Made by a program: the position numbers and the translations under genes
Shown: piece after piece, positions 1-64,000 of the stretch
Position numbering within the stretch: position 1 is the stretch's first letter
Layout: each line of letters begins with the position of its first letter
DNA from: Thermodesulfovibrionia bacterium
Lineage (GTDB): Bacteria; Nitrospirota; Thermodesulfovibrionia; UBA6902
Reading direction: 5' to 3'
NCBI GenBank assembly: GCA_030646035.1
Contig: JAUSMY010000040.1
Coordinates: forward strand, 8,081 to 72,080
DNA: 64,000 nucleotides
Notes under the pieces: generated by a model
The model's input: the letters and a program-made list of their open reading frames with translations, nothing else
Databases searched by the model: none
Told to the model about the DNA's origin: nothing

Positions 1-1
1 C

Positions 2-508
2 CCTGAAAGTCTGAATCTGAAAGACAAGGTAGTTTTTATTAATAGAGTCGCCAAGGTTGTAAAAGGCGGAAGGAGATTTTCCTTTAGTGCCCTTGTTGTT
101 GTTGGCGATGAAAACGGTTATGTCGGATTTGGTAAGGGCAAAGCTGGAGAGGTTCCCGAGGCCATAAGGAAGGCTATTGAACATGCCAAGAAGAACCTGA
201 TCAAAGTTTCTATGAATAATGGGACTATCCCGCATAGGATAGTAGGCAGTTATGGAGCTGGCAAGGTTGTTATTCAGCCAGGAAAACCTGGAACAGGACT
301 TATTGCCGGAGGGCCTGTAAGGGCTGTTATGGAAATGACTGGGATTCGTAACATAGTTGCAAAGTCTCTAGGCAGCAGAAACCCTTTTAATATGATAAGG
401 GCAACAATAGACGGATTCACCAAATTGCAGGATAGCAACACGGCCCTTAGAAGGGCAGGCAGGGCAGAAGAAGGACAGGAGCAGGGATTAAACAATGATG
501 AATCTTAA
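2..508 (+). CDS. rpsE: 30S ribosomal protein S5 (5' end outside window)
   Basis: Frame running from window start reads ...[36 protein letters not shown]... into track ORF 212..508; canonical position ahead of L30-L15-SecY. Confidence 0.9.
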
Positions 509-680
509 GATAACATTAAAGCGAAGTGTGATTGGCAAACCTGAAAAACAGAGAAAGATCGTAAGATCTCTTGGTTTGAGAAAACTTCATCAGACAGTAC
601 TGCACAGGGATGAGCCTACGATAAGGGGAATGATCCATAAGATTTCGCATATGCTGGAAGTTGTTGAATCAGAAAAATAA
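495..680 (+). CDS. rpmD: 50S ribosomal protein L30
   Basis: 61-aa [24 protein letters not shown]... typical L30; overlaps rpsE stop; conserved synteny. Confidence 0.9.
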
Positions 681-725
681 TTGAAGATTTCTATATAGTT
701 ATTTAGAGATAAAAAGGAAAAATTA

Positions 726-1163
726 ATGAGATTATCAGATCTTGCACCGGTACCAGGCAGCACAAAGAAGAGAAAGAGGGTTGGAAGAGGACCTGGGTCG
801 GGCCACGGGAAGACATCCTGCAGGGGCCACAAGGGACAGAAAGCAAGAACCGGAGGCGGCACAAGGCCGGGCTTTGAGGGCGGACAGATGCCGCTGCAGC
901 GCAGAACCCCAAAGAGGGGATTCACCAATATTTTCCAGGAGCAGTTTTCTGTTGTCAATGTAGGAGCTTTAAACGATATAACTGAAACTCCGATAACTCC
1001 GGAAGTGCTGGTGGAGAAGGGTTTGATAAAGAATATTGCAAATCCGGTAAAGATACTCGGATCTGGTGAGCTGACAAACTCTATTAATGTTAAAGCTCAT
1101 GCCTTCAGCGCTTCTGCTAAAGAAAAGATAGCCAAAGCAAAGGGTAATGCTGAAACAATATAA
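726..1163 (+). CDS. rplO: 50S ribosomal protein L15
   Basis: 145-aa ORF with Gly/Arg/Lys-rich N-terminus ([25 protein letters not shown]) typical of L15; precedes secY. Confidence 0.93.
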
Positions 1164-1232
1164 GTTCCAGAGTTTGAAAAGACCTGGTAATACTAAACAC
1201 TCCTTGAGCATTCATTTAGCCGGATAAATAAT

Positions 1233-2540
1233 ATGAGCATAGTCGCGAGCTTTAAAAATGTTTTCAAAATCCCCGAACTGAAGAGCAGGATACTCTTCAC
1301 ACTTGGCCTTTTGGCTGTTTACAGAATAGGCGCACACATCCCGACTCCTGGCATAGACGGTCTGGAGCTTAGCAAGTTCCTTCTGGACAGGGGCGGCGCT
1401 CTTATGGGCTTCTTTGATATGTTCTCAGGAGGTGCCTTGTCAAGAGCCACCATATTTGCTCTGGGAATAATGCCTTACATCAGTGCTTCGATCATACTTC
1501 AACTTCTTACTGTTGTTGTCCCTGCACTTGGGAAATTGGCCAAAGAGGGGGAAAGCGGAAGAAAGAAGATCACCCAATATACGAGATACGGCACGGTAGT
1601 TATAAGTATCATTCAGTCGTTAGGTATAGCAGTCGGTATTGAGAGCATGAACCAGGGTGCTTTTGTACAGGATCCCGGATGGTCGTTCAGGCTGATGACG
1701 ATGCTGACAATGACTTCAGGCACCGCCTTTATCATGTGGCTTGGCGAACAGATAACCGAAAGAGGCATCGGCAACGGGATATCTCTTATAATCTATGCCG
1801 GAATAGTCGCAGGCTTTCCAAATGCTGTTATTAGTTCAATATCTCTTATCAAGGCAGGAGAGATAAACCTTATATTAATGTTGCTTTTGTTAGTTATGAT
1901 GATTGCTGTGATAGCTGTTATTGTCTTCATTGAAAGAGGTCAGCGGAAAATACCTATACAATATGCCAAAAGGGTTGTTGGGAGAAAGGTTTACGGCGGG
2001 CAGAATACGCACCTTCCGCTAAAGATTAATACTGCCGGTGTCATACCTCCTATTTTCGCATCTTCTATTTTAATGTTCCCTGCAACTATCGCAGGATTTA
2101 TCTCTATTCCCTGGGTTCAATCAATTGCAGGCCAGTTTGCTCCTGGGTCTGTATTCTACACATTATCTTTTACCGCAATGGTATTCTTTTTCTGCTATTT
2201 TTATGCTTCTATAACATTTAATCCTGTTGATATAGCGGAGAACCTTAAGAAGCATGGGGGGTTTATCCCTGGCGTAAGACCCGGTCAGAAGACATCAGAC
2301 CACATCTTCAAGGTGCTTTCAAGGATTACTTTCGGCGGTGCGGTCTATCTTGCTTCGGTATGTCTGTTGCCCCAGTTCCTTATAACGTGGTTCAATGTTC
2401 CATTCTATTTCGGCGGCACGTCCATTCTCATCGTGGTCGGTGTGGCGCTTGATACCATTTCACAGATGGAGTCGCATCTTGTTACACGTTCATATGACGG
2501 CTTTCTCAAAAAGGGCAGGATTCGCGGCAGGAGAGGCTGA
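1233..2540 (+). CDS. secY: preprotein translocase subunit SecY
   Basis: 435-aa polytopic membrane protein; conserved SecY segments (GIMPYISASII, translocation channel helices); position after rplO. Confidence 0.95.
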   Translation: MSIVASFKNVFKIPELKSRILFTLGLLAVYRIGAHIPTPGIDGLELSKFLLDRGGALMGFFDMFSGGALSRATIFALGIMPYISASIILQLLTVVVPALGKLAKEGESGRKKITQYTRYGTVVISIIQSLGIAVGIESMNQGAFVQDPGWSFRLMTMLTMTSGTAFIMWLGEQITERGIGNGISLIIYAGIVAGFPNAVISSISLIKAGEINLILMLLLLVMMIAVIAVIVFIERGQRKIPIQYAKRVVGRKVYGGQNTHLPLKINTAGVIPPIFASSILMFPATIAGFISIPWVQSIAGQFAPGSVFYTLSFTAMVFFFCYFYASITFNPVDIAENLKKHGGFIPGVRPGQKTSDHIFKVLSRITFGGAVYLASVCLLPQFLITWFNVPFYFGGTSILIVVGVALDTISQMESHLVTRSYDGFLKKGRIRGRRG

Positions 2541-2589
2541 ATATTATTAAAGGTGATTTGAGTTTTTTGTTTCTTACTGGTATCGATCA

Positions 2590-3339
2590 TTGATAGTTCT
2601 AAAGTCTCAGGATGAAATAGACAGGATGGCAGTAGCATGCCGTATAGTGGCTGAAGTCCTCATGAAGATAAGGGAGAGCATAGTTCCCGGCATGACGACA
2701 AAAGAACTTGATCAAATTGCAGAATCGTATATTTTGTCACAAAAGGCAACGCCGGCTTTTAAGGGTTATAAGGGCTATCCGGCAACACTCTGTACTTCAC
2801 TGAATGATCAGGTAGTACACGGAATACCAGGCCCTGCTGTATTAAAAGAAGGTGATATAATCAGTATTGATGTCGGCGTCTACCAAGGGGGGTTTTATGG
2901 AGACGCTGCCATAACTTTGCCTGTGGGGCAGATATCTGAAGAAGCCGGCAAATTGCTGTCTGCTACAGAAGAAGCACTTTATAAAGGTATTGAAAAAGCA
3001 CTTGTTGGCAACAGGCTTTCAGATATATCTTATGCTGTTCAGAAGCATGCTGAAGCCGATGGTTTTTCAGTTGTAAAGCAATTTGTCGGGCATGGTATCG
3101 GCAGGGAACTTCATGAGGATCCGCAGATCCCTAATTTTGGGAAGCCTGGAGTAGGCCCCATTCTGAGAGATGGCATGACTCTTGCAATTGAGCCTATGAT
3201 AAATGCAGGAACATGGAAAGTAGATGTTATGAATGACGGCTGGACAGCAGTAACCCGTGATCACCGCCTGTCTGCCCATTTCGAGCATACTGTCGCAGTG
3301 ACTAAAAATGGTCCATTAATCTTGACTAAATTTCATTAA
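2590..3339 (+). CDS. map: type I methionine aminopeptidase (TTG start)
   Basis: 249-aa ORF; N-terminus IVLKSQDEIDRM and metal-ligand region (DxxxD, HGIGRELHE, EPM) typical of MetAP; first codon is TTG. Confidence 0.9.
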   Translation: MIVLKSQDEIDRMAVACRIVAEVLMKIRESIVPGMTTKELDQIAESYILSQKATPAFKGYKGYPATLCTSLNDQVVHGIPGPAVLKEGDIISIDVGVYQGGFYGDAAITLPVGQISEEAGKLLSATEEALYKGIEKALVGNRLSDISYAVQKHAEADGFSVVKQFVGHGIGRELHEDPQIPNFGKPGVGPILRDGMTLAIEPMINAGTWKVDVMNDGWTAVTRDHRLSAHFEHTVAVTKNGPLILTKFH

Positions 3340-3363
3340 ATTATTTATACTTACAAGTTAAAA

Positions 3364-3582
3364 ATGACAAAGGAAGAGTCAATAGAGGTACAAGGCACCA
3401 TTCTGAAGAATCTGCCCAATGCGATGTTTAAGGTTGAGCTGGAGAATGGGCAGGAGATACTGGCATATGTTTCAGGGAAGATGCGCATGCATTTTATAAA
3501 GATACTTCCCGGTGACAAGGTAACCGTTGCTCTTTCGCCTTATGACCTTTCTAAAGGCAGAATAACATACAGGTATAAATAG
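3364..3582 (+). CDS. infA: translation initiation factor IF-1
   Basis: 72-aa [57 protein letters not shown]1-like IF-1 fold. Confidence 0.95.
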
Positions 3583-3627
3583 AAAAGTTATTGCTTGAAA
3601 AAATAATATTTTAAAATTGAGGGATAA

Positions 3628-3741
3628 ATGAAAGTGCGTTCATCAGTAAAACCAATGTGTACAAAATGCAAGATAATTAAGAGAGAGGGGATTCTACGCG
3701 TTATTTGTACCAACCCCAAACACAAGCAGAGACAAGGGTGA
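3628..3741 (+). CDS. rpmJ: 50S ribosomal protein L36
   Basis: Hand-translated 37-aa [40 protein letters not shown] with zinc-ribbon Cys/His pattern; below the ORF-track size cutoff; sits between infA and rpsM. Confidence 0.85.
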
Positions 3742-3747
3742 TAACAA

Positions 3748-3793
3748 GTTAAGAGTTGAGGATTAACTTGCCTGTTAACATTCAACTCTTAAC
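3748..3793 (+). promoter_or_regulatory. 12-bp-stem hairpin in rpmJ-rpsM spacer (possible leader regulatory or processing structure)
   Basis: gttaagagttga at 3748-3759 is the exact reverse complement of tcaactcttaac at 3782-3793; 22-nt loop; 24 nt upstream of rpsM GTG start. Confidence 0.3.
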
Positions 3794-3817
3794 TCATAAT
3801 TATTTTAAGGAGAGAAA

Positions 3818-4186
3818 GTGAGAATAGCAGGAGTAGATTTACAAAACAATGAGAGGATAGAGATAGGACTTACAAAAATCTTTGGTATAGGGCGGACTGC
3901 TTCCATGAATATACTTAAGGAAGCCGGAGTCGACTTTAACAAGAGAGTCAAGGACATTACTGACGAGGAAGGCATTAAGATAAGGGCTGCTATAGATAAG
4001 GATTTTACGGTTGAGGGTGATCTCAGGCGTGAGGTAGCCATGAACATAAAGAGGCTGCGTGATATAGGCAGTTACAGGGGAACCAGGCATAAACTTAAAC
4101 TCCCTTCGAGAGGGCAGAGGACAAAGACTAATGCCCGTACGCGTAAGGGCGCTAAAAAATCTATTGGCGGGCTTCAGAAAAAATAA
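3818..4186 (+). CDS. rpsM: 30S ribosomal protein S13 (GTG start)
   Basis: 122-aa ORF (M)[28 protein letters not shown]...; GGAG-type RBS upstream; GTG initiation codon. Confidence 0.95.
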
Positions 4187-4239
4187 TATTCACTGAAACA
4201 ATATCCAGATTGTAATTATATATAAGGATTGGAGGATTA

Positions 4240-4626
4240 ATGGCCCAGAAGAAGCGAGGCGGAAAAAAAGAGAAAAAGGCAGTTCATTCAGGTTCAGTAT
4301 TTATTCAGGCTACTTTTAATAATACAATAGTTACAATAACTGATAAATCAGGCAATGTTGTCGCATGGTCTTCAGCAGGTGCCCATGGTTTTAAAGGTTC
4401 AAGAAAAGGCACGCCATATGCTGCGCAGATCACTGCGGAAAATGCCTCAAAGAAGGCGATGGGATTTGGAATGCGCCAGGTCGATATATTTGTCAAGGGT
4501 CCGGGAGCAGGCAGGGAATCGGCGATAAGGGCCGTGTCTTCAGCCGGACTCGGAGTTAATATAATAAGAGATATTACACCTGTTCCGCATAACGGCACAA
4601 GGCCGCCGAAGAGGAGAAGAGTCTAA
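4240..4626 (+). CDS. rpsK: 30S ribosomal protein S11
   Basis: 128-aa ORF with S11 core ([35 protein letters not shown]); RBS ggagg upstream. Confidence 0.95.
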
Positions 4627-5252
4627 TGGCAAGATACACAGGAGCCCTCTGCAGGCTGTGCAGAAGGGAAGGGGAGAAACTCTTCCTTAAAGGTGACAGA
4701 TGTTTTATGGATAAATGTGCTGTAGAGAGGAGAAAGTATCCCCCAGGACAGCATGGCCAGCGAAGAAAGAAGATGTCCGACTATGCCGTCCAGTTAAGGG
4801 CTAAACAGAAGGCTAAGGAAACTTACAGTGTGCTTGAGCGTCAGTTTAAGAAATATTTTTACATGGCGGATAAAATGAGCGGGGTTACAGGAAGTAATCT
4901 TCTTAAAATTCTTGAGAGCAGGCTTGACAATGTTGTTTTCCGTCTTGGCTTTGCTGCAAACCGCAACCAGGCAAGACAGTTAGTGACACACGGCCACTTT
5001 ACCGTGAACGGCAAACCTGTAAATATATCTTCATACCTTGTTCGCGCAGGTGATGTTGTAAGTCCGAGTGAAGCCGGCAAGAAGTTCAAGGTCATTCAGG
5101 AAAACATGGAAAAAGTTCAGCAGAAGGGAGTATTGTCCTGGCTTGAAATGGATATTGAAGGCCTGAAGGGCAAGGTTCTGCATCTTCCTGAAAGAGATGA
5201 AATAGATATTCCTGTTCAGGAACAGCTCATAGTTGAGCTTTATTCAAAATAA
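4626..5252 (+). CDS. rpsD: 30S ribosomal protein S4
   Basis: 208-aa [30 protein letters not shown]... (S4 zinc-ribbon-like N-terminus and S4 RNA-binding domain); start overlaps rpsK stop. Confidence 0.95.
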
Positions 5253-5339
5253 TTTTAATATTCTTAAGTTAAAAGTTATTAATAATTTTTTTAATTTTTA
5301 GCTTTTAACTTGTAACTTTTTTCATATTTTGGAGGACAG

Positions 5340-6425
5340 ATGGAATTCAAAAAAAGAGGTTTTAACATTCCTGAAAGGGTTGTTTTTGATTCAGGCAGCG
5401 ACCATAAATATGGCAAGCTTATCGCCGAACCATTTGAAAGAGGCTATGGCACTACTGTAGGTAACGCATTAAGAAGGGTTTTGCTTTCTTCTATTGAAGG
5501 GGCAGCGGTTACTTCTGTAAAGATTCCTGGAGTGCTTCATGAGTTTTCCACGCTGCAGGGCCTTAAAGAGGATGTCGTTGATCTCATACTCAACATCAAG
5601 CAGCTCAGATTCAAGATGCATTCAGATGAACCCAAGGTTGTAACTATTGAGATAAGCGGCCCCGGGGAGGTCAAGGGCAGGGATATTATCACTGATGCCG
5701 ATGTCGAGGTTCTTACCCCTGATCAGCATATTGCAACCCTTGACAAGAAGATGAAATTTACTGCTGAACTCAAGATTGAAAAGGGCACCGGCTACAGAGT
5801 GCCTGATGAAGTGCACGGTGAGGATGAAACCGTGGATATGATAAAGGTAGACTCTATATTCACCCCTGTCAGGAAGGTCAACTTTTGGATAGAGGGGGCC
5901 AGGGTTGGCCGTTCAACCGACTTTGATAAGCTTATCATGGAGATATGGACTGACGGCAGTATCACTCCTCAGGAAGCTCTTTCCCAGGCCGCAAATATAC
6001 TAAATGAACATATATCTCTTTTTTCCATGGATGAGGAAGTGAAAAAGGAAGTTATAGATACAGATGCATATGCAGATGATATTGTTCCTGATGAAGAAGA
6101 TGATGATAGTTCGTTTGAGGAGATGGATGAAGAGGAAGAACCGAGTTCACTGAGTGTGTTTAATGACAATCTCCTTAAGAGCGTTGATGAACTTGAGCTT
6201 TCAGTACGTTCAAATAACTGCCTTAAGAATGCAAATATATTTACAATTGCCGACCTTGTACAGAGGACTGAGTCTGAGATGCTCAGGACTAAAAACTTCG
6301 GCAGAAAGTCACTAAACGAGATAAAAGAGGTAGTTTTAAAGATGGGCCTGCACTTTAACATGAGGATTGAACCAGATGTGTTGAAGAAACTGGAGAAGGC
6401 CAGAGGAGTCAAGCATGCGTCATAA
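5340..6425 (+). CDS. rpoA: DNA-directed RNA polymerase alpha subunit with long acidic inter-domain linker
   Basis: 361-aa ORF; N-terminal domain (GYGTTVGNALRRVLLSS) and C-terminal domain (ELSVRSNNCLKNANIFTIADLVQRTESEMLRTKNFGRKSLNEIKE); RBS ggagg. Confidence 0.95.
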   Translation: MEFKKRGFNIPERVVFDSGSDHKYGKLIAEPFERGYGTTVGNALRRVLLSSIEGAAVTSVKIPGVLHEFSTLQGLKEDVVDLILNIKQLRFKMHSDEPKVVTIEISGPGEVKGRDIITDADVEVLTPDQHIATLDKKMKFTAELKIEKGTGYRVPDEVHGEDETVDMIKVDSIFTPVRKVNFWIEGARVGRSTDFDKLIMEIWTDGSITPQEALSQAANILNEHISLFSMDEEVKKEVIDTDAYADDIVPDEEDDDSSFEEMDEEEEPSSLSVFNDNLLKSVDELELSVRSNNCLKNANIFTIADLVQRTESEMLRTKNFGRKSLNEIKEVVLKMGLHFNMRIEPDVLKKLEKARGVKHAS

Positions 6426-6852
6426 AGTAGCCGGCAGAGGATTTGGAAGGAACACAAAGCAGAGGAAAGCACTTTTGAGGGGTTTGGTAATATCACTTTT
6501 AACCCACTTAAAGATAGAGACGACCGTTGCCAAGGCAAAAGAGACAAGGAAGATAGCTGAGAAGATAATCACTCTCGGCAAGAAGGGCGACCTGCATGCA
6601 AGAAGGCTTGCGATGTCATCTATTCCTGATGAGAACTCCATCACCAAACTCTTTAATGAAATAGCACCGAAGATAAGCCGCACCAGCGGTTACCTTAGAG
6701 TGCTGCAGACCCGCAACAGGATAGGCGACAATGCTTCAATGGCTGTGCTTGAGTTTGTTGATTATGAGAAGCTCCAGAACAAAGAGGAGATAGAGCAGAA
6801 GGCAAAGAAGAAAGAGGCAAAGGCTGCGAAAGCAGAGACGACAGAAAAGTAA
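6415..6852 (+). CDS. rplQ: 50S ribosomal protein L17
   Basis: 145-aa ORF MRHKVAGRGFGRNTKQRKALLRGLV...; Lys/Ala-rich C-terminal tail; overlaps rpoA end. Confidence 0.93.
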   Translation: MRHKVAGRGFGRNTKQRKALLRGLVISLLTHLKIETTVAKAKETRKIAEKIITLGKKGDLHARRLAMSSIPDENSITKLFNEIAPKISRTSGYLRVLQTRNRIGDNASMAVLEFVDYEKLQNKEEIEQKAKKKEAKAAKAETTEK

Positions 6853-6876
6853 AGTTTAATTAATATAAATCACCCT

Positions 6877-6907
6877 AAGGCCTGTGAGCGATCACAGGCC
6901 TTTTTTT
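6877..6907 (+). terminator. Rho-independent terminator after rplQ
   Basis: aaggcctgtga (6877-6887) pairs with tcacaggcctt (6892-6901) around loop gcga, followed by T7 run; 25 nt after rplQ stop. Confidence 0.8.
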
Positions 6908-6996
6908 GATTTCAACTTTTGACATAAGGGGCGTACTTTAGTTCATCCTACTTGATGGATGGGTTGGGCGTCGGTTACCCGCGGAACATCATTGCT

Positions 6997-7650
6997 TCAT
7001 TGTGCGATCCACTCGTGAGTGCAGCCAGGGTTCTCCTTGATATTGGGGCTGTTGTATAGCCTGGGTTTAATCCCGAATAATAATGGGTTGGTTCCGTAGT
7101 ACCTCATCTGCGCGTAGGCGGTATCCTTACAAAAATTCTTGTTGCGCACGGTATAGGCCGCGATAACCAATCCCGTGCGGTCCTTCCCATGGCTGCAATG
7201 CACCAAGACCGGCCAATTATTTCCTTTCTCTAATGCTTCTATCGCTTGCTTGAGAATATTTTCATCTGGACTGGCCCATGGGTTTAAGTTATGCGGGAAG
7301 TCTTCCGGTTGCATGTAAAGAGGGATTACATTGATATTATGCTTCTTGGCGAGACGAAGTTCTTCTGACTCGTCTGCATCAGACGAGAATTTGTTCAGCT
7401 TGACCACGGTCTTGATGCCTATCTTCTCCAGATAGCACCAATCTGCATCTCCCTTTGGTTGACCGCTTCGGTAGATTGCACCTACACCATCAGTGCCACC
7501 TGGGATTACGATATGGAAGTTATAGACTGGGGCTGGATGCGGATCCTTTATAGCGATAACAGCTGACGGTTGCGTCAATGTCGCGCATGCTGTCAGGATT
7601 AAGCAAACGCCCAACATTGCAAGACGTATAACAGGATATACATTTCGCAT
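6997..7650 (-). CDS. predicted lipoprotein with protein-tyrosine/dual-specificity phosphatase-like domain
   Basis: 217-aa ORF; signal peptide with lipobox LILTAC; HCSHGKDRTG matches the HCX5R(S/T) P-loop of Cys-based phosphatases (codons at 7171-7200); RBS aaggag upstream; sampled lines about 50% GC. Confidence 0.6.
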   Translation of the reverse strand: MRNVYPVIRLAMLGVCLILTACATLTQPSAVIAIKDPHPAPVYNFHIVIPGGTDGVGAIYRSGQPKGDADWCYLEKIGIKTVVKLNKFSSDADESEELRLAKKHNINVIPLYMQPEDFPHNLNPWASPDENILKQAIEALEKGNNWPVLVHCSHGKDRTGLVIAAYTVRNKNFCKDTAYAQMRYYGTNPLLFGIKPRLYNSPNIKENPGCTHEWIAQ

Positions 7651-7763
7651 AACTACTCCTTGCTTTTGTCAGATTTAGGTATCTCTCTCCGCCCAACGCC
7701 GAGCTAACCTGAGCGACGCTGTTTGCCGCGTCTGGTTGAGCGCCGTGTTAGGTGAATGCTGAA

Positions 7764-8444
7764 TCACTTACGTTTCTTATTTACTAGATATGGCAGTGAA
7801 GTCGCGTGTTCAATAATTCCCTCAACCTCATTCGCTTTGCAGCTATGGGCATCCCAATTGCGCCATTTTGACTGCTTAAGCATGACTGTAAGATTCTTCT
7901 TTTCTTTGATATAGCTGAGCAGCTTCGCTACATGTGCCTCCTCTACCACAAGGGAAAAACAATCCGACATGCTAGGTTTGGTTGAGCCGTGCAACCAAGC
8001 TAGGAGTGTCAAATCATAGGTGCCATCCTTAGTCATCTGGTACTCAAATGGGCGTTCAATCGAAGAAGAAAACTGAACCTGCTTAGTGACATTCTCTCCA
8101 CCAAAGACTGTGATAGGAACTGCCAGTGAGTCACGTATTAATTCCCCGCTCTCTCCAAAGGCAAGGTAATAAGCAGGTTCAAGAAGGTAACCCTCGGGGC
8201 TGCCGCTATGCTGGATCAAGAGGGCAACTCTATCAACGGTGAGATGCTTGGAGCCAGCATTCGCAAAATTCACTGCCAAGATGAACGAGACAGGCCCCTC
8301 CAAGTCGTGGCTGATGGCAGTGTGCTCACCAGCGGTGAGATGGAGTTCGCCCATACGAAATTTTGATACGTATAGACTGATAATTGAGCCGAGCAATGCT
8401 ACTATTGAAATAACAATGGGCACTAGATCCTTCATCTCAATCAT
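7764..8444 (-). CDS. membrane-anchored hypothetical protein
   Basis: 226-aa ORF with one N-terminal TM helix (LVPIVISIVALLGSIISLYV) then soluble domain with no motif I recognise; strong RBS ggaggg upstream. Confidence 0.5.
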   Translation of the reverse strand: MIEMKDLVPIVISIVALLGSIISLYVSKFRMGELHLTAGEHTAISHDLEGPVSFILAVNFANAGSKHLTVDRVALLIQHSGSPEGYLLEPAYYLAFGESGELIRDSLAVPITVFGGENVTKQVQFSSSIERPFEYQMTKDGTYDLTLLAWLHGSTKPSMSDCFSLVVEEAHVAKLLSYIKEKKNLTVMLKQSKWRNWDAHSCKANEVEGIIEHATSLPYLVNKKRK

Positions 8445-8612
8445 GGTATGTCCCTCCAGATTCTATTCATTTGACTTGCTTCCCACATAACGTAAAGCTC
8501 AGTGACGAGTACCACTGCAAGATAACAACAAACCTCCAAACCAATTTGCATACCTCATAACAATGCTACCTCAAAAAGTGTCCTGTGGTACTCGTTCATC
8601 TGCAGCGCATGG

Positions 8613-9389
8613 TTATGCCTCCGCTGGATTGACTTCGTCTCTTGTATAACCAAATCTTTTAGCAAAAAGAATGTCAATATAGTCAGTAAGAAGAAAAAAG
8701 AAACCAAATAATTCATGTGAACTATTAATGTCAATGAAAATCATCTTGTCTTTTTCAAGAATACTTGAAGCATGGACAATTCTGTGACGTACCTGCGCTA
8801 GATCATCTAGAAAATGTAATGGGTTTTTGTGTTTTGTGCCCTCAAACTCCAGTGGAAAACTAGAGTAATGATTAACTATATCGTTTGCTCTATACCCAAT
8901 ATTAAAAACTTCACTCATCTTGCAAAATTTACCATCCCATTTTCGTGACATGAGTATATCCCGAGAAATATCAAATTGATTTTCAGTGATACCAACAGCC
9001 TGAAAAGAACGGTCAAAAAGTTGGTATAAATATGTTTCAAAAGAACCATAAAACATTACCAAGGTCTGTCTCGTCAAAACATTAACTCCATCAACTGTGA
9101 AGTTAAGTAATCGTGCAGCAGGCATAACAACATAATTGCCACTATTAAGTTGAATTTTGATAGGTGTCTTTTCTTTGAATGGTAACTTGGGAATAATCGT
9201 TTCTGCATAACGTTTTTTACATTCATCAAGGGAGAATTTAGTAACATAAAGAAATCCAGTAATTTCATTGAGTCGTCTAAAAAACAATCGTCGCTCTAAC
9301 GTACACTTGGTTTTTGGTAAAACAAAAGTGTCACCTGCATAAGGATCTGGTCCCATATTTAATGGATTTTGAGAATCGTCTGATGTCAT
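8613..9389 (-). CDS. hypothetical protein, strongly AT-rich gene; C-terminal R-x4-H motif (possible HEPN-like)
   Basis: 258-aa ORF, no TM or signal peptide; sampled 60-nt lines give about 25-35% GC; motif RHRIVH at residues 201-206. Confidence 0.5.
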   Translation of the reverse strand: MTSDDSQNPLNMGPDPYAGDTFVLPKTKCTLERRLFFRRLNEITGFLYVTKFSLDECKKRYAETIIPKLPFKEKTPIKIQLNSGNYVVMPAARLLNFTVDGVNVLTRQTLVMFYGSFETYLYQLFDRSFQAVGITENQFDISRDILMSRKWDGKFCKMSEVFNIGYRANDIVNHYSSFPLEFEGTKHKNPLHFLDDLAQVRHRIVHASSILEKDKMIFIDINSSHELFGFFFLLTDYIDILFAKRFGYTRDEVNPAEA

Positions 9390-9556
9390 CTAATTACCTG
9401 AGCATATATGTATCGTTAGAGGCATAATAATTAGTATACTGCCAACCGTATTGCTGGAATATGAATATCATAGTTGTATGGATAAGAAAAGGCAAGCACA
9501 AATGATATACGGCATAAAGAAGTAGCGCAGAAGTTATAACTTAGCGGAACGAGGAA

Positions 9557-10537
9557 CTAAATACTATCTCCGTTAACCGCGCCAATCTTCCTGAACTTGT
9601 CGTATCTCTCTTTGATACGCATCTCCGGGGTTTTTCTGGAGAGTTCATCGATGTGGAGCAATAACGCTCTTTTCATGTTCTCTGCAATCTCTTTGTGGTC
9701 TTTGTGTGCGCCGCCTGTTGGTTCGGGTATTATATCGTCGCAGACCCCGAACTTTTTAAGGTCTTCCGCAGTGATCTTAAGCGCTGCGGATGCCCTTTCA
9801 AAATCTTTCGGCCCGGTCTCGTTAGGCGCTTTCTTCCATAAGATAGCTGCGCATCCTTCAGGAGATATGACAGAATAGATCGAATGTTCAAGCATAAGTA
9901 TCCTGTCTGCAACTGAAAGGGCAAGCGCTCCTCCGCTTCCGCCTTCTCCGATCACAACAGAGATGATAGGGTTTTTCAGTTTGAACATCATATAGAGGTT
10001 CTTGGCAATGGCTTCAGCCTGGCCTCTTTCTTCAGCGCCAAGTCCGGGATAGGCTCCGGGCGTATCAATAAAAGTTATGAGCGGTTTATTGAAACGGTCA
10101 GCGAGCCTCATTATCCTCAGGGCCTTTCTGTACCCTTCAGGGTGGGGCTGGCCGAAGTTTCTTTCGATCCTCTCCCTCGTGGTCTTGCCCTTCTGATGTC
10201 CGATGACTACAACAGGGAAGCCCTCAAACCTTGCGATGCCTGCTACTATTGCCGGGTCGTCAGAGAAGTTCCTGTCGCCGTGAAGCTCGACAAAATCTTC
10301 CATCAGGAGCTTTATATAGTCAAGGGTATGGGGCCTGTCAGAATGCCGGGCTATCTGGGTCTTTTGCCACGGCGTAAGTTTTGAAAAGATATTGATCCTC
10401 AGGTCAGAGGCCTTCTTCTCAAGCTTGCGTATCTCAGATGTTATATTGACGTCCTTGCCGTCAGCTATACGCCTCAGCTCTTCGATCTTATTCTCAAGAT
10501 CTACTACAGGTTTTTCAAATTCAAGATAATTATGCAT
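9557..10537 (-). CDS. accA: acetyl-CoA carboxylase carboxyltransferase alpha subunit
   Basis: 326-aa [28 protein letters not shown]...; carboxyltransferase core ([20 protein letters not shown]). Confidence 0.92.
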
Positions 10538-10555
10538 AGGTATAATTATATAATA

Positions 10556-13500
10556 TTAATTAAGAATTGCGGAGTTTTCTCCAAGGATATTTTTCACCTC
10601 AACAAGCAGCTCGTTGGAAGGCATAATCTTGAAATCGGTTGAAAGTGTTGTCTCCCATTTTTCAGGAGATATGATCTTAAGGAATACATTGCAGTAGCCT
10701 GAATGTTTTGTGAATATATCCTGAAGCTTCCTGAGCCTTAGCGGATCGGTATCGTTATTCATTACAAGCACAAGTGACCTGTATTTTTGTTCTGTGGGTT
10801 TTTCCCGTCCATTTCCTCTGGCAGCCCTTCCTGATGTTGAAACAGCCTTCAACGCTCCTGCGGTATCATTTATAGAGACGACCTCTTTGGCAATAACCTT
10901 CACGCCTTTGTCAGACTTGTCGATATGCCCTGCTATGACTATCGGCTCCTCCTGTGATAAAAGCTCGCTGCACTTTGTGTATATATCAGGGAAGACGACC
11001 GCCTCAGCAGTTCCGTACATATCCTCGATAGTGAGGGCTGCCATCATGTCTCCCTTCTTAGTAGTTATCTTCTTGATGCTTTGCACTATGCCGCAGATAT
11101 TGACATCTTCCTTGTCATTGCATTCCCTTATTGATGTTGTAGACTTGACTGAAAGTTTAGCAAGCTGTTCCTTAAACTTATTAAGCGGATGCCCTGATAT
11201 ATAAAAACCAAGCGCTTCTTTTTCCATGGTCAGGCGCTTTGACTCGCTCCATTCCTCGACTTCAGGAAGATCTTCTGCCGCAGGGGTGTGCATGTCGAAC
11301 ATGCTTCCCTGCCCTGAGTGCATCTCTTTCTGTGACTTCATCGCAGCATCCATTACAGGGCCCAATGCTTCCATAAGCTGCGCCCTTCTGCCGAATGAAT
11401 CCATGGCGCCAGCTTTGATCAGGCCTTCGATAACTTTCTTATTTACCTTTCTTGAATCAGCCCTTAAGCAGAAATCAAAGTATGAAACAAAACGGCCGCT
11501 GTCTCTTATTGAGATTATCGCCTCGATAGCAGAGCCCCCTACACCCTTTACCGCTTCAAGGCCGAAACGAATAGCCCTTCCCATGACTGTGAACTCCCGC
11601 TTGCTCTCATTCAGGTCAGGTGGAAGTATCTCTATATCCATATCCCTGCACTCGATAATATAGGCAACGACCTTTTCAGTATTATCCATATCCGAGCTCA
11701 GGGATGCTGCCATGAACTCAACAGGGTAGTGGGTCTTAAGATATGCTGTTTGGTATGCTATAAGCGCATATGCTGCGGAATGTGACTTATTAAAACCATA
11801 CTCGGCGAACTGAAGTATAAGGCCGTACAGCTTCTCAGCCTTCTTCTCGGATATCTTATTCTTCTTTGCTCCTTCGATGAATGTGTTCTTAAGCTTCTCC
11901 ATCTCCTCAGGGTTCTTTCCGCCCATAGCTTTTCTAAGGATATCAGCCTGTGCAAGCGTGAAGTTTGCGATCTTGTGCGCGACCTTCATAACCTGCTCCT
12001 GGTAGAGGATGATGCCGTGTGTCTCTTTAAGTATCTTGTCCAGCTCAGGCAGTGATAGCTTTGACAGAGAGCCTGAGGTTATTATCTCATTTGAAGATTC
12101 CTGGTCTTTCTTTCCTTTAATGAACTCATCCACCATGCCGCTCCCAAGAGGGCCGGGCCTGTAAAGCGCCACAAGGGCTATAAGGTCTTCAAAGACCGAA
12201 GGCCTTATCCTTACAAGCAGATCTCTCATGCCGGAGCTTTCAAGCTGAAATATGCCTGTGGTCTTTGCAGAGCTCAGGAGATCAAATGTCTCTTTGTCAT
12301 CAAGAGGGATATTCTTGATAGAAAAATGTCCGGCTTCCGCCTTGTCTTCAGGCAGAAGGTTGCTGTTGATTATCTTTTCAGCCTTGTCAATTACAGTGAG
12401 CGTCTTGAGGCCCAGGAAGTCGAACTTGAGCAGTCCCAAATCTTTTATCGCGTCCATATCATACTGTGTAACAACGGCATCCTCGTTAGAAGCCTTGTAA
12501 AGCGGAAGGTAATCGGTCAGGGGTTCCGGTGATATAACAATTCCTGCTGCATGCGTTGAGGCGTGCCTTGAGAGGCCCTCAAGCCTTTTGGCGATATCTA
12601 TCAGCTTCTTTATCTCGTCATTTGTTTCGTAAAGTTCTTTCAGTTGAGGCTCTGCATTAAGCGCCTTGTCAAGGGTCATCTTCAGGTCAAAGGGGATGAG
12701 TTTGGCGACCCTGTCCACTTCAGCATAAGGCATGTTCATCACCCTGCCGACATCCCTTATGGCGCCACGCGCCTTCATGGTTCCGAACGTTATGATCTGA
12801 GCGACATGATCCTTGCCGTACTTATTGGTCACGTAATCAATTACCTCTGACCTCCTGTCCATGCAGAAATCTATATCTATATCAGGCATGCTCACTCTGT
12901 CAGGATTTAAGAACCTCTCAAACAGGAGGTCGTATTTCATAGGGTCGATACCGGTTATATCAAGGCTGTAAGCAACAAGGCTTCCTGCCGCAGAACCTCT
13001 TCCCGGGCCGACAGGGATGTCCATGCTCTTTGCATATTTGATAAAGTCCCAGACTATCAGGAAGTAGGAGGAAAAGCCCATCTCATTTATCGTCTTAAGT
13101 TCTGTAACCAGCCTTGATGCGTATTCTTCCGGTATATCGCCGCCGAGCTTTTCCTTCAGCCCTGACTCTGTAAGCCGCTTTAAATATGAGTCAAGGTCAT
13201 CAGTGCTGTCTGCGTTATACCTGGGCAGATGGAACTCCCCGAACACAAGGTCAAGATTGCATCTTTCCGCAACCTTCTTTGTATTCTCAATTACTTCAGG
13301 ATTATCTTTGAAATAAGCTTTGATCTCGTCCGGACTCTTGAAATAGAAGGAATTCTTTGAGAAGCGCATTCTCTCCTTGTCATCAAGGGTCTTGCCGGTC
13401 TGTATGCATAAGAGCGCGTCATGCGCGTTTGAGTCTTCTTTGTTTAAATAGTGGCAGTCGTTGGTTGCAACCACCCCTATGTGGAGGTCTTTGCCAAGTT

Positions 13501-14083
13501 CTATTATCTGGCTGTTGATTATATCCTGTTCAGGAAGCTCGTTTGCCTGAACCTCAAGATAGAAGTTATCCGCTCCGAGGATATGCATATAGCTTAATGC
13601 CGCATCTCTTGCCTCGTCTACCATGCCCCTATGAAGAAGAAACGACACCTCGCCTTTAAGGCAGGCTGACAGGCCGATAAGCCCTCCGCTGTACTGCGAC
13701 AGCATATCCTTGTCTATCCTCGGCTTGTAATAGAATCCATCAAGATACGCCTTGCTCACCAGCCGGGTCAGATTTTGATAACCGTGTATGTCTTTGCAAA
13801 GGAGTATCAGGTGAAAAGATGTCTCTGCTTTTCCGTTGGATGAAGCTTTTTTCAAATGGCTGTCAGGCGCGACATATACCTCACAGCCGATGATAGGCTT
13901 CAGCCCTGCCTTTGATACCTTTTTATAAAACTCTATCGCGCCGAACATGTTTCCATGGTCAGTGATAGCGATAGCCGCGAGCTTATACTCAAGGGCCTTC
14001 TCGATCATGTCATCAATTCTAATTGCCCCATCAAGCAAGCTGTAATGGGTATGGAGGTGAAGCGGAACGTAGCTGGAATGCAT
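10556..14083 (-). CDS. dnaE: DNA polymerase III alpha subunit
   Basis: 1175-aa ORF; N-terminal PHP domain (HLHTHYSLLDGA), polymerase core, C-terminal OB-fold region. Confidence 0.95.
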   Translation of the reverse strand: MHSSYVPLHLHTHYSLLDGAIRIDDMIEKALEYKLAAIAITDHGNMFGAIEFYKKVSKAGLKPIIGCEVYVAPDSHLKKASSNGKAETSFHLILLCKDIHGYQNLTRLVSKAYLDGFYYKPRIDKDMLSQYSGGLIGLSACLKGEVSFLLHRGMVDEARDAALSYMHILGADNFYLEVQANELPEQDIINSQIIELGKDLHIGVVATNDCHYLNKEDSNAHDALLCIQTGKTLDDKERMRFSKNSFYFKSPDEIKAYFKDNPEVIENTKKVAERCNLDLVFGEFHLPRYNADSTDDLDSYLKRLTESGLKEKLGGDIPEEYASRLVTELKTINEMGFSSYFLIVWDFIKYAKSMDIPVGPGRGSAAGSLVAYSLDITGIDPMKYDLLFERFLNPDRVSMPDIDIDFCMDRRSEVIDYVTNKYGKDHVAQIITFGTMKARGAIRDVGRVMNMPYAEVDRVAKLIPFDLKMTLDKALNAEPQLKELYETNDEIKKLIDIAKRLEGLSRHASTHAAGIVISPEPLTDYLPLYKASNEDAVVTQYDMDAIKDLGLLKFDFLGLKTLTVIDKAEKIINSNLLPEDKAEAGHFSIKNIPLDDKETFDLLSSAKTTGIFQLESSGMRDLLVRIRPSVFEDLIALVALYRPGPLGSGMVDEFIKGKKDQESSNEIITSGSLSKLSLPELDKILKETHGIILYQEQVMKVAHKIANFTLAQADILRKAMGGKNPEEMEKLKNTFIEGAKKNKISEKKAEKLYGLILQFAEYGFNKSHSAAYALIAYQTAYLKTHYPVEFMAASLSSDMDNTEKVVAYIIECRDMDIEILPPDLNESKREFTVMGRAIRFGLEAVKGVGGSAIEAIISIRDSGRFVSYFDFCLRADSRKVNKKVIEGLIKAGAMDSFGRRAQLMEALGPVMDAAMKSQKEMHSGQGSMFDMHTPAAEDLPEVEEWSESKRLTMEKEALGFYISGHPLNKFKEQLAKLSVKSTTSIRECNDKEDVNICGIVQSIKKITTKKGDMMAALTIEDMYGTAEAVVFPDIYTKCSELLSQEEPIVIAGHIDKSDKGVKVIAKEVVSINDTAGALKAVSTSGRAARGNGREKPTEQKYRSLVLVMNNDTDPLRLRKLQDIFTKHSGYCNVFLKIISPEKWETTLSTDFKIMPSNELLVEVKNILGENSAILN

Positions 14084-14188
14084 GATAGATTTTAGAATAT
14101 CAGGGGTCTTTAGTCAAACAACGGAAAAGTTAAAATTTGAGAGTGAAAAGGCATATAATTTTAAAGGAAAAAACCACAACTTCCAGCT

Positions 14189-15199
14189 TTAAAGTTTATT
14201 TGTAATCGCTATTATCTCTTCAAGTTTCCTGAGCGCGGCTCCTGAGTCAATGGCCTCTTCAGCCTGTTTAACAGCTCCAAAAAAACCGTTCGCGTGGCCG
14301 CCTGCTATCAGGGCTGCGGCTGAGTTCATTATGGTTATATCCCTTTTGGCGCCGGTTAAGCCTTTGAGTATGTCCATTGTTATCTTCGCATTCTCTTCAG
14401 CTGTTCCTCCGACAAGCTCATCCTTTCCTGCTTTTTTAAATCCTATATCCGAAGGAGACAAGTAATAGGTATTCACAGTCCCGTTTTTCAGTTCAGATAT
14501 TTTTGTATCGTCTGTATTTGTTATCTCATCCAGCCCGTCTTTGCCGTGAACGATAAATGCATGTTCAATGCCGAGGTTACATAGCACATGTGCCATTGTC
14601 TCTGTAAGCGGGTCGCTGAATACTCCGAGCACCTGTCTCTTTGCGCCGGCAGGGTTGGTAAGAGGCCCAAGTATATTGAAGACGGTCCTTATGCCCATCT
14701 CTTTTCGAGGGCCTATTGCGAACTTCATGGCAGGATGGAAGAGCGGAGCGAACATGAAGCCGAATCCGGTCTCCTGAAGGCAACGCTCTACTTTTTTAGG
14801 CTCAAGGTCTATCTTGACCCCGAGGGCCTCAAGAACATCAGCGCTTCCCGACCTGCTTGAGACAGAGCGGTTGCCGTGCTTTGCGACAGGCACGCCGCAT
14901 GCCGATACGACTATGGCAGAGGTAGTTGAGATGTTGAATGTATGCGCCATGTCGCCGCCTGTCCCGCATGTGTCAACCGTATTCAGGGGAGAATTTATTT
15001 TTGTCGCCTTTTCGCGCATGATGACCGCCGCGCCAGTGATCTCATCAATGGTCTCGCCCTTTAATCTCAGGGCTGTCAGAAAAGAGGCTGTCTGCGCGTC
15101 TGTAGACTTGCCCTCCATGATATCCCTCATGGAATCAGCCATCTGGACTTTCGAAAGGTCTCGGCCCTCTATTAACAAACTTATGGCTTCTTTTATCAT
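14189..15199 (-). CDS. trpD: anthranilate phosphoribosyltransferase
   Basis: 336-aa ORF; TrpD hallmarks (FLTALRLKGET, CGTGGD, NRSVSSRSGSADVLEALG). Confidence 0.9.
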   Translation of the reverse strand: MIKEAISLLIEGRDLSKVQMADSMRDIMEGKSTDAQTASFLTALRLKGETIDEITGAAVIMREKATKINSPLNTVDTCGTGGDMAHTFNISTTSAIVVSACGVPVAKHGNRSVSSRSGSADVLEALGVKIDLEPKKVERCLQETGFGFMFAPLFHPAMKFAIGPRKEMGIRTVFNILGPLTNPAGAKRQVLGVFSDPLTETMAHVLCNLGIEHAFIVHGKDGLDEITNTDDTKISELKNGTVNTYYLSPSDIGFKKAGKDELVGGTAEENAKITMDILKGLTGAKRDITIMNSAAALIAGGHANGFFGAVKQAEEAIDSGAALRKLEEIIAITNKL

Positions 15200-15299
15200 T
15201 ACATCCTCCGGTCAAAGTATAGCTTTTGGGACATGCTGATTTTATCATAAAAGAAGTTATTAGGGCGAGGGGAAGTTATTGAAGCTTGAGTTACATAAG

Positions 15300-16259
15300 T
15301 TATGAAGAGGGCGCTGTTTCTACTTTATCTGTCGGTACGCAGACACGGTTTCTGCCGGACTGTTTTGCGATGTAGAGGGCCTTGTCGGCTCGTTCGAGGA
15401 TATCCTTCCACTGGTTGTGGTTGTCGTTTTCGTTAAATGCCGCAACCCCGCAGCTTATGGTAAGGTAGCCCCTTTCACAGCCTTTATGCTCGATCCTTAA
15501 AGACTCTATGGCTTGCCTCAGTTTTTCAGCAACAAGTATTGCCTGAGACTTCACCTGCTCATGCACAATTACGACTATCTCTTCACCGCCCCATCTGAAT
15601 ATGTCATCTGACATCCTGATGACCTCTTTTAATGTGTCAGCAACTTTCTTAAGGAGAATATCTCCTTCCAAATGGCCGTATGTATCGTTATAGTTCTTGA
15701 AGTAATCTATATCGCACATTATCAGCCCGTAATTCTGAAGGTATCTGCATGCACGGTGATGGGACTTCTTAATCGATTCATAAAAGGCATGGCGATTCCC
15801 GATCTCCATGAGGGCATCTGTTCTGGCTATCTCCTCCAGCCTTTTATTTAAATTGCCAAGTTCATCATTTTTTTGTGTAAGCTCCTTTTCAAGGTTCAGT
15901 ATCCTCTCTCCTGCCCTGACCCTGACCTTAAGCTCTGCCACGTCAAAAGGTTTTGCAACGTAATCATCAGCGCCTGCCTCAAGCCCTTCTACTATGTCCC
16001 CTTTTTTGTCTTTGCCGGTAAGCAGTATAAAATAAATATATCCTGTTTTATTCAAGGCGCGTATGTTTTTGCACAATGTGACCCCGTCCATTTCCGGCAT
16101 CATCCAGTCTGCGATTATGAACTTGATCTCTTCCTGCTGGAATATCTCCCACGCTATCATTCCGTTTTCAGCTGCTATTACTTCGTGGCCCCAGGCCTTG
16201 ACGGTCTTCTCCAGGAGTTTTCTTGATATGAGGTCGTCTTCAACAACAAGTATCTTCAT
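15300..16259 (-). CDS. response regulator with REC and GGDEF domains (signature reads GGEEI)
   Basis: 319-aa ORF; REC domain (MKILVVEDD..., phospho-acceptor region IIADWMMPEMDG); GGDEF-family domain with RWGGEEIVV at 15576-15590. Confidence 0.85.
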   Translation of the reverse strand: MKILVVEDDLISRKLLEKTVKAWGHEVIAAENGMIAWEIFQQEEIKFIIADWMMPEMDGVTLCKNIRALNKTGYIYFILLTGKDKKGDIVEGLEAGADDYVAKPFDVAELKVRVRAGERILNLEKELTQKNDELGNLNKRLEEIARTDALMEIGNRHAFYESIKKSHHRACRYLQNYGLIMCDIDYFKNYNDTYGHLEGDILLKKVADTLKEVIRMSDDIFRWGGEEIVVIVHEQVKSQAILVAEKLRQAIESLRIEHKGCERGYLTISCGVAAFNENDNHNQWKDILERADKALYIAKQSGRNRVCVPTDKVETAPSS

Positions 16260-16275
16260 ATTTGCCTTTTACTGT

Positions 16276-19200
16276 TTAAATGCTCTCTGCGAATTTATTC
16301 AACTCGGATATCTCAGACCTGAGATTGTCAACAAGCTGTGTGAGGCCGGATATATCATTGTTTCGGCCTTTGTGCTCTATTGCCAATGCAAGGGATTGCA
16401 CCCTTGTGGCGCTCAGGTTTCCTGCCGCGCCCTTTATGCTGTGCGCATTCTTCTGCACAGTGTCCGTGTCTCCTGATGCCACGGCGTCCTCGATCGCCTT
16501 GATCTTATCCGGTACATAAGAAAGAAATTCATTCAACAGCTCTTTATAAAAGTCTTTGTCATCATCGAACCTGGCCATCGCGCTCTTTATGTCTACAGGT
16601 GTATCTGATTCAGGTTTGGCTCCGGATTCAGTAATGTCGTCAGTCGTTTTTGTTGCTATCGGTTTTGGGATGACTATTTTGGATCTTACCCACTTGGAGA
16701 TCTTCTCCAGCATCTCCTGAGGCTCAATAGGTTTTGACAGGTAGTCGTCCATCCCGGCTTCGATGCAGCGCTCAAAGTCGCCTTTCAGCGCATGTGCTGT
16801 CATTGCGATTATTGTTGTGTGCATGCCATTGTTCTCTCTTAAGCGGATCTCATTTGTGGCTTTGATGCCGTCCATCTCCGGCATCTGTATATCCATTAAA
16901 ACAATATCGTACTTTTTCTTATCCAGCGCTTCAAGCGCCAGCCTGCCGTTCTCAACAATATCAACCTGATACCCTGCTTTTGTCAGTATTTTCTGAGCCA
17001 CTTTCTGGTTGACCGGATTATCTTCAGCAAGCAGTATATTTACGCTCTGGTACTTTGTGTCCCTCAATGTGTGGCTTGTCACGATCTTATGTCTATGGGT
17101 CGATCTATCCTTTTCGTTTCCGCTGAGCACAGTGACAATTGTTTCTAAAAGCAGAGATTCCTTAACAGGCTTTATGAGATAGCCTGAACAACCTATATTC
17201 CGTATGTCGGCAACATCTCCCCGGCTCCCCAGAGATGTAAGAATAATTATCTCCGTGTCCTTGATCTCAGGCGTGTTCTTAACAATGACAGTGGTATGCT
17301 CACCGTCCATTCCAGGCATCTGCATGTCAAGCAGCATGACCTTGAACGGGTCTTTAGCTGCAGCAGCTTTCTTGAGTTCCCTGATAGCTGCAACTCCGCT
17401 GTCAACTGATACCGGCCTGCAGCCATAGTTCTCCAGTGTCTTCTCAAGTATCAGCCTATTGGTCTTGTTATCGTCGGTTATAAGCACTCTCATGCCTTTT
17501 AATTCCGGCGTTGTCTTATCAACAGGTATCGGCTGAATATCTTTCTGTTTCTTTATCGGCAGATTGAACCAGAACCTGCTCCCTTTGCCCGGTGTGGTAT
17601 CAACGCCTATCTCTCCGTTCATGAGTTCAACTAATTTTTTTGATATAGACAGGCCCAGCCCGGTTCCTCCATAGATGCGTGTTGTGGAGCCGTCTGCCTG
17701 TGAAAACTCATCAAAGATCATATCCAGCTTGTCTTCAGGCAGCCCTATCCCGGTGTCTGAAACAGAGAAGAGGATATTTTCCACATCATCGTCCTCTTCC
17801 AGAAGTTCGGCCCTTATTACCACTTCCCCTTTATGAGTGAACTTGATAGCGTTGTTGCCCAGGTTCAGCAGTATTTGGCGTATCCTGGCAGGGTCGCCTA
17901 TCAGCAGTGAACTCACTTCATGATGGATCATGCATGCGAGTTCGAGATTCTTTTCAGATGCCTGGAAGGCGAGGGTCTCGGCAACCCCTTCTACTGTAAG
18001 CCTCAGGTTGAAATCTATATGCTCTATAGGCATCTTCCCTGACTCGATCTTTGAAAAGTCCAGGATGTCATTTATTATGTTCAGAAGGGAATAAGCGCTC
18101 TTTTTAACAATTGAAAGGAAATCATACTGTTCATCCGTAAGCTCGGTATCCAGCGCCAGCGAGGTCATCCCCACAATAGCGTTCATCGGTGTGCGTATCT
18201 CATGGCTCATGTTTGCAAGGAACTCGGACTTGATCTTGTTTGCTTCTTCAGCCTTGATACGCTCTGATACAAGATCCTTGTGGGTACCCTCAAGGATGAA
18301 CATCATGTTGTTGAAGGTCTCGGTTGTTTCATAAAGCGCATCTGCTGTGGACATCTTGTAAACGTCACACTGCTCACACCTGCCGTATTTCTGTGCGAAT
18401 TGTCCCTGCACTTGTCCCCCGCAGTGTGTGCCTGCAAGCTGCCAGCATCTCACATTATGTTTTCCATAAGCAGGGCAGTCTTCTTTTCCGCACTTTTTAA
18501 ATTCCCAGCAGGTGGGGATGTAGGGATTATGAACAGGTTTGTATTCATGATTAGTGAAACCTTTTTTTGCCTCAACCTCGTTAATGATCTGCGAGAAGGT
18601 TTCAAGTGCATGGTGAAGGTTTTTTCTGTCTGTCTCAAGCTTCTCGCGTGTATCCATAAGCAGGGCTTCCACTGATTTGCGGTCAGTGATATCCTTGGCT
18701 ATTATTATTATGTCGGTGATATCGCCGTGGTCATCTTTCAGCACAGAGCCTGACAGGATGGATGGTATTGAGTCATGGCCCTTTGTCTCGCATGAGGTCT
18801 CATATCCCCTGACAATGCCTGCATCAAGGAGCATGCCGAAGAAATCAGCCTGGTCTGTCTCTCTTCCGGCCTTACCGCACAGCATGCCGAATTCACTGCC
18901 TATCAATTCATCTTTGCTGTAGCCGAGGAGGTTCACCGCTGCATTGTTAACGTTCTTGATCCTGCCTTTAGAATCCAGTATGACCATGATGTCAGCAATA
19001 GACTCCAGGATCTCGTCGAGGTGGCTTTTTGAGACCAAGACTTCAGAAAGCTTCTGGGTCATCTTATTAAATGCGAGGCCGAGTTGGCCGATCTCATCAT
19101 CTGAGGCTACATCAACCTTTTGGCTGAGGTTCCCGTCAGCAACAGATTGGAAAACAGTAACAAGGTTCTTCACCGGCCTGGATAGCGCTTTTTGCAGGAG

Positions 19201-19809
19201 AAAGGCGAGCAGAATACCGGACAATATTCCAATGGCAGCGAAAACCAAACTGAGTGTTTGTGACCGCTTTCCTTTAGATATGATCTCTTCCATGTGCCTG
19301 CTTATCTCGACCCGGACATTGTTTTTCAGTGCCAGCACATTCTCATGGGCTGAATGTTCTGTTTCAAGGAGTACCTTTTCCCATGAGCGCACCCCTTCTC
19401 CGGTACTTCCAGTGGCAAGCTCCTGTGAATAAGCAACCACTGCAGTTCTGTATTTCTTTGATTTTTCAATAAAGGCCTTCAGCATTACTTTGTCATCTTC
19501 ATGGATAAGAGTATCTTTCAGGGATTCTGAATCTGCAGTAAGCTGTTTGATGTTTTTCAGCAAAGGCTTTATATCTGTATGGCCTTCAATTACATATACG
19601 GTGAGCTGCCCCCTTATATCAACAAACCTTGAAAGAAGTTCATCTATATCCCTGAGATTTTTTCTGTGCCCTTCCTCTAAAGAAGCCAGTTCCCTGTTCA
19701 TGTATGAAGTGTGGTAGATGTCAAGCAGGCTGATAACGGCTATGAGGAATACAAGTATTCCAAGGCCGATGTATCGGAGGGCGCGGTTTGATATATGCAA
19801 CTTATTCAT
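16276..19809 (-). CDS. hybrid sensor histidine kinase (TM-HAMP-PAS-Cys-rich insert-HisKA-HATPase-REC-REC-HPt)
   Basis: 1177-aa ORF; H-box [10 protein letters not shown]-box [12 protein letters not shown], two receiver domains ([23 protein letters not shown]), HPt ([12 protein letters not shown]); 7-Cys segment at residues 434-481. Confidence 0.88.
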
Positions 19810-19811
19810 AA

Positions 19812-20705
19812 TTATTTAAATATCAGGAAAAGCGGTTCGGATATTCTCCCCTGTCCATACCAGTGCGCTGTTTTCTTATCAATGGGCTCTCCGTAGAGGC
19901 CGGGGATTGATATTCCGAAGAGATATTTCTCCCCGGATTTGGGGCTTAACCGGATGTCATCGCTATGCCCTGTATCAAGCTTGCGGCCGAACTCGATAGT
20001 CCATACGCCCTCTTTCCATACGCCTTTGGCAGGGATATCTCCCATGCTTCCTGAGGGCTTTATATGCGTGAACTGGTCTATGATGTCACCTTTGTATTCG
20101 GTAAGTATTATATTTTGATAGCTGGGGTTCCCTTCATCAGACAGCCTCAGAAGATAACGCTTCTTTCCTGTCGTACTTACAACTTCCTGTGATTTATTCT
20201 GAGAGACTGCTGAGATTATGTCGTACTTGTCATCAGCATACCCGCTCGGGTCAGTACGGTTTGCCTTCCAGTACCATATGTCAGCAGTATAGTCATCGTC
20301 CGAGAAACTGGAGAGATCGACTTTATGGTCCATCATATTCCATTTGAGGGTAAAGGTATCTTCTCTCTGCGGGCCGAGTATGTATGACTCCAGGTTGTTG
20401 TCCCATACCCATGGTTTGTGGAGCCTGTCTTCAGTAGCATCAGGGTATTTGACCAGAAAGTAGATCATATCATCAGTGTAAATACTTTTAATTGTCACAT
20501 CTGCTTCTGTCCTGACATCTTTTACCTTAAAGCTTTTTATACCCTCCCATACCTTGTCATTGGAAACTCCGTCAATGGCAGGAGACTCTTTGACTTTGGT
20601 TGAGGTGATATCTTGTGAGGCGAGGGCGGTTCCGAAGGTTAGGATAATTACTGAAGTTATTAATAAAGATGAAATAAAACCTTTCGTTTTCATATGCTCC
20701 TCCAT
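19812..20705 (-). CDS. secreted hypothetical protein co-transcribed with the hybrid kinase (possible periplasmic ligand-binding partner)
   Basis: 297-aa ORF with N-terminal signal peptide; Trp/Tyr/Asp-rich; stop abuts the kinase start codon; fold assignment not possible from sequence alone. Confidence 0.5.
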
Positions 20706-20817
20706 TAAATAAAATGATAAGTTTTATCCATATGTTTGTAATTATATTCTTTCTATATGTGATTAAGCTACTGTTAAATAGCGGGTGGTTACAATTCTAA
20801 TAAGTTAAAGATAAATG

Positions 20818-21399
20818 TCAGGAATTGATCTTCCTTATAAGCCATGCCATGTTCTCTCCGAGCTTCTTCATGGTCTCAATCCCTTCGCTGTCATCTTTGA
20901 CCTCGCCCGGTTTTCTTCCGATGCCGATATTCCAGTAGCTTGAGCCGGGGATTATCATCTCCCCTATGAGGAAGAAGTAGTTTAAAGAGCTGAAGACATG
21001 GCTGGCGCCGGCGCGCCGTACGGCGACAACAGCGGCTCCTGCCTTGCGCTTTAACATATTGTCATTGGCGCGTGATACCATGCCTGCTCTTTCGATCAGA
21101 GCCTTCATATTTGCAGAGACATCGGCAAAATAGGTGGGAGAGCCGAGAATGATACCGTCAGCCTCAAGCATCTTTTCGATGCATTCATTTGCGATATCAT
21201 TATCAACGCTGCATCTCTTGTCCTTTTTGTCGAAGCACTTAAAGCATCCGATGCATCCGTGGATAGGCTTGCCTGCCATCTGAAAGAGTTCGGTCTCAAT
21301 GCCTTCTCTGCTTATCTCATCCAGAACAGAATTTAAGAGTATAGCCGTATTTCCGTCTTTGCGCGCGCTTCCGTTAAAACCGATAACCTTCATCTGCAA
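20818..21399 (-). CDS. NADPH-dependent FMN reductase / iron-sulfur flavoprotein family
   Basis: 193-aa ORF; flavodoxin-like N-terminus (KVIGFNGSARKDGNT) and compact Cys cluster (HGCIGCFKC...C) as in Isf-type flavoproteins. Confidence 0.7.
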   Translation of the reverse strand: MQMKVIGFNGSARKDGNTAILLNSVLDEISREGIETELFQMAGKPIHGCIGCFKCFDKKDKRCSVDNDIANECIEKMLEADGIILGSPTYFADVSANMKALIERAGMVSRANDNMLKRKAGAAVVAVRRAGASHVFSSLNYFFLIGEMIIPGSSYWNIGIGRKPGEVKDDSEGIETMKKLGENMAWLIRKINS

Positions 21400-21420
21400 G
21401 GCCTCCTTTGACAGACTGTT

Positions 21421-21969
21421 TCAGCGGATTATTTTTGTGAATTTTGAACCCTCGATGGTCAGGTTGAACATAAGCCCTTTATTGCTGAATACAAAGCCGA
21501 CTATCGGGTCTTCTATATTCATGGTATTGATGTCGCCTCCTTCACCCCATTTCACTATGGCGACTGAGCCGTCTACCCCGGCTTTCCATCCGTCGCTCTT
21601 CCTGAAATCGGCAAGCGCTTTGTTTTCGAGGAATACAATAACTATTGACTTTGACTGCGCCCCGAGCTGAAACCCGATAGATGCTGCGGCTGTGCTGTAA
21701 TATTCTTCTGATTTGCCGTCTATACGCAGCACACCCTCGCCGTATTCTCCGCCTACACCGATGCCTGCTTTTATCACTCCGGAGAAGATAAGCACGCCTT
21801 TTGCTTTTTTGAGAAACTCACTCCCTCCGGGGATCTCTTTCTGGAACTGCGCCAGAGTGGCGTCAGCGTCTATGTTTATCTCATCCCTGCTCTTTGCCTC
21901 TGAGGCGCTGATTCCGGCAAACAATACGATAAAACTAACAACTGCAACAATGGCTCTCTTCATCTTCAT
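21421..21969 (-). CDS. secreted SYLF/Ysc84-like (DUF500-type) lipid-binding domain protein
   Basis: 182-aa ORF with signal peptide; Gly-rich repeated strands (AGIGVGGEYGEGVL, ASIGFQLGAQ) resembling the SYLF fold; tentative. Confidence 0.45.
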   Translation of the reverse strand: MKMKRAIVAVVSFIVLFAGISASEAKSRDEINIDADATLAQFQKEIPGGSEFLKKAKGVLIFSGVIKAGIGVGGEYGEGVLRIDGKSEEYYSTAAASIGFQLGAQSKSIVIVFLENKALADFRKSDGWKAGVDGSVAIVKWGEGGDINTMNIEDPIVGFVFSNKGLMFNLTIEGSKFTKIIR

Positions 21970-21990
21970 GGCATATCTCCTTTTTTTGAA

Positions 21991-23205
21991 TTAGTTATCT
22001 GATTTGACACGCCTGATAAGATCATTTTCTCTCACTCCATCAACAGAAGGGATTGATACGATCTCTTCGTTCCTGCCCACATCAACGTGCTTTCCCTTTT
22101 CATTACATATATCATCCACAATGAATGATCTATCTTCAAGTCCTGTTGACAGGAATTCGACACTATCTCCTGTGCTGAGATTGTTCCTTAATAGGATATC
22201 GATTCTGCCGTTATGGACTGATCTCACTATGCCGACCAGATCATGGCTCATCCTGTAAACATTTTCTTCATTATGATTGTAATCTTCATCAGGCTGCTTG
22301 CCAAGAAACATACCTGTTGTATAACCTCTGCTTGAGATCATGGAAAGTTCTCTAAGCCATCTCTCCTGCACAACGTAGGGACGATCCTTCAGGCTGTCAA
22401 CCGCTTCCCTGTAAGTCTTGATCACTCCGGCAACGTAATTTATGCCCTTCATGCGCCCCTCTATCTTAAAGCTGTCAATCCCTGCATCGGCAAGCTTATC
22501 AAGGTGCTCTAACATGCAGAGGTCTTTTGAGCTCATCATGTATGTGCCTCGCTTGTCTTCATAAACAGGATGAAACTCATCAGGCCGTTTCTCCTCCATT
22601 AGCGTATAGTTCCATCTGCAGGAGTTTGTGCATTCCCCATGGTTGGCAGGCCTGTTGGCGAGAAAGCTGCTGATATAGCACCTACCAGAATAAGAGATGC
22701 ATATTGCGCCGTGGACAAAGCACTCAAGCTCGATTGATACACTGTCGCGTATCTCTTTTATCTCATCGATCGCAAGCTCTCTTGCAAGGACGAGCCTTTT
22801 AGCACCGGCCTTTTCCCAGAATAGGGCGGTCTTAGGGTTTGTGATATTTGCCTGCGTGCTTATATGGATCGGGATCTCCGGCGAGATATCTTTTGCCATC
22901 TCAAAGATGCCGAGGTCAGAGATTATTATTCCGTCCGGTTTTGCCCTTTTTAGAAAGGTTAAATGATCTTTTATCGGAGAGATATCTCTGCTGTGAGGTA
23001 TGATGTTTGCAGTGATATATATTCTTTTGCCTTTTTGATGGACCAGCTCAACGGCCTTTATCAGCCCATCTTCATCAAAGTTACCGGCCTTTGCCCTGAG
23101 GCTGAATTCAGAAAGCCCCAGATATACCGCGTCGGCGCCGTAGTGAAGCGCGGTTATCAGTTTTTCAAAGTTGCCGGCAGGCGCCAGGAGTTCGGGTGTC
23201 TTCAT
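21991..23205 (-). CDS. peptidase U32 family protein (Fe-S dependent hydroxylase-type, RlhA/TrhP/YhbU-like)
   Basis: 404-aa ORF; U32 N-terminus (ELLAPAGNFEKL...GADAVYLG) and conserved Cys cluster (ECFVHGAICISYSGRCY, C..C). Confidence 0.85.
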   Translation of the reverse strand: MKTPELLAPAGNFEKLITALHYGADAVYLGLSEFSLRAKAGNFDEDGLIKAVELVHQKGKRIYITANIIPHSRDISPIKDHLTFLKRAKPDGIIISDLGIFEMAKDISPEIPIHISTQANITNPKTALFWEKAGAKRLVLARELAIDEIKEIRDSVSIELECFVHGAICISYSGRCYISSFLANRPANHGECTNSCRWNYTLMEEKRPDEFHPVYEDKRGTYMMSSKDLCMLEHLDKLADAGIDSFKIEGRMKGINYVAGVIKTYREAVDSLKDRPYVVQERWLRELSMISSRGYTTGMFLGKQPDEDYNHNEENVYRMSHDLVGIVRSVHNGRIDILLRNNLSTGDSVEFLSTGLEDRSFIVDDICNEKGKHVDVGRNEEIVSIPSVDGVRENDLIRRVKSDN

Positions 23206-23229
23206 GGAAGATCATATCTTGCGAACTGC

Positions 23230-23517
23230 CTACTCTTTGGTCCACTCCTGCAGCGTTTCAATGATCTTCTTCGCCTGCTCTTTGCTGGATATGTTGAACT
23301 TGGACCTCTGGCTGTACACCCCGTTGGTCTTCTGGTAGCGGCGGATACTGTATTTCTCTTCTCCGAACGTCTCGTTCTTCTTGTCCCACTGCTGGTATCT
23401 GAACATTAAAGTCGCCCACGCGCCTTTTGAAAGTATCACCTTGTCAAGTTCCTTGACGAGCTGGACATTGTCCTCTTCATAGTTCATTGTTAATTCATTT
23501 ACATCTTCAGCACCCAT
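23230..23517 (-). CDS. hypothetical small protein
   Basis: 95-aa ORF, charged, no recognisable motif; lies between the ParE-like toxin and the U32 gene. Confidence 0.35.
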   Translation of the reverse strand: MGAEDVNELTMNYEEDNVQLVKELDKVILSKGAWATLMFRYQQWDKKNETFGEEKYSIRRYQKTNGVYSQRSKFNISSKEQAKKIIETLQEWTKE

Positions 23518-23634
23518 GGCATTCTCCTTTTTTGTTTTATAGAATTATATGCTAAAAGCGCGGTTAATTCCAAGTTGCAGGCGGATTCTGGCTTATTCAG
23601 CGAATGTACCTATGGTGTTCGCTGTGGTGATTTG

Positions 23635-23916
23635 TTATGGGTGTTTTTGAGGGTCTTGTCTGTTATCAAAAACAGAATGAATTACTATTTCGTTTCCTTC
23701 GATAGAATAAAATATTGAAAAAGGAAATCTTCTAATGACACAGCCTCTTAAACAGGAATATAATGTTTTGTACATCTCCGGGAAAGCGAGAATGTTATTT
23801 AGCGATACCTCAATACAGTCGAGAAATTCAAAACCAAGTCCTCTTCTCTGTTTTTCGTACCATTCAAACGCTAATTCAAGGTCGTCTTTAGCCCTGTCTG
23901 TATAGCGCAGAATCAT
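23635..23916 (-). CDS. type II toxin, ParE/RelE family
   Basis: 93-aa ORF; C-terminal RGCVIRRFPFSIFYSIEGNEIVIHSVFDNRQDP matches the ParE/RelE pattern; overlaps upstream antitoxin gene by 4 nt. Confidence 0.7.
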   Translation of the reverse strand: MILRYTDRAKDDLELAFEWYEKQRRGLGFEFLDCIEVSLNNILAFPEMYKTLYSCLRGCVIRRFPFSIFYSIEGNEIVIHSVFDNRQDPQKHP

Positions 23917-24149
23917 TTATATTTATCACGCAGCTCTTCATGAACACTTTTCCAATCATGAAGTTCCAGTTTTCCATCTTTATAATCTTTGTATCTTTTG
24001 TCTAATTCGATTTTTTGCCATTCCGGCATTGGCAGCACTTCATTGTTTCGAGCAATAGCATCCCAAATATCCTCAACTAATAGTAGTTTTTCTGACAAGT
24101 CCAATTTATCTATCTCTTTTACGATTTCATTTGGTCTCATTGTGAACAC
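23913..24149 (-). CDS. putative addiction-module antitoxin (partner of ParE-like toxin)
   Basis: 78-aa ORF with LSxxEKLxLVEDIWDAI and WQKIELDKRYKDYKDGK pattern typical of small antitoxins paired with RelE/ParE toxins. Confidence 0.65.
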   Translation of the reverse strand: MFTMRPNEIVKEIDKLDLSEKLLLVEDIWDAIARNNEVLPMPEWQKIELDKRYKDYKDGKLELHDWKSVHEELRDKYK

Positions 24150-24221
24150 CTCCTATATAAATTTTACAATATTAATATAATCCCACAATGCACGGGTGAG
24201 ACACGTGTCTTTTTGCGCATG

Positions 24222-24770
24222 TTAGGGTTTGGCCTTGTACGTGCTTATGAATTGCTTATATGCGTCCAGTACTTTTTGATATCCTTCTTGCGAACGAGAA
24301 CTAAGAGTGAAGATTAGATAGAAATCACCTTCTTCGCCGTATGACGCTTGCTCCCAGTTTCCCTTTTCTTTCGGGAAAAATGTATACGATTTCAGAAGCT
24401 GACCATCAGCAGTAGTAAGTGAAGTAACTTCAGAAATGCTTAGACTGGGATCTTGTGACATGAACTGCTCTTTGTCATCGCTAATCAACGAATCCATAGA
24501 TTTTATTTCAGGAATTCTTGGCTTGTAAAGCGCCTTCACGTAGATAACTGATTCAGCGTTGGCGAATGTATAACCGTCAGGTGCTTGAGCATTGGCGCTG
24601 TACATGTAACTATGATCACGGTCATGGTGCCAGCCTTTTAAAGTTGGCATCTTGGGCCACCAATAGAAACACACCCCGGTTTCACACGGAACGGCAATTT
24701 TCTCTATCTCAGCATGAGCGCATAGGGGAAGTAACACCAATACGATTAATAGAGCAACGAGACGTTTCAT
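24222..24770 (-). CDS. secreted hypothetical protein
   Basis: 182-aa ORF with signal peptide (LLIVLVLLPLCAHA); no recognised domain; same strand and 75 nt downstream of the ligase cluster. Confidence 0.45.
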   Translation of the reverse strand: MKRLVALLIVLVLLPLCAHAEIEKIAVPCETGVCFYWWPKMPTLKGWHHDRDHSYMYSANAQAPDGYTFANAESVIYVKALYKPRIPEIKSMDSLISDDKEQFMSQDPSLSISEVTSLTTADGQLLKSYTFFPKEKGNWEQASYGEEGDFYLIFTLSSRSQEGYQKVLDAYKQFISTYKAKP

Positions 24771-24845
24771 ATTATCTCCTAACCATATTTTTATTAGATA
24801 GTTATCTGGATAATAACAATATTTCTTAGCAGGGTCAATATAATT

Positions 24846-25556
24846 CTATTTGCAAAGCAGGGCATCGCTAACCGCTTTAATGATATTCGCCTGAAGTTCT
24901 CTCCAGTGCCTCTTATCTCCGACGGGAAATTTCTGATTGACCTCAAGCTCAACCCCGATATACTGTCTCTGCGGGAAACTTTTTCTGAAATATGTCACAA
25001 GACCATCGGCTTTGCCGAGGTAGGGATAATTGCGGCGGACGACGAGATCGTGATTTGAGGCGGTGAGCGCCTTCTGCCAGCGGATGCAGAAATCTTTTTC
25101 TTTCATTCTCGAAGGGTCATATAGCAGCCCAATATCTGCAGTGCGCTTCACGCCATTAATCACAGGCGTAAAGGTATGAACCGCTATGTGCAGAACATTT
25201 TTGCCCGAATGAATCTTTTCTGCAATAACTGATTCAATAGCATTCCGGTAGGGATGGTAGTATTTTTTTAGGATATTGGCTCTTTCATCACGGTCGATCT
25301 TTCGGCTTATTTCAGAAAAGAGGTTCGGATGTTTTAATGACCGGTTCAGGTCAACAAGCAGGCGTGTGATTTCTGAGTAATAACAGCGGACTCCGAGATC
25401 TTCTGCAATGGCTCCTGCGAGTTCATATGAGCCATGATCAAAACCCTTATGGCTCTTCAGCAGTTTTTCTTTGCCCTTGAAAAGATGTGCGTATTCCTGC
25501 GGCACAAGATTGCCGCCGTGTTCGCAGGAGATGATTATCTCAAATGGCTTATTCAA
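24846..25556 (-). CDS. N-formylglutamate amidohydrolase (FGase) family amidase
   Basis: 236-aa ORF; N-terminal IISCEHGGN and overall pattern of the FGase family; start overlaps upstream GCS2 gene. Confidence 0.7.
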   Translation of the reverse strand: MNKPFEIIISCEHGGNLVPQEYAHLFKGKEKLLKSHKGFDHGSYELAGAIAEDLGVRCYYSEITRLLVDLNRSLKHPNLFSEISRKIDRDERANILKKYYHPYRNAIESVIAEKIHSGKNVLHIAVHTFTPVINGVKRTADIGLLYDPSRMKEKDFCIRWQKALTASNHDLVVRRNYPYLGKADGLVTYFRKSFPQRQYIGVELEVNQKFPVGDKRHWRELQANIIKAVSDALLCK

Positions 25557-26787
25557 TGAACACCCTGTTTTCAGCGAGGCATTCGCAAAGTTTTTTATAT
25601 GCCGTTTTCAGCTTTTCATGTGAAGGGTTTCTGCCAATGGATCTGAGTATTCGCTTTGAGAGAGTTCCCTCTTCTGTAATGAGCCTGAGTATTTCAAGCG
25701 ATTCAGAAGAAATGGCGGCTTTCTTTCCGGCTTCAGTTATAAGATGCTTCCACAATTCATTTGCAGTTGCCTTCTTTCCAAAGAATCCGAACATCTCGAG
25801 ATAATGCGCATTCTCAATTACCGCGCTTCCGCTATCGCGTATGGTGCTTTTAAAGACCGGAAGCAATGCGTTCACTCCCCATGCCTTCTGTTCTTCATAG
25901 CCGGACCATTCATCAGCAACAAGAAGTTTTAAGACTGATATGATTATCTCAGCTATGGCGATATCAGCGCGCGGGCATTCCTGCGTATCTGCAATACGTA
26001 TCTCCATCGCGTTTCTCTCGTAACGCGGTATGGCGCCTCTTGAATTGAGCCATTCATTTTGCAGGATATTCTCATCATCATATTCCGCTATATCCCTGTA
26101 CATTTTCCCAAGTATCTTTTCTTTGTATTCAGCCTTTGTGAAGACAGGTTCAGGAATTATCTTTCCCATGATCGAAGGAACCTTCTTCTGGTTTGCGGCG
26201 TAATGCAGAAGCCGCGTATCCTGCAAGCCGGTGATCTTCCCTTCAACAACAGGAGAACTTGCGGCGAGCGCTGGGATCATCGGTAGGAGCAGCCGTACAG
26301 CGGCATGAAGCCTGCCGAATTCATCATCACCTTTGAAAGAGAGATTTATGTGCATGCTCTGGACATTTGCCCAGCCGTGCCTCTTGCAGTTGAATATCCT
26401 GTCGTAGGTTTCGTACACATTATGGTAACGGCGCGCCCATAGCCTGGTCTCTTTTCGGGGGTTCATCCACGGATGCATGGCAGAGGGCATGAGCATTCCG
26501 CCCATCGGGCTGAGGATCTTATTGATGTCTGTTATCTGCTTATGAAATGATTTTGAAAGCCCCTTCAGCGAGGGCACGGGATCATTGTTCTTGATCTCCA
26601 TGACATGAGAGACAAGTTCATTTGACCAGCCCATGCTGCCGTTATAATGATCGGTCGTGTACCGTCCTGCTGCAGAGCGGAGGACTTCGTCGGATACAGG
26701 CATGACATCAAGCGTTTCGCAGTCTGCGATAATATATTCGAGTTCAATGCCGCAGCCTTCAAACAGTTTCAGTCTATTCGCAGCCAC
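25549..26787 (-). CDS. carboxylate-amine ligase, glutamate-cysteine ligase family 2 (GCS2/YbdK-like)
   Basis: 412-aa ORF; N-terminal GIELEYIIAD and length typical of GCS2; overlaps neighbours on both sides. Confidence 0.75.
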   Translation of the reverse strand: MAANRLKLFEGCGIELEYIIADCETLDVMPVSDEVLRSAAGRYTTDHYNGSMGWSNELVSHVMEIKNNDPVPSLKGLSKSFHKQITDINKILSPMGGMLMPSAMHPWMNPRKETRLWARRYHNVYETYDRIFNCKRHGWANVQSMHINLSFKGDDEFGRLHAAVRLLLPMIPALAASSPVVEGKITGLQDTRLLHYAANQKKVPSIMGKIIPEPVFTKAEYKEKILGKMYRDIAEYDDENILQNEWLNSRGAIPRYERNAMEIRIADTQECPRADIAIAEIIISVLKLLVADEWSGYEEQKAWGVNALLPVFKSTIRDSGSAVIENAHYLEMFGFFGKKATANELWKHLITEAGKKAAISSESLEILRLITEEGTLSKRILRSIGRNPSHEKLKTAYKKLCECLAENRVFIE

Positions 26788-26790
26788 AGG

Positions 26791-28266
26791 TTAATACCAT
26801 GTTTCCTTGCGCTGTTCTATCCTGCGCAATATGACACGCATGATCCTCAGGTAGAGCTCTTCTTTGAGTATCGCGTCCTCAACCCCGTAGTCGATGTTGG
26901 GATTGTCGTTCACTTCAATGATGTAATACTTGTCGCCGTCCTGTTTTATGTCGACACCGTATAAACCGTCGCCTATCAGGTTTGCGGCGCGGAGCGCGGC
27001 GCGTATGAGGCCTGTTGGAGCATGCTCCACCGGGATAGTTTCAGCCCTGCCGTCTTCGGTCTTTAAACCGTTCAGGTCGCGTTTTATTATCTGCCAGTGT
27101 TTTTTAGCCATGTAATATTTGCATACAAAAAGCGGCTGCCGATCAAAGACGCCGACGCGCCAGTCAAAAGGTGTTGACAGGAATTCCTGGGCGATTATCA
27201 GCTCTGAACGGTCGAGCATCTTCCCCACATTCAGCCTCAGTTCTTCCTCAGTCTCAACCTTTATGACACCCTGTGAGAACGAACTGTCCGGCTTTTTCAG
27301 GATGCAGGGCAGACCGAGCATACCGGTTATCTGTTTTGCATTTTCGCGGTGAACGATGACCGTCTTTGGAGTCAGCATCTTGTTGCGCTCAAGCAGTTCC
27401 GCAAGAAAGACCTTATTGGTACACTTCAGTATGGACTCAGGATCGTCAATAACAACCAGTCCCTCTGCCGCAGCCTTGCTTGCAAAGCGGTATGTATGAT
27501 GAAGTACGCTTGTGGTCTCACGGATGAAGAGCGCGTCAAACTCGCTGAGCCTGCCGAAATCTTCCCTGTCGATAAGTTCCGCTTCCATTCCGAGAGATTC
27601 CGAAGACCTTATGAAACGTTCGATAGCTTTCGGGTTTGAAGGCTGTTCCTCTTCATCTTTATCAAAGAGGATAGCGAGGTCGAATCGCGGCGCCTTTTTT
27701 CTGCTGGTGTATTTCCGCCTCTTCTGGAAATACTCACTTGCGGCTTCAACCACAAAAGCGCGATGCTCTTCAGGGATGTCGTTCACTGCGATGGGATTAA
27801 TATTCTGTATCTGCCATTTCTGCTCTTTGTCATTAAAGACAAATATAGCCCGCAGAAATGGAGACTCAAAAAGTTTGAATAGATGGTTGCAGAGCGGGTC
27901 ATGCCTCTTTGCCATATTCCGTCCAAAATAAATACTGAGCACAAACTCTGTCGACTGGATAGGGGCAAGGCTCTTCTGAATAAGTTCTTCAACTTCATCA
28001 GAAGCAACCCGTATGATGGTCTGGGATTTAAGGTCCTGTATCGTGCTGATGCTCGGAATGGGCTTGTGCCCCCTTGCGGCGGCAAGCAGCGAGACATAGT
28101 AGCCGGTGCTCTGATACCGGTAGGACCGGCAGAGATTGAAGACCTTCACGTCACGCATCGCGGCATAGCCCGGATCGGTAAGATAGGTCTTTGCAGCTAC
28201 AAGTTCACTTCCTTCAAAATGGATCGGAAGGTCGCTGGGGTCATTGACGACTATAAGTATTGCCAA
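26791..28266 (-). CDS. RimK-type ATP-grasp ligase with N-terminal extension domain
   Basis: 491-aa ORF; C-terminal ATP-grasp core (GLPCILKKPDSSFSQGV, LIIAQEF, YYIIEVNDNPNID); about 190-aa N-terminal domain. Confidence 0.75.
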   Translation of the reverse strand: MAILIVVNDPSDLPIHFEGSELVAAKTYLTDPGYAAMRDVKVFNLCRSYRYQSTGYYVSLLAAARGHKPIPSISTIQDLKSQTIIRVASDEVEELIQKSLAPIQSTEFVLSIYFGRNMAKRHDPLCNHLFKLFESPFLRAIFVFNDKEQKWQIQNINPIAVNDIPEEHRAFVVEAASEYFQKRRKYTSRKKAPRFDLAILFDKDEEEQPSNPKAIERFIRSSESLGMEAELIDREDFGRLSEFDALFIRETTSVLHHTYRFASKAAAEGLVVIDDPESILKCTNKVFLAELLERNKMLTPKTVIVHRENAKQITGMLGLPCILKKPDSSFSQGVIKVETEEELRLNVGKMLDRSELIIAQEFLSTPFDWRVGVFDRQPLFVCKYYMAKKHWQIIKRDLNGLKTEDGRAETIPVEHAPTGLIRAALRAANLIGDGLYGVDIKQDGDKYYIIEVNDNPNIDYGVEDAILKEELYLRIMRVILRRIEQRKETWY

Positions 28267-28275
28267 TCTTCTTCC

Positions 28276-28986
28276 TTACTTTGCCTTCTTGGGTTCGATG
28301 ATGAGCAGGTTTGCGTCATAGGTCAGAACTCCAAGAAGTACAGAACACAAAACCCTGTCTATTGAGATCATATAATGATGGCTGTCGGAATACGGGTTCG
28401 CGAGAAAAGGGTCAGCCACCATGACGGTCCGCTCTTCCCTGTTATATCCGTTCAACACGACAAAATGCCCTGCAGGCTCTCCCTTTATATCATCCCAGTC
28501 GTTCATCTGTCCTGATTCCCTCGGGCTCTGGTAAAGATATGTTGAACTGAGGCCCGTTAAGATCGGAGCGGCGCGGTTCAGGTATTTTCTTATAAGCGCT
28601 TTGGTCAGGTCCTTTAATCTCAGCTTGCCGCCAAGCTGCAGGAATTCAAGAAAGCCTTCTGTTGCCACATGGAGTTTGGGAATATCCTTTGCCGACATCT
28701 GTGCTTTTAAACGTTCCTGTATATCCGGCCCGTCGTCCGCAAACCATGTCGGGTCAAAGATGTTGAGGTTGTATGTGTAGATCGTTGCGGTATATCCGCG
28801 GTTCAAGGCATGGCATGCCAGAAACACGGCAAGTGTGCCGCCCTCATCAAGATACTTTACCTCCTGGACAACCTGATCCAGCGAGATATTGTCCCCGAAA
28901 TAATTATAAACTGCGTGCAGGCATGCCGGGCCGCATGTTGTCTCAGTTGGCTGGGCTAAGATATTGAAATCAAGGCTTTGTTTCAC
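28276..28986 (-). CDS. papain-like cysteine peptidase (C39-like)
   Basis: 236-aa ORF; candidate catalytic Cys in TTCGPACLHAV and downstream His (GHFVVLNGYN) as in C39-like peptidases. Confidence 0.55.
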   Translation of the reverse strand: MKQSLDFNILAQPTETTCGPACLHAVYNYFGDNISLDQVVQEVKYLDEGGTLAVFLACHALNRGYTATIYTYNLNIFDPTWFADDGPDIQERLKAQMSAKDIPKLHVATEGFLEFLQLGGKLRLKDLTKALIRKYLNRAAPILTGLSSTYLYQSPRESGQMNDWDDIKGEPAGHFVVLNGYNREERTVMVADPFLANPYSDSHHYMISIDRVLCSVLLGVLTYDANLLIIEPKKAK

Positions 28987-29088
28987 TTGCTGAAATAGGT
29001 CATGTCATCACCTTATCTTTGGGTCGATCACTCAGTTATTATATAACTTAAACTTTACCAAAAATCAATTTAACTTTTCCTAACTGTC

Positions 29089-30426
29089 TCAATCAGATTT
29101 CTTCTTAAACGGTATCAGATCATATACAAGCCCTATTGTCGGTGTTGTGCTGATTACCTTCAAAAATAGTTTTGAATATGGGATGTGCTCAACCTCCCTG
29201 ACCTCCCTGAGTTTTGGAATGAAGATAAACGAGGCTATATACCTGATGATGCAGCTCACAACAAATACCAGAAGGTAATTCGACCAGAATATCTGATTGT
29301 AGCGTACTATCAGGCCGCCGATTAGGGAGCCGGCAAATATGGCAACACCGTTAATGACATTGTAATATGCGATGCCGGTCGCCCTTTTTTGAGGTGTTGT
29401 TGTGTCAAAGATAAAATTAAAGGATGCTATCTCAAAACCTGCCCAGACAAAACCGGCATAGATCTGGACTGCCAGAAGATACCAGACCGAACTGGAAAAG
29501 AGCCAGAGAATAGGCGCAAGAGGCATTAAGAAACCTGATAGGCTCAGTACCTTTCTTGAGCCGAACCTGTCGGATGCCTTGCCCCAGACAGGCATGAAGA
29601 GGAGTTTTGAAATGATGGCAGCCGCAATGATGATGGTATATGTTGAGTAGCTGAATTTCAGGTCGTTCAGCATATAGGGAGTAAAGAACGGCGCTGACAT
29701 ATAGACGCAGGAATTCATTAAAGAGAGGTAAAGCACAAATGTGCCGTAGTTACGGAATCTCGCCTGTCTGATGAACTCAACAAAACTGAATTCAGCTGAT
29801 TCAGACACTTCATACGGCGGTTCGTACTTTTTCCTAAGGAAGAAAAATGAGGCTATTCTCGAAATAAGCGCAAGTGAAAAGATCGTGACAAAGCCTATAT
29901 ACTGCATTTCAGGCGTGCTTGAAAAATTCTGCAGAATATATCCGCCTGCCATGTAAGCTGAGAATGTTGCAAAGCCTGTTACCTTGTTCCTCATGCCGAA
30001 GTAAGCGCCGCGCTCGTTTTCATTCACAAGGTCGCCCATCCAGCTGTTCCATGCCGGGCTGAGTATCATGCCGAATAACCAGTAAAGGCAGGCAAAAAAT
30101 ATCAGATGAGCGATACGGAATGTTCCGAAGAAGAATACGAGGGATATTGGGATATACATCAGACCCTGGAGCAGGGCTGCTGTTGAGACGAGATTTTTCC
30201 GCGATCCAAAAAGCCTGATAAGCCTATTTGAGTAAAGCTGCGATAGTGAACCTATCAGCAGAGGCATGGAGCTTAACAGGCCGAGGTTTATGTTGGTTGC
30301 TTTGAGAAAGACTGCGAAAGCAGCTAGAAAAGATTCTCCGAAACCTATCATAGATGCGGCAAAGGTCCCGTCAATGATAGAGTAATGAAGGCTCTTCTTT
30401 ATCCTGTCACTGCCGTTAGTCTTCAT
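29089..30426 (-). CDS. MFS family transporter
   Basis: 445-aa ORF with about 12 predicted TM helices and MFS-like loop motifs. Confidence 0.8.
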   Translation of the reverse strand: MKTNGSDRIKKSLHYSIIDGTFAASMIGFGESFLAAFAVFLKATNINLGLLSSMPLLIGSLSQLYSNRLIRLFGSRKNLVSTAALLQGLMYIPISLVFFFGTFRIAHLIFFACLYWLFGMILSPAWNSWMGDLVNENERGAYFGMRNKVTGFATFSAYMAGGYILQNFSSTPEMQYIGFVTIFSLALISRIASFFFLRKKYEPPYEVSESAEFSFVEFIRQARFRNYGTFVLYLSLMNSCVYMSAPFFTPYMLNDLKFSYSTYTIIIAAAIISKLLFMPVWGKASDRFGSRKVLSLSGFLMPLAPILWLFSSSVWYLLAVQIYAGFVWAGFEIASFNFIFDTTTPQKRATGIAYYNVINGVAIFAGSLIGGLIVRYNQIFWSNYLLVFVVSCIIRYIASFIFIPKLREVREVEHIPYSKLFLKVISTTPTIGLVYDLIPFKKKSD

Positions 30427-30597
30427 ATTCTGCTTCCCATAACTCGAAGTAATGCGGGGGAAAGTTCAGCTGCTTATCTTTCTGCAGTATGGATAAATAT
30501 AATATTTGTTATTGCTTCCGGTCAAATTTCATATATAATTCATTCTATCAGGGAAGTATCAAACTGTCTTGTTTTATAATCGTTACAAAAAGGCAAA

Positions 30598-31713
30598 TTG
30601 AAGATATTAAGTGTAAACACAGGAAGTTCCTCTGTCCGTCTTGCCGCATTTATCAATTCAGGCAGCGTGCCTAAAAAGCTGGCTGACAGACATATAAAGC
30701 TGAACGAGAGTACACCCGAGGCAATTCTGCGGGCTTTTGTTAATGAAAGCAATTTTAAGGATGTTCAATGCATTGCCCACCGTGTCGTTCATGGAGGCAC
30801 AAAACTCCTTCAGCCATGTCTGATAAATAGTGAAATCGAGAATGAGATCAACCGCCTTTCACCTATGGCGCCATTGCACAATCCATCGGCTTTGAAATGG
30901 ATCCGCATATGCCGCGAATTATTCGGGCAGAATGTTCCGCAGGTTGCGGTCTTTGATACAGCCTTTTATTCTCAGATGCCTGAAGTTGCAAAAACGTACG
31001 CTTTGCCTCGTGATATTTGCATAGAGCACGGGATACGGCGTTACGGCTTTCACGGCCTTGCTCACAGCGCCATGCTTCAGAGATGGCAGGGAATACGGCC
31101 TGATATTAAATACGGGGGCAGGGTGATATCGCTTCAGCTTGGCGCAGGCTGTTCGATAACTTCTATAAGAGATGGCAAAGCTGTAGATACCTCAATGGGC
31201 TTTTCTCCTCTTGAAGGTCTGGTCATGGCAACACGCTCAGGAGATATTGACCCTGAGATATTATTATTTCTTCAAAAGTCCGGAGGCCTTACAGCAGATG
31301 AGATACATAAAATGCTGAGCGAGTCCTCAGGTTTATTGGGTTTATCAGGCATCAGCAATGATATGCGTGTGCTGCTGGAAAGCGACGCACCTGAAGCGCG
31401 CCTTGCAATTGATCTTTACTGCTACCGCGCAAGAAAATATATAGGTTCATACCTTTCAGTTCTCAACGGGGCTGATGTAATTCTCTTTGGCGGCGGGGTA
31501 GGGGAGAATGCTTCGTTGATAAGAGAGCGCATTCTCCATGATATGAAATGGTGCGGCATAGAGCTTGACCGCCGTATTAACAATGATACAATTGGTATTG
31601 AAGGGCGCATCACTTCATCTTCAAGTAAAATTGAAGCGTGGGTGATTTCAGTAGACGAAGCCGCAGTTCTTGCAAAAGAGGCGTTTACAGTTATAGGAGG
31701 GTTAAATGAGTAA
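30598..31713 (+). CDS. ackA: acetate kinase
   Basis: 371-aa ORF; [17 protein letters not shown]-terminus, HRVVHGG and FDTAF motifs. Confidence 0.85.
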
Positions 31714-34078
31714 TGTTTTATCCGCAGAGCAATTACAGTTAATGAATGCTTACTGGCGCGCGGCAAATTATCTTGCCGTGGGGCAGATATATCTTTATGA
31801 TAATCCGCTCCTGAAGGAACCTCTGAAGATAGAGCACATCAAGCCGAGGCTGCTCGGCCACTGGGGCACGACTCCGGGGCTCAATTTTATTTACGTTCAT
31901 CTCAACAGAATTATAAAGGAGCATGACCTGAATGTGCTCTACATTGCCGGCCCCGGTCACGGCGGCCCTGCGATCGTTGCCAACACTTATCTTGAAGGAA
32001 CGTACAGCGAGGTCTATCCGCATATTTCTCAGGATGCCGACGGGATGAAGAAACTCTTTAAACAGTTCTCATTCCCCGGCGGAATTCCCAGCCATGTAGC
32101 GCCTGAGACACCGGGTTCGATACATGAAGGAGGTGAACTCGGTTATGCTGTTTCTCATGCCTACGGCGCGGTATTTGATAACCCCGGCCTTATCGCTGCC
32201 TGTGTCGTCGGAGACGGAGAGGCTGAGACAGGACCGCTTGCCGCTGCCTGGCATTCAAACAAATTTCTAAATCCTGCGCGCGATGGAGCAGTATTGCCGA
32301 TACTTCATCTGAACGGATACAAGATAGCCAACCCCACACTTTTGGCAAGGATCAGTCATGAGGAGCTTGAAAAGCTTTTTATCGGGTATGGATATAAACC
32401 GTATTTTGTTGAAGGGTCTGACCCCGAAGTCATGCATGAGCTGATGGCTTCGACCATGGATACAGTTTTTGCCGAGATAAAATCGATACAGGATAGTGCC
32501 CGTTTAAATGGGGTTACAAAACGGCCGATGTGGCCTATGATCATTATGCGGACGCCAAAAGGCTGGACCGGCCCGAAGGTAGTTGACGGCAAGAAGACCG
32601 AGGGTTCATGGAGGTCGCATCAGGTTCCGTTTTCAGAAATGACTGGCAATCCCGGCCACATCAAACTTCTTGAAGACTGGATGAAGAGCTACAGGCCTGA
32701 AGAACTTTTTGATGAGAAAGGCATGCTTAAACCCCAACTGTCTGAACTCGCTCCAAAGGGTGAAAGGCGTATGGGCGCAAATCCTCATGCCAACGGCGGT
32801 GCGCTCCTCAAGGCTCTAAAGATGCCTGACTTCCGCGATTACGCGTTAAAGGTAGATGCACCAGGGCAGGTTGAGGGAGAGGCAACACGCGTTATGGGAT
32901 ACTTTCTGCGGGATATAATGAAGCTCAATATGAAGAGCAGTAACTTCCGTGTCTTCGGCCCGGATGAGACAGCATCAAACCGCCTCGGCGCGCTCTTTGA
33001 AGTGACAGACCGTGTATGGATGTCTGATACGATTCCTGAAGATGACCACCTCTCTCCTGACGGGCGCGTGATGGAGATACTGAGCGAGCATACGTGCCAG
33101 GGCTGGCTTGAGGGCTATCTTCTCACAGGCAGGCACGGGCTTTTCTCATGCTACGAGGCATTTATCCATATCATTGACTCGATGTTCAACCAGCACGCAA
33201 AGTGGCTGAAGGTCACGTCAAAGGAGATACCATGGCGCCGTCCTATTGCGTCTCTTAATTATCTCCTGACCTCGCATGTATGGAGGCAGGACCATAACGG
33301 CTTCAGCCATCAGGACCCGGGCTTTATCGATCATGTGGTGAACAAGAAGGCGGACATCATCCGCGTTTATCTTCCGCCTGACGCAAACACACTTCTCTTT
33401 GTGACAGACAAATGTCTGCGAAGCCGTAACTTCATAAATGTTATTGTCGCTGGCAAACAGCCTGCACCTCAGTGGCTTGACATGGATGCTGCTATCAAGC
33501 ACTGCACATACGGGATAGGCATATGGGAATGGGCAAGCAATGACAGGGGTTCGGAGCCGGATGTTGTCATGGCATGTGCCGGTGATGTCCCTACACTTGA
33601 GACACTTGCCGCAGTGGACATCCTCCGCCAGCAGGTGCCTGATCTAAAAATACGGGTCATCAATATTGTTGACCTCATGACGCTCCAGCCGAAAGAGGAG
33701 CATCCGCATGGGCTCTCGGACAAAGACTTTGACACTCTCTTTACTAAGGATAAGCCGATAATATTTGCGTATCATGGTTATCCATGGCTTATCCACCGCC
33801 TCACCTACAGAAGGACGAATCACAAGAACCTCCATGTCAGGGGATACAAAGAAGAAGGCACCACCTCAACTCCGTTCGATATGGTCGTCTGTAATGACCT
33901 GGACCGTTTCCACCTTGTTGCTGATGTGATAGACCGCGTAGCGGATCTCGGCTCTGTCGCAGCTTACACTAAACAGTTTGTTCGTGATAAACTCATTGAG
34001 CATAAGCAGTACATCAAAAAGTACGGCCAGGACATGCCTGAGATCCGTGAATGGACATGGAAACGAAATAACAGCTGA
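31706..34078 (+). CDS. xfp: xylulose-5-phosphate/fructose-6-phosphate phosphoketolase
   Basis: 790-aa ORF; phosphoketolase signature regions ([15 protein letters not shown]; ThDP fold); overlaps ackA by 8 nt. Confidence 0.9.
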
Positions 34079-34098
34079 AAAATATTAAGGAGGATTAA

Positions 34099-34545
34099 AT
34101 GAGAAGAGCAACGGTAAAAATTATTTTAGGTATTCTTGTAATTGCAATAATGAGCCTTGGGGCATCAAGAAGCGAAGCTCTGCACGAATACTTCAAGAGC
34201 CTTGATATAAACAATGACGGAAAGGTAGATCTCCAGGAATTTTCAGGCGAGATGAAGAAGCAGGTCTTTGATGAGCTTGATGCTGATAAGAACAAAGAAG
34301 TGACTGAAAGTGAATGGGGCAGCGTCCCTGATATCACTGAAGAGAAAGAGCATGAAAGTGTTTTCAAGAAGATAGACAGGGACACAGACAGCAGGATCAC
34401 CTTTTTTGAGTTTTCAGATTACGCGGAAAGCAACTCAAACATAATGAAGGCTTTTATGGGCCTGGATATGGATAAGAACAATCTCCTCTCTCCGGATGAG
34501 GTCTCATCCAGACCGATGTTCAGGTTGATAACGGTGCATTTTTAA
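34099..34545 (+). CDS. secreted EF-hand calcium-binding protein
   Basis: 148-aa ORF with signal peptide and four EF-hand-like loops (DINNDGKVDLQEF, DADKNKEVTESEW, DRDTDSRITFFEF, DMDKNNLLSPDEV). Confidence 0.6.
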   Translation: MRRATVKIILGILVIAIMSLGASRSEALHEYFKSLDINNDGKVDLQEFSGEMKKQVFDELDADKNKEVTESEWGSVPDITEEKEHESVFKKIDRDTDSRITFFEFSDYAESNSNIMKAFMGLDMDKNNLLSPDEVSSRPMFRLITVHF

Positions 34546-34565
34546 GAGGCGATATATCTGACCAA

Positions 34566-35198
34566 ATGGAACCTTTGACCTTTTTCATCTACGCATTCAC
34601 ATCTATCTTTGTCATTGTAAATCCGGTGAGCGGCATACTCACGTTCATCGCGTTGACTAACGGGATGGATCTTTCTGCAAAGAAAGAGATAGCCAAACGC
34701 TCTGTGACGGTCGCCTGCATAACAGCGATAGCTTTTGCCATTGCCGGAGAGGCCATCCTGAGGTTCTTTAATATTACCGTGGACAGTCTGCGTGTCGCAG
34801 GAGGGGTGCTGCTCTTTTTGATAGCCATTGACATGCTCCATGGAAGGGTCTCCAGAGAGAGCGTGACGCCTGAGGAAGTCAAGGATGCTTCAAAGAGGGA
34901 TGATGTCGCCGTGTTCCCGCTTGCTATTCCTCTGCTCACAGGCCCGGGCGCTATCACTACGGTGATCGTATTGATACGAACAGGCAAGACATGGGACTTG
35001 AAGGTCATAACACTCCTTGCCATTTTACTGACCTTTTTTCTCTCTTATCTTTTTTTTAGATTCGCTGACAAGATCAACAAGATAATGGGTGTGACCATCT
35101 CTCTGGTGATAACGCGGTTGATGGGCCTGATGCTGGCGGCTATAGCTTCCAATTTTATCGCTGAAGGGTTGTGGAATATATATAAGTCGTTCAATTAA
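34566..35198 (+). CDS. MarC family integral membrane protein
   Basis: 210-aa ORF; six TM segments; N-terminal FxxxxxxIFVIVNPV pattern typical of MarC/UPF0056. Confidence 0.7.
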   Translation: MEPLTFFIYAFTSIFVIVNPVSGILTFIALTNGMDLSAKKEIAKRSVTVACITAIAFAIAGEAILRFFNITVDSLRVAGGVLLFLIAIDMLHGRVSRESVTPEEVKDASKRDDVAVFPLAIPLLTGPGAITTVIVLIRTGKTWDLKVITLLAILLTFFLSYLFFRFADKINKIMGVTISLVITRLMGLMLAAIASNFIAEGLWNIYKSFN

Positions 35199-35226
35199 TT
35201 TTAGATAAAAGGATATGGTATAACCA

Positions 35227-36621
35227 ATGTCAATTAACATCTCTTTTCACGGCGGTGTCGATACTGTAACCGGCTCGTGCCATCTTCTTGAAGCCGGAGG
35301 TTTGAATATCCTTGTTGACTGCGGGCTCTTTCAGGGCGGTTCTGAGATCGATGAGAAAAACTATGGCGAGTTCGGTTTCGATCCTTCCTCTATCGATTAC
35401 CTCCTTGTCACGCACGGGCATCTTGACCATTGCGGACGAATTCCAATCCTTGTCAAGAAAGGTTTTAAGGGGAAGATAATTACCACCGCTGCAACCGGCG
35501 AGATCGCAAAGGTAATCCTGCTTGATTCCGCGAAGATACAGGAAGAGGATTTTGAGAGATGGAAGAGGATAAAGAGGCGCAGGGGACAGATACAGCGGGA
35601 GCCTCTATATACAACTCTCGATGCTGTTGACGCACTTGTGCATTTTGATCCAAGCGCACGATATGAGACTCCGATCAAATTAAACGGAAACGTGACCGCA
35701 ACATTCAGGGACGCCGGGCATATATTCGGGTCTGCATTCATAGAGATCAAGGTTAAAGGTTTTGGAACGATACTGTTTTCCGGCGATCTCGGCAACAGGG
35801 GCAAGCCGATACTTAATGACCCTTCATTCCCTGAAAGAGCTGATGTGGTCATACTTGAAAGCACTTACGCAAACAGGAACCATAAGAATATTGATGACTC
35901 AGTAGCTGAATTCCGTCAGGCGATAATCGATACATTCAAAAGGGGCGGCAATGTCCTTATTCCTTCATTTGCATTGGAGAGGGCTCAGGACCTGCTTTAT
36001 TTCCTGAGAGAATTCAGGCAGAACGCGGAGATACCCGCCTGCACCGTCTATCTTGATTCTCCTATGGCGATCAATGTTGCCGATATCATGCACAGGCATC
36101 CTGAACTTTTCGATCTTGAAGCAGCCGGGCTGTTGCAGAGAGGAATAGACCCTTTCATGTTCCAGGGTTTAAAGCTCACAAGGCATCCTGAAGAATCAAG
36201 AAAGATAAATTTTATAAAGAGCAATGCCATTATCATTGCGGGTTCAGGCATGTGCAACGGCGGAAGGATAAGCCATCATCTTAAGCATAATATATGGAGA
36301 AAAGAATCTTCAGTGATATTCGCGGGCTATCAGGCTGCCGGCACACTTGGGCGGAAGATAGTTGACGGCAACAGGAGAGTGAAGATCTTTGATGAGCCTT
36401 TCAAGGTAAACGCAAAGATATATACGATAGGCGGTTTTTCAGCGCATGCTGACAAGGATATACTTTTAGACTGGCTGCGGCACTGCAAAGGGCTTGATAA
36501 GGTCTTCCTCGTACACGGCGAGCGCGACAGCATTGAGGGTTTCAGGAAAGAGATAATGAAACAGAAAATATCCGCGAAGGTTAATGTCCCGCATCTGCAT
36601 CAGTCGTTTTTGCTTGGGTGA
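35227..36621 (+). CDS. MBL-fold beta-CASP ribonuclease-type metallo-hydrolase
   Basis: 464-aa ORF; metallo-beta-lactamase motif HGHLDHCG plus beta-CASP region. Confidence 0.8.
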   Translation: MSINISFHGGVDTVTGSCHLLEAGGLNILVDCGLFQGGSEIDEKNYGEFGFDPSSIDYLLVTHGHLDHCGRIPILVKKGFKGKIITTAATGEIAKVILLDSAKIQEEDFERWKRIKRRRGQIQREPLYTTLDAVDALVHFDPSARYETPIKLNGNVTATFRDAGHIFGSAFIEIKVKGFGTILFSGDLGNRGKPILNDPSFPERADVVILESTYANRNHKNIDDSVAEFRQAIIDTFKRGGNVLIPSFALERAQDLLYFLREFRQNAEIPACTVYLDSPMAINVADIMHRHPELFDLEAAGLLQRGIDPFMFQGLKLTRHPEESRKINFIKSNAIIIAGSGMCNGGRISHHLKHNIWRKESSVIFAGYQAAGTLGRKIVDGNRRVKIFDEPFKVNAKIYTIGGFSAHADKDILLDWLRHCKGLDKVFLVHGERDSIEGFRKEIMKQKISAKVNVPHLHQSFLLG

Positions 36622-36845
36622 GCCGGTCTCTATTGCTTTCATTGGGTTCGATTTTGCTGACTTCTGCTTTGAAACACATCTTGTTTATTAATTCAAAATA
36701 TCTTCAGCGGTAGTATGTGGGTTAATTTTTTATCTTGAAAAATCAGGCAGTAATGGGGTTGCATTTATCCATCTTTATTTTTTTAAACTAATAACTGATG
36801 GTGCTCTTTTGCATGTATGGTATATTAGTACCATGATGAGGTAAA

Positions 36846-37130
36846 ATGAAGGCAGAACTTGTTTATCATGAGAAGAGATATTTTGAGGACAGTACTTTTC
36901 AGGAGATAAAGATATGGAGTGTTCCTGAAAGCAGAGACAAGCCTCATGGCATCAAATACTCTTTTGCCTATATTGCTGATAATAAAAGGGTGCTGGGATA
37001 TGACAATGCAGAATATAAAGGAGACCACAGGCATTACAAAGGCAGAGAGTATCCTTATATATTTCATAGCCTGGATAAGTTATGGCAGGACTTTAACATG
37101 GACATAGAACGATTCAGGAGGCAGAGATGA
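36846..37130 (+). CDS. small protein, first gene of a toxin-antitoxin-like two-gene cassette
   Basis: 94-aa ORF; His/Tyr-rich C-terminus (DNAEYKGDHRHYKGREYPY); overlaps downstream gene by 4 nt. Confidence 0.4.
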   Translation: MKAELVYHEKRYFEDSTFQEIKIWSVPESRDKPHGIKYSFAYIADNKRVLGYDNAEYKGDHRHYKGREYPYIFHSLDKLWQDFNMDIERFRRQR

Positions 37131-37504
37131 GAGTAAGAGATATAAAAATATCCATAAAAACGCAGGATGAATTATTAGATGAGGTAAAAGGTGTCTGGGG
37201 AAAACTGGAAAAAGGTAAGAAGGTTTCAAGGCACGAGGGGATATCTTTTGAAAGTCTTGATGCCATGAGAAAGGTTCTGACAGAGAAGAGGCTGAAGATA
37301 TTGAAGACGATCAAGAAAGAACATCCGCAATCAATTTATCAACTTGCCAGCCTGCTCCACAGGGATATCAAGAATACATTTAATGATGTCCGGCTTCTGG
37401 AAGAGATGGGGCTTATAGATCTGAAGAAGACCAAAGACGGCAGAGAGAAGTGTACTCCTGAAGTGTCATATGACAGGATAGTGCTTGAGATCCCGGTTGG
37501 GTAG
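37127..37504 (+). CDS. putative winged-helix DNA-binding protein, second gene of the cassette
   Basis: 125-aa ORF; predicted HTH around LKTIKKEHPQSIYQLASLLHRDIKNTFNDVRLLEEMGLI. Confidence 0.45.
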   Translation: MRVRDIKISIKTQDELLDEVKGVWGKLEKGKKVSRHEGISFESLDAMRKVLTEKRLKILKTIKKEHPQSIYQLASLLHRDIKNTFNDVRLLEEMGLIDLKKTKDGREKCTPEVSYDRIVLEIPVG

Positions 37505-37510
37505 AGGGCG

Positions 37511-38620
37511 CTAAAACCACTTCTTCCTCTTAAAGAAGAACAGCATCGTAATTGCCACAGTAGCCATTAGACCCAATGCAAATGGATAACCGTAGTACCA
37601 GTTGAGTTCAGGCATATTGAGAGGGCTGTTTGCCGTATTGAAGTTCATGCCGTAGAGTCCTGCGATGAAGGTCAGCGGTATGAATATCGCCGCGAAGATG
37701 GTGAGGACCTTCATTACTTCGTTCATCCTGTTGCTTATGCTTGAGAGGTATACATCAAGCATGCCGGAGATCATGTCCCGATAAGTCTCCACTGAATCAA
37801 TGACCTGTATCGTGTGGTCGTAAAGGTCGCGCAGGTATATGCTGGTGGATTCTTTTATAAGCGGAGTCTCTTCCCGCTCCAGGTTTCCTATCATCTCACG
37901 CAGGGGCCATACTGATTTCCGCAGAAATATCATCTCTCTTTTCAATAAATGTATCTTCTGCAGTGTTTCAGGCCTCGGATTCGTGACGAGCTCCTCTTCT
38001 ATCAGCTCTATATCTTCACCGATATTTTCAATGACCTTGAAATAGTTATCCACTACGGCATCTATCAAGGAATACGCGAGGTAATCAGCGCCTGCCTTTC
38101 TTGTGCGCCCTTTATTAAGTTTGATCCGGTCTCTGATCGAGTCAAAAATATCCCCGATATTTTCCTGGAATGTTATGACGTAGTTATTGCCGATGATAAG
38201 ACTTACCTGCTCAACATCGACATACTTGGTTTCTTCGTTGTAAGTGAGCATTTTGAGGACGATGAATATGTAATCGTCAATAATATCCATCTTGGGGCGC
38301 TGTTCTGTATTAAGGAGATCCTCGATGACGAGGGAATGGATATTGTAATGTTCGCCCAGTTTCTCTGCTATAGATACATCATGAAGCCCGTCAACATTGA
38401 TCCATGTGACCGTCGGCCTTTCTTTGAATGGGAAGCAGTCTTCAACTTTGTGGACTTCTTTTATCTCAACATTGATCTCATCATAATCAATTAAAGTTAT
38501 CTTTACTTCTTCAGTCTTTTTTTCGCCGACAAATACCGGAGCTCCGGGAAGAAGCCCGGATTTCGTAGATCTCTTTGAACTCTTGTATCTTCTTACTCTG
38601 TGTTTAACAGGTTTGGCCAT
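37511..38620 (-). CDS. corA: magnesium/cobalt transporter CorA
   Basis: 369-aa ORF; two C-terminal TM helices with the YGMNF signature. Confidence 0.88.
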   Translation of the reverse strand: MAKPVKHRVRRYKSSKRSTKSGLLPGAPVFVGEKKTEEVKITLIDYDEINVEIKEVHKVEDCFPFKERPTVTWINVDGLHDVSIAEKLGEHYNIHSLVIEDLLNTEQRPKMDIIDDYIFIVLKMLTYNEETKYVDVEQVSLIIGNNYVITFQENIGDIFDSIRDRIKLNKGRTRKAGADYLAYSLIDAVVDNYFKVIENIGEDIELIEEELVTNPRPETLQKIHLLKREMIFLRKSVWPLREMIGNLEREETPLIKESTSIYLRDLYDHTIQVIDSVETYRDMISGMLDVYLSSISNRMNEVMKVLTIFAAIFIPLTFIAGLYGMNFNTANSPLNMPELNWYYGYPFALGLMATVAITMLFFFKRKKWF

Positions 38621-38628
38621 TGGTCTGC

Positions 38629-39192
38629 TTATAGCTTTAAGAAATTCCTCAGAAGGTCCATCCCTGCCTTTGTCAATATCGATTCAGGATGAAACTGCAC
38701 GCCTTCTATAAGAAGCTCTTTATGCCTAATCCCCATTATCTCATCCATGTCAGTCCATGCGGTTATCTCAAAGCAATTGGGAAGTGTCTCGCGCTTAATG
38801 AGGAGTGAATGGTATCTTGTTGCTTCGAAAGGATTTGGCAATCCTTTAAATATGGTTTTGCCGTCATGATGTATCATTGACGTCTTGCCGTGCATAAGTC
38901 TTGGCGCGTTTATTATGTCTCCGCCAAACGCGGCGCCTATTGACTGGTGGCCGAGGCATACGCCGAGTATGGGTAATTTGCCTGCGAAATGTTTTATGAC
39001 CTCAATTGATATACCCGCTTCTTTAGGCGTGCATGGTCCCGGCGAGATGACTATCTTTCCAGGGCTCAGCATCGCAATCTCAGGAATAGTTATCCTGTCA
39101 TTCCTAAAGACCTTTACATCTTCACCCAGTTCGCCGAAGTACTGAACCAGGTTATAAGTGAAGGAATCATAGTTGTCGATCATTAATAACAT
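38629..39192 (-). CDS. trpG: anthranilate synthase component II (glutamine amidotransferase)
   Basis: 187-aa ORF; class I GATase triad context (GVCLGHQ, HPES). Confidence 0.85.
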
Positions 39193-40697
39193 TAAAGTTT
39201 CTCCGCCATCTCTATCGCCTTGAACATGCCTTTTGCCTTATTCACTGTCTCCTGATATTCCATTTCAGGGTCAGAGTCTGCCACTATGCCTGCCCCTGCC
39301 TGGATGTATGCTTTATCATTCTTAAATATGATAGTCCTTATTGTTATACACATATCCATATTACCTGAAAAGTCAAAGTACCCTAAACATCCGGCATACG
39401 GCCCGCGCCTCGTGGGTTCAAGTTCTTCGATTATCTCCATAGCCCTTATCTTCGGCGCTCCAGATACGGTGCCTGCAGGGAATGATGCCCTGAGCACGTC
39501 AAATGAGTCAAGCCCTTTTTTGAGCTTGCCCACAACATTTGAGACTATATGCATCACGTGCGAGTATTTCTCAATTGTCATGAGTTCGGTCACTTTTACG
39601 GAACCTGTGACCGCAACCCTTCCGACATCGTTTCTGCCAAGGTCAACGAGCATTATATGCTCAGCCAGTTCCTTCGGGTCGGCGATGAGCTCTTTCTCCA
39701 ATGCGATATCTTCCTCTTTGGTCTTGCCCCTTCTTCTTGTGCCTGCGATAGGCCTCAGTTCGATAGTGTCGTCTTCTACCCTTACGAGTATCTCAGGCGA
39801 TGAGCCGACAAGCGTGCTTCTGCCTGTATTCAGGTAGAACATATACGGCGATGGGTTGATGACCCTAAGCGCCCTGTAAGCGTTCATGGGGTTGATGTCT
39901 GTCTCTCTTTCAAAGTTCTGTGATAATACGACCTGGATGATATCACCGGAGTTGATGTATTCTTTTGCCTTTTCAACAGCCTCTTTAAATCCTTCTTTCC
40001 CGAATGAACTTTTTATCTCTGTTTTCTGTTCTGTCCCGGTATTATTGCTCTTTCTGTTCTTTGGCGGGACAGCCTTTGTCATCAGTTTTTTTACTATGGC
40101 ATTTATCTTTTCTTCAGCCTCTCGGTATGCCTCTTCAGGGTCTTTTCCCTCTGTGTATGCGTTGGATATGACCTTTATTGTCTGGCTCAGGTTATCAAAG
40201 ACAAGAAGCGTGTCAGTGAACATCAGAAAGATATCAGGGTGGTCAATGCCCTTATGGCGCATGTCAGGCAGCTTTTCAAAATGGCGCACTGTGTCATATC
40301 CGATATAGCCGACAAATCCTCCGTGAAACCTCGGGAGGCCTTCTGTCTTTACAGGCCTGTACTTTTTCAGTTCAGCTGATATCACCTCAAGCGGGTCGTG
40401 CTTGAACTTAACCTTCTCTTTTTCTGAACCGCGTTTGATAGTGATGTTTCTGCCCTTCCCCTCGATTATCATTGAAGGGGAGCTTCCGAGGAAAGAGTAT
40501 CTTGCCCATTTCTCGCCGCCCTCGATACTCTCAAGCAAGAAACCTGCCTTAGACTTGAGCTTCAGAAATGCGGAAAGCGGGGTCTCAAGATCGGCAAGGA
40601 TCTCCCTATAGACAGGGATCAGATTGCCTTCCTTTGTCTTCTTTTTAAATTCCTCTATGTCAGGGTGGAGCATTTGACAAACCCACTCAATATTCAT
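39192..40697 (-). CDS. trpE: anthranilate synthase component I
   Basis: 501-aa ORF; chorismate-binding domain ([11 protein letters not shown] region); abuts trpG; exact start uncertain. Confidence 0.88.
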
Positions 40698-40749
40698 TAT
40701 GATTTTAACTGTCTATTATAGAATAAAAAGAGTTAAAAATTGTTTTATT

Positions 40750-40824
40750 GCGGGTGTAGCTCAGTGGTAGAGCACAACCTTGCCAAGGTTGGGGTCGAGA
40801 GTTCGAGCCTCTTCACCCGCTCCA
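40750..40824 (+). tRNA. tRNA-Gly (anticodon GCC)
   Basis: Cloverleaf folded by hand: acceptor GCGGGTG/CACCCGC, anticodon loop cuuGCCaa, T-arm GGTTCGA-type (GTCGAGAGTTCGAGCCTC), encoded CCA. Confidence 0.85.
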
Positions 40825-40834
40825 TTAAAGATCA

Positions 40835-40876
40835 AAGGAGTTAGTCCCTTCAAATCGGGATTAACTCCTTCTTTTT
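40835..40876 (+). terminator. Rho-independent terminator after tRNA-Gly
   Basis: 14-bp stem aaggagttagtccc / gggattaactcctt (one G-U pair), loop ttcaaatc, then cttttt. Confidence 0.7.
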
Positions 40877-41002
40877 AATTGGAGATCGCGTATTCTTGCT
40901 CTGTTGAAAGCTCTGTTACGATTTCTTAAGATTGTGACATAGAAGCAGTGCCCGGATTTAGCAGGTGTAAGAGGCAAGGATAATGATGGGAGTATACTGT
41001 AA

Positions 41003-41842
41003 ATGATCTGCAAAAAATGCGGAGTGGAACTTAATAGGCAGCGCCGTAACTGGCTGATAAAGTTTTTTGTTTTTACAAGATTTTATGAGTGCCCTGTCTG
41101 TTATAATTCTTATCTGTGGTTTTATGGTTTCTTGTTGAAACGTCTTTTTCTGTTTACAATTGTCTCAATATTTGCTGCAGAAGCCGTAATTATGTTCACC
41201 ATCTCGAAGTTCACTTCTTTTCCGTTAAGCACGCAAGCTATTATTGATTCATTAATATTGATATGTGTGGTCATCCCGATCCTGTATTTTTTCCTGGCTA
41301 AACCATTACGATTGAATATTGTAGCACGTAAAAACCTGGAGAAGGAAGTTGAAACATTGTCAATATCTGATAAACTTACCGGCTTTTACAACAGGAGAGA
41401 ATTTTTTGTTCTGGGCGCGGATCAGCTGAAGCTGGCCGAGCGCGAAAAGAGAGAAAAGGTTTTGTTTTGTGCCGGCCTTGATTTCCTGAAGTATATTAAT
41501 TATAACCTGGGGTACCAGATTGGCGACAATGTATTAATAGAAACAGCCGGCATTATCAGGAAAAGTTTTGATAAATCTGACATCATAGCCCGCATCGGCG
41601 GTGATGAGTTTGCGATTCTGGCAGATGGTATGCATGAAGACAACATCCAGAGACTTATCCGCCGCTTAAAAACAAATCTGGATGCATACAATGCTAAAGC
41701 GGGAAAGACCTGTGAGATATCTTTAAGTATCGGGATAAAACGTTATAATCCCGAGTCCCCGTGTTCAATAGACAAACTGCTTTCCGATGCTGATGAATTG
41801 ATGTATGAAGAGAAAAATCTTAAAGGGAAAATGTTAGTTTAA
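41003..41842 (+). CDS. membrane diguanylate cyclase (zinc-ribbon, TM, GGDEF)
   Basis: 279-aa ORF; N-terminal CxxC...CxxC, TM helices, canonical RIGGDEFAIL active-site motif. Confidence 0.8.
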   Translation: MICKKCGVELNRQRRNWLIKFFVFTRFYECPVCYNSYLWFYGFLLKRLFLFTIVSIFAAEAVIMFTISKFTSFPLSTQAIIDSLILICVVIPILYFFLAKPLRLNIVARKNLEKEVETLSISDKLTGFYNRREFFVLGADQLKLAEREKREKVLFCAGLDFLKYINYNLGYQIGDNVLIETAGIIRKSFDKSDIIARIGGDEFAILADGMHEDNIQRLIRRLKTNLDAYNAKAGKTCEISLSIGIKRYNPESPCSIDKLLSDADELMYEEKNLKGKMLV

Positions 41843-41882
41843 CTCCTTGCTGTTTATTGCTATATCAATGTTTCAGCCGTAT

Positions 41883-42371
41883 TTAACGGCTGACTTCACC
41901 AATATAATCCGATCCCTCAAGCCGGGCGACTGCAGTAAGTTTTCCATTAATGAAAACCTGAACTGATGGTGTTGCAATGTTAATGCCGGCTGTTAAATTT
42001 CTTATGTCACGTCCTATGTTTTCAGCCATTTCCACAGCTTCAAGCTCAGACAGGGCAGGTGATAGATTGATCCGGCAGTTTTTTGGGTTGATTAGTAAAA
42101 CTGAAAATATCTTGCCTTGATATTTAGAGGTTAAACTGTCTGCTATTGCTTTCCAGTTATGTTCAGTAGTTTTTTGTGTTGTCTGCTCAGTATTTTTCTG
42201 CGCCATTTTTTCCTGACGCATTATTGATAACTTGGTCACTAACCACATCGCGCCTAACGATAATAGCCCCATTATTATTATGAAGACTATCAGGCATCGC
42301 CCTGCTCTTTTTTTAAGGGATATGTTTACCAAGGTCATCTTTCTCCGGTTCTGGAACATCTCTTCTGTCAT
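41883..42371 (-). CDS. membrane-anchored hypothetical protein
   Basis: 162-aa ORF with one TM helix (LIVFIIIMGLLSLGAMWLV); no recognised domain; start uncertain. Confidence 0.4.
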   Translation of the reverse strand: MTEEMFQNRRKMTLVNISLKKRAGRCLIVFIIIMGLLSLGAMWLVTKLSIMRQEKMAQKNTEQTTQKTTEHNWKAIADSLTSKYQGKIFSVLLINPKNCRINLSPALSELEAVEMAENIGRDIRNLTAGINIATPSVQVFINGKLTAVARLEGSDYIGEVSR

Positions 42372-42684
42372 TCTTTAGTCTTCTGATATGGTATCTTCGC
42401 TGATGTCCTTTATATCCAAGGTGGTGCGTGTGTCTTCGCCTGTCAACTAAAGTCCTCCTGACAAATTTGCGTTCAGCCGCATCTTCTTCCATTTCGCCTT
42501 GACGGCCAAACTCGTTATCGTTTTTATCATTATTAACCATCTGAAAGCCTCTGCGTAAATTCTATCACAACCTATACAGTTATAAAAGCGATATTGGATC
42601 AATTTTGCCGGCATCTGAAGTTTTTAAATTTTTGAATTGGCAATGAAAAGGTAAAATCTGGTAAAATCCTACTCACACTTAAAA

Positions 42685-42760
42685 GGCGACGTACCCAAGT
42701 GGCTAAGGGGGAGGTCTGCAAAACCTTTATTCAGCGGTTCGAATCCGCTCGTCGCCTCCA
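42685..42760 (+). tRNA. tRNA-Cys (anticodon GCA)
   Basis: Cloverleaf folded by hand: acceptor GGCGACG/CGTCGCC, anticodon stem-loop gaggt-cuGCAaa-acctt, T-arm AGCGGTTCGAATCCGCT, encoded CCA. Confidence 0.8.
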
Positions 42761-42774
42761 ATATTTTTGATTGT

Positions 42775-44886
42775 TTGCCCGAGTCTTTTAAGATAATATA
42801 TCTAATGCTACTTCCATCGGTCCGAAAGATTCCATATCTTCTTTTATCGCTCTTATCTATTTTGTGCTTTGCCCATATCTCTCATGCTTCATATTTTCAG
42901 CCTGATGAGGCCGAGGCTCAGATAAGAGAGGCGGCTGGATTCATAAGTTCAGGCAAACATGTAGAGGCAGAAACATCACTTCTTCAACTGATAGAAAGAT
43001 CTTCGCCGGATGCCAAGGCCTTTCTCCTGCTTGGAAGGCTTTACCTGATCAAAGGGGAAACCGTTAAGGCTGAACAATACCTGAAGAAGGCTGAAGAGGA
43101 GTATCCGCTTCTTAAGGATTATGCGTCAAAACTTCTTGCTGATACTTATCTCAAGAGCAGGGAATATGAAAAGGCCCTTGATGCGGCAGCCCAGATAAAG
43201 AACAGCCTTCTCAAGAAGGAAGTGATGCTTATCCGGATAAAATCCCTGCTTGTCTTAAAGAGGGATAATGATGCAAAGAAAGAGCTATATGAATTCATCA
43301 ATTTATATCCTCAGGAATGGGATTACAAATGGATGCTCGCATCACTGCTTAGAGGAAGAGGCGAAACAGAAGCTGCAGTAAAGATATATAAAGACATCTA
43401 CATAAGCGCGTCCCCGCTCTCTACGGATGCAAGTAAGGAACTGAAGCCTTTGAAGGCTGATATATTTACAAAGAGGGAGATATTAAAGAGGGCTGACAAC
43501 TTCTTTAAAAAAGGCGACTACAGGCTGGCCGAAGTTAACTACAATCATGCACTAAAAGGTTTTATTGATCCCATCAAAAAGAGAATAAAATATCAGATCG
43601 CTACGTGCCGTTTCAGGCTTAAGGATTATGATAAGTCAGCTGCTATCTTTGGCACGGTCGGTTCCGCAAGGGCAAAATACTGGCAGGCAAGGTCTCTTTA
43701 CAGGGCTGACAGGTTTGGGGAGTTTGTGCAGGTAGTAAATGAACTCCGGAAGAAGTACCCTAATGACAAATACTCTGCAATGGCTCTCTTTGTTTACGCC
43801 GACGACTTCAGGAGAAAGGGTGATGTGAATGCGGCTACAGAGATATTCAATAAAATAATAGAGAACTCACCGTCAGATGCAGAGGAGGCGTTGTGGGGGA
43901 TAGCGTGGATGAACTACACCGCCGGCAATTATGAGGCGGCCCTTGCAGGTTTTATCAGGCTCTCTGAATATAAGAAGAGCAAGGATTACAATAAGTACAT
44001 TTACTGGAAGGCAAGGAGCATTGACAAGCTCTCTGAGAACTGCCTTACTCATAAATCTGAAGGTGTAAATTGTCCTGCGTCCGGCAAGTATCTAATCAAA
44101 GACTTTGCCCCTGATAACAGTTATTACGGGCTGCTTCTAAGGTTGAATTACGGGATTGGAGAGATGCCTGAGAGGGCTGCTCCTTATATCCCTGAAAGGC
44201 CGGAGGGCGTGAGCTTCCAGAGAATAGATGCGCTTGCGCTTTTGGGGATGAAGGATGAGGCGGTGAATGAAATTGCCGCTGTTTTATCAAAATCTCTGGC
44301 TAACTCAGAACTGTTATATCTCGGGTACCTGGCCAAGAGCATTGATGAATATAAGAGCATTATCAGATTCGCAGAAGGGGCAGAGGGGAGAGATTTTCTC
44401 GTTCTGTCATATCCGCTTGCTTACTGGGATATAATAAGCAGTGTCTCTGAATCAAAAGGCATAGACCCTTATCTTGTTGAGGCTCTTATAAGGGAAGAGA
44501 GCAGATTTAATTCTGGTGTGATGTCCTGGGCCGGGGCATACGGCCTTATGCAACTTATGCCTGCCACCGCCGGCAGGCTCAAGTCAGATGCAGGCGTTGT
44601 TCTGAAAAATGAGTCAGACCTGTATGATGTTGAAAAAAATATTCTAATTGGAACACACTATCTGTCCTTACTTTTAAAAGAATTCAAGGTTCTGCCTTTT
44701 TCTATAGCCTCATATAACGCCGGCGAGAACGCGGTACGGGGATGGATGAAGAGGTATCAGGGGAGGCCTTCTGATGAGATCATAGAGGAGATCCCTTATG
44801 ATGAGACCAGAAATTACGTAAAAAAGGTTTTAAGGAGTTACTGGCGGTACAGGTTATTATACGGACTGAATATTGAGGGATATTGA
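42775..44886 (+). CDS. slt: soluble lytic murein transglycosylase with TPR-like superhelical domain
   Basis: 703-aa ORF with signal peptide; C-terminal SLT catalytic motif (EESRFNSGVMSWAGAYGLMQLMPATA). Confidence 0.85.
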   Translation: MPESFKIIYLMLLPSVRKIPYLLLSLLSILCFAHISHASYFQPDEAEAQIREAAGFISSGKHVEAETSLLQLIERSSPDAKAFLLLGRLYLIKGETVKAEQYLKKAEEEYPLLKDYASKLLADTYLKSREYEKALDAAAQIKNSLLKKEVMLIRIKSLLVLKRDNDAKKELYEFINLYPQEWDYKWMLASLLRGRGETEAAVKIYKDIYISASPLSTDASKELKPLKADIFTKREILKRADNFFKKGDYRLAEVNYNHALKGFIDPIKKRIKYQIATCRFRLKDYDKSAAIFGTVGSARAKYWQARSLYRADRFGEFVQVVNELRKKYPNDKYSAMALFVYADDFRRKGDVNAATEIFNKIIENSPSDAEEALWGIAWMNYTAGNYEAALAGFIRLSEYKKSKDYNKYIYWKARSIDKLSENCLTHKSEGVNCPASGKYLIKDFAPDNSYYGLLLRLNYGIGEMPERAAPYIPERPEGVSFQRIDALALLGMKDEAVNEIAAVLSKSLANSELLYLGYLAKSIDEYKSIIRFAEGAEGRDFLVLSYPLAYWDIISSVSESKGIDPYLVEALIREESRFNSGVMSWAGAYGLMQLMPATAGRLKSDAGVVLKNESDLYDVEKNILIGTHYLSLLLKEFKVLPFSIASYNAGENAVRGWMKRYQGRPSDEIIEEIPYDETRNYVKKVLRSYWRYRLLYGLNIEGY

Positions 44887-44940
44887 TTTTTGAGTATAAT
44901 TAAACAGATAGATTGAAGTGCTTTACTTTTAGGTTTAACT

Positions 44941-45270
44941 TTGATAACTTACAAACTGACAAAACAGGAAGTCTTTAATTTCTTAAGGGAGGATGATGTC
45001 TTGGATAAGATGAAGTTGCTTGAGGAGAAGATAACGCAGGTGATCATAAAGCTCAAATCTCTTTCAGATGAAAATAGTGTACTGAATTCCAGGGTGCAGG
45101 AACTCAATGAAGAGCTTGGGAAGAAGGATGAGCAGATCATATCATTTAAAAAAGAATTGGAGATCGCCAATAAACTCAAAGAAAACATTGACAAGCTCAA
45201 CAGCGAGCGTGACGCCGTTAAGTCTCAGATCGAGGGTTTAATAGGCGAGCTTGAATCTATAGAGCTGTAG
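44941..45270 (+). CDS. coiled-coil protein, possible ZapB-like cell-division factor
   Basis: 109-aa ORF, almost entirely heptad coiled coil; directly upstream of zapA; start uncertain. Confidence 0.45.
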   Translation: MITYKLTKQEVFNFLREDDVLDKMKLLEEKITQVIIKLKSLSDENSVLNSRVQELNEELGKKDEQIISFKKELEIANKLKENIDKLNSERDAVKSQIEGLIGELESIEL

Positions 45271-45281
45271 GGGATTATTCT

Positions 45282-45551
45282 ATGCGATCAATAGAGGTGC
45301 AGATCCTTGGACAGAACTACTCAATAAAGACAGATGAGGATGAGGCTTATATTAAAAAGCTGTCCCAATATGTTGACAGTAAATTAAAAGAGGTCTATAG
45401 CGCAGCTCCAAACTCTAATCATGTAAAGGTGGCGATCATGGCTGCATTAGGCATAGCTGATGAACTCTTTAAAACCAGGGATGAGCTGGAATCCTTTGAC
45501 AAAATTATTGAGGAGAAGACAAGGGTCTTGTCGAGCCTGCTTGAAAAGTAG
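45282..45551 (+). CDS. zapA: cell division protein ZapA
   Basis: 89-aa ORF; VQILGQNYSIK N-terminal strand and helical C-terminus typical of ZapA. Confidence 0.75.
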   Translation: MRSIEVQILGQNYSIKTDEDEAYIKKLSQYVDSKLKEVYSAAPNSNHVKVAIMAALGIADELFKTRDELESFDKIIEEKTRVLSSLLEK

Positions 45552-45603
45552 TCATGATCCCTTAGGCTGCCTTGAATGTACCCCTTTTTTTGTAAAGTGA
45601 ATA

Positions 45604-47103
45604 ATGGAAGAACATAACGTATTAATACAGGAGAGGCTCAAGAAGCTTCAAAAGCTTAAGGATTCCGGCATAGATCCTTACGGAGGCCCTTTTTCCGTAA
45701 AGGACAAGTCTGATGATATTCATTCACACCATGCCGGCAAGAGCAAGGATGAACTTCTTCAGGATGAGATCAATTGCACTATAGCAGGCCGCATCGTGGC
45801 ATACAGGGGATTCGGCAAGGCTGCCTTTGCCCATATTCAGGATGCGACCGGAAGGATACAAGTCTATTTCAAGAAGGAGATCCTGGGTGAAAGCTATGAT
45901 CTGCTGAAGGATATGGACATTGGTGACATAACGGGTTTAAGCGGGATCCTCTTTAAAACGAAGACTGATGAACTGACTATAGAGGTCAGGAGCTTTTCAA
46001 TTCTCTGCAAATCACTTCGCCCTTTGCCTGAAAAATGGCATGGGCTTAAAGATATTGAGATAAGGTACAGGCAGCGTTATGTTGACCTTATCGTTAACCC
46101 CGCTGTGAAGGAAGTCTTTATAAAGCGCAGCATGCTGATAAAGGCTCTCAGGGATTTTTTTGATTCCAGGGATTTCATAGAGGTTGAGACCCCGATGATG
46201 CATCAGATCCCCGGAGGGGCTGCTGCAAATCCATTCATCACCCATCATAAGGCCCTGGGTATAGACCTTTACCTTAGGATAGCTCCTGAGCTTTATCTCA
46301 AGAGGCTCCTTGTCGGCGGATATGACAGGGTATATGAGATTAACAAGAACTTCAGGAACGAGGGCATCTCAAAAAAGCATAACCCTGAATTCACAATGCT
46401 TGAGTTTTATATATCTTATGTTGATTACAGATATCTTATGGATCTTACCGAAGAGCTGATCGCTCTCCTGTGCGAAAAGGTCGCAGGGAGTTTAAAGGTG
46501 CCGCATGGAGAGGACGGGCAGGAGACGATAGACTTTACGCCTCCGTGGCCGAGGCTGACCATTATGGAGGCGATGGAGAAGGAAGGCGTAGATCGTGCCG
46601 TATTCAGTAACATAGCGAAAGCCAGAGCTTTTGCATCTGCAAATAATATCGGTTTTGACAAGAATGCCTCACATGGAAAGATACTGGATGAGATATTCAA
46701 AGAGAAGGTTGAGTGGAAGCTGATCCAGCCGACATTTATAACAGATTATCCTGTTGAACTGTCACCGCTTGCAAAGAGAAAGAAAGAGAACCCCGAACTT
46801 GTCGAGAGGTTTGAGCTCTTTGTTGCCGGCAGGGAGATAGCAAATGCCTTTTCCGAGCTCAATGACCCGGCAGACCAGAAGCAGAGGTTCCTTGAGCAGG
46901 TTGAGGCAAGAGAGAAGGGCGATGATGAGGCCAGCCATATGGATGAGGATTTTGTAAGGGCGTTGGAATACGGCATGCCTCCTGCCGCAGGAGAGGGAAT
47001 TGGAATCGACAGGCTTCTCATGGTGCTGACAAATTCTCAGTCGATCAGGGACGTTATTCTATTCCCGCAGATGAAACCGGAACAGCAGCAAGGCCAAGAA
47101 TAA
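45604..47103 (+). CDS. lysS: lysine--tRNA ligase (class II)
   Basis: 499-aa ORF; N-terminal OB anticodon-binding domain and class II motifs (FRNEG, GGAAA, GIGIDRL). Confidence 0.95.
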   Translation: MEEHNVLIQERLKKLQKLKDSGIDPYGGPFSVKDKSDDIHSHHAGKSKDELLQDEINCTIAGRIVAYRGFGKAAFAHIQDATGRIQVYFKKEILGESYDLLKDMDIGDITGLSGILFKTKTDELTIEVRSFSILCKSLRPLPEKWHGLKDIEIRYRQRYVDLIVNPAVKEVFIKRSMLIKALRDFFDSRDFIEVETPMMHQIPGGAAANPFITHHKALGIDLYLRIAPELYLKRLLVGGYDRVYEINKNFRNEGISKKHNPEFTMLEFYISYVDYRYLMDLTEELIALLCEKVAGSLKVPHGEDGQETIDFTPPWPRLTIMEAMEKEGVDRAVFSNIAKARAFASANNIGFDKNASHGKILDEIFKEKVEWKLIQPTFITDYPVELSPLAKRKKENPELVERFELFVAGREIANAFSELNDPADQKQRFLEQVEAREKGDDEASHMDEDFVRALEYGMPPAAGEGIGIDRLLMVLTNSQSIRDVILFPQMKPEQQQGQE

Positions 47104-47128
47104 AAAATAAGATTTTAATTTATATTTT

Positions 47129-48397
47129 ATGAACCTTCCTTATCAATTCTTCATAGCGCTCCGCTACTTCAGAAGCAAGAAAAAGAGCAGAGGGATATCC
47201 TTGAACACTTTGATATCTATCGGAGGCGTTGCGTTAGGCGTAATGGCTCTGATAATCGTACTTGCCGTAATGGAGGGATTTCAGAAGGATCTACAGGAAA
47301 AGATCCTCGGGGTCAATGCGCATATAGTTGTTCAGAGTTATGAAGGCAGGATATCTGATCATGATTCCATGATGAAGACCATAAGTGCTGAAAAAGATGT
47401 CCTGTCATCTTCCCCGTATATTTACGGCCAGGTCATGTTACGGTCTGGCGACAGGGTGAACGGTGTTATCTTAAAGGGCATTGATCCGGCGCTTGAGGCG
47501 AAGACAACGGATGTGCTGAACAGCCTTAAGGAAGGCAGTTTAGCCGGCCTTAAGGAAGGCAGGGATGTTCCTGAGATAATAATAGGCATGGAGCTTCTCA
47601 GGACACTTGGAGCATTTGTAGGCGATGAGATAGAGATGATATCGCCTGTAAGTGAGGTCGGGCCGCTCGGTATGATCCCCAAGATGAAGAAGTTCCGTAT
47701 CGGTGGTGCCTTCAGAGTCGGTATGTATGAGTATGATTCAGGCCTTGCTTTTATTAATATCAAAGATGCGCAGAAATTTCTCAACTATGGAAGTTCTGTT
47801 ACGGGAATCGAGGTTCGTGTAAATGACATTTACAAAGCTGAAGCCATATCGGAAAGAATCGGCGATGCTCTCAATAATGGAGCAAAAGTGAATAGCGATG
47901 AAAAGATACCTACAATAAAGTATTACGCCTGGGACTGGATACGTATGAACAGGAACCTCTTTTCCGCCCTGAAGCTTGAGAAGATAGTAATGTTCATAAT
48001 CCTGACACTCGTAATACTTGTCGCATCCTTTAATATCGTCAGCAATCTGATAATGATCGTCATTGAAAAGTCGCGAGAGATAGCTATTCTAAAAGCTGTA
48101 GGCGCTACATCCGGCGGGATTATGTCTATCTTCATGATCCACGGCCTGATTATTGGTGTCCTGGGTACGGCCTTTGGTGTTGCCGGAGGATATATTGTTT
48201 GCCAGCTGCTTAAGACCTACAAGTTCATAAGCCTGCCTGCAGATGTCTACTATCTCAGCTATCTTCCTGTGAGGATAGACTTGTTTGATTTTCTTATTGT
48301 GCCTGCTGCTGCGATTCTGATAAGTTTTCTTGCGACTATTTATCCTTCTTGGCAGGCAGCAAAGCTTCACCCTGTAGAACCGCTCAGGTATGAATAA
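47129..48397 (+). CDS. lipoprotein-releasing system permease (LolC/LolE, FtsX-like)
   Basis: 422-aa ORF; N-terminal TM helix, large periplasmic domain, C-terminal FtsX-type TM bundle. Confidence 0.85.
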   Translation: MNLPYQFFIALRYFRSKKKSRGISLNTLISIGGVALGVMALIIVLAVMEGFQKDLQEKILGVNAHIVVQSYEGRISDHDSMMKTISAEKDVLSSSPYIYGQVMLRSGDRVNGVILKGIDPALEAKTTDVLNSLKEGSLAGLKEGRDVPEIIIGMELLRTLGAFVGDEIEMISPVSEVGPLGMIPKMKKFRIGGAFRVGMYEYDSGLAFINIKDAQKFLNYGSSVTGIEVRVNDIYKAEAISERIGDALNNGAKVNSDEKIPTIKYYAWDWIRMNRNLFSALKLEKIVMFIILTLVILVASFNIVSNLIMIVIEKSREIAILKAVGATSGGIMSIFMIHGLIIGVLGTAFGVAGGYIVCQLLKTYKFISLPADVYYLSYLPVRIDLFDFLIVPAAAILISFLATIYPSWQAAKLHPVEPLRYE

Positions 48398-48417
48398 AGA
48401 TTTAAAGGAGGCAGCAA

Positions 48418-48594
48418 TTGAGAATATTGATCAATGTCGGCCTGTTTATTTTTTTTCTGCTTGCAGTATGCGCTGTTATAGCTTTTTGGAAGGGCGGTGA
48501 TCCTTTCAGATGGCTTGGAGAAAACATCATAGTTTTAGGGAAATCGATTATAAGCATCGGAGACAGTGTTGATGAGTTTCTGCATAGAAGATAA
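48418..48594 (+). CDS. small hydrophobic ORF (58 aa, TTG start) between lol permease and ATPase genes
   Basis: Hand-translated: (M)RILINVGLFIFFLLAVCAVIAFWKGGDPFRWLGENIIVLGKSIISIGDSVDEFLHRR; AAGGAGG RBS at 48405-48411, 6 nt before TTG; one predicted TM helix; below track cutoff. Confidence 0.35.
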   Translation: MRILINVGLFIFFLLAVCAVIAFWKGGDPFRWLGENIIVLGKSIISIGDSVDEFLHRR

Positions 48595-48612
48595 TAGATC
48601 CTGAATAGAGGG

Positions 48613-49293
48613 ATGAAAATGGCTGTTGAACCACTGATAAAGATAAAAAACATATCAAAAACATTTTCCGCGCCGGGCGGAGACCTGACTGTTTTAAAGG
48701 ATGTCAGCTTTGAAGTTAAGCAAGGCGAGATGACCGCTATAATGGGTCCTTCAGGCGCTGGCAAGAGTACACTTCTTCATATACTCGGTGCGTTGGACAG
48801 GCCTACTTCAGGGAGCCTGCATTTCGAAGGCGCTGACATGCTTTCACTTTCAAATGATGCATTAGCTCATTTTAGGAATAAAACAGTCGGTTTTGTCTTT
48901 CAGTTTCACCATCTCCTGCCGGAGTTTAACAGTATTGAAAATGTAATAATGCCGGCGCTGATCGCAGGGCTTAATCGTGAAGCAGCAAGGGTGAAAGCTG
49001 AGGAGGTTTTACGATCCCTGGGCCTCTCAAAAAGGCTGCTTCATAAACCTGGAGAGCTGTCTGGTGGAGAGCAGCAGAGAGTCGCAGTTGCAAGAGCGCT
49101 TATGCTTGACCCTAAGGTTGTTCTTGCCGATGAGCCGACAGGCAATCTCGACACTCAGACCGGTGAGGAGTTGTTCAATCTCTTGATTGAACTTAACAAA
49201 AAAGGCATTACGTTCATCATTGTTACCCATAATGAGATCCTTGCATCAAGATGCGGAAGGATCATCAGTATGTGTGACGGCGTTGTTGTTTAA
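48613..49293 (+). CDS. lolD: lipoprotein-releasing system ATP-binding protein
   Basis: 226-aa ORF; Walker A GPSGAGKST, ABC signature LSGGEQQRVAVARAL, Walker B VVLADEPT. Confidence 0.9.
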   Translation: MKMAVEPLIKIKNISKTFSAPGGDLTVLKDVSFEVKQGEMTAIMGPSGAGKSTLLHILGALDRPTSGSLHFEGADMLSLSNDALAHFRNKTVGFVFQFHHLLPEFNSIENVIMPALIAGLNREAARVKAEEVLRSLGLSKRLLHKPGELSGGEQQRVAVARALMLDPKVVLADEPTGNLDTQTGEELFNLLIELNKKGITFIIVTHNEILASRCGRIISMCDGVVV

Positions 49294-49443
49294 TAGTTAT
49301 TCCGGATTATCTTCTGCCCTGATATTTTCATCTGCTTTTATCTGTAATTATGCCGTAATTATAAATAAAGCTTGACAAAAAAGATTATTTATAATTCAAT
49401 GTTTAGTATATATGTATATATATAAGCCATATATCTATAATAA

Positions 49444-49923
49444 TTGGCATTAATTATGATCCTTTATCTTGTGCGTCATGGAGATGCAAAAAACAAAAAT
49501 GAAGATCCCTCAAGGGGACTTTCAGATAACGGGATTGCGGATATTAAGAGGGTTGCAGGGCATCTTGCCGGTTTAAATGTGAGAGTGGAGAGGATATTTC
49601 ACAGCGGTAAATTAAGGGCGACGCAGACTGCTCAGATAATGGCAGATGCTGTCGGGACCGATTATCCCATCACTGAAACAGACGGGCTTGCCCCGATGGA
49701 TGACCCGGGGATATGGTATGAACGCATATGCGAGATGAATTACGACGCTATGCTTGTAGGACACCTTCCATATTTAAGTATTCTTTCTGCCTTACTTCTT
49801 TCCCGTACTCAGGATAATAGATTTGTTGAATTTGAGACCGGCGGGGTTGCCTGTTTTGAAAGGGCGAAAGACTGCAGGTGGGAGCTGAAGTGGAAGACAG
49901 GCCCGGAGAGTATACAGAAGTGA
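49444..49923 (+). CDS. sixA: phosphohistidine phosphatase SixA family
   Basis: 159-aa ORF; histidine-phosphatase RHG motif (LYLVRHGDA); true start may be the Met 4 codons downstream. Confidence 0.7.
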   Translation: MALIMILYLVRHGDAKNKNEDPSRGLSDNGIADIKRVAGHLAGLNVRVERIFHSGKLRATQTAQIMADAVGTDYPITETDGLAPMDDPGIWYERICEMNYDAMLVGHLPYLSILSALLLSRTQDNRFVEFETGGVACFERAKDCRWELKWKTGPESIQK

Positions 49924-49941
49924 TGGTAATAGGAGATTATT

Positions 49942-51261
49942 GTGGTTGATGTTATGTTAGTGATTATATTAATTCTGGTTCTTGTTGCTGTTGGTCAGCT
50001 TACAATGATTCTGAATCGAAGTTCAAAAATTGATTTATCTCAGCTTGAATCCCATATTGCTTCCTTTGAGAGGAACCAGGAAAGGACCGAAAGGGCATTA
50101 AGAGAAGAGGTCGCTCTAAATAGAGAAGAAACGTCAAAGAGTTCAAGAAATCTCAGGGAAGAAATGGTCAACAGTATGACAAAAATATCCAATGTTCAGC
50201 AAGAGCAGTTTGATAGTTTTTCAAAAAAACTCGATACATTGACACAAAGTAATGAGCAGAAGCTAGATAAAATGAGAGAAACTGTTGAAGGCAGGCTGAA
50301 ACTTCTTCAGGATGATAACACAAAGAAACTAGACCAAATGAGAGAAACTGTTGATGAAAAACTCCATGCTACTCTTGAAAAACGATTAGGGGAATCTTTT
50401 AAGCATGTGAGCGACAGGCTTGAAAAAGTTCATCAGGGACTTGGTGAGATGCAAACATTGGCTGCCGGAGTAGGAGACCTTAAGAAAGTTCTGACAAATG
50501 TGAAAACAAGAGGGACTTGGGGTGAAATTCAGCTTGGTGCTCTATTGGAACAAGTATTATCCGGTGAACAATATGAAAAAAACGTCGTCACAAAAAAAGG
50601 AAGTAATGACAGAGTTGAATTTGCTATTAAGCTGCCCGGGCATGATGATAAAGATGACCAGCCGGTTTGGTTGCCTATTGATGCAAAATTTCCTCGTGAA
50701 GACTATGAAAGACTTGTTGAAGCACAGGAGAAGGCTGATGCCGGGCTTGCAGAAGATGCAGCAAAACAACTGGAGGTCAGGATTAAATCAAGTGCTAAAG
50801 AGATTAAAGATAAATACCTTGATCCTCCTCATACTACAGATTTTGGCATTATGTTTTTGCCGACAGAGGGCTTGTTTGCTGAGGTTATAAAAAGACCAGG
50901 TCTTTCCGATTTTTTACAGAGAGAATACCGGATATCAGTTACCGGCCCCACAACTTTAGCCGCTTTATTGAACAGCCTTCAAATGGGGTTTAGGACACTT
51001 ACTATTGAAAAGCGTTCAAGTGAAGTTTGGTCTTTGCTTGGAGCTGTAAAAACAGAATTTGGGAAGTTCGGCACTATTCTTGATAAAACCCAGAAAAAAC
51101 TTCAAGAAGCCAGCAATACAATAGAAGATGCTGCAAAAAAATCTCGCACTATTGAGAGAAAATTAAAAAATGTACAGGAACTTCCTTCGCAAGAACCTTC
51201 ATTAATCACTGATGAAATATCAGATAATGATGAAGCCGAAAATGATGGGGTAATTACATAG
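49942..51261 (+). CDS. rmuC: DNA recombination protein RmuC
   Basis: 439-aa ORF; N-terminal TM helix, long coiled coil, C-terminal RmuC domain. Confidence 0.8.
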   Translation: MVDVMLVIILILVLVAVGQLTMILNRSSKIDLSQLESHIASFERNQERTERALREEVALNREETSKSSRNLREEMVNSMTKISNVQQEQFDSFSKKLDTLTQSNEQKLDKMRETVEGRLKLLQDDNTKKLDQMRETVDEKLHATLEKRLGESFKHVSDRLEKVHQGLGEMQTLAAGVGDLKKVLTNVKTRGTWGEIQLGALLEQVLSGEQYEKNVVTKKGSNDRVEFAIKLPGHDDKDDQPVWLPIDAKFPREDYERLVEAQEKADAGLAEDAAKQLEVRIKSSAKEIKDKYLDPPHTTDFGIMFLPTEGLFAEVIKRPGLSDFLQREYRISVTGPTTLAALLNSLQMGFRTLTIEKRSSEVWSLLGAVKTEFGKFGTILDKTQKKLQEASNTIEDAAKKSRTIERKLKNVQELPSQEPSLITDEISDNDEAENDGVIT

Positions 51262-51293
51262 TCGCAAACCTTAATTAAACAAAGGAGGGCATC

Positions 51294-51572
51294 ATGTCGG
51301 AGAAACTGAGTCATGAAGAGTTTATCAGAAAGGCTATTGTAAGTTTAAGAAAGGAGGGCTACAAGGGTATACACACTGTGTACTCAGGTTTCAACAACGC
51401 TTTCAAGAAGTATTTTGAGGGAGCCAATCCTGTTGAGGAGACCAATAAACTTGCAAAGGAAGGGAAGCTCGTTATCAGGCCTGTTAAGGGCGGAGTAATG
51501 CTGTATCTGCCTGAAGATGTTACGCCTACAAAGGACATCGGTGATGAGGCGCTCAAAAAGATGGGACTTTAG
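51294..51572 (+). CDS. hypothetical small protein
   Basis: 92-aa ORF with RBS aaggagg upstream; no recognised motif. Confidence 0.4.
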   Translation: MSEKLSHEEFIRKAIVSLRKEGYKGIHTVYSGFNNAFKKYFEGANPVEETNKLAKEGKLVIRPVKGGVMLYLPEDVTPTKDIGDEALKKMGL

Positions 51573-51578
51573 TCTAAT

Positions 51579-52604
51579 ATGTCTATCCGCCAGCAGACAG
51601 AAGATATAGAGAAACAAGTCCTCCATCCAAAGGCCATGCTGAGTTCAAAGAGCAGGGGGAGGAAGAAGAAAGAGAGAGAAGGCGAGATCAGAACATGCTT
51701 TCAGCGGGACAGGGATAGGATAATCCACTGCAAGTCATTCAGAAGGCTGAAGCACAAGACGCAGGTCTTTCTCGCTCCAAGAGGCGACCACTACAGGACA
51801 CGCCTTACTCACACGCTTGAAGTTTCTCAGATAGCCCGGACAATTGCCAGAGCCCTCAGGCTCAATGAAGACTTGACTGAAGCGATAGCGCTTGGGCACG
51901 ATCTTGGGCACACTCCTTTCGGGCATGCAGGTGAGGATGTGCTGCGTGAAATATATCCCGGTGGGTTCAAACATTACAAACAGAGCCTCAGGGTTGTTGA
52001 TGTTCTTGAACGCAACGGGCAGGGACTAAATCTTACATATGAAGTCAGGGACGGAATAGTAAAGCACTCAAAGGGGATGGGGGATATATTCTCACCTGGC
52101 AGTAAAAGCACACTTGAAGGCCAGATAGTCAGGGTATCGGATATAATTGCATATGTTAACCATGACCTTGATGATGCTGTCAGGGCCGGTGTCTTGAAAC
52201 GTTCCAGCATTCCTTCAAGCTTTCTGAAGATAGGCGATACACAGGCAAAAAGGATCGATACCATGGTGAAGGATCTGATTTACTCATCGCTTGATTCAGG
52301 TCTTGAATGTATTGAGATGAGTCCGGGAATCAAGAAGGTCACTTATGAATTAAGAGATTTTTTATATGAAAATGTTTATGAAGGGGCGATAGCAAAAAAG
52401 GAGTTCAAAAAGGCGCGGAAGATACTGCTTGACCTTTACGAGTATTACATTGAGCATACAGAAGAGGTCTTTAATGAATATCCAAAAGATATGACCAGGA
52501 ATAAGAAGAGAATGGTCTGTGACTTTATAGCCGGGATGACTGACAGGTTTGCCCTGATGATGTATGAGCGGCACTTTATGCCGCAGCCGTGGATGGTCTT
52601 TTAA
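51579..52604 (+). CDS. dgt: dGTP triphosphohydrolase-like HD-domain phosphohydrolase
   Basis: 341-aa ORF; HD motif region ([13 protein letters not shown]...[15 protein letters not shown]). Confidence 0.85.
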
Positions 52605-52631
52605 TATGCCTGTTACTTAAACCCGATTGTC

Positions 52632-52660
52632 TTGACAATGTCTGTATGTCCCCTTATAAT
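52632..52660 (+). promoter_or_regulatory. consensus sigma70-type promoter for ihfA
   Basis: TTGACA (52632-52637), 17-nt spacer, TATAAT (52655-52660); 24 nt upstream of ihfA ATG with RBS ggagg. Confidence 0.55.
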
Positions 52661-52684
52661 TAAGAAAAAGTCTGGAGGATAAAT

Positions 52685-52963
52685 ATGACAAAAGCTGATT
52701 TAGCCGATAAAATATATGAAACAGTAGGTCTTTCCAAAAAAGAAGCAGCAGGTATTGTGGAACTGCTTTTTGATAATATGAAAAATATCCTTTCTGAAGG
52801 TGAGTCAATAAAAATAACCGGTTTTGGTACATTTCTTGTGAGAAAGAAAGGCGCCCGCAGAGGCAGAAATCCAAAGACCGGGGAAGAGATGCAGATCGAA
52901 CAGAGAAGGGTCGTAACTTTTAAGCCCAGCCTTCAGTTTAAATCCCTTGTTGAAAAGGTATAG
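52685..52963 (+). CDS. ihfA: integration host factor alpha-like DNA-binding protein (HU/IHF family)
   Basis: 92-aa ORF; GFGTFLVRKKGARRGRNPKTGEEMQIEQRRVVTFKP matches IHF-alpha arm region. Confidence 0.8.
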   Translation: MTKADLADKIYETVGLSKKEAAGIVELLFDNMKNILSEGESIKITGFGTFLVRKKGARRGRNPKTGEEMQIEQRRVVTFKPSLQFKSLVEKV

Positions 52964-52968
52964 ATCTT

Positions 52969-53310
52969 ATGGCGCCTTTAGTCCAGGAAAGGATGATTCC
53001 GGACAAACTCTTCTATAAAATAGGCGAGGTCAGCAGCATCGCTGATACAGAGTCTTATGTATTGAGATACTGGGAATCTGAGTTCCCTTTTCTTAAGCCC
53101 AGGAAGAATAAGGCCGGTCAAAGAGTCTATACAAGGAAGGATCTTGAAACAGTACTCAAAATAAAGAACCTTTTATATAAAGAAAAATATACAATAGCAG
53201 GTGTAAAAAATAAGTTTGCCAAGCAGTCAGATGTGAAAAGTTCCGTATCATTAAATACCATTCAGAGTGTTAAGAAGAAGCTTAAAGATATACTTAAGCT
53301 TCTCAAATAA
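52969..53310 (+). CDS. MerR family transcriptional regulator
   Basis: 113-aa ORF; N-terminal MerR HTH (YKIGEVSSIADTESYVLRYWESEFPFLKPRKNKAGQRVYTRKD). Confidence 0.7.
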   Translation: MAPLVQERMIPDKLFYKIGEVSSIADTESYVLRYWESEFPFLKPRKNKAGQRVYTRKDLETVLKIKNLLYKEKYTIAGVKNKFAKQSDVKSSVSLNTIQSVKKKLKDILKLLK

Positions 53311-53411
53311 GACTTAGAAGTTCCTGCAGCACTTTCCCAGGTTGCAGTTGTAGTCATCAGATACCAGGTATATGGTTATTAAGGTATGGTGATAGGAATA
53401 CAGTTTTTTAT

Positions 53412-53488
<77 letters not shown>

Positions 53489-53601
53489 TTAAACAGTCAG
53501 CTTGTTTTTATTTCGTGAGTAAAATGTTATAGTAACTATGTTACTGCCCCATTAAAAAGAAGAGGTTTTTAATGGGTATACTTCATGCCTCATTATTTTA
53601 T

Positions 53602-53631
53602 AGAGTGGGTTCTCCCACTCTTTTGTTTTTT
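53602..53631 (+). terminator. terminator-like hairpin immediately upstream of rimP (possible attenuator)
   Basis: agagtggg (53602-53609), loop ttct, cccactct (53614-53621), then tttgtttttt; ends about 10 nt before probable rimP ATG at 53642. Confidence 0.55.
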
Positions 53632-53641
53632 GGAATATGAA

Positions 53642-54109
53642 ATGGATATAAAGGAACTTGAAGATAAAGTAAAAAATATTATCGAGCCTGTTATTAACTC
53701 GATTGGGATTGAGCTTGACCGTCTTTCGATCAGGAAGATGCATGGCAGCTACCTGATGAGGGTATTTATTGATAAGGACAATGGCATTACTATTGACGAC
53801 TGTGAGAATGTGAGCAGGGAGATAGAGGCGATCCTTGATGTCGAGGATCCGATCCCAGGCTCATATGTTCTTGAGGTCTCTTCACCAGGGCTTGACAGGC
53901 CTTTAAAAGGGGCGGCGGATTTCCGAAAACATATAGGTAAGATCGCAAGGGTTGTGATAAACAACTCTATAGATAAGCAGACTTTTTTTGTCGGAAAAAT
54001 TTTACAGTCTGATGATCTTGGGGTGGTCTTGCTTTTACCCAAGGATAAGGAAATGAAGATACCTTTTGAGAATATCTCAAAGGCAAGACTTGAAGTGGAG
54101 GTCGAATAA
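53642..54109 (+). CDS. rimP: ribosome maturation factor RimP
   Basis: Track ORF 53585..54109; probable start at internal ATG 53642 (MDIKELEDKV...) giving 155 aa; conserved LEVSSPGLDRPL motif. Confidence 0.85.
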   Translation: MDIKELEDKVKNIIEPVINSIGIELDRLSIRKMHGSYLMRVFIDKDNGITIDDCENVSREIEAILDVEDPIPGSYVLEVSSPGLDRPLKGAADFRKHIGKIARVVINNSIDKQTFFVGKILQSDDLGVVLLLPKDKEMKIPFENISKARLEVEVE

Positions 54110-55239
54110 TGAATCGTGAATTAATACAGATAATCGAGCATATGAGCAAGGAGAGGGGGATTCCCAAGGAATCCATCATCCTGACTCTCGAATCAGCAAT
54201 CTTGTCGGCAGTAAGGAAGAAGATAGGATTGAAGCCTGAGATAGATATTAAGATAAATACAGAAAAAGGCGGCATCTCTATAAATGCAAAGAAGAAGGTA
54301 GTTAAAAAGGTAGTGGCGCCTGATGAAGAAATTTCTCTTAAGGATGCTAAAAAAATAGATCCCACAAAAGAGATTGATGACGAGGTTGATACACCTATCT
54401 CTTTTGATAATTTTGATTTCGGCAGGATAGCGGCGCAGACAGCAAAACAGGTCCTGTTCCAGAGAGTGAAAGAGGCTGAGAAAGAGGCTATATTTGAGGA
54501 GTTTAAGGGCAAAGCCGGCCAGATCATCAGCGGTGTAGTAATACGCAGAGAAAAGGGAAACTATTACGTAACCCTTGGAAGAGCTGAAGCAACGCTTCCT
54601 CAAAAGTCAACGTTGCCTTCAGAGACGCTCAAGAGGGGAGAAACCATAAGGGCTTATATAGAGGAAGTAAAGATCGTGAACAAGGCGCCTCTGATATTGC
54701 TTTCCAGAACACATCCGAGATTTGTTGCTGAGCTCTTCAAGATGGAGATACCTGAGATATATGATGGCCTTGTTGAGATAAGAGATATTGTGCGTGAGGC
54801 CGGAGACAGGACAAAACTTACTGTCATATCGAAAAACTCCATGATAGACCCTGTCGGCGCCTGCGTAGGCATGAAAGGCACAAGGGTTCAGTCTATCGTA
54901 AGGGAACTGAAGGGAGAGAGGATCGATATTATCCCCTGGACAGATGACCCTCGCACGCTGATACCCAAAGCGCTCAGCCCTGCTCATGTGGAAAGTATCG
55001 GACTGGATGAAGAAGGCAAATCCGCTATGGTCGTTGTCAACGACCAGCAGTTGTCTATAGCTATAGGGAAAAAAGGGCAGAACGTCAGGCTGGCATCTCA
55101 GCTGACAGGCTGGGAGATCGAGATAATCGGCGAGTCAGAATATAACAAGATGAGGTCGGGAATTACTGAATCTGAGGAACCCTCGAAGAATGAAGGAGAG
55201 TTCCAGGAGGAGAAAACCTCTGAGGATGAAGAAAGCTAA
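54109..55239 (+). CDS. nusA: transcription termination/antitermination factor NusA
   Basis: 376-aa ORF; S1 and tandem KH domains (GVVIRREKGNYYV, DPVGACVGMKGTRVQSIVRELKGERIDII). Confidence 0.95.
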   Translation: MNRELIQIIEHMSKERGIPKESIILTLESAILSAVRKKIGLKPEIDIKINTEKGGISINAKKKVVKKVVAPDEEISLKDAKKIDPTKEIDDEVDTPISFDNFDFGRIAAQTAKQVLFQRVKEAEKEAIFEEFKGKAGQIISGVVIRREKGNYYVTLGRAEATLPQKSTLPSETLKRGETIRAYIEEVKIVNKAPLILLSRTHPRFVAELFKMEIPEIYDGLVEIRDIVREAGDRTKLTVISKNSMIDPVGACVGMKGTRVQSIVRELKGERIDIIPWTDDPRTLIPKALSPAHVESIGLDEEGKSAMVVVNDQQLSIAIGKKGQNVRLASQLTGWEIEIIGESEYNKMRSGITESEEPSKNEGEFQEEKTSEDEES

Positions 55240-57352
55240 GGATTCAGGCAAGGCAAGAGATTCTGTATTTTTCACAAAGATAACAAAAGATACCTCTGTC
55301 CAGTACATTAAAGGCGTCGGCCCTGCACGTGCCAGGCTTTTAGAAAAACTTCATCTAAAGACACTTGAAGACCTCCTGTATCACTTTCCAAGGCGGTATG
55401 AAGACAGAAAGAACCTCAGTAAAATATCTGACCTCAAATACGGTAGCCACGAAACAACCGTAGGCCAGATCGTATCCGCAGAAATCGTCAATACACGGAG
55501 CAGCAGGATGAAGATCTTTGAGGCCACTCTAAAGGATGATTCCGGTATTCTAATCTGTAAATGGTTCAACCAGCCTTATCTCAAAGAGTATCTGAAAGAA
55601 GGTTATGAGGTTGTTGTCAGCGGTGTTGTAAAGGGCAGCCATAATGCAGCTATAGGTCTTATGGAGAATCCTGATTTTGAGCTGATAGGCAAAGAAGATA
55701 AATTTATTCATACTTCCAGGATAGTGCCTTTTCATAACGCCACAGAAGGCCTTAAACCAAAACAGTTTCGAACCTTGATCTTTAATACTATCGAGAAACA
55801 TCTTGATATATTGCAGGATTATCTTCCCGTAGATATCCTGGAACGAAACAGATTGAAGCCCCTCCATTGGAGCATAAAAGAGGCTCACTTTCCTGAAGAC
55901 ATATCTGATATGAGCGAGTTAAATAGAGGTGCGAGCCATGCGCACAGGCGGCTTATTTTTGATGAATTTTTTCTGCTTGAACTCGGCCTTGCCCTTAATA
56001 AGAAAAAGATGACGATAGAGAAGGGTATAAGTTTAAAAGGCAAGAGCGATCTCGTAACCCGTTTTTTTAATGGGCTCTCATTTGAGCTTACCGGCGCTCA
56101 GAAGAGAGTGATAGATCAGGTAAGTACTGATATGAAGAAGGATGTTCCAATGAACCGCCTTCTTCATGGTGATGTAGGCTGCGGAAAGACTGTAGTGGCG
56201 TTTGCCGCTATGCTTATAGCGGTTGACAGCGGTTATCAGGCATGTCTGATGGCGCCTACAGAACTCCTTGCAGAACAGCATTACATAAACATTAAAAAGA
56301 TGGCAGAGGGGCTTAGCCTGAAGATAGCGCTTCTGACATCAAGCAGCAAAGGCGGGCCTTGTGAGGATATAGCAAGCGGGGCTGCTCAGATAGTGATCGG
56401 TACTCATTCACTTATTCAGGAAACTGTGGAGTTCAAGGCGCTCGGCCTTGCAGTTATAGATGAGCAGCACAGGTTCGGTGTTGTTCAGAGGGCGGATCTA
56501 AGGCGTAAAGGGAATAACCCTGATATACTCATCATGACCGCAACCCCGATACCCAGAACACTTGCATTGACGCTTTACGGTGACCTTGATATCTCTATAA
56601 TTGATGAACTTCCTTCAGGCAGAAAACCTATCATGACAAAGATTCTGTTCCCTTCCCAGAAGGATGATGTTTACTCTCGTATAGAGGCTGAGATATCAAA
56701 GGGAAGGCAGGCATATATAGTCTACCCTTTAATTGAGGGGTCTGAAAAGTCAGACCTCAAGTCAGCCATAGACGGCGCAGAGGCGCTTAAAATGAAATTT
56801 CCTGATAAAAGGATCGGCCTTGTTCACGGGAAGATAGACCGCAATGAGAGAGAGTCTGTCATGAACAGCTTCAAATCCGGGGATATAGATATACTAGTTT
56901 CAACTACTGTTATCGAAGTAGGTATAGATGTGCCGAATGCCTCTCTCATGCTTATCGTCCATGCTGAAAGGTTTGGGCTTGCACAATTGCATCAACTAAG
57001 GGGACGGATCGGCAGGGGTGACTATGAATCATACTGCCTGCTGCTGGCATACCCGCCATGCAGTGATGATGCAAAGAGGCGCCTTAAAGTTATGGAGTCA
57101 ACCGGTGACGGATTCAGGATAGCTGAGGAGGACCTGGCAATAAGAGGCCCGGGAGAATTTTTCGGCACAAAGCAGTCAGGCATCCCGGAATTGAAGATTG
57201 CTGATATAATAAGGGACATCGGAATTCTTGAGATGGCGCGGAGAGAGGCATTTAATCTTGCAGATGCCGACCCCGGACTGAACCTGCACCCTTTGCTTAA
57301 GGAAACTTTAGATAAGAGATGGGCGGGAAGATTAGAACTGGTTAAAAGCTGA
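55190..57352 (+). CDS. recG: ATP-dependent DNA helicase RecG
   Basis: 720-aa ORF; wedge domain then SF2 helicase motifs (GDVGCGKT, VIDEQHRFGV, MTATPIPRTL); start ambiguous between 55190 and 55227; overlaps nusA 3' end. Confidence 0.9.
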   Translation: MKESSRRRKPLRMKKAKDSGKARDSVFFTKITKDTSVQYIKGVGPARARLLEKLHLKTLEDLLYHFPRRYEDRKNLSKISDLKYGSHETTVGQIVSAEIVNTRSSRMKIFEATLKDDSGILICKWFNQPYLKEYLKEGYEVVVSGVVKGSHNAAIGLMENPDFELIGKEDKFIHTSRIVPFHNATEGLKPKQFRTLIFNTIEKHLDILQDYLPVDILERNRLKPLHWSIKEAHFPEDISDMSELNRGASHAHRRLIFDEFFLLELGLALNKKKMTIEKGISLKGKSDLVTRFFNGLSFELTGAQKRVIDQVSTDMKKDVPMNRLLHGDVGCGKTVVAFAAMLIAVDSGYQACLMAPTELLAEQHYINIKKMAEGLSLKIALLTSSSKGGPCEDIASGAAQIVIGTHSLIQETVEFKALGLAVIDEQHRFGVVQRADLRRKGNNPDILIMTATPIPRTLALTLYGDLDISIIDELPSGRKPIMTKILFPSQKDDVYSRIEAEISKGRQAYIVYPLIEGSEKSDLKSAIDGAEALKMKFPDKRIGLVHGKIDRNERESVMNSFKSGDIDILVSTTVIEVGIDVPNASLMLIVHAERFGLAQLHQLRGRIGRGDYESYCLLLAYPPCSDDAKRRLKVMESTGDGFRIAEEDLAIRGPGEFFGTKQSGIPELKIADIIRDIGILEMARREAFNLADADPGLNLHPLLKETLDKRWAGRLELVKS

Positions 57353-57428
57353 AAGTGAAAAGTTTATAATTTTCGGTTTGATAAATCTTCACTTCTAACT
57401 CTTAGCATTCAACTCTTTTGGAGGATAT

Positions 57429-57743
57429 ATGATGATAGAAAAGATCAGAAAGAGTTTTAATGACGGAGTAGCGAATCTCAAGTGGCTGGCTAATTTCCTT
57501 GCTGAGCGTACAAGGGCTGAGACATCCATATTTAAACTGCGTTATGAAAGCAGCAGGCTTGAGAACAGAATAGATGAACTTTATAAAGACGTCGGCAAGC
57601 GGGTGCTTGAGATCAAGGAGAAAGAGGAAAAAGATGTTTTTAAGGATTTCATTATCCTTCAGACGATTGATGAGATAAAGGCGCTGAGGAAAGAGATTGA
57701 TGATTACAGCGGTAAAGAAGAGGAGTTTAAGAAAATTACATAA
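57429..57743 (+). CDS. hypothetical coiled-coil protein
   Basis: 104-aa charged helical ORF; stop overlaps start of the downstream peptidase gene. Confidence 0.4.
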   Translation: MMIEKIRKSFNDGVANLKWLANFLAERTRAETSIFKLRYESSRLENRIDELYKDVGKRVLEIKEKEEKDVFKDFIILQTIDEIKALRKEIDDYSGKEEEFKKIT

Positions 57744-58531
57744 TGTTAACCTATTTTATATTTTTCACATATGGCCTACTGGTAGGTTCTTTTCTTAATG
57801 TTTGTATCTATCGCATTCCTATAGGGTTATCTGTAGTAAGGCCTTCATCACTCTGTCCTTCGTGCGGCAATCCTGTGAAGTTCTATGACAATATCCCTGT
57901 GCTAAGTTATATATTCCTCGGTGGGAAATGCAGGTCATGTAAGGCAGGTATATCTTCAAGGTATCCGCTTGTTGAGTTTCTTAATGCTGTGTTATACCTT
58001 ATTCTTGTAAGCAGATTTGGCACTGCTTCACTTCCGGCGCTGATAGTTTATTGCGCCCTTCTTTCAGCTCTTATTGTTATTACATTTATCGATATTGACT
58101 ATCAGATCATCCCTGATGTGATAAGCCTTACAGGTATTCCTCTCGGGATTCTCTTCGGAGCTTTCCTGCTGCCGGACCCTTTTTTAAGGACTGAACTTAT
58201 GGGATTTAAAACTTCCTTCATTGGATTTCTTGCAGGCGGGGCAGGATTCTACATGATAGCTGTTTTAGGAAAACTTGTCTTTAGAAAGGATGCAATGGGC
58301 GGCGGAGATATAAAGTTTATGGGTATGATAGGCGGTTTTCTCGGGTGGAAGGGTGTGATCCTTACTACTTTTTTAGGTAGCCTCTTCGGCGCAGTCATAG
58401 GGATAGCCTTGATCGTATGGAGAGGCAGGGAATGGGGAGCGCAGATACCGTTTGGCCCATACCTTGCGCTTGGAGCTGTTGTCAGCCTCTTCTGGGGGCA
58501 GGAGATATTGGTCTGGTACGGGGTTTTTTAA
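57743..58531 (+). CDS. prepilin peptidase (A24 family, PilD-like)
   Basis: 262-aa ORF; Cys tetrad CPSCGNPV...CRSC, catalytic Asp context (GGGDIKFM), multiple TM helices. Confidence 0.85.
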   Translation: MLTYFIFFTYGLLVGSFLNVCIYRIPIGLSVVRPSSLCPSCGNPVKFYDNIPVLSYIFLGGKCRSCKAGISSRYPLVEFLNAVLYLILVSRFGTASLPALIVYCALLSALIVITFIDIDYQIIPDVISLTGIPLGILFGAFLLPDPFLRTELMGFKTSFIGFLAGGAGFYMIAVLGKLVFRKDAMGGGDIKFMGMIGGFLGWKGVILTTFLGSLFGAVIGIALIVWRGREWGAQIPFGPYLALGAVVSLFWGQEILVWYGVF

Positions 58532-58771
58532 ATACGTCATATTCTCAGTTTTCTGCACTATGAGTTTCCAGCTTTTTGTCATATTCCAACCCTTCAAAAT
58601 ACATATCTTTCATCGTATATATTTAAAATCTTTATTAGCTCATAGGGTACACGCAATATTATTTTTGAAAATGTATACTAAAAAAGTTAATTATCCTTAC
58701 TTATCTCAGTCATTGACCGCACAGACCTTTTTTTGTGGCTGAGAAAGTAATAATACGGAGTTTAAAACGCA

Positions 58772-59230
58772 ATGTTAACTATCAAAGATGTATTGCAGTC
58801 AAAAAGTTCTGCTATCTGGTCAGTTTCCCCGGATGATTCTGCCTATAAGACCATGGAACTTATGGCAGAGAAGAATATCGGTGTATTGGTAGTTATTGAT
58901 GAAGATAATGTGGTCGGTATAGTCTCTGAGAGAGATTTAGCCAGAAAGATAATTTTGAAAGAACTATCCTCCAAAAAAGTTTCTGTCAAAAAAATAATGA
59001 CAAAGGATATATACTGCATCACTCCGGACAAATCTGTTGAAGAATGTATGGGTGTTATGACAACAGCTCATATCCGCCATATGCCTGTCTTTGAAAACAA
59101 GAGACTGATAGGTGTCATAACCTTCGGCGATATCGTAAATGCATTACTTGTTGAGCAGGAAGTAAAGATCCAGGATTTGGAGAGTTACTTCTCCTGCTGC
59201 GATTCAGTATCATTCGATCATGATGTTTGA
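58772..59230 (+). CDS. CBS domain pair protein
   Basis: 152-aa ORF with two CBS motifs (GVLVVIDEDNVVGIVSERDL, HMPVFENKRLIGVITFGDI). Confidence 0.75.
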   Translation: MLTIKDVLQSKSSAIWSVSPDDSAYKTMELMAEKNIGVLVVIDEDNVVGIVSERDLARKIILKELSSKKVSVKKIMTKDIYCITPDKSVEECMGVMTTAHIRHMPVFENKRLIGVITFGDIVNALLVEQEVKIQDLESYFSCCDSVSFDHDV

Positions 59231-59336
59231 TATGGACTGCTCATTGGTCTTGCAATAGGATAATTCATCTAACTTTTAAATATCTTCCTTCCTTAACCCA
59301 TCGCTTGCTGTTTTCGAATGTTATACTATTTAACTT

Positions 59337-60203
59337 ATGGCTGATTATAAAGTAAAAACAAAGAGCAGTCTGGTTGATTTTCTGGCGGATATCGGATACA
59401 CGAAGACCAAAGTGAAGCAGCTGCTTAAACACAGGGCTATCGGGGTGAATGGTAAAGATCTGAAGATACTCAGCCGTCTTTTGCTTGAGGGAGATACTGT
59501 TTCGGTCAGCAAAGACAGGAAAGAGAAAAAGGAGATAAAAATTGTTCCTTCAATGGGGATCAAGGTCATTTATGAGGACGATGATCTCATAGTCATAGAA
59601 AAGCCTGCCGGCCTGCTGACAATAGCCTCTGATTCAGAAAAGATAAAGACAGCTTATTATCAGTTGAACGAATTCTTCAAGGAGAGGACTCCGGGAACAA
59701 ATGAGAGGTTATTCATCGTACACCGGCTGGATCGTGATACATCAGGCCTTATTGTCTTTGCAAAGAATGAGACAACCAAAAGGGCCCTCCAGGGGAATTG
59801 GGATCAGGTTGATAAACGGTATTACGCTATTGTTGAGGGTGCGCCTGTGAAAGAAAGGTCTGAGATCAGAAGCAGGCTGAGCGAGACCAAATCGCTTAAG
59901 GTCTATAGCAGCCGGCATTCAGAAGATGGGAAGCTTGCCATAACAAAATACCGGGTCATAAAGAAGAGCCCCGAGTATTCTCTTCTTGAAATATTGCTTG
60001 AAACGGGACGCAAGAACCAGATACGCGTGCATCTCTCAGATATCGGCCATCCTGTGGTCGGTGATAAAAAATACGGGGCAAGAACCAATCCATTCAGCCG
60101 TCTCGGGCTTCATTCTTATCTCCTTTCATTCAAACACCCGGCTACCGGGGCACTATTGCGTTTTGAGAGTAAACTTCCGGGAGTCTTCGGAAAGTTAACC
60201 TGA
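59337..60203 (+). CDS. RluA family pseudouridine synthase
   Basis: 288-aa ORF; S4-like N-terminal domain and catalytic motif HRLDRDTSG. Confidence 0.85.
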   Translation: MADYKVKTKSSLVDFLADIGYTKTKVKQLLKHRAIGVNGKDLKILSRLLLEGDTVSVSKDRKEKKEIKIVPSMGIKVIYEDDDLIVIEKPAGLLTIASDSEKIKTAYYQLNEFFKERTPGTNERLFIVHRLDRDTSGLIVFAKNETTKRALQGNWDQVDKRYYAIVEGAPVKERSEIRSRLSETKSLKVYSSRHSEDGKLAITKYRVIKKSPEYSLLEILLETGRKNQIRVHLSDIGHPVVGDKKYGARTNPFSRLGLHSYLLSFKHPATGALLRFESKLPGVFGKLT

Positions 60204-60237
60204 GCACCATATCAGGTGTGAGGCCTGCCCCAGACGA

Positions 60238-61833
60238 ATGACAACAAAACAGAACATTGAACTTAATGATCAGTTCCTTCATGCCCTGCGTATCATTGAA
60301 GATTCTGAAATGAATGTCTTTATCACAGGAAGGGCGGGCACGGGCAAATCCACCTTGCTTCAGTATTTCAGAGAGTCCACGAAAAAGAATATCGCAGTAC
60401 TTGCGTCGACCGGCGTTGCAGCAGTGAACGTGAAGGGGCAGACGATCCATTCATTCTTCAATTTTAGAATTGATGTTACCCCGGACACGGCCGGCAGGAT
60501 AAAGCCGAGGAATAAAGAGATATACAAGAAGCTCGATGCTATTGTCATTGATGAGATTTCTATGGTGAGGGCTGACCTGCTGGATTGTGTGGATATATTC
60601 CTTAGAAAGCACGGCAGAAAAAAGTCACTCCCGTTCGGCGGGATACAGATGATATTTATCGGAGACCTTTATCAGCTGCCGCCGGTTGTGACGTCAAGAG
60701 AAAAGGCGCTTTTTACGGATTACTACAAGAGTCCATATTTCTTCAGCGCCAGGGTTTTTGATGACGACCTTTTTTCCAGCATGTCTGTTAAGGATGCGCC
60801 TTTTGAAATGAAATTCATTGAGCTTGAAAAGGTCTATCGGCAGAAAGATCAGAAATTTCTGGATGTGCTCAACAGTATCAGGAACGATACTGTCACGGAT
60901 GATGATATTAAAGAAATTAACAAGAGGTATGATCCGGATTTTGCCGAAATTCCGGGTGATTTTTATATCTATCTTACGACAACAAATGCCCTCGCAGAAA
61001 AAATTAACATGAACAAGCTTGCCGGGCTGAAAGGCAAAGAACTTAATTATCAGGGCAATGTTAACGGGGATTTTAAAGGAAGGACCCTTCCCACTGCCTT
61101 GGATCTTATTATTAAAGAAGGTTCACAGGTAATGCTTCTCAACAATGACTCACTCGGACGCTGGATAAACGGCAGTATTGGCAGGATCGTACAGGTTGAG
61201 GAGGGCGGGGATGCTGCTGATGTCATGTGGGTGGAACTCTCTGACGGCGAGGTTGTGGATGTTACCCCCTACAAATGGGAGATGTACGAATTCTCATATG
61301 ATAAAAAGACCTCCAGGATACTATCTGAAAACATTGGATCTTTTACTCAATATCCTCTCAGGCTAGCATGGGCAGTAACCATCCATAAATGTCAGGGCAT
61401 GACTTTTGATAATGTGATTATAGACCTAGGAAGCGGCACATTTTCACATGGCCAGCTTTATGTAGCATTGAGCCGGTGCACCACTTTAGACGGACTTGTC
61501 CTTAACAGATTAATTAATAAAAAAAATATCCTGCTTGACAGAAGGATCGTGGGTTTTGTTACACGATACCAGTATAAAGAGGCTGAAAAGCATCTCTCGC
61601 TTGAAGATAGGTTTGCCATCATTGAGAAGGCGATACAGGGGAAGAAAAAGCTTGAGATAATATATCTGAAGACAAAAGACGAAAAATCAAAGAGAACTAT
61701 CATTCCGGTATATGCCGGGGAAATGGAATATCAAGGCAGGAAATTCCCCGGGCTTAAGGCATTCTGCACCATTGCAAAGGGTGACAGAGTATTTCACATA
61801 GAAAGGATTCTCGAGATGATGATTGTTGACTGA
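60238..61833 (+). CDS. PIF1/RecD-like SF1 helicase with about 100-aa C-terminal accessory domain (possibly WYL-like)
   Basis: 531-aa ORF; Walker A GRAGTGKST, Walker B IVIDEISM, SF1B C-terminal motifs (TIHKCQGMTFD, ALSRC). Confidence 0.78.
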   Translation: MTTKQNIELNDQFLHALRIIEDSEMNVFITGRAGTGKSTLLQYFRESTKKNIAVLASTGVAAVNVKGQTIHSFFNFRIDVTPDTAGRIKPRNKEIYKKLDAIVIDEISMVRADLLDCVDIFLRKHGRKKSLPFGGIQMIFIGDLYQLPPVVTSREKALFTDYYKSPYFFSARVFDDDLFSSMSVKDAPFEMKFIELEKVYRQKDQKFLDVLNSIRNDTVTDDDIKEINKRYDPDFAEIPGDFYIYLTTTNALAEKINMNKLAGLKGKELNYQGNVNGDFKGRTLPTALDLIIKEGSQVMLLNNDSLGRWINGSIGRIVQVEEGGDAADVMWVELSDGEVVDVTPYKWEMYEFSYDKKTSRILSENIGSFTQYPLRLAWAVTIHKCQGMTFDNVIIDLGSGTFSHGQLYVALSRCTTLDGLVLNRLINKKNILLDRRIVGFVTRYQYKEAEKHLSLEDRFAIIEKAIQGKKKLEIIYLKTKDEKSKRTIIPVYAGEMEYQGRKFPGLKAFCTIAKGDRVFHIERILEMMIVD

Positions 61834-61865
61834 TATGCAGAACAACAACTAAATTAGTGCCAGAC

Positions 61866-62900
61866 TTATTCTAATATAGATGCTGTGATTTCCTGCGCAT
61901 CAGAGACAGAAGTCGGTAAACTGGCTGTTAACTCCATAAAGCTTTTTGAGAGGATATTCTTTGCGCTCGAATCACGCACATTTCTGTCAGCAGATCCAAA
62001 AATTACTGCAATGACCCGTTCTCCGTTTTTAGATACTGTTGCAGCAATGGAGAATCCGGCAGCTCTGAAGTACCCTGTTTTAAAGCCGTCACAGCCTTCA
62101 AAACTTCCAACAAGATGATTGTGGTTTCGCATAACAAGCGGTTTTGGGCTGTCTGTGCGGAAAAGGCGTTCTTTAGTTGAAGTATATCTCAAGGCAGCAG
62201 GATGTTTAAGCAGTTCCAGACATAATTTTGTTATATCTCTGGGGGTAGAAACATCCGGCTTGCCTTTAGCAGGAGGAAGACCGTTCACGGTACTAAATAA
62301 TGTGTCCGTCATGCCGAGTTCCTGTGCCCGCTTGTTCATGAGGCTGATAAATTTTTCCTTGTCACCTGTGTAATGAAGCGCAAGCGCCATTGCTGCATCA
62401 TTAGCTGACGGAATCATGAGGGCATAGATCAGATCATCCACCGTATGAACTTCACGTTCTTTTAAATAAACCTGTGAGCCGTCTACTTTAGCTACTTCGG
62501 CTGATATTTTGACTTTATCCTGGAGGGTTATCTGTTTTGCTTCGATAGCCTCCAGAATAACAAGAAGGTTCATCATTTTGACCATACTTGCAGGGTAGCC
62601 CTTAACATCCGGATTGTCTTCAAAAAGCACTTTGCCTGTAGCAGCATCAATTGCGATAGCGCCTAAATATGGATTTTTTGATATTTTTTGTAAACCAGAC
62701 TTGGATACTTTTGTTTTGGCTTTCCTGGTTGTCTGTTTTTTCTTGACAGTTGTGGTGCTTTTCTTGGCAGCGTATGTAGAAGTTATTGTGCATAGAAACG
62801 CAACAATGAGAAATGCAGAGATAAAAAATAATAATGAATGTTTTTTCATAGGCATTGTTTTTACTTTTAATATTATATGAATTATGGAGTAATTAGACAA
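61866..62900 (-). CDS. D-alanyl-D-alanine carboxypeptidase/endopeptidase (S11, PBP5/PBP7-like)
   Basis: 344-aa ORF with signal peptide; SxxK (ASMVK), SxN (SAND) and KTG (GFKTGY) motifs. Confidence 0.8.
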   Translation of the reverse strand: MSNYSIIHIILKVKTMPMKKHSLLFFISAFLIVAFLCTITSTYAAKKSTTTVKKKQTTRKAKTKVSKSGLQKISKNPYLGAIAIDAATGKVLFEDNPDVKGYPASMVKMMNLLVILEAIEAKQITLQDKVKISAEVAKVDGSQVYLKEREVHTVDDLIYALMIPSANDAAMALALHYTGDKEKFISLMNKRAQELGMTDTLFSTVNGLPPAKGKPDVSTPRDITKLCLELLKHPAALRYTSTKERLFRTDSPKPLVMRNHNHLVGSFEGCDGFKTGYFRAAGFSIAATVSKNGERVIAVIFGSADRNVRDSSAKNILSKSFMELTASLPTSVSDAQEITASILE

Positions 62901-63399
62901 GGTTTATTTTAAGATTTTTTTTTAAGATGAATAATATTCACCACTCAATCATCAATATGATTAGCAGAAGGCTGGTATCTGCTTGTTGAAAAACAATCTT
63001 TAAACAGTGCTCCGCAATAGAAAATATATCAAAGATTATGAAAACATGTTAGGCAAAATCAATGAGGACTTCCTCAGATTCCCATATGCCTTTTTTATGC
63101 AATGAATCCTCAAATAAGGAATAATCTTCCTGAAATACCATACTTGCTTGAGCTAACTAGTTGATTTTTAAAATGTTTTAATATGGCATGAATTTTGCTT
63201 TGTAGGGTTAAGCGATAAAATTACATATGATGGTCAAATTAAATAAGGGGAGGTGAGAATGAGCAAGTAAAACAATGTGGAACTGTAGTAAAATTAGAAG
63301 TGAAGCAGTTAATCTGATAAAGCATATGTTTTTAAGCTTTTGAAAGAATTCAGGCAGTTCAAAAACTAAACCAACTTATATTAAAAGGGGAAAAGAAAA

Positions 63400-63996
63400 A
63401 TGAATAAGAAGATGATGAAGCAAATTGTAATGTTATTAATAGTAGCAATGGTATTTGTCGGATGTGCCAAGAAGCCGGAAATGGAACTCAATAGCGCTCA
63501 GGCTGCATTGACCGCTGCAATGGAAGAGGGAGCCAATAAGTACGCTAAAGACGAAGCAAAGGGTCTTAATGATGAGCTTCAGGCTGCATTGGATGAGATG
63601 AAGGTCCAGGAAGGCAAGATATTCAAGAATTATGACAAGACAAAAGAGATGCTTGCTAAAGTAAACGGCGGAGCAGAGGCACTTAAGGCAAAGATCCCAG
63701 CTCTCAAACAAGCTGCTAAAGATGCTGCACAGGCTGCTGCAGATTCTGCAAAGGCATCTATTGAAGAAGCAAAGGCTCTGTTAGCAAAGGCACCAAGAGG
63801 CAAGGGTTCAATGGCAGATATTGAAATGATGAAGGCTGATGTTACCGGACTTGAAGCTTCTATGGCTGAAGTACAGACATTGATCGATACAGAAGAATAC
63901 TTCGTTGCAGCAGATAAAGCCAATGTTATCAAGACCAGCGCAGTAGGCGTTATTGACGCAGTTAATCAGGCACTTGCGAAAAAAGGCAAAAAGTAG
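63400..63996 (+). CDS. Ala/Lys-rich helical lipoprotein, function unknown
   Basis: 198-aa ORF; signal peptide with lipobox VFVGC; RBS ggggaaaag upstream. Confidence 0.5.
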   Translation: MNKKMMKQIVMLLIVAMVFVGCAKKPEMELNSAQAALTAAMEEGANKYAKDEAKGLNDELQAALDEMKVQEGKIFKNYDKTKEMLAKVNGGAEALKAKIPALKQAAKDAAQAAADSAKASIEEAKALLAKAPRGKGSMADIEMMKADVTGLEASMAEVQTLIDTEEYFVAADKANVIKTSAVGVIDAVNQALAKKGKK

Positions 63997-64000
63997 AAGG

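Follow-up and report, generated by a model that had tools for sequence, protein, structure and literature searches.

We asked which of the closely spaced minus-strand genes at this locus belong together, and what a group that combines two ATP-dependent ligases with two hydrolases would make. The window, meaning the whole stretch of 64,000 nucleotides that was analysed, comes from a metagenome-assembled Thermodesulfovibrionia genome. The initial annotation described five minus-strand genes with overlapping or near-abutting boundaries, followed by a gene for a secreted protein. An ORF check of the window bore this out to the nucleotide: six minus-strand ORFs are present, the families proposed for the five genes all have Pfam matches above gathering scores, and the ORF after the FGase gene encodes a 182-aa protein with a typical Sec signal. 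The genes, with a neighbouring toxin-antitoxin pair, are as follows:

29089..30426, minus strand: MFS transporter, 445 aa, patchily linked neighbour, non-core (Pfam MFS_1)
28276..28986, minus strand: C39-like papain-fold cysteine peptidase/amidase, 236 aa, core gene 1 (Pfam Peptidase_C39_2, Peptidase_C39)
26791..28266, minus strand: RLAN-RimK ATP-grasp ligase, 491 aa, core gene 2 (Pfam RLAN and RimK)
25549..26787, minus strand: GCS2 / YbdK-type carboxylate-amine ligase, divergent, 412 aa, core gene 3 (Pfam GCS2)
24846..25556, minus strand: FGase-family metal-dependent amidohydrolase, 236 aa, frequent fourth gene (Pfam FGase)
24222..24770, minus strand: secreted/periplasmic protein, 182 aa, without family match, outside the cassette (Sec signal)
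23635..24140, minus strand: toxin-antitoxin pair with a ParE-family toxin, outside the cassette (Pfam ParE_toxin)

The C39-like and RLAN-RimK genes are separated by 9 nt (28276/28266) and the RLAN-RimK and GCS2 genes by 3 nt (26791/26787), while the GCS2 and FGase genes overlap by 8 nt (25549/25556), with the FGase start lying over the GCS2 stop. The four core genes are translationally coupled in the window. The MFS gene lies 102 nt upstream of this cassette, across a gap that holds no ORF and carries the sequences TTGATT and TATAAT with a 19-nt spacer between them.

Four genes form the conserved unit

Relatives of RLAN-RimK occur at a minimum of 598 loci in a one-genome-per-species collection, and neighbourhoods were counted in the best 80 of these at least 598 related loci, from more than 10 phyla. 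In this set a C39-like gene lies directly upstream of RimK at 65 of the 74 evaluable loci, a GCS2 gene directly downstream of RimK at 65 of 68, and an FGase gene after GCS2 at 39 of 59, FGase being absent in about one third. No consistent replacement gene was found at the FGase-less loci among the best 80 of at least 598, and clustering of flanking ORFs of at least 70 aa across the same set returned, beyond the four core families, only antisense artefacts in high-GC loci. The window has the same arrangement, with C39-like upstream, GCS2 downstream and FGase after GCS2 on one strand. Because cassette order and strand recur in loci of more than 10 phyla, the four-gene arrangement is not due to chance. 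We conclude that the conserved unit consists of the genes for C39-like peptidase, RLAN-RimK, GCS2 and, less strictly, FGase, which for the window corrects a unit of six genes to one of four. The cluster as initially drawn held together for these four and came apart at the MFS transporter and the secreted protein. We give next to no credence to the idea that six unrelated genes lie side by side here by chance. The genes for the MFS protein, the secreted protein and the toxin-antitoxin pair do vary from locus to locus, but the order, strand and tight spacing of the core are kept at the frequencies given above, which refutes the idea for the four core genes.

Identity to the nearest relative falls from RimK through C39 and GCS2 to FGase (94, 90, 80 and 75%), and the same ranking is found across phyla (about 57, 55, 47 and 45%), where identity is very high, at 54-81% for RimK and 45-75% for C39. 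Catalytic or metal-binding residues are intact in all four enzymes and at least 97% conserved. Together, the co-conservation of the neighbourhood and the retention of catalytic residues provide good support for a dedicated ligase/hydrolase module. This module is self-contained and cytoplasmic, and it makes and cleaves amide bonds.

The MFS protein (Pfam MFS_1, 120.9 bits) had been counted as the cluster's exporter, and its distribution does not sustain that role. Only two of its 80 close orthologues adjoin a cassette (31-71% identity, metagenomes) and the other 78 are not near one, which rejects it as a core part. Among the best 80 of at least 598 cassette loci a related MFS gene occurs only in L001 and L034; it adjoins the cassette in L001, L088 and L109, and in L034 (Phycisphaerales) it takes another position, directly after GCS2. 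The gene is absent from relatives at 94% and 85% identity, the former having a CNNM-domain gene at that position. Related MFS genes became linked to the cassette in two phyla, each time independently: upstream of it in Thermodesulfovibrionia and after GCS2 in Phycisphaerales. The MFS orthologues have no conserved neighbourhood of their own, and no linkage of ackA or xfp to the MFS gene was found. Export of the product is at best weakly suggested.

The 182-aa protein has a typical Sec signal, read from its sequence as MKRLVALLIVLVLLPLCAHA/EIEK, and no Pfam, NCBIfam or PADLOC match. Its gene has a promoter-like site of its own, with TTGACC, a 17-nt spacer and TATTAT at 24838-24810 in the 75-nt gap after FGase. 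Beyond it, a small antitoxin ORF (24140-23913) overlaps the ParE-family toxin ORF (23916-23635; Pfam ParE_toxin, E 1e-9) through ATGA. No homologue of the 182-aa protein was found at the best 80 of at least 598 cassette loci, and the gene is absent from the closest relative, which is 94% identical and has an orf95 homologue directly after FGase. Synteny with this relative (locus L164) shows that the 182-aa gene and the toxin-antitoxin pair are an insertion, which separates FGase from the genes that come straight after it there. The secreted protein, which adjoins none of the other cassettes in that set and shares its insertion with the ParE pair, is dropped from the cluster.

Enzymes of the cassette

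The larger ligase matches RLAN with 170.2 bits (cutoff 25) and RimK with 35.3 bits (cutoff 21) in Pfam, with RLAN (PF14401) at about residues 1-185 and a complete RimK-type pre-ATP-grasp and ATP-grasp region at about 200-480. The same architecture, N-terminal RLAN followed by a RimK-type domain, is present in 120 of the 120 homologues listed, and the catalytic residues K324, D439, E451 and N453 are at least 97% conserved. In a structure model, RLAN resembles a partial ATP-grasp fold that lacks the nucleotide-binding lysine, as a catalytically dead version of that fold might; its invariant surface motif is RSYRYQSxGYYVSLLAxARGH. An internal duplication of the RimK part was rejected as its origin (hhalign probability 0.35%), so the similarity between the two parts is structural only.

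By sequence and structure, the closest characterised relatives of the ATP-grasp domain are RimK, which polyglutamylates ribosomal protein S6, and the LysX/ArgX enzymes that act on LysW. These enzymes add glutamate to a C-terminal carboxylate. The match to them is distant: the cassette protein reaches 64.1 bits with the RimK family alpha-L-glutamate ligase model (TIGR00768, rimK_fam; cutoff 143.4) and 67.3 bits with the NCBIfam LysX model (cutoff 275.6), and RimK and LysX structures in the PDB are matched at E 4.6e-5 to 1e-3 only. Unlike RimK, which is accompanied by RimA and RimB in Pseudomonas, and unlike LysX, the cassette has neither rimA/rimB nor lysW/lysZYJK and carries RLAN as an extra module; rpsF is absent from the window. 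Francisella FTT0178, annotated as 'rimK', encodes 490 aa, a length at which it may belong to the RLAN-RimK family; its deletion is not attenuating in SCHU S4, and it is disrupted in type B strains.

The third core protein is a glutamine-synthetase-like fold enzyme with 95.9 bits to Pfam GCS2 (cutoff 21). It falls outside the YbdK subfamily model TIGR02050 (53 against 176.4) and the NCBIfam gshA equivalogs (16-38 against 249-427), and the profile of its orthologues matches YbdK (1r8g) at E 0.012 only. Across 57 sequences, conservation reaches at least 97% at E15, E17, E57, H61, E64 and a set of Arg positions. The FGase protein scores 84.3 bits with Pfam FGase (cutoff 28.9) and 16.4 with the HutG equivalog TIGR02017 (cutoff 278.75), with no hut genes near it in the window. 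Its closest solved structure is the uncharacterised Atu2144 (2odf; E 1.3e-19), and E12, H13, D40, R65, N71, R72, H123 and H127 are conserved in 23 sequences. To our knowledge, the only characterised FGase activity is on a small N-acyl-glutamate.

The C39-like protein scores 50.5 bits with Peptidase_C39_2 and 35.7 bits with Peptidase_C39, both above Pfam gathering scores, and its orthologue profile matches the C39 domains of ComA and PCAT1 in the PDB (E 2e-5 to 5e-4). C39 domains are best known as leader peptidases. Like those of ComA and PCAT1, the cassette enzyme has the fold signature, the Gln/Cys/His/Asp residues and the N-terminal motif QxxxxxCGxxxL, and its putative catalytic residues Gln12, Cys18, His174 and Asp192 are at least 97% conserved in 44 sequences. 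In contrast to them, it is stand-alone and soluble, carries an inserted stretch of about 90 residues that separates the Cys lobe from the His/Asp lobe, and is linked to ligases; neither an ABC transporter, fused or adjacent, nor a double-glycine precursor is present in the window, and no ABC transporter or small precursor ORF is conserved around the cassette at the best 80 of at least 598 loci. The peptidase is cytoplasmic, and its sequence shows neither a signal peptide nor a membrane segment. All four proteins stay below the cutoffs of the NCBIfam equivalogs with an assigned function, so these models give no basis for naming a substrate.

A proposed gamma-glutamyl peptide and its alternatives

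We tentatively propose, at close to even chances, that the cassette carries out cytoplasmic synthesis and turnover of a short gamma-glutamyl peptide in the style of glutathione; in this scheme we infer what the substrates are, in which order the steps run, what each hydrolase does and what kind of product results. GCS2 would use ATP to activate a carboxylate, for which the gamma-carboxyl of glutamate is the likeliest candidate, and would join it to an amine. The RimK-type ATP-grasp enzyme, in a family whose usual donor is glutamate, would then extend a free alpha-carboxylate by at least one amino acid to give a short gamma-glutamyl-type peptide, with RLAN as a docking or regulatory module. The two hydrolases would degrade or trim the peptide: the FGase-type enzyme may remove or release an N-acylated terminal glutamate, and the papain-fold enzyme may cleave the other amide bond, or transfer it as phytochelatin synthase does. 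With ligases making the peptide and hydrolases breaking it, its level would be set by a cycle, as in glutathionylspermidine synthetase/amidase.

Several observations are consistent with a small product. GCS2 and ATP-grasp form the same enzyme pairing as GshA and GshB, NCBIfam gives weak matches of the GshB/GshA type, some sources label orthologues 'glutathione synthase', and the one characterised FGase activity is on a small molecule. There is no room for a precursor-peptide gene at the junctions of 9 nt, 3 nt and the 8-nt overlap, and the 102-nt gap is free of ORFs. That an MFS gene joined the cassette twice points weakly to a small molecule that is transported. The six proteins matched no defence-system model in PADLOC, the RimK gene was not found on phages, and no RNA-element signal was found. 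The reading first suggested for this locus, in which a small amide-linked or glutamylated product would be made non-ribosomally and then trimmed, is a reasonable one.

The main alternative, which we regard as rather unlikely, is reversible protein modification, in which a conserved cellular protein encoded elsewhere would receive a glutamate or short peptide tail, either at its C-terminus or on an acidic side chain. RLAN-RimK would be the writer, possibly with GCS2 starting a side-chain branch, and the C39-like peptidase and the FGase-type (carboxypeptidase-fold) enzyme would be erasers, in analogy with RimK on S6, TTLL and CCP on tubulin, and PafA and Dop in pupylation. By analogy, too, the closest characterised RimK-clade enzymes would argue for it and against a small peptide: S6 RimK acts on a protein, and the LysW-dependent LysX/ArgX enzymes on a carrier protein. 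Conservation is unusually high and graded from RimK to FGase, and the cross-phylum identity of RimK and C39 together with RLAN, whose invariant surface motif could dock a macromolecule, would be explained no less well if the enzymes recognise a conserved macromolecule. In peptide-tag systems the erasers are usually papain-fold peptidases. The lack of FGase in about one third of loci and the rarity of the transporter link count against a small peptide, and the best 80 of at least 598 loci share no transporter or tailoring gene alongside the cassette. On the other side, the neighbourhoods of those best 80 loci contain no conserved target or carrier protein, the data name no target, the known FGase enzyme has a small-molecule substrate, and pairing of GCS2 with ATP-grasp has a direct small-molecule precedent in glutathione.

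Ordinary biosynthesis and degradation of glutathione or gamma-glutamylcysteine by divergent GshA and GshB analogues draws on the same enzyme classes, on the label 'glutathione synthase' that some database sources give to the ATP-grasp orthologues, and on weak NCBIfam matches to glutathione synthase and glutamate-cysteine ligase models. We give it very little credence. The GshB equivalogs score far below cutoff (NF003573, 17 against 272; NF009110, 34.8 against 408), as do the gshA models, the best ATP-grasp matches are LysX and RimK rather than GshB, and two dedicated hydrolases and RLAN are foreign to glutathione pathways. The cassette is presumably also found in bacteria with canonical gshAB, such as Legionella and Thiobacillus. 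Maturation of a ribosomal peptide or bacteriocin, with C39 cutting a double-glycine leader, ATP-grasp modifying the core and MFS exporting it, deserves scarcely any. ATP-grasp ligases do modify graspetides, and such ligases are among the structural neighbours of RLAN; the C39-like profile matches ComA and PCAT1, and an MFS gene adjoins the cassette in the window. Nevertheless, the cassette and its flanks hold no precursor gene and leave no space for one, no small or other neighbouring ORF was found conserved at the best 80 of at least 598 loci, the peptidase is stand-alone and cytoplasmic without ABC transporter fusion, the ATP-grasp domain falls in the RimK/LysX clade rather than the graspetide clade, and conservation of the cassette does not extend to the MFS gene.

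Relation to known systems

Iyer, Abhiman, Burroughs and Aravind (2009, Mol Biosyst 5:1636) reportedly predicted, on purely computational grounds, amidoligase-peptidase systems that combine RLAN-RimK ATP-grasp ligases with COOH-NH2 (GCS2) ligases, and are said to have left open whether the outcome is a new peptide metabolite or a protein that carries a peptide modification. We take the cassette to be one of these systems, and the Pfam RLAN model PF14401 presumably derives from the same work. Those systems reportedly share the domain families and the kind of neighbourhood found here, with RLAN-RimK, a glutamine-synthetase-fold ligase and peptidases. The present analysis adds conservation figures gene by gene, leaves the MFS and secreted-protein genes out of the unit, recognises an ATP-grasp-like fold in RLAN and contributes a member from Thermodesulfovibrionia. 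Full-text searches of the literature turned up neither experimental work on the cassette nor any paper that deals with this combination of genes, with RLAN/PF14401 or with what PA1345 does.

Glutathione biosynthesis by GshA and GshB resembles the cassette in using two sequential, cytoplasmic ATP-dependent ligases of the same two fold classes, with a gamma-glutamyl first step that is plausible for the cassette too. It differs in that neither cassette ligase reaches a GshA or GshB equivalog cutoff, in that the cassette ATP-grasp enzyme is of the RimK/LysX type with RLAN, and in that the cassette operon encodes two dedicated hydrolases. In the glutathionylspermidine synthetase/amidase of E. coli (Gss), an ATP-dependent carboxylate-amine ligase is joined to a papain-like cysteine amidase that undoes the same bond, and a cycle sets the product level. 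The Gss amidase is a CHAP domain fused to the ligase, whereas the cassette peptidase is C39-like and separate; the cassette also has a second ligase and a second hydrolase. We claim no sequence relationship between the two.

It is quite possible, if somewhat short of probable, that the cassette represents a widespread mechanism whose product has not yet been described, either a new gamma-glutamyl peptide or a reversible glutamylation code on a conserved protein. Within that reading, the first option would be a glutathione-like, low-molecular-weight peptide in anaerobes, Planctomycetota, Verrucomicrobiota, Legionella and others, and the second would make RLAN a substrate-docking module. The module is small, self-contained and easily expressed, so the question of its product is tractable, and most of the best 80 of at least 598 RLAN-RimK loci, in more than 10 phyla, carry its two ligases and two hydrolases. 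Should the cassette make a small gamma-glutamyl peptide, this would add a metabolite to those known from cells, one that might serve as a redox buffer, metal binder or osmolyte; should it make a protein tail instead, it would be a bacterial counterpart of reversible polyglutamylation.

A conserved four-gene cassette

The ORF listing of the window contains six consecutive ORFs on the minus strand, all at exactly the coordinates of the initial annotation, which had read the first five as a coupled functional unit followed by a secreted protein.

Genes of the cluster
29089-30426, minus, MFS transporter (445 aa; Pfam MFS_1)
28276-28986, minus, C39-like peptidase (236 aa; Pfam Peptidase_C39_2 and Peptidase_C39)
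26791-28266, minus, RLAN-RimK ATP-grasp ligase (491 aa; Pfam RLAN and RimK)
25549-26787, minus, GCS2 ligase (412 aa; Pfam GCS2)
24846-25556, minus, FGase-type amidohydrolase (236 aa; Pfam FGase)
24222-24770, minus, secreted protein (182 aa; classical signal peptide, no family match)

The five Pfam assignments all exceed the gathering score, and NCBIfam linked no protein to a functionally defined family, its matches all falling far short of cutoff. An NCBI entry from a metagenome-assembled Thermodesulfovibrionia genome (Nitrospirota) matches the RLAN-RimK protein at 100% identity. The C39-like and RLAN-RimK (hereafter RimK) genes are 9 nt apart, RimK and GCS2 are 3 nt apart, and GCS2 overlaps FGase by 8 nt.

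Searching a collection with one genome per species turned up at least 598 loci with a gene for an RLAN-RimK relative, and the 80 best were fetched, with RimK 54-81% identical to the window protein. Culturable carriers of the cassette include Thiobacillus thioparus DSM 505 (L043) and Blastopirellula marina DSM 3645 (L037). These 80 include Nitrospirota, Desulfobacterota, Verrucomicrobiota, Planctomycetota, Acidobacteriota, Bacteroidota, Fibrobacterota, Ignavibacteriales, Spirochaetia, Myxococcota (Nannocystaceae), Nitrospinota, Tectomicrobia, Sumerlaeota, and Alpha- and Gammaproteobacteria (as grouped here, e.g. Thiobacillus and Gallionella). When these best loci were searched with the window proteins by tblastn, the gene order was kept: a C39-like gene immediately preceded RimK in the same orientation in 65 of 74 evaluable loci, GCS2 directly downstream of RimK in 65/68, and FGase after GCS2 in 39/59. 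Loci without FGase had no consistent substitute in its place, and clustering of flanking ORFs at the 80 loci yielded no further gene family common to more than a handful. We conclude that the true unit is four genes, C39-like, RLAN-RimK, GCS2 and FGase; chance juxtaposition of the genes is unlikely. The proposed functional unit thus holds for these four co-conserved genes, and the exporter and secreted protein lie outside it.

Legionella adelaidensis carries RimK-GCS2-FGase. In Pseudomonas aeruginosa and Azospirillum, a more distant RLAN-RimK protein (43-46% identity) is encoded on its own, with no C39, GCS2 or FGase gene beside it. Standalone examples are P. aeruginosa NZ_CP133752.1 (5905-7494 of locus L165) and an Azospirillum brasilense megaplasmid (locus L167); the P. 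aeruginosa gene has the glutamate/aspartate ABC transporter, ggt and pagP nearby and converges on a gene for a PLP-dependent aminotransferase. Identity to the nearest relative, locus L164, is 94% for RimK, 90% for C39, 80% for GCS2 and 75% for FGase, and across phyla it is roughly 57, 55, 47 and 45%, respectively (L164, L161 and the 80 loci). RLAN-RimK is conserved on a par with many housekeeping proteins, yet the distribution of the cassette is patchy.

Neighboring genes

Among the 80 best cassette loci, an MFS homolog adjoins the cassette only in L001, where RimK is 81% identical, and in L034, from a metagenome-assembled Phycisphaerales genome. The L034 homolog (6451-7842; phmmer E 3.9e-53), which the end of GCS2 overlaps, takes the usual FGase position rather than the position seen in the window, and it ties this type of MFS gene to the cassette a second time, independently. 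For the converse comparison, 80 loci with MFS orthologs (31-71% identity) were fetched from metagenomes; only two (L088 and L109) had the cassette beside the ortholog, and the orthologs at these 80 loci had no conserved neighborhood of their own. Because adjacency was rare in both directions, we rejected the MFS transporter as part of the cassette. The 102-nt gap between the MFS and C39-like genes holds a −10-like TATAAT, so transcription of the cassette may be independent of the MFS gene. Beyond a 171-nt gap, an acetate kinase gene and a 790-aa ORF overlapping its end (30598-34078, plus strand) point away from the MFS gene; the ORF is phosphoketolase-like, as judged by eye, and the pair showed no linkage to MFS orthologs elsewhere.

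In L164 the gene order is CNNM-domain gene, C39, RimK, GCS2, FGase, orf95, U32 peptidase, Ysc84, FMN reductase. The same downstream genes occupy 20818-23517 of the window, with orf95 94% identical, and FGase and orf95 are separated there by further genes, including a toxin-antitoxin pair.

23635-24140, antitoxin/ParE toxin pair, between FGase and orf95

The antitoxin and ParE genes overlap through an ATGA start/stop at 23913-23916. Since FGase directly adjoins orf95 in L164 and 23635-24770 of the window is extra, the 182-aa gene and the toxin-antitoxin pair are an insertion. A separate promoter-like site precedes the 182-aa gene, and membership of the secreted protein in the unit was not borne out. 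The small block conserved downstream of the cassette in both genomes (window 20818-23517; L164 5471-8292) consists of orf95 (no family), the U32 peptidase, for which the best NCBIfam match is TrhP, under cutoff, a Ysc84/SYLF-domain protein and an FMN reductase. Rfam recognized three tRNA genes in the window and nothing else; near the cassette there was no riboswitch or other RNA element.

40750-40821, plus, tRNA gene
42685-42757, plus, tRNA gene
53412-53485, plus, tRNA gene

Features of the cassette enzymes

None of the four cassette proteins has a signal peptide or membrane segment, indicating that their chemistry is cytoplasmic. In the C39-like protein, Gln12, Cys18, His174 and Asp192 are kept in at least 97% of orthologs, and the ortholog profile hits ComA and PCAT1 in their C39 domains. 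Those domains are roughly 150 aa, whereas the cassette peptidase is a stand-alone protein about 90 residues longer, with an insertion of that size separating the Cys lobe from the His/Asp lobe. The insertion has invariant positions (W81, F115, G119-G120, P141, L146, T149, L151, R156-E157 and D165) and may be a specificity cap. GCS2 conserves a Glu15/Glu17/Glu57/His61/Glu64 cluster and several arginines, and its ortholog profile reaches YbdK at no better than E 0.012; by sequence, it is a deep branch of the family. FGase conserves Glu12/His13, Asp40, Arg65, Asn71/Arg72 and His123/His127 and is closest to the structure of Atu2144, a protein without characterization, rather than to HutG.

The ligase conserves Lys324, Asp439, Glu451 and Asn453. 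In the structural model, RLAN looks like a partial ATP-grasp fold that would correspond to the pre-ATP-grasp domain plus a central-domain-like half and would lack the ATP-binding lysine; by sequence and model secondary structure, its strand-loop SIYFGRN occupies the place of the RimK ILKKPDSSFSQG. When the profile of RLAN was aligned to that of the RimK portion of the ligase, the match was not significant, so their relationship shows in structure only. The RLAN motif RSYRYQSxGYYVSLLAxARGH is the most invariant of the whole protein, a pattern that would fit a binding surface.

Possible products of the cassette

GCS2 ligases, which have the glutamine-synthetase fold, convert a carboxylate, usually the gamma-carboxyl of Glu, into an activated acyl phosphate, and ATP-grasp ligases of the RimK clade add an alpha-amino acid, usually Glu, to a carboxylate. 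FGase enzymes hydrolyze N-acyl-glutamate, the sole FGase substrate known to us being a small molecule, and papain-fold enzymes act on peptide and isopeptide bonds by hydrolysis or transfer. By family, then, the cassette encodes two amide-bond makers and two amide-bond breakers. We tentatively prefer a product that is a short gamma-glutamyl-type peptide, which the two ligases would build in sequence, as in glutathione logic, and which the cassette's own hydrolases would recycle, much as glutathionylspermidine synthetase/amidase recycles its product. This reading draws on three points: neither a precursor gene nor a target gene lies within or beside the cassette, the FGase substrate mentioned above is a small molecule, and a related MFS transporter was recruited twice independently. 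Canonical glutathione synthesis is unlikely, as is a peptide maturation (RiPP or bacteriocin) system.

The main rival, in which a conserved protein from another locus would be reversibly glutamylated, is in our view somewhat less likely. It gains from the closest characterized RimK relatives, which modify proteins, from the unusually high and graded conservation (RimK > C39 > GCS2 > FGase), and from the extra RLAN module, which could dock a macromolecule; the lack of a nearby target gene and the MFS recruitment instead favor the small peptide.

A possible data point comes from a candidate relative, Francisella tularensis FTT0178 'rimK' (490 aa), deletion of which gave no attenuation and which is disrupted in Francisella type B strains. 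PADLOC and phage searches on the cassette were negative, and an open-access literature search returned no text on RLAN/PF14401 or on the C39/RLAN-RimK/GCS2/FGase combination.

Iyer et al. (2009) reportedly defined the RLAN domain and predicted this kind of system computationally. The window cassette joins this widespread, computationally predicted and experimentally uncharacterized kind; it is ordinary as a genomic find, yet a tractable target for a new peptide metabolite or protein modification.

Follow-up and report, generated by a model that had tools for sequence, protein, structure and literature searches.

Within the TumE-TumA superfamily, the cassette formed by tumE and the gene that overlaps its 3' end is probably a functional toxin/antitoxin pair, a type II toxin-antitoxin (TA) module with the toxin gene first. 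The cassette is found in a 64,000-nucleotide stretch of DNA, referred to here as the window, which means the whole stretch that was analysed. The upstream gene encodes a 94-aa protein of the TumE family, and the downstream gene encodes a 125-aa winged-helix protein of the HVO_A0114 family. An earlier note on this DNA had described the architecture as toxin-antitoxin-like, and the matches to TumE (PF20126) and HVO_A0114 (PF25212) support that description. Toxin-antitoxin systems of this family were first reported in 2023, the pair is one of the ordinary members, and RefSeq already names pairs of this type. The significance of the pair beyond correct annotation is small: the small ORF can be named as a TumE-family toxin, and its neighbour as a candidate antitoxin of the HVO_A0114 type. 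The features of the locus are collected in Table 1.

Table 1. Features of the cassette and its surroundings, in positions of the window.
Feature	Position	Strand	Basis or remark
148-aa protein gene	34099-34545		N-terminal hydrophobic (signal-like) segment
Beta-CASP/metallo-beta-lactamase RNase gene	35227..36621	+	Pfam Lactamase_B, Beta-Casp, RMMBL
Upstream control region	36791..36845	+	homology with close relative L081 resumes after a non-homologous gap (blastn)
Candidate operator, perfect inverted repeat ATGGTA-tattag-TACCAT	36817..36834	.	over the -10 element
Extended -10-like element TGgTATATT, no good -35	36818..36826	+	read from the sequence, aligned to the family consensus
Mini-ORF ATG ATG AGG TAA (ATGATGAGGTAA), three codons	36833..36844	+	at the position of the relatives' predicted leaderless tumE start
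Shine-Dalgarno (SD) motif GAGG for tumE	36838-36841	+	within the mini-ORF; read from the sequence
tumE, 94-aa TumE-family putative toxin	36846..37130	+	Pfam PF20126, formerly DUF6516
Strong SD AGGAGG for the antitoxin gene	37116..37121	+	in the tumE 3' end, 5 nt before the ATG at 37127
Putative TumA-type antitoxin and autorepressor, 125 aa, winged-helix	37127..37504	+	Pfam PF25212 HVO_A0114
corA	37511..38620	-	TIGR00383, 337 bits
tRNA-Gly(GCC)	40750-40824
tRNA-Cys(GCA)	42685-42760
tRNA-Pro(GGG)	53412-53488

Both ORFs that had been read in the sequence, with their 4-nt overlap, are present, and the shared bases are ATGA. Chance ORFs are ruled out for both genes, which have hundreds of homologues at 50-98% identity. 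The beta-CASP RNase gene ends 224 nt 5' of the cassette, and the stop codons of corA and the 125-aa gene lie 6 nt apart. The RNase-type gene had been called convergent with the pair, which proved to be wrong because it lies upstream on the same strand as the cassette; only corA is convergent. In the window, the cassette is flanked by housekeeping genes (the beta-CASP RNase gene, corA and trpG/trpE), and no mobile-element genes are present among the ORFs listed over 5.5 kb around it (34.5-40 kb).

Several other features of the window were characterised. The beta-CASP RNase matches the NCBIfam model NF045584 (type VII CRISPR-associated Cas14) with 409 bits against a cutoff of 800, and of the 612 positions of the model, the match spans only 2-427. 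A second match, to aCPSF1, has 275 bits. On these matches, it appears to be a stand-alone nuclease that is homologous to the nuclease module of Cas14 and is not Cas14 itself. The 148-aa protein has a counterpart in L081 that adjoins MarC and has only weak or faint matches to EF-hand families. The three tRNA genes are the sole Rfam/ARAGORN matches in the window, and no riboswitch or sRNA family was detected in the window with Rfam.

TumE is the family that the earlier note could not assign to the small protein, and a profile search supplied it. The 94-aa protein matches Pfam PF20126 with 60.4 bits (GA 23.4, E 1.8e-16), and the match covers profile positions 2-81 of 81. None of the NCBIfam models matches it. 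About 209 close homologues were found, every one with PF20126. A profile search of 1.84 billion cluster representatives recovered 1758 TumE clusters at E <= 1e-3, of which 557 reach E <= 1e-10, and most TumE clusters in that search are 90-105 aa long. Members as divergent as 31-55% identity to the window protein all share D53, H61, H63 and F83, and nearly all share E20, W24, Y38, N54, K58, G59, E68, Y71, L79 and D82. The His/Tyr-rich stretch noticed earlier is present (GYDNAEYKGDHRHYKGREYPYIFH) and is the conserved YDN..KGDHRH core of the family. Because its residues are kept across these divergent members, the stretch is not a compositional quirk, and its reading as a compositional oddity or a metal-binding tail is ruled out. 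The AF2 model of TumE, built on 25 sequences, has a pLDDT of 93.1 and consists of six strands followed by a C-terminal helix. No protein in PADLOC-DB v2 matches TumE, and no structural analogue of the 94-aa protein was found in the PDB; thus, neither collection offers an independent hint of its chemistry.

The 125-aa protein matches Pfam PF25212 (HVO_A0114) with 89.8 bits against a GA of 27.6, and Pfam MarR with 28.8 bits. Together with the three-helix and beta-hairpin core of the AF2 model, these matches bear out the earlier winged-helix prediction. About 292 homologues were found, all with PF25212, and one of them, from a Nitrospirae MAG, is 98% identical. The AF2 model of this protein is poor, with an overall pLDDT of 54.8 and values of 70-85 in the core (approximately residues 50-100). 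The modelled core (residues 44-113) has helices at 44-50, 53-65, 70-77 and 81-93 and strands at 97-100 and 110-113. Residues 1-46 have a pLDDT below 50 despite a strongly conserved sequence, which includes K11, E28 and H36-E37-G38-I39-S40. The N-terminal extension (residues 1-36) is conserved and lies outside the Pfam domain. The conserved N-terminal segment of approximately 45 residues is likely the toxin-binding segment. Compared with the PDB, the protein has weak profile similarity to the winged-helix domains of Csa3 and ArsR, and in PADLOC-DB v2, it has only generic winged-helix similarity to the C-terminal domains of CasR/Csa3.

TumE was scanned against one genome per species (185,579 species), which yielded 424 relatives, and the best 80 of these (49-72% identity) were examined as loci. 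Their hosts are Nitrospirota, Brocadia, Scalindua, Desulfobacterota, Nitrospinota, Omnitrophica, a Bacteroidetes MAG and a Methanococcoides MAG. Among these best 80, the partner lies directly downstream in all 77 TumE loci that have room for it, on the same strand and with 35-73% identity; the remaining three end at a contig boundary within 165 nt. The pair is therefore co-conserved, and TumE without a partner was seen in 0 of the 77 loci. Of 81 loci, 78 have tumE overlapping the partner gene, by 4 nt in 40 (39 ATGA and one GTGA) and by 11 nt in 20. The distance matrices of the two proteins are also correlated (Mantel r = 0.64, permutation p = 0.001).

For the reciprocal test, the partner protein served to retrieve 80 metagenomic loci, one of which has no room upstream. 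TumE is directly upstream of the partner in 64 of these loci and is missing in 15 of 79, which represent approximately six or seven distinct situations. TumE was never seen without the partner, and the partner can persist on its own, as would be expected of a toxin and an antitoxin. This asymmetric dependence supports the assignment of the toxin role to TumE and the antitoxin role to its partner.

The orphan HVO_A0114 genes are 66-78% identical to the window's gene, and several of them directly follow another TA-like pair. In five loci (L105, L107, L108, L116 and L129), this is a HigB/HigA-like pair, and in two (L123 and L144), it is an AbrB- and PIN-like pair. Only an AbrB-like ORF precedes the orphan in L115 and L137. 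The orphan locus L128 retains a frameshifted remnant of TumE (...YSFAYVVNHERVVGYDNYEHKGDHRHYRDK...).

The cassette is mobile and occurs in varied surroundings. In a Nitrospirae MAG, it separates selA/xseAB from selB; in a Planctomycetes MAG, it lies close to MNT/HEPN pairs; and in Brocadia, its neighbours are an integrase/primase island and a HicA gene. Three MAGs have two copies each (L022/L029, L035/L065 and L027/L048). On a Mycetohabitans megaplasmid, TumE is followed by HVO_A0114, and the pair adjoins a ChpB/MazE pair. Copies are present in 79 PLSDB plasmid records, and on proteobacterial plasmids the gene order is again TumE first. The family extends across bacterial phyla (Nitrospirota, Planctomycetota and Desulfobacterota) and into archaea (a Methanococcoides MAG and Haloferax pHV4). 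A patchy, mobile and multi-copy distribution, together with a toxin that depends on its antitoxin but not the other way round, is the generic picture of a type II TA module, and the pair agrees with it. In E. coli RefSeq, the pair is present in 18 of 5426 complete genomes, where PGAP names the two proteins 'toxin-antitoxin system TumE family protein' and 'HVO_A0114 family putative DNA-binding protein'. The relative with the 98%- and 94%-identical copies calls its partner gene only 'MarR family transcriptional regulator', and in the searched collection its small ORF carries no name. A scan of IMG/VR viral contigs with the antitoxin alignment gave no relatives.

The Escherichia phage phiSTEC1589-Stx1c (L091) carries a TumE/HVO_A0114 pair at 15113-15761, with a TumE that is 41% identical to the window's. 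This pair adjoins antirepressor and Rha genes, and an inverted repeat (TGTTGTTAtccTTAACAACA) lies between its TTGACA -35 and SD. In the Thermodesulfovibrio MAG L055, a 47%-identical beta-CASP gene (4134-5489) is located approximately 0.5 kb downstream of TumE/HVO_A0114, on the other side of the cassette than in the window. This vicinity may be a coincidence or a loosely conserved neighbourhood.

The close relative L081 is a 99.7-kb contig (JACQZE010000010.1) of a groundwater Nitrospirae MAG (GCA_016207885.1). It shares with the window the gene order XFP, EF-hand protein, MarC, beta-CASP, TumE, HVO_A0114, CorA, TrpG and TrpE, at 86-91% nucleotide identity (blastn). The blastn blocks are 33677-36625 and 36791-40875 of the window. 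The sole non-homologous stretch is the gap between them, where 165 nt of the window (36626-36790) are replaced by 713 nt of L081 (2952-3664). The L081 insert encodes two proteins on the opposite strand, one of 83 aa that is CopG_antitoxin/BrnA-like and one of 87 aa without a Pfam match. The pair had been described as sitting alone in its gap; this is true of the window, and in L081, a second TA-like pair lies in the same gap. The presence of this other pair marks the gap upstream of the TumE cassette as a site where such a pair was gained or lost, and on this comparison, it looks like a hotspot for the gain or loss of TA cassettes.

A generic promoter and terminator scan of the locus gave nothing above chance and no terminator. 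The window promoter was not called because its -35 is poor, and the promoter assignment rests on a family comparison in which the 60 nt upstream of tumE were aligned for 74 non-identical loci. The consensus of the 74 loci is ATATATGGTATAATATAACCAAT, with the ATG directly after it. The consensus contains a TATAAT -10, often in the extended TGn form (TGGTATAAT), which lies inside an inverted repeat. A TTGACA-like -35 is present at 16-18 nt in 52 of the 74 loci. The -10 ends 7-9 nt before the tumE ATG in 59 of them and 19 nt before it in the window copy. An SD-like motif precedes tumE in 2 of 74 loci, and an SD for the partner, mostly GGAGG-like, lies inside the tumE 3' end in 72 of 73 distinct loci. 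The short spacing from -10 to ATG and the lack of an SD predict a toxin mRNA that is leaderless, or nearly so, in most family members. The window copy looks like a derived form that gained approximately 10 nt carrying the SD and the three-codon mini-ORF.

The inverted repeat is formed by GG...CC positions around the -10, as in TGATGGTATAaTATACCATCA of L032 and GGGTGATaagATCACCC of L069. In 71 non-identical loci, the mean inverted-repeat score of the 32 nt before tumE is 5.39, compared to 3.63 for upstream control windows and 3.98 for shuffles (Mann-Whitney p ~1e-17). The L081 repeat has one mismatch in its left arm (ATGGCA). The candidate operator of the window is only 6+6 nt long and lies over an AT-rich -10 whose sequence is in any case partly self-complementary.

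A mechanism can be proposed from these features. By homology with tested TumE proteins, TumE would stop growth through an inhibition of translation and might act as an RNase. Translation as the target, possibly by way of RNA cleavage, is taken from work on a different subcluster and is less firm. The likely active face of the toxin would be the acidic/His cluster of D53, N54, K58, D60, H61, H63 and E68. The HVO_A0114 antitoxin would neutralise TumE by direct binding, likely through its N-terminal segment. As a dimer, alone or with TumE, it would repress its own promoter through the inverted repeat over the -10. Translation of the antitoxin would be coupled to that of tumE through the ATGA overlap and driven by the strong internal SD, and the ribosome-binding context of tumE appears weak or absent. 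The coupling, the strong antitoxin SD and the weak tumE context would together favour an excess of antitoxin although its gene lies downstream. It is conceivable, if doubtful, that the toxin-to-antitoxin ratio of the TumE/HVO_A0114 subtype is set by the mode of translation initiation, as the upstream sequences might suggest. If this were true, conditions that favour leaderless (70S-type) over SD-led initiation would tip the balance towards the toxin, and the cassette would be a sensor of translation state.

Other explanations of the pair were considered. The two genes could form a non-toxic regulatory pair, in which the winged-helix protein acts as a transcription factor, with the TumE-fold protein as its co-repressor, sensor or modulator and with no growth arrest. 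In favour of this, the tested toxins come only from a different TumE subcluster, the subtype of the window is shorter, with six strands and one helix, and DeepFRI mostly predicted DNA binding for TumE clusters (PMC10584680). The winged-helix protein can also function without TumE, as its solitary occurrence in 15 of 79 loci indicates. This explanation implies that the subtype diverged in function from the tested TumE toxins, and it is unlikely. The polar core of D53, N54, K58, H61 and H63 is kept over 31-55% identity and looks like a catalytic or ligand site, not a protein-contact surface alone. Moreover, the cassette has no fixed neighbours to regulate, and a small protein that was never found partnerless, is multi-copy and lies among TA modules and mobile elements is typical of toxins.

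Two further explanations concern the role of the cassette and its neighbours. Its main role could be anti-phage defence (abortive infection) or the stabilisation of mobile elements, which would mechanistically still be toxin-antitoxin and is not mutually exclusive with a TA module. Copies by the Brocadia integrase/primase island, on plasmids and in the E. coli Stx1c prophage point in this direction, as does the neighbouring TA-like pair that comes and goes at the same intergenic spot. We regard this as the main role with quite low probability, given that TumE has no PADLOC match, a scan of IMG/VR viral contigs gave no close relatives, and the window cassette sits among housekeeping genes with no mobile-element genes in the ORFs listed for 34.5-40 kb. 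The earlier note had also raised an ordinary regulator of neighbouring genes, which here would be a local regulator of corA or of the beta-CASP RNase gene with an incidental small ORF. Apart from adjacency in the window, and the beta-CASP gene near the pair in L055, little speaks for it, and it is very improbable. Among more than 80 loci, corA and the same flanks adjoin the pair only in the close relative L081, and a beta-CASP gene is otherwise near the cassette only in L055. The small ORF is itself conserved and overlaps the HTH gene in nearly every locus. Regulation of corA or the RNase gene is effectively refuted and was rejected because these neighbours are not conserved.

We prefer the toxin-antitoxin explanation. 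The comparative data add three modest points to the published work on TumE. The arrangement with the toxin gene first and a winged-helix partner is strictly co-inherited and widespread, with examples in Nitrospirota, anammox Planctomycetota, Desulfobacterota, haloarchaeal plasmids and an E. coli Stx prophage. The asymmetric dependence of the two genes supports their roles as toxin and antitoxin. The promoter/operator layout is conserved, and from it a toxin mRNA without a leader and an antitoxin driven by its SD are predicted. The E. coli Stx1c prophage copy would be a convenient experimental model for this subtype.

The description of TumE-TumA dates from 2023 (Durairaj et al., Nature 2023, PMC10584680). 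Toxicity in E. coli was shown for six gammaproteobacterial DUF6516 proteins, each of them neutralised by its cognate neighbour (PMC10584680). One tested TumE lowered 35S-methionine incorporation, and RNase activity is a proposal only (PMC10584680). TumE is neutralised by diverse unrelated antitoxins (PMC10584680), and TumA is therefore a role rather than a single family. The tested pairs belong to subcluster 1a, in which TumE is downstream of a small partner, one partner type being a remote RelB homologue (PMC10584680). The published fold is of the alpha+beta type, an antiparallel sheet of seven strands against which two helices pack, with no PDB homologue (PMC10584680); the model of the window's TumE is one strand and one helix short of it. 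The window's pair resembles TumE-TumA in its end-to-end match to the TumE HMM, in its conserved bicistron with a predicted DNA-binding partner, and in the lack of a PDB homologue. In contrast to the tested pairs, TumE comes first here. The protein has 94 aa and is modelled as six strands plus a single helix, whereas the constructs of the tested toxins imply roughly 110-130 aa. The tested partners are small, and one type of them is RelB-like, whereas the partner here is a 125-aa winged-helix protein of another family. We infer the function of this subtype, since the tested members come from a different TumE subcluster, whose gene order is the reverse and whose antitoxins differ. In the searchable literature, there is no tested member of the subtype with the toxin gene first and a winged-helix partner, and no mechanistic paper on TumE after 2023 was found there.

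A closer likeness is found in Haloferax volcanii pHV4, where HVO_RS02390/HVO_RS02385 are of the same two Pfam families, with TumE first and overlapping genes. The pHV4 TumE is 37% identical to the window's, and the locus lies among IS elements. The partner gene there (HVO_RS02385, 'transcriptional regulator') is presumably the namesake of PF25212 HVO_A0114. Unlike the window's pair, the pHV4 pair is archaeal, its partner has 155 aa, the overlap is 20 nt, and its upstream repeat is of the TGTTG...CAACA type. The searchable literature contains no experimental work on the pHV4 locus, and a search for 'HVO_A0114' returned nothing.

HigBA, HicAB and MqsRA are type II TA modules in which the toxin gene is also first. 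The cassette is like them in this order and in the DNA-binding domain of its antitoxin, with autoregulation presumed. Their toxins differ from TumE, which has no sequence or fold relationship to them. The cassette also differs from these modules in the position of the winged helix, which occupies the central and C-terminal part of the antitoxin, and in its putative toxin mRNA, which is predicted to be leaderless in most relatives.
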